A DNA stretch of 768 nt from the NCBI RefSeq assembly GCF_003334355.1, contig NZ_QOWP01000102.1; one strand, 5' to 3'. This DNA is from Escherichia coli (GTDB taxonomy: Bacteria > Pseudomonadota > Gammaproteobacteria > Enterobacterales > Enterobacteriaceae). Positions 1 through 768 of this stretch are shown in pieces. Position 1 is the first letter of the stretch. Every line of letters begins with the position of its first letter. Position numbers and translations under genes: made by a program. Under the pieces are notes generated by a model. It saw only the letters and a list, made by a program, of their open reading frames with translations. It did not search any database and was not told where the DNA came from.

Positions 1-1
1 G

Positions 2-24
2 GGTAATGACTCCAACTTACTGAT
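2..24. repeat. IS1 terminal inverted repeat, right end (IRR) relative to the transposase reading direction
   Basis: Plus strand 2-24 is ggtaatgactccaacttactgat. The reverse complement of 746-768 is GGTAATGCTGCCAACTTACTGAT. The two match at 20 of 23 positions, with mismatches clustered at positions 8-10 (ACT vs CTG). Confidence 0.85.
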
Positions 25-519
25 AGTGTTTTATGTTCAGATAATGCCCGATGACCTTGTCATGCAGCTCCACCGATTTTGAGAACGACAGTGACTTCCG
101 TCCCAGCCTTGCCAGATGTTGTCTCAGATTCAGATTATGTCGCTCAATGCGCTGAGTGTAACGCTTGCTGATAACGTGCAGCTTTCCCTTCAGGCGTGAT
201 TCATACAGCGGCCAGCCATCCGTCATCTATACTACGACCTCAAAGGCCGACAGCAGGCTCAGAAGACGCTCCAGTGTGGCCAGAGTGCGTTCACCGAAGA
301 CGTGGCCACAACCGTCCTCCGTATCCTGTCATACGCGTAAAACAGCCAGCGCTGACGTGATTTAGCACCGACGTAGCCCCAATGTTCGTCCATTTCAGCG
401 CAGACAATCACATCACTGCCCGGTTGTATGCGCGAGGTTACCGACTGCGGCCTGAGTTTTTTAAGTGACGTAAAACCGTGTTGAGGCCAACGCCCATAAT
501 GCGTGCACTGGCGCGACAT
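17..519 (-). pseudogene. insB: IS1 insB (InsB' transposase catalytic portion), disrupted by a frameshift and a premature stop
   Basis: Seen in sequence: two minus-strand ORF fragments, 259-519 (86 aa, [14 protein letters not shown]...[18 protein letters not shown]) and 17-226 (69 aa, [69 protein letters not shown]), lie in different frames. Canonical InsB is about 167 aa in one frame (from memory). The first fragment matches InsB up to ...TVVA and then diverges. My manual translation of the second fragment's frame upstream of 226 gives [30 protein letters not shown], which matches canonical InsB (...[31 protein letters not shown]...) except for a TAG at 227-229 where Trp is expected. This implies a 1-nt deletion near 303-306 (GCCAC where the prototype has GCGCAC) plus a nonsense codon. 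Confidence 0.85.
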
Positions 520-713
520 CCGACGCCATTCATGGCCATATCAATGATTTTCTGGTGCGTACCGGGCTGAGAGGCGGTGTAAGTGAACTGCAGTTGCCAT
601 GTTTTACGGCAATGAGAGCAGAGATAGCGCTGATGTCCGGCAGTGCTTTTGCCGTTACGCACCACGCCTTCAGTAGCGGAGCAGGAAGGACATCTGATGG
701 AAATGGAAGCCAC
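438..713 (-). CDS. insA: IS1 InsA: zinc-finger/helix-turn-helix DNA-binding protein, transposition inhibitor and N-terminal part of the InsAB' transposase
   Basis: Seen in sequence: the 91-aa [94 protein letters not shown] starts at GTG (rc of 711-713) and stops at TAA (rc of 438-440). It has a CxxC...CxxC zinc-finger-like motif (CPSC, CSHC). It ends in LKNSGRSR, encoded by TTA AAA AAC TCA..., as in canonical IS1 InsA. The length and near-identity to InsA are recalled from memory. An SD-like AAGGTG (rc of 719-724) sits 5 nt upstream of the GTG. Confidence 0.93.
454..464 (-). promoter_or_regulatory. Programmed -1 ribosomal frameshift site (A6C motif TTAAAAAACTC) joining the insA and insB' frames
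   Basis: Seen in sequence: the reverse complement of 454-464 is TTAAAAAACTC. In the insA frame it reads TTA AAA AAC (L K N), 6 codons before the insA stop. The insB' frame (the 259-519 ORF) reads LKKLRPQ across the same site. Established knowledge: IS1 makes the InsAB' transposase by a -1 frameshift at A AAA AAC. Confidence 0.85.
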
Positions 714-718
714 GCAAG

Positions 719-761
719 CACCTTAAAATCACCATCATACACTAAATCAGTAAGTTGGCAG
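719..761 (-). promoter_or_regulatory. Putative insA promoter and ribosome-binding site, partly within IRL
   Basis: Seen on the minus strand: candidate -35 CTGCCA (rc of 756-761), a 16-nt spacer, -10 TATGAT (rc of 734-739), and SD AAGGTG (rc of 719-724) 5 nt before the GTG start. Established knowledge: the IS1 insA promoter overlaps the left end and is repressed by InsA binding. The exact hexamers are my assignment, not verified. Confidence 0.4.
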
Positions 762-768
762 CATTACC
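746..768. repeat. IS1 terminal inverted repeat, left end (IRL), adjacent to the insA start
   Basis: The reverse complement of 746-768 is GGTAATGCTGCCAACTTACTGAT, the imperfect inverted partner of 2-24. It lies 33 nt upstream of the insA GTG start on the minus strand. Confidence 0.85.

Follow-up and report, generated by a model that had tools for sequence, protein, structure and literature searches.

The window, by which we mean the whole stretch of 768 nucleotides that was analysed, consists of one flanking base and a complete 767-bp copy of the insertion sequence IS1 on the minus strand. We are highly confident that this copy is a full-length, transposase-dead IS1 of the IS1F/IS1X2 subgroup, that it is fixed at one chromosomal site in a lineage of E. 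coli, and that its history and its capacity to be mobilised in trans are as proposed below. Decayed insertion sequences of this kind are ordinary, RefSeq already annotates this one as a pseudogene, and its amber has long been catalogued in K-12 as the insB7 defect. A second copy of the same allele in strain 720632 documents the movement of a dead IS1 copy in nature, which is only a mildly interesting addition and agrees with recent experiments.

Membership in the IS1 family was indicated by the length of about 768 bp and by imperfect terminal inverted repeats of about 23 bp, beginning GGTAATG/GGTGATG; the two repeats of the window, 23 nt each, are 87 % complementary. In addition, insA encodes a zinc-ribbon and helix-turn-helix protein (PF03811, 1.6e-19; PF12759, 1.6e-27; above the cutoff of NF050000), and the -1 frame is open across the A6C slippery motif, where insB' overlaps. 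The element belongs to the IS1F isoform, with 8 differences over 768 positions from K-12 IS1F and a TAG at the same codon, and the name given by PGAP to its sister copies is 'IS1-like element IS1F family'. The copies in L001, L002, L006, L007, L008 and L012 have exactly its sequence (100 % identity). The element length of 767 instead of 768 bp is an independent confirmation that a single base was lost. The features are listed in Table 1.

Table 1. Features of the IS1 copy in the 768-nt window (window coordinates).
Feature	Position	Strand	Remarks
IS1F-type IS1, complete	2..768	-	767 bp versus canonical 768; window base 1 is flank, brnT side
IRL, left terminal inverted repeat, GGTAATGCTGCCAACTTACTGAT	746..768	-	Same as IRL of intact IS1X2-type copies
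IRR, right terminal inverted repeat	2..24	-	Same as IRR of intact copies
insA, intact, 91 codons	438..713	-	GTG start 711-713, stop 438-440
A6C programmed -1 frameshift site, TTAAAAAAC, intact	456..464	-	Element coordinate 305, as in IS1A and IS1X2-type copies
insB' 5' part	259..519	-	Native frame to the deletion, then 14 out-of-frame codons, then TGA 259-261; NF033558 positions 75-130 only
1-nt deletion site	304..305	-	Coding GCGCAC to GC-CAC; specific to the mdtM|brnTA copy
Amber TAG for Trp163 (TGG) of InsAB'	227..229	-	Plus strand 'cta'; inherited from the IS1F lineage
insB' 3' remnant, 69 codons and stop, MTDGW...HYQ	17..226	-	TAG directly before; NF033558 positions 156-199

The lesions of insB' were defined by alignment to K-12 IS1A and to L003 and L004, two IS1X2-type elements of Shigella virulence plasmids that are intact. 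Compared with its nearest intact relative, the copy on the Shigella pINV (L004), the window showed only four differences, namely a 1-nt gap at 304/305, a G to A change at 228 that converts TGG to TAG, and silent changes at 233 and 591. The base lost from the coding strand is a G within GCGCAC, 26 codons upstream of the amber. IS1A has GCGCAC and TGG at the two lesion sites, as do the IS1X2-type copies, so neither lesion is shared by the intact isoforms, a check that the first-pass annotation had called for. That annotation had described insB' as split into two frames with a stop at 259-261, and open reading frames at 259-519 and 17-226 were indeed found; likewise, the 1-nt deletion that it had placed near 303-306 and the change from TGG to TAG at 227-229, just before MTDGW, were both evident in the alignment. 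Two details had to be corrected: translation gave 14 out-of-frame residues rather than 15, and the missing base did not come from a run of C.

The consequences for the transposase were examined with InsAB' products modelled after the programmed -1 frameshift. InsAB' comprises 232 amino acids in the intact isoforms versus 151 in the window, 137 of them native. The zinc ribbon and the helix-turn-helix were found in the truncated product, which covers only positions 1-37 of the 131 of Pfam DDE_Tnp_IS1 (PF03400), as expected from the earlier prediction that InsAB' ends at 259-261 and lacks its C-terminal part. All three fragments of the window remained below the cutoff of NF033558, the NCBIfam model for the IS1 transposase. 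The amber at Trp163 sits three codons before the aspartate of MTDGW (D166), and E191, in QRIERH, follows 24 residues beyond D166. We take these two residues to be the second aspartate and the glutamate of the IS1 catalytic triad, an assignment that is matched by the 24-residue spacing; the same D-to-E spacing was reportedly given for the triad by Ohta et al. in 2002. Either lesion alone removes D166 and E191, which are held by the 3' remnant and are now severed from the rest of the protein. Because the 151-aa product is devoid of both residues, the window copy is unable to catalyse its own transposition. An autonomous IS1 would have a complete DDE_Tnp_IS1 domain in an InsAB' of 232 amino acids without interruption; the window instead carries a frameshift and an amber and is flagged as a pseudogene by PGAP, the RefSeq label being 'IS1 family transposase, pseudogene: frameshifted; internal stop'.

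The other parts of the element were preserved. The window encodes the same InsA protein, residue for residue, as the intact Shigella copies. The insA product binds the ends of IS1 and acts as a repressor or inhibitor, and such a repressor could still be made from the window copy.

The frequency of the allele was determined with a 99-base probe spanning both lesions, for which any single substitution lowers the match to below 99 %. The probe found 313 E. coli records, of which at most five were stop-only alleles aligning over 99 of 100 positions, so that about 310 remained. Among complete E. coli genomes, about 6 % carry the double-lesion allele, and matches of 100 % over the full 768 bases were obtained in many independently sequenced E. 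coli chromosomes. Genomes with the window copy had a median of 11 places per genome that match IS1. All double-lesion copies examined were located at one locus with the order mdtM, IS1, brnT-brnA-yjiA. As a fixed allele at a fixed site, the window copy is a stable lineage marker.

A spread of the double-lesion copy onto plasmids was considered and rejected. The three 'plasmid' matches with 100 % identity all had the chromosomal context yjiM-mdtM-IS1-brnTA; they are chromosomal fragments or captures, not fresh insertions. One of them, the 22-kb 'plasmid' RCS63_p (NZ_LT985269.1, L007), carries the block yjiM-yjiN-mdtM-IS1-brnTA beside sul2, aph(3'')-Ib and aph(6)-Id. Either the block was captured from a chromosome or the record is misassembled.

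At this locus the left flank is colinear with K-12 up to the end of IS1, while homology on the right side resumes only at yjiA. IS1 and 793 bp with the toxin-antitoxin pair brnT/brnA, together about 1.6 kb (L001 5001-6560), stand in place of a 19-kb K-12 segment (L016 2791-21909) that contains rpnD', yjiR-yjiV, mcrBC, symER, hsdRMS and mrr. IS1 is situated exactly at the left breakpoint of this replacement of the restriction cluster. An 8- or 9-bp target duplication was not present at the mdtM|brnTA locus, where the flanks read ttaaaattt versus cgacagcga. The missing duplication is consistent with a subsequent rearrangement next to IS1, on the border of this variable restriction island.

The order in which the lesions arose was addressed with two further probes. 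With the stop repaired and the deletion kept, there was no exact match in 5,426 genomes, whereas the probe with the deletion repaired and the stop kept yielded 4-5 exact matches. Two of the stop-only copies, L009 and L011 (3548-4315 each), are 768 bp long, reside between mdtM and brnTA and bear the PGAP annotation 'programmed frameshift; internal stop'. Apart from the deletion and the silent change at 591, L011 has the sequence of the window. Judging from these sequences, the window allele descends directly from the stop-only form seen in L009 and L011. Given that deletion-only records were absent and that two of the 4-5 stop-only records come from the same locus, we concluded that the amber preceded the deletion, and the reverse order was rejected on the same counts. 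The idea that the amber is private to the window copy was also discarded, as it is common to K-12 IS1F and to other copies elsewhere. The same TAG and an identity of 99.0 % to K-12 IS1F therefore identify the window as an IS1F-type element with one extra private lesion. On this evidence the amber most probably predates the insertion at mdtM|brnTA, and only the deletion is locus-specific.

These data are consistent with the following course of events. The amber, Trp163 TGG to TAG, would have arisen in the IS1F lineage, either before the insertion or early in its life. At mdtM|brnTA one G would then have been dropped from GCGCAC. From there on, frameshifting at A6C would yield a protein of at most 151 amino acids with the zinc ribbon, the helix-turn-helix and the beginning of the catalytic domain. 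The copy would still produce InsA, and with its unchanged ends it can still be acted on by InsAB' from a different IS1, as is borne out by one natural event and by experiments on the sister copy, K-12 IS1F.

The amber itself was encountered well beyond this locus. In FDAARGOS_943 (NZ_CP065615.1, L010 3548-4315) an amber-only IS1F-type copy lies inside a DUF2254 gene and is bordered by an 8-bp duplication, CAAAGCAT; this genome has 27 places that match this IS1 subtype, with the amber or otherwise. Exact matches to the K-12-type amber allele came from about 27 plasmid records, some of them from Enterobacter and Klebsiella. Four of these plasmid copies were inspected and had unrelated contexts; they included a truncated copy and an IS1A/IS1F mosaic with a second stop, and none of the four had a target duplication. 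With the duplication absent and with mosaicism and truncation among them, they were only partly informative as candidates for clean independent insertions. The mosaic IS1 of pS65EC (NZ_CP036244.1, L018 3048-3815) is IS1A-like over the left ~320 bp and IS1F-like in its right part, and it carries the amber together with a second stop, which replaces a Q codon directly behind the slippery site. This mosaic shows that recombination between IS1 subtypes can move the amber allele. Overall, movement and recombination both seem to have spread it. InsAB' of IS1 is reputed to have a strong cis preference. We put forward only tentatively, and with somewhat less than even confidence, that IS1F-type elements form a natural non-autonomous IS1 lineage which, its transposase lost to an amber, persists and reaches new chromosomal and plasmid sites by means of the InsAB' of consensus IS1, the window copy being one member whose movement was captured in a clinical isolate.

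A natural event that would fit mobilisation in trans was seen in strain 720632 (GCF_003956345.1; NZ_CP025842.1, L012). This genome has two double-lesion copies, at 1760-2526 and 8797-9563, both with 100 % identity to the element of the window. The two copies face in opposite directions and enclose a 6.3-kb segment, mdtM..yjiJ', that is itself inverted, with yjiJ being split. The original flank on the brnT side was kept by one copy and the original flank on the mdtM side by the other, and both new junctions show the 9-bp sequence GTGGATTGC. When the outer flanks were joined with one 9-mer, the result was an intact yjiJ, for which more than 2,500 genomes gave a match of 100 %. The new junction was unique to this strain and is represented by a single assembly. 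Helper elements were sought in the same genome: the first 50-kb stretch that was searched contained none, and the second contained an intact IS1A-type copy about 26 kb away, annotated as non-pseudo with a programmed frameshift. The chromosome of 720632 has at least 40 IS1-matching pieces. Thus, in one event and one assembly, a transposase-dead copy was found at a fresh site with a target duplication and with an intact helper present.

The arrangement in 720632 fits the expected product of intramolecular replicative transposition. In principle a second identical copy might also have inserted and been followed by homologous inversion, with the same end result. Under either route the doubly defective element would itself have transposed, as far as this one assembly tells, and the event fits mobilisation in trans. 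A dead IS copy is consequently not inert and can seed inversions and gene disruptions, as with yjiJ in 720632. Elsewhere in the same record (L012 22301-23436) the IS1F copy beside fecI abuts a truncated fimH, while K-12 IS1F abuts yjhU. This suggests an IS1F-adjacent deletion in 720632 that removed the yjhU-fimH interval, including most of the type 1 fimbrial cluster.

Two papers from 2025 bear on the same question in K-12. IS1F showed no native movement when the consensus IS1 copies were deleted (PMC12428005). When InsAB' was provided in trans, IS1F was the source of 44 % of the insertions that derived from non-consensus elements (PMC12903888). The available text of both papers (PMC12428005, PMC12903888) attributes the immobility of IS1F only to amino-acid changes and calls the reason unknown. 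A nonsense codon or pseudogene status of IS1F was not mentioned in those parts of PMC12428005, and the stop codons that appear in those of PMC12903888 concern constructs only. Set against these parts of the two papers, the insB7 amber is a simpler explanation for the immobility of K-12 IS1F than amino-acid changes. Together, the broken InsAB', the natural event in 720632 and the K-12 IS1F experiments support the original proposal that the copy is non-autonomous.

Several other readings of the locus have to be weighed against a genuine, transposase-dead element. The deletion, the stop or both might be sequencing or assembly errors in a copy that is truly intact, a possibility already raised by the first-pass annotation, and single-base indels are common in some long-read assemblies. 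Yet the identical allele occurs at the same locus in the ~310 complete-genome records, which were produced by many laboratories on many platforms, the deletion affects GCGCAC and not a homopolymer, the stop-only alleles at this locus form a coherent evolutionary series with it, and the amber also occurs in the reference genome of K-12 MG1655, where the gene is curated as a pseudogene; the probability of an error is virtually nil. Recoding was considered as a means by which the copy might still be autonomous, either by amber read-through or by re-initiation at the adjacent ATG to give a split, active transposase. An ATG does follow the amber directly (TAG-ATG), and the occurrence of amber-bearing IS1F-type copies at many different sites might suggest movement. 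In the window, however, the deletion shifts the 3' remnant to another frame, and recoding at the amber is irrelevant because the TGA at 259-261 is met first. Moreover, even the stop-only K-12 IS1F was immobile once consensus IS1 copies were lacking (PMC12428005). Low-level amber read-through is possible in the stop-only relatives and would not rescue the frameshifted window copy, so that we regard autonomy by recoding as extremely improbable.

The copy might also have been kept for the benefit of the host, as a domesticated source of InsA that damps active IS1 or as a structural joint of the restriction or defence island. It speaks for such a use that insA, its GTG start and the promoter-bearing left end are unchanged, with an InsA identical to that of intact copies, that InsA7 of K-12 is annotated as 'IS1 repressor protein', and that the element marks the very breakpoint where brnTA replaces the 19-kb restriction cluster of K-12. 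However, the copy is only 4 bases away from its intact relatives; for this reason the intact insA is no evidence of selection, as a young pseudogene would keep it anyway, and the carriers hold many other InsA-making IS1 copies, given the median of 11 places per genome. A host function is therefore very unlikely, and we favor the view that the window contains a decayed IS1F-type copy which depends on InsAB' from elsewhere.

Among known systems the closest is K-12 IS1F (insA7 b4294 and the insB7 pseudogene b4576), which is the 'type IV' IS1 of Umeda and Ohtsubo (1991). It is 99.0 % identical to the window and shares the amber at Trp163, the inverted repeats and A6C. In contrast to the window, with its extra deletion and its position at mdtM/brnTA, K-12 IS1F is 768 bp long, has the amber only and lies beside fecI/yjhU. 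InsA7 of K-12 (L013 1473-2240) has two substitutions, CSHCRK to CSPCRK and PGTHQ to PGKHQ, that are absent from the window and from the intact IS1X2-type copies. InsA7 may be weakened by these substitutions, while the InsA of the window is unaltered.

The IS1X2-type elements of Shigella virulence plasmids (for example on NZ_MW396862.1 and NZ_CP026099.1) have the same InsA and the same ends as the window and an identity of 99.3-99.5 % over the whole element. Unlike the window, they are 768 bp long, have TGG and GCGCAC and an open InsAB' of 232 amino acids, and are annotated with a functional transposase. Consensus IS1 (K-12 IS1A/IS1E, alias IS1R) resembles the window in its 23-bp repeats, insA, A6C, overlapping insB' and length class, whereas IS1A is set apart by 72 nucleotide differences (~90.6 % identity). 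Consensus IS1 is autonomous and is the main source of IS1 transposition in K-12 (PMC12428005). Finally, MITE-like elements and mini-IS1 constructs (such as the miniIS1 of PMC12903888) have in common with the window that their ends are intact, that a working transposase is missing and that they depend on help in trans. Yet these elements are short and internally deleted, while the window copy is of full length and has retained an intact insA.

Follow-up and report, generated by a model that had tools for sequence, protein, structure and literature searches.

An IS1F-type insertion sequence with two lesions in insB' in Escherichia coli: a dead copy as a candidate for mobilisation in trans

IS1F and its described relatives

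IS1, its IS1F variant with an amber codon, repression by InsA and the action of InsAB' in trans have all been described previously. Intrachromosomal transposition of IS1 is replicative, with the donor copy kept (PMC12903888, PMC12428005), and the transposase shows a preference for acting in cis (PMC12428005, PMC12903888). The IS1F copy of K-12 did not move alone or at native transposase levels (PMC12903888, PMC12428005); when consensus InsAB' was overproduced in trans by Ord et al. 2025, IS1F was mobilised (PMC12903888), and it was the source of 44% of the 48 sequenced insertions that came from non-consensus elements (PMC12903888). A miniIS1 with only the two ends was also mobilised in trans (PMC12903888).

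The window analysed here (the whole stretch of 768 nucleotides) contains a complete IS1 at positions 2-768 on the minus strand, as placed by alignment with an intact 768-bp IS1. Compared to K-12 IS1F, this copy has 98.96% identity, identical terminal repeats and the same change of Trp to amber in insB'. However, K-12 IS1F is located at fec while the present copy is located at the mdtM/brnT junction, and only the present copy also carries a 1-bp deletion that precedes the amber codon. The InsA of K-12 IS1F carries H34P, which sits in the zinc-binding CxxC motif, and T52K, both of which are absent from the InsA of the window. K-12 IS1F, which lies beside fecI/yjhU, is the IS1 that Umeda and Ohtsubo (1991) designated type 4. 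Judged by its identical ends and the shared amber codon, the present copy is a member of this IS1F lineage (type 4 IS1). An IS1F-type pseudogene is a known kind of element, and RefSeq already annotates the present copy as a pseudogene.

The amber codon is widely distributed among complete E. coli genomes, 3,101 of 5,426 of which gave a match to a TAG-specific 55-mer that seeds only if the A of TAG is present. These matches include the IS1F beside fecI in K-12 W3110 and in strain B, where PGAP describes the fec-site element as 'programmed frameshift; internal stop', and the A at IS position 542 is common to the K-12, B-strain and other fec-site copies. The amber codon is the older of the two lesions and came to this copy by descent within the IS1F lineage. 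Amber read-through is an idea relevant only to amber-only relatives in suppressor strains.

Several intact elements are also related to the window copy. The Shigella-type IS1, found for example on a S. flexneri virulence plasmid (PGAP 'IS1 family transposase', WP_223368647.1), is 99.5% identical over the whole length and has the same ends, InsA protein and slip site; it has a G at position 465 and a TGG codon, which together allow a full 232-aa InsAB', while the window copy has neither. IS1A is 90.8% identical to the window copy, with one base different at each end, and IS1X2-like mosaics are 93-96% identical. Consensus IS1 (IS1A/IS1E) and the IS1X2-like mosaics resemble the window copy in organisation, length, slip site and transposition chemistry, and their ends are one base apart from its own at each side. 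Unlike the window copy, these elements are intact, and their annotation gives a programmed frameshift. These active multi-copy E. coli forms are the likely helpers of the dead copy. The miniIS1 cassettes and other non-autonomous elements mobilised in trans, like the present copy, rely on foreign transposase and need only their two ends in cis (PMC12903888). Unlike miniIS1, the present copy is full length and contains insA, which should oppose its own mobilisation.

Anatomy of the element and its lesions

The window copy is 767 bp long, one base shorter than the canonical 768 bp, and its identity to IS1 relatives and the PGAP pseudogene call mark it as a complete but defective IS1 of the IS1F lineage (2-768, minus strand). 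The alignment with the intact 768-bp IS1 places the element end at window position 2, which leaves position 1 as one base of flanking DNA; this base is consistent with the brnT-side flank CGACAGCGA of related genomes. An inverted-repeat search identified the left terminal repeat IRL (746-768, minus strand) and the right terminal repeat IRR (2-24, minus strand), with 23 nt per arm, 20 of the 23 complementary. Compared to IS1A, IRL has one difference (A, not G, at position 4) and IRR also has one (position 19), while both ends equal those of K-12 IS1F base for base over 30 nt.

Overlapping IRL is a promoter-like site composed of CTGCCA, a 16-nt spacer and TATGAT (734-761, minus strand), found in a consensus scan that gave three such sites where 0.5 were expected. 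Its position agrees with that of the published promoter PIS1, described as 'partially overlapping IRL' (PMC12903888). Downstream, an intact insA (438-713, minus strand) appears in the list of open reading frames with a GTG start and a 91-aa product, and profile matches indicate a zinc ribbon and a helix-turn-helix. The matches were to the zinc domain NF050000 (41 bits, cut-off 28) and to positions 1-81 of NF033558, the record of the same product lists Pfam PF03811 and PF12759, and the four zinc-binding Cys residues are present. The protein is identical to the InsA of the intact sister element and differs from the InsA of IS1A by 5 amino acids. The A6C motif for programmed -1 frameshifting, AAAAAAC, can be read directly at 456-462 (minus strand) and is the same in intact elements. 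From this slip site, the -1 frame of insB' is open as far as the deletion. A search of the window against Rfam gave no match.

Features typical of the IS1 family are present in the copy: a length of approximately 768 bp with imperfect repeats of approximately 23-30 bp beginning GGT(G/A)ATG, an insA overlapped at its end by insB' in the -1 frame, with A6C near the insA end, and an N-terminal zinc ribbon with a helix-turn-helix. However, there is no continuous InsAB' with a complete DDE_Tnp_IS1 catalytic region. The copy is therefore a pseudogene that belongs to the family through descent. Everything required in cis is kept (both repeats, the promoter-like site, insA and the slip site), and the first-pass annotation, which had called the terminal repeats, the putative promoter, insA and A6C intact, is borne out with exact coordinates within window 2-768.

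The same annotation had placed the damage in the catalytic part without naming individual lesions, and both inactivating lesions do lie in insB'. Alignment with the intact 768-bp IS1 of the S. flexneri plasmid gave four differences in all. Two of these, at window positions 591 (in insA) and 233, are synonymous. The third is a 1-bp deletion at 304-305 (minus strand), where alignments and translation indicate that a G of GTGGCGCAC has been lost, causing a frameshift after residue 137 of InsAB'. The fourth, identified in the same way, is an amber TAG in place of the Trp codon TGG at residue 163 of InsAB' (227-229, minus strand), which is also present in K-12 IS1F. The two inactivating lesions are independent, and with both in place the element is unable to produce a working transposase itself. 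The PGAP annotation of this copy reads 'IS1 family transposase; frameshifted; internal stop'.

What is left of the transposase gene is divided between two open reading frames. The first (259-519, minus strand; 86 aa by translation) follows the insB' frame to the deletion and then continues for 14 out-of-frame residues to a TGA. The second (17-226, minus strand; 69 aa) is what remains of the C-terminal part of insB past the amber codon and matches positions 156-199 of NF033558, the NCBIfam profile for IS1 transposase; these positions remain only in this separate frame. The sole possible frameshift fusion would have 137 native and 14 out-of-frame residues (151 aa versus 232 in the intact protein) and would cover positions 1-130 of the 199 in NF033558. 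This putative product would keep the part that binds DNA but only some third of the catalytic part. That the copy is nevertheless autonomous, by amber read-through or some other recoding, has next to no probability, given the upstream 1-bp deletion that leads to a TGA after 14 residues and the resulting product confined to positions 1-130 of the profile. Amber suppression as a route to autonomy is ruled out because the deletion lies upstream of the amber codon and shifts the frame.

Distribution of the allele at the home site and elsewhere

All 768 bases of the window have 100% matches in many E. coli chromosomes, which indicates that the pattern is not due to chance. IS1 in general matched 74,836 places, spread over 4,971 of the 5,426 complete E. 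coli genomes searched, with a median of 11 places per genome. A deletion-specific 50-mer, which spans the deletion, is unable to seed on undeleted copies and owes its specificity to the 28-nt seed of megablast (controlled by longest-common-substring counts), was found at 408 places in 369 of these 5,426 genomes, with a maximum of three places per genome. The 408 places comprise 368 at the home junction, three at the fec site and about 37 elsewhere. The 50-mer was joined to the brnT-side junction in 368 of the 369 deletion-bearing genomes, and this retention of the parent copy fits replicative copying.

In the chromosomes examined, the home-site copy lies between mdtM on one side and brnT, brnA, yjiA, yjiX and btsT, in this order, on the other. 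PGAP labels it 'frameshifted; internal stop' there. The right flank is always CGACAGCGA. On the left, most genomes have TTAAAATTT, strain 720632 (with a truncated yjiJ) has GTGGATTGC, and amber-only copies found at this mdtM/brnT junction have TGGAATCCG. A search for target-site duplications had been proposed as a check on mobility; at the mdtM/brnT site, none was present in any of the flank variants examined. In IS-free genomes, a restriction endonuclease gene and a type I restriction-modification (hsd) system stand directly ahead of brnT, and the home copy most likely sits where a restriction-modification region that was deleted used to end. The simplest reading of these flanks is that IS1 inserted beside brnT, after which the DNA to its left underwent deletion or rearrangement on more than one occasion, a history that would have led to the loss of one copy of the duplication. 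Two records labelled 'plasmid' with a 100% match to the window show the same chromosomal mdtM-IS1-brnT context and provide no evidence of movement.

The 86-aa frame served as an allele-specific tag for finding other sites, while the 69-aa remnant was rejected as too unspecific (it is on record in 12,267 blocks, and also in other IS1 types). Off-site copies were examined in PSS-08-2, X14-3, the Res13 clone, CH4784, E8 and CP141658.1. PSS-08-2 contains exactly two deletion-bearing places, one at the home site and one between elfD and elfA, and the two copies are identical at 767 of 767 positions. The elf copy, itself 767/767 identical to the window allele, is flanked by a 9-bp duplication, CAATTAATG, which is single at the empty elf site, and its junction is unique to PSS-08-2 among the 5,426 genomes. 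A copy in X14-3, also identical at 767/767, splits uidB and is flanked by an 8-bp duplication, GGCGTTTG, which is single at the empty uidB site. This junction was found in X14-3 only, and the home-site copy of the genome has one difference from the uidB copy (position 387). In the Res13 clone of pig isolates, a copy splits ydjK, a site that is otherwise empty, with an 8-bp duplication, CTCCTGTC, and has one difference from the resident home-site copy (position 364). The ydjK junction is common to six separately assembled isolates of this clone, and two deletion-bearing places were seen in four of the six.

The remaining off-site copies are more heterogeneous. The copy in CH4784 is 767 bp long and flanked by a separate 9-bp duplication, GCATAAATG; it is of IS1A type at positions 4-127, 293-414 and 749 and of window type between them, both lesions included. 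The off-site copies of E8 and CP141658.1 have no duplication, and that of CP141658.1 has an extra base that shifts the insA frame. Contexts near tsx, xapAB and hicAB in draft assemblies were set aside because the IS lies at contig ends.

Conversion, transposition in trans and repression

Conversion between IS1 copies demonstrably occurs and is frequent. The IS1F at the fec site of EJN001, which lies 31 kb away from the home copy, matches the window allele at 767 of 767 positions, where 7-9 differences are usual. Three genomes have the deletion at fec, of which EJN001 was the one checked. Mosaics are also common: the IS1X2-like type is IS1A-like over its first 265 bp and IS1F-like thereafter, and one IS1 copy in PSS-08-2 is the reverse mosaic. 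Since conversion has been demonstrated, the occurrence of the allele at several sites is by itself no proof of mobilisation.

Some or all of the extra copies could also have been produced by assembly, if the short-read polishing of long-read assemblies homogenised the IS1 repeats. The genomes contain 10 to more than 40 IS1 places each, the allele is found at several contig ends in draft assemblies, runs of N occur at the IS1 ends of one assembly (CP078557.1), and homogenisation could account for the whole-element identity at the EJN001 fec site. However, the other IS1 copies sampled in X14-3 and PSS-08-2 keep distinct sequences, which argues against general homogenisation, and each of the daughter copies carries all four diagnostic differences. 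The ydjK junction was recovered in six separately assembled isolates, four with two deletion places, and an artefact is unlikely for this copy because several assemblies agree. As an explanation for the extra copies, we consider artefacts of assembly or polishing improbable.

A stronger challenge comes from conversion itself. The copy may never move, and the extra places may be separately inserted, once-active IS1 elements that were overwritten by conversion from it, in full or piecemeal. We regard this possibility as unlikely, though well worth weighing. It is consistent with the fully identical fec-site IS1F of EJN001 and the deletion at fec in three genomes, with the copy of CH4784 (IS1A-type ends, window-type internal segments, both lesions and its own 9-bp duplication) and with the commonness of mosaic types. 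The genomes that carry daughters are rich in IS1F-like elements that could have been recipients, with non-deleted IS1F-like probe matches at up to 15 further copies in PSS-08-2 and 29 in X14-3, few of which were typed. Against mobilisation in trans, the daughters in X14-3 and Res13 are one nucleotide off the resident copy, the off-site copies in E8 and CP141658.1 are without a duplication, and only about 37 of the 408 places are off-site. The failure of native transposase levels to move K-12 IS1F also counts against it, as does the cis preference of IS1 in the laboratory, which would fit an inert copy as well.

The ends of the elf and uidB copies, however, are difficult to reconcile with an overwritten element. 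Conversion requires homology on both sides of the tract, so the outermost bases of an IS are out of its reach, yet both daughters match the window allele from position 1 onward, position 4 included. In X14-3, all six of the other IS1 copies that were read (in four 50-kb segments, two of them without any IS1 and one with only IS1A/IS1B-type copies) have another base at position 4 than the window allele and show at least 25 differences from it in the first 265 bp. These six comprise three probe-matching, intact IS1X2-like mosaics and three copies of IS1A/IS1B type, such that position 4 differs in every resident intact copy sampled. An origin by conversion would need a recipient with window-type ends at a unique site, followed quickly by a long conversion tract. 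The elf and uidB insertion sites are each found in one genome, so that two successive events would have had to take place in a short time. In addition, ends of the IS1F type are good substrates in trans by experiment (PMC12903888). For the elf and uidB copies, transposition in trans is the more likely origin, and the daughters at elf, uidB and ydjK probably arose in this way and not by conversion. The duplication-bearing daughters number three; for some of these, an intact copy may instead have inserted first and been converted later.

Taken as a whole, the dead IS1F-type copy is probably a non-autonomous element that is mobilised in trans and also trades sequence by conversion. In the proposed mechanism, InsAB' from intact IS1 copies in the same cell would bind the ends of the dead copy and, at a low rate, place replicative copies of it at new sites while the parent copy remains in place. 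Gene conversion with other IS1 copies would act alongside, in both directions. Intact IS1 copies in the same genomes, the presence of which had been suggested as a further check, were indeed found: EJN001, Res13, X14-3 and PSS-08-2 each have, no more than 50 kb from a dead copy, IS1 transposase genes that PGAP annotates as intact, with a programmed frameshift and not as pseudogenes. Because the ends of the window copy are those of IS1F, the competence of these ends as substrates has already been shown by experiment.

The proposal that the copy could be moved by the transposase of another IS1 thus gains support from the experiment in trans on IS1F, with its identical ends, and from the three daughters with duplications, while its certainty is reduced by conversion as a demonstrated confounder and by the insufficiency of native levels in K-12. 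Whether natural transposase levels in wild E. coli suffice, such that the doubly dead copy is still live, making daughters and passing on its lesions by conversion, is in our judgement evenly balanced. If this is true, one dead copy would both spread and degrade the IS1 population, in contrast to laboratory results, where action in trans requires strong overproduction of InsAB'.

The intact insA raises a different possibility, since InsA represses PIS1, and with it insAB' transcription, by up to 16.8-fold and inhibits transposition (PMC12903888). InsA may be made from this copy and may damp other IS1 copies, and the 151-aa InsA-B' fusion, if made, might also repress them. It is conceivable that the copy has been kept as a source of InsA, as a domesticated repressor whose insA stays intact while insB decays. 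The identity of its InsA to that of intact sisters, the confinement of two lesions to insB', the promoter-like site and the known strength of the repression would all fit. However, the four differences from the intact relative are too few for a test of selection, the K-12 IS1F of the same lineage carries H34P in the CxxC motif, one off-site copy has a frameshift in insA, and genomes that carry the copy show large IS1 expansions. Retention for repression is therefore very improbable as an explanation for the copy.

Although the importance of these results for biology at large is small, they are relevant to models of IS dynamics and to strain typing based on IS elements. The mdtM/brnT copy is a stable marker for many lineages of E. 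coli, being present in 368 of the 5,426 complete genomes. If the daughters are genuine, dead copies add insertions to their genomes, two of which split genes (uidB and ydjK) and one of which lies between elfD and elfA, and their defects would spread to other copies by conversion, as at the fec-site IS1F and in the CH4784 mosaic. An IS labelled 'pseudogene' can therefore not safely be assumed to be immobile or harmless.

IS1 copies sharing the window allele

The fec-site IS1F, which lies beside fecI, usually differs at 7-9 positions from the window allele, the dead IS1F-lineage sequence with a 1-bp deletion and an amber codon in insB'. In strain EJN001, however, the fec-site element (L029:5153-5919; L-numbers denote loci read from related genomes) matches the window allele at 767/767 positions, deletion included, and is separated by 31 kb from the home copy, the dead IS1 between mdtM and brnT. 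Such identity reflects homogenisation of the whole element or gene conversion. Three of the 5,426 complete genomes (EJN001, XJW9B277 and strain 2-331) have the deletion in their fec-site copy.

A patchier exchange is suggested by strain CH4784, where a mosaic IS1 (L032:2062-2828) has its own 9-bp duplication, GCATAAATG. Positions 4-127, 293-414 and 749, numbered along the element, are IS1A-type, while the segments between them are window-type and contain both lesions. The defects of a dead copy appear to have been handed to another IS1 by patchy conversion.

Polymorphism and recombination among IS1 copies

Deletion-bearing copies are themselves polymorphic. A G/A difference at position 364 (window 405) distinguishes L031, L033, L037 and L038 from L001 and L041, and all four of its combinations with the 178/537 variants were observed among these copies, a four-gamete pattern that indicates either inter-copy recombination or recurrent mutation. 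In strain X14-3, the home-site copy (L047:46613-47379) has G at position 387, the state of most other IS1 types, whereas its presumed daughter, the off-site dead copy in uidB (L030:2062-2828), and the window have T; the G may be a short conversion patch gained after the daughter was copied. A probe for the deletion also matched nine genomes with three mismatches (9 records, 94% identity), indicating that the same 1-bp deletion is present in another IS1 sequence background, having either been acquired there through conversion or arisen independently. Allele calls from CP078557.1 (L016-L023) are unreliable, since N runs occur at the ends of many of its IS1 copies.

The intact multi-copy IS1 forms of several E. 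coli genomes are recombinants, with an IS1A-like first ~265 bp and IS1F-like sequence downstream; one such form is labelled 'IS1X2 family' by PGAP, and one copy in PSS-08-2 has the opposite arrangement. Across the copies read for subtype recombination (L042:1754-2521; L043:1545-2312; L047:17458-18225, 23059-23826 and 32574-33341; L048:12815-13582), exchange among IS1 subtypes looks pervasive.

Target regions and home-site junctions

In each region where a dead daughter copy was found (elfD-elfA, uidB and ydjK), many other genomes have independent insertions of other IS1 subtypes close by, and the three regions look like recurrent IS1 targets. At the home site, the right junction of the IS1 is invariant, while the left junctions are of at least three kinds (L001:3990-4000, L002:3990-4000 and L024:2446-2457, versus L036:3440-3500); strain 720632 has an inverted left side with a truncated yjiJ. 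Since IS-free genomes have genes for a restriction endonuclease and for a type I restriction-modification system beside brnT, these junctions suggest that the IS1 marks the border of a restriction-modification region that was deleted or rearranged repeatedly.

InsA of the K-12 IS1F

Compared to the window copy and the intact relatives, the IS1F of K-12 W3110 (L026:2487-3254) encodes an InsA with two distinguishing substitutions: H34P, which falls inside the zinc ribbon's second CxxC, and T52K. These substitutions may weaken InsA in the K-12 IS1F, which could have a bearing on the high trans-mobility of IS1F in the 2025 experiments.

Follow-up and report, generated by a model that had tools for sequence, protein, structure and literature searches.

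The 768-nucleotide stretch of Escherichia coli DNA analysed here (contig NZ_QOWP01000102.1), referred to as the window, very probably holds a non-autonomous, IS1F-type isoform of the insertion sequence IS1, which lies on the minus strand. Both the IS1F-type element and its InsA protein are already known, and the window carries a defective copy of a catalogued isoform. By descent, as judged from 99% nucleotide identity to intact copies, the element is a member of IS1, but it is defective and non-autonomous because its insB' frame is interrupted. Descriptions of IS1 and its divergent IS1F type date back to 1991, and hundreds of public genomes already contain this InsA protein and the 768 bases in exactly the same form. 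Beyond the correct annotation, namely a 767-bp, non-autonomous IS1F-type element with an intact insA gene and an insB' pseudogene, the result is of little importance. Such a label would, however, mark the ends as probably usable by the transposase of other IS1 copies, and it aids the reading of IS1-mediated rearrangements near mdtM-brnTA of E. coli.

Extent and isoform of the element

Alignment of the window with the IS1 elements of E. coli K-12 revealed a single IS1 element of 767 bp, one base below the canonical 768 bp (Table 1). Base 1 of the window belongs to the flanking DNA, as the minus strand of the window terminates with GTCATTACC followed by C, compared with GTCATTACC in IS1A and IS1F; the extra terminal C is missing in both K-12 references. 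With this length and with its ends, the element agrees with the description of the IS1 family as elements of about 768 bp bordered by imperfect inverted repeats of about 23 bp which start with GGT(A/G)ATG.

Table 1. Features of the IS1 element in the window. Positions are those of the window.
Feature	Position	Strand	Basis or remark
Complete IS1F-type IS1 element	2..768	-	End-to-end alignment with K-12 IS1F and IS1A
Left inverted repeat (IRL), GGTAATGCTGCCAACTTACTGAT	746..768	-	23/23 to K-12 IS1F, 22/23 to IS1A
Promoter-like site, CTGCCA, 16-nt spacer, TATGAT, overlapping IRL	734..761	-	Consensus scan, predicted
insA, intact, 91 codons, zinc ribbon and helix-turn-helix	438..713	-	ORF, Pfam, NCBIfam
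5' portion of insB', reading frame shifted by the deletion, ending with TGA 261..259	259..519	-	ORF
A6C (AAAAAAC) -1 ribosomal frameshift motif, conserved	456..462	-	IS coordinate 307
Site of 1-nt deletion, G lost (GGCGCAC to GGCCAC)	between 304 and 305	-	Alignment
TAG stop codon interrupting the original frame of insB', TGG in intact copies (Trp163 of InsAB')	227..229	-	Alignment
Remaining 3' end of insB', 69 codons and stop, severed from the rest	17..226	-	ORF
Right inverted repeat (IRR), read inwards GGTAATGACTCCAACTTACTGAT	2..24	-	Alignment; position 19 is C, T in IS1A

The alignment with K-12 IS1F contained seven mismatches and one gap (99.0% identity; 98.96%), compared with 70 mismatches and one gap (90.8% identity; 90.76%) for K-12 IS1A. 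Between the two K-12 elements we counted 73 mismatches, which equals the published figure for type IV IS1; K-12 IS1F represents this type and differs from the consensus by 73 mismatches, corresponding to 90.5% identity (PMC12428005). Type IV was first described by Umeda and Ohtsubo in 1991, as cited in PMC12428005. In comparison, no more than 9 mismatches separate IS1B and IS1C from IS1A (PMC12428005). An identity of the element with the K-12 prototype IS1A was rejected on the basis of the 90.8% nucleotide identity and five substitutions in InsA.

The proposal of the preliminary description that the window contains a divergent IS1 isoform is thus supported by these identity values and by copies with 99.3-99.5% identity on plasmids of Shigella flexneri, Shigella dysenteriae and Shigella boydii. 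Its contrast with the K-12 prototype is correct insofar as the element is not IS1A-like, but the isoform is not absent from K-12, as strain MG1655 harbours IS1F with insA7 (b4294) and the pseudogene insB7 (b4576). K-12 IS1F shares with the window copy the inverted repeats, the A6C motif and the TAG codon in insB'; the seven substitutions and an additional 1-nt deletion in the window copy (767 versus 768 bp) set the two elements apart.

The closest intact relative found is a copy on the S. flexneri plasmid NZ_CP026099 (WP_223368647.1), which is three substitutions and one deletion apart from the window copy. The InsA proteins of both copies are identical, and both have H111 in InsAB'. In contrast to the window copy, the S. 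flexneri element has 768 bp and an uninterrupted insAB' frame, with TGG in place of TAG and GGCGCAC in place of GGCCAC. Intact relatives, for example in O157 strains, are named 'IS1-like element IS1F family transposase' by PGAP, and the copy in the O157 Sakai record is labelled IS1F. The name IS1F is therefore used here as the closest among the annotations of K-12, O157 Sakai and PGAP, and a closer named isoform may exist. A literature search on IS1N, IS1SD, IS1X2, IS1S and IS1H yielded plasmid-annotation papers which list these names and contain no sequences to compare.

InsA protein and the ends of the element

The insA gene starts with GTG (713..711, minus strand), stops with TAA (440..438) and occupies IS positions 56-331, the same as insA1 in K-12 IS1A. 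This agrees with the general layout of the K-12 elements IS1A and IS1E, in which insA likewise spans positions 56-331, the A6C motif is located at 307 and the insB' frame extends from 250. Pfam matches to the InsA domains Zn_ribbon_InsA (PF03811, E = 5.9e-20) and HTH_Tnp_IS1 (PF12759, E = 7.4e-30) demonstrate that insA is not a chance open reading frame, and the protein scored 41.1 bits on NCBIfam model NF050000 for the IS1/IS1595 zinc-binding domain (cut-off 28). Exactly this InsA protein was found on 856 public contigs under the name 'IS1-like element transposase [Enterobacteriaceae]'.

A comparison of InsA with InsA1 of K-12 IS1A revealed 86 identical residues out of 91, the differences being exactly V4I, S7R, D15E, T69S and I80V. 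The first three had been noted in the preliminary description as well. Its fourth, T68S, was misplaced by one residue, as position 68 is an invariant alanine and the change concerns residue 69. A further change of IF to VL near residue 80 had been proposed, from which I80V persists against IS1A; F81L does not, since the window protein and IS1A share L81. The complete change holds against InsA2 and InsA3 of IS1B and IS1C, which carry F81 and differ from the window protein at six positions (V4I, S7R, D15E, T69S, I80V and F81L). The prototype sequence to which the preliminary description referred is hence a real K-12 sequence, namely that of insA2/insA3 of IS1B/IS1C (...NTIFRHLK), and not that of IS1A/IS1E. 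We rejected the explanation of F81 as a plain error, as this residue is genuine in the InsA proteins of IS1B and IS1C. The substitution L81F was reported for three non-consensus K-12 elements (PMC12428005).

InsA7 of K-12 IS1F is identical to the window protein at 89 of 91 positions; at the remaining two, the window protein has H34 and T52 as IS1A does, whereas InsA7 has P34 and K52. Judged from the sequences, the five substitutions against IS1A are conservative markers of the lineage which give no sign of a new function. The dN/dS values against IS1A amounted to 0.07-0.10 for insA and 0.08-0.14 for insB'. Such low values indicate that purifying selection acted on the isoform during its divergence, when it was still a functional element, and that its inactivation is recent.

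Both 23-bp inverted repeats were identical to those of K-12 IS1F at all 23 positions. At IRL, position 4 is A in the window copy (GGTAATGCTGCC...) and G in IS1A (GGTGATGCTGCC...), so that the element begins with GGTAATG (768..762, minus strand) instead of GGTGATG. The same replacement had been suggested for both ends; it applies to the left one, while the GGTAATG start of IRR (window 2..8, GGTAATGACTCC...) is common to the window copy and IS1A, and the right end departs from the prototype at position 19 instead. IRL and IRR match each other at 20 of 23 positions, and the changes at IRL position 4 and IRR position 19 raised this symmetry. The inverted repeats of IS1F were previously described as distinct from those of IS1A-E (PMC12903888). 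A consensus promoter scan gave three sites compared with 0.5 expected, and the predicted site at IRL resembles in its location the IS1 promoter PIS1, which partly overlaps IRL (PMC12903888). A scan for terminators across the window found none.

The interrupted insB' frame

The insB' frame of the window copy is dead and represents a pseudogene. The A6C sequence, known as the programmed -1 frameshift motif (PMC12903888), is identical across all copies compared, and the frame is disrupted further downstream by two lesions. The first one is the loss of a single G, which is retained in K-12 IS1F, in IS1A and in the copies of O157, strain ET776 and S. flexneri. The second one is the TAG codon at 229..227 (minus strand), which the window copy has in common with K-12 IS1F, where the 1-nt deletion is absent. 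The preliminary description mentioned neither of these defects.

As a consequence of the deletion, the predicted frameshift product has 151 instead of 232 amino acids and leaves its frame after residue 137. Of the 131 positions in the DDE_Tnp_IS1 domain (residues 102-232), no more than 36 (residues 102-137), about a quarter, are still read in frame. The repair of both lesions in silico restored a protein of 232 amino acids which scored 243.5 bits on the IS1 transposase model NF033558 (cut-off 100), in which the Pfam domain DDE_Tnp_IS1 spans residues 102-232, and which is identical to InsAB' of IS1A at 217 of 232 positions. Unlike the window copy, IS1A is a mobile element whose transposase frame is uninterrupted (PMC12428005). 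In agreement with the alignment, identical copies carry the PGAP label 'IS1 family transposase; frameshifted; internal stop'.

Downstream of the TAG codon, the translation of the remnant at 17..226 shows no difference from the C-terminus of intact InsB. This open reading frame of 69 codons begins with an ATG directly after TAG and constitutes the C-terminal remnant of InsB, in the original frame.

An artefact of sequencing as the origin of the 1-nt deletion was rejected, because 30 or more complete, independently assembled E. coli chromosomes contain the full 768 bases at 100% identity, and because 352 E. coli records match a diagnostic stretch of 131 nt, which covers both lesions, at 99% identity or more.

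The TAG codon is absent from the copies of O157, ET776 and S. flexneri. Within insA, on the other hand, the sites at IS positions 156, 178 and 210 place K-12 together with O157 and apart from the window copy. As these two patterns are incompatible with a single tree, the shared stop codon may have originated either from a parallel mutation of TGG to TAG or from gene conversion between copies.

Genomic setting and proposed role

The genomic context was read for four exact copies of the 768 nucleotides. All four adjoin the brnT-brnA toxin-antitoxin pair, and in three of them mdtM is located on the IRL side; K-12 IS1F, in contrast, lies between fecI and yjhU. Among 5426 genomes, 1006 show the arrangement mdtM-IS1-brnT. 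They include strain ET776, in which an intact IS1 with an annotated programmed frameshift occupies the same mdtM and brnT junctions and the brnT gene is frameshifted. The presence of this intact element at the same junctions suggests that the lesions in insB' arose in place or came by conversion, and that the decay is recent.

Target-site duplication was assessed at the chromosomal locus of strain M217, which harbours an identical copy, as the window itself holds one flanking base. The flanks of the M217 element, TTAAAATTT (2992-3000) and CGACAGCGA (3768-3776), form no target duplication of 8-9 bp, which suggests a deletion or a recombination beside this element after its insertion.

InsA is known to bind both inverted repeats and the promoter overlapping IRL, whereby it represses transcription and inhibits transposition, and the DDE transposase InsAB' results from a -1 frameshift that occurs rarely (PMC12903888). 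In line with this published IS1 biology, the window copy should still be able to supply InsA, which would bind the inverted repeats and the promoter overlapping IRL, repress the transcription of IS1 and compete with the transposase. Transposase itself would not be made, and as it cannot be supplied by the element, the copy is regarded as non-autonomous and presumably movable only by InsAB' of another IS1 acting in trans. K-12 IS1F does not transpose by itself (PMC12428005), but overproduction of consensus InsAB' in trans led to its mobilisation, and 44% of the insertions among the non-consensus elements were then due to K-12 IS1F (PMC12903888). Mobilisation in trans would be expected for the window copy as well, because the two elements agree in their ends and in the kind of their defect.

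One can speculate that the element has been domesticated and that, following the loss of its transposase, selection has maintained insA for a repressor which acts in trans and damps the transposition of other IS1 copies in the genome, a reading to which we give a small chance. It draws on the known ability of InsA to repress transcription and to inhibit transposition (PMC12903888), on the distribution of the damage, with insA, the promoter-like site and both inverted repeats untouched next to an insB' frame with two disabling lesions, and on the similar state of K-12 IS1F, which combines an intact insA7 with the pseudogene insB7. The occurrence of the allele in 352 records, with the four exact copies read in context at one locus, fits it too. 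However, the insB' frame has roughly double the length of insA, so that neutral decay is expected there first, and the intact IS1 at the same junctions in ET776 suggests that this decay is recent. Moreover, the nearest intact copy is separated by four changes, one of them synonymous in insA, and these contain no statistical signal of selection; three substitutions and one deletion are too few to distinguish an insA gene kept by selection from one which has not yet decayed. It is equally improbable that InsB-dead copies of the IS1F type, here the window copy and K-12 IS1F, are retained for a trans-acting insA repressor which lowers IS1 activity genome-wide. If this were true, such copies would act as a domesticated 'immunity' gene and would not be neutral remains.

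A co-adaptation of T69S and I80V in the helix-turn-helix with IRL position 4 and IRR position 19, which would define a specificity group not cross-reacting with prototype IS1, is very improbable: the changes in the DNA-binding region and in both repeats do co-occur in the lineage, and those in the repeats increase their symmetry, but all five InsA changes are conservative, and the efficient mobilisation of K-12 IS1F by InsAB' of the consensus (IS1A/E) type (PMC12903888) indicates that the ends of IS1F are recognised across types. We retain the assignment of the window to a defective, non-autonomous copy of the IS1F type.

Two of the records with an exact copy showed additional features. In strain 720632, the copy adjoins brnT-brnA, and its IRL side meets a truncated yjiJ, with yjiK-yjiM in opposite orientation, rather than mdtM. 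The altered junction is suggestive of a rearrangement associated with IS1, and the strain has at least 40 IS1 places. The 22-kb record NZ_LT985269, which is labelled as a plasmid, contains yjiN-mdtM-IS1-brnTA with the exact window sequence, and this segment, either a captured chromosomal fragment or part of a mislabelled contig, adjoins aph(6)-Id and aph(3'')-Ib.
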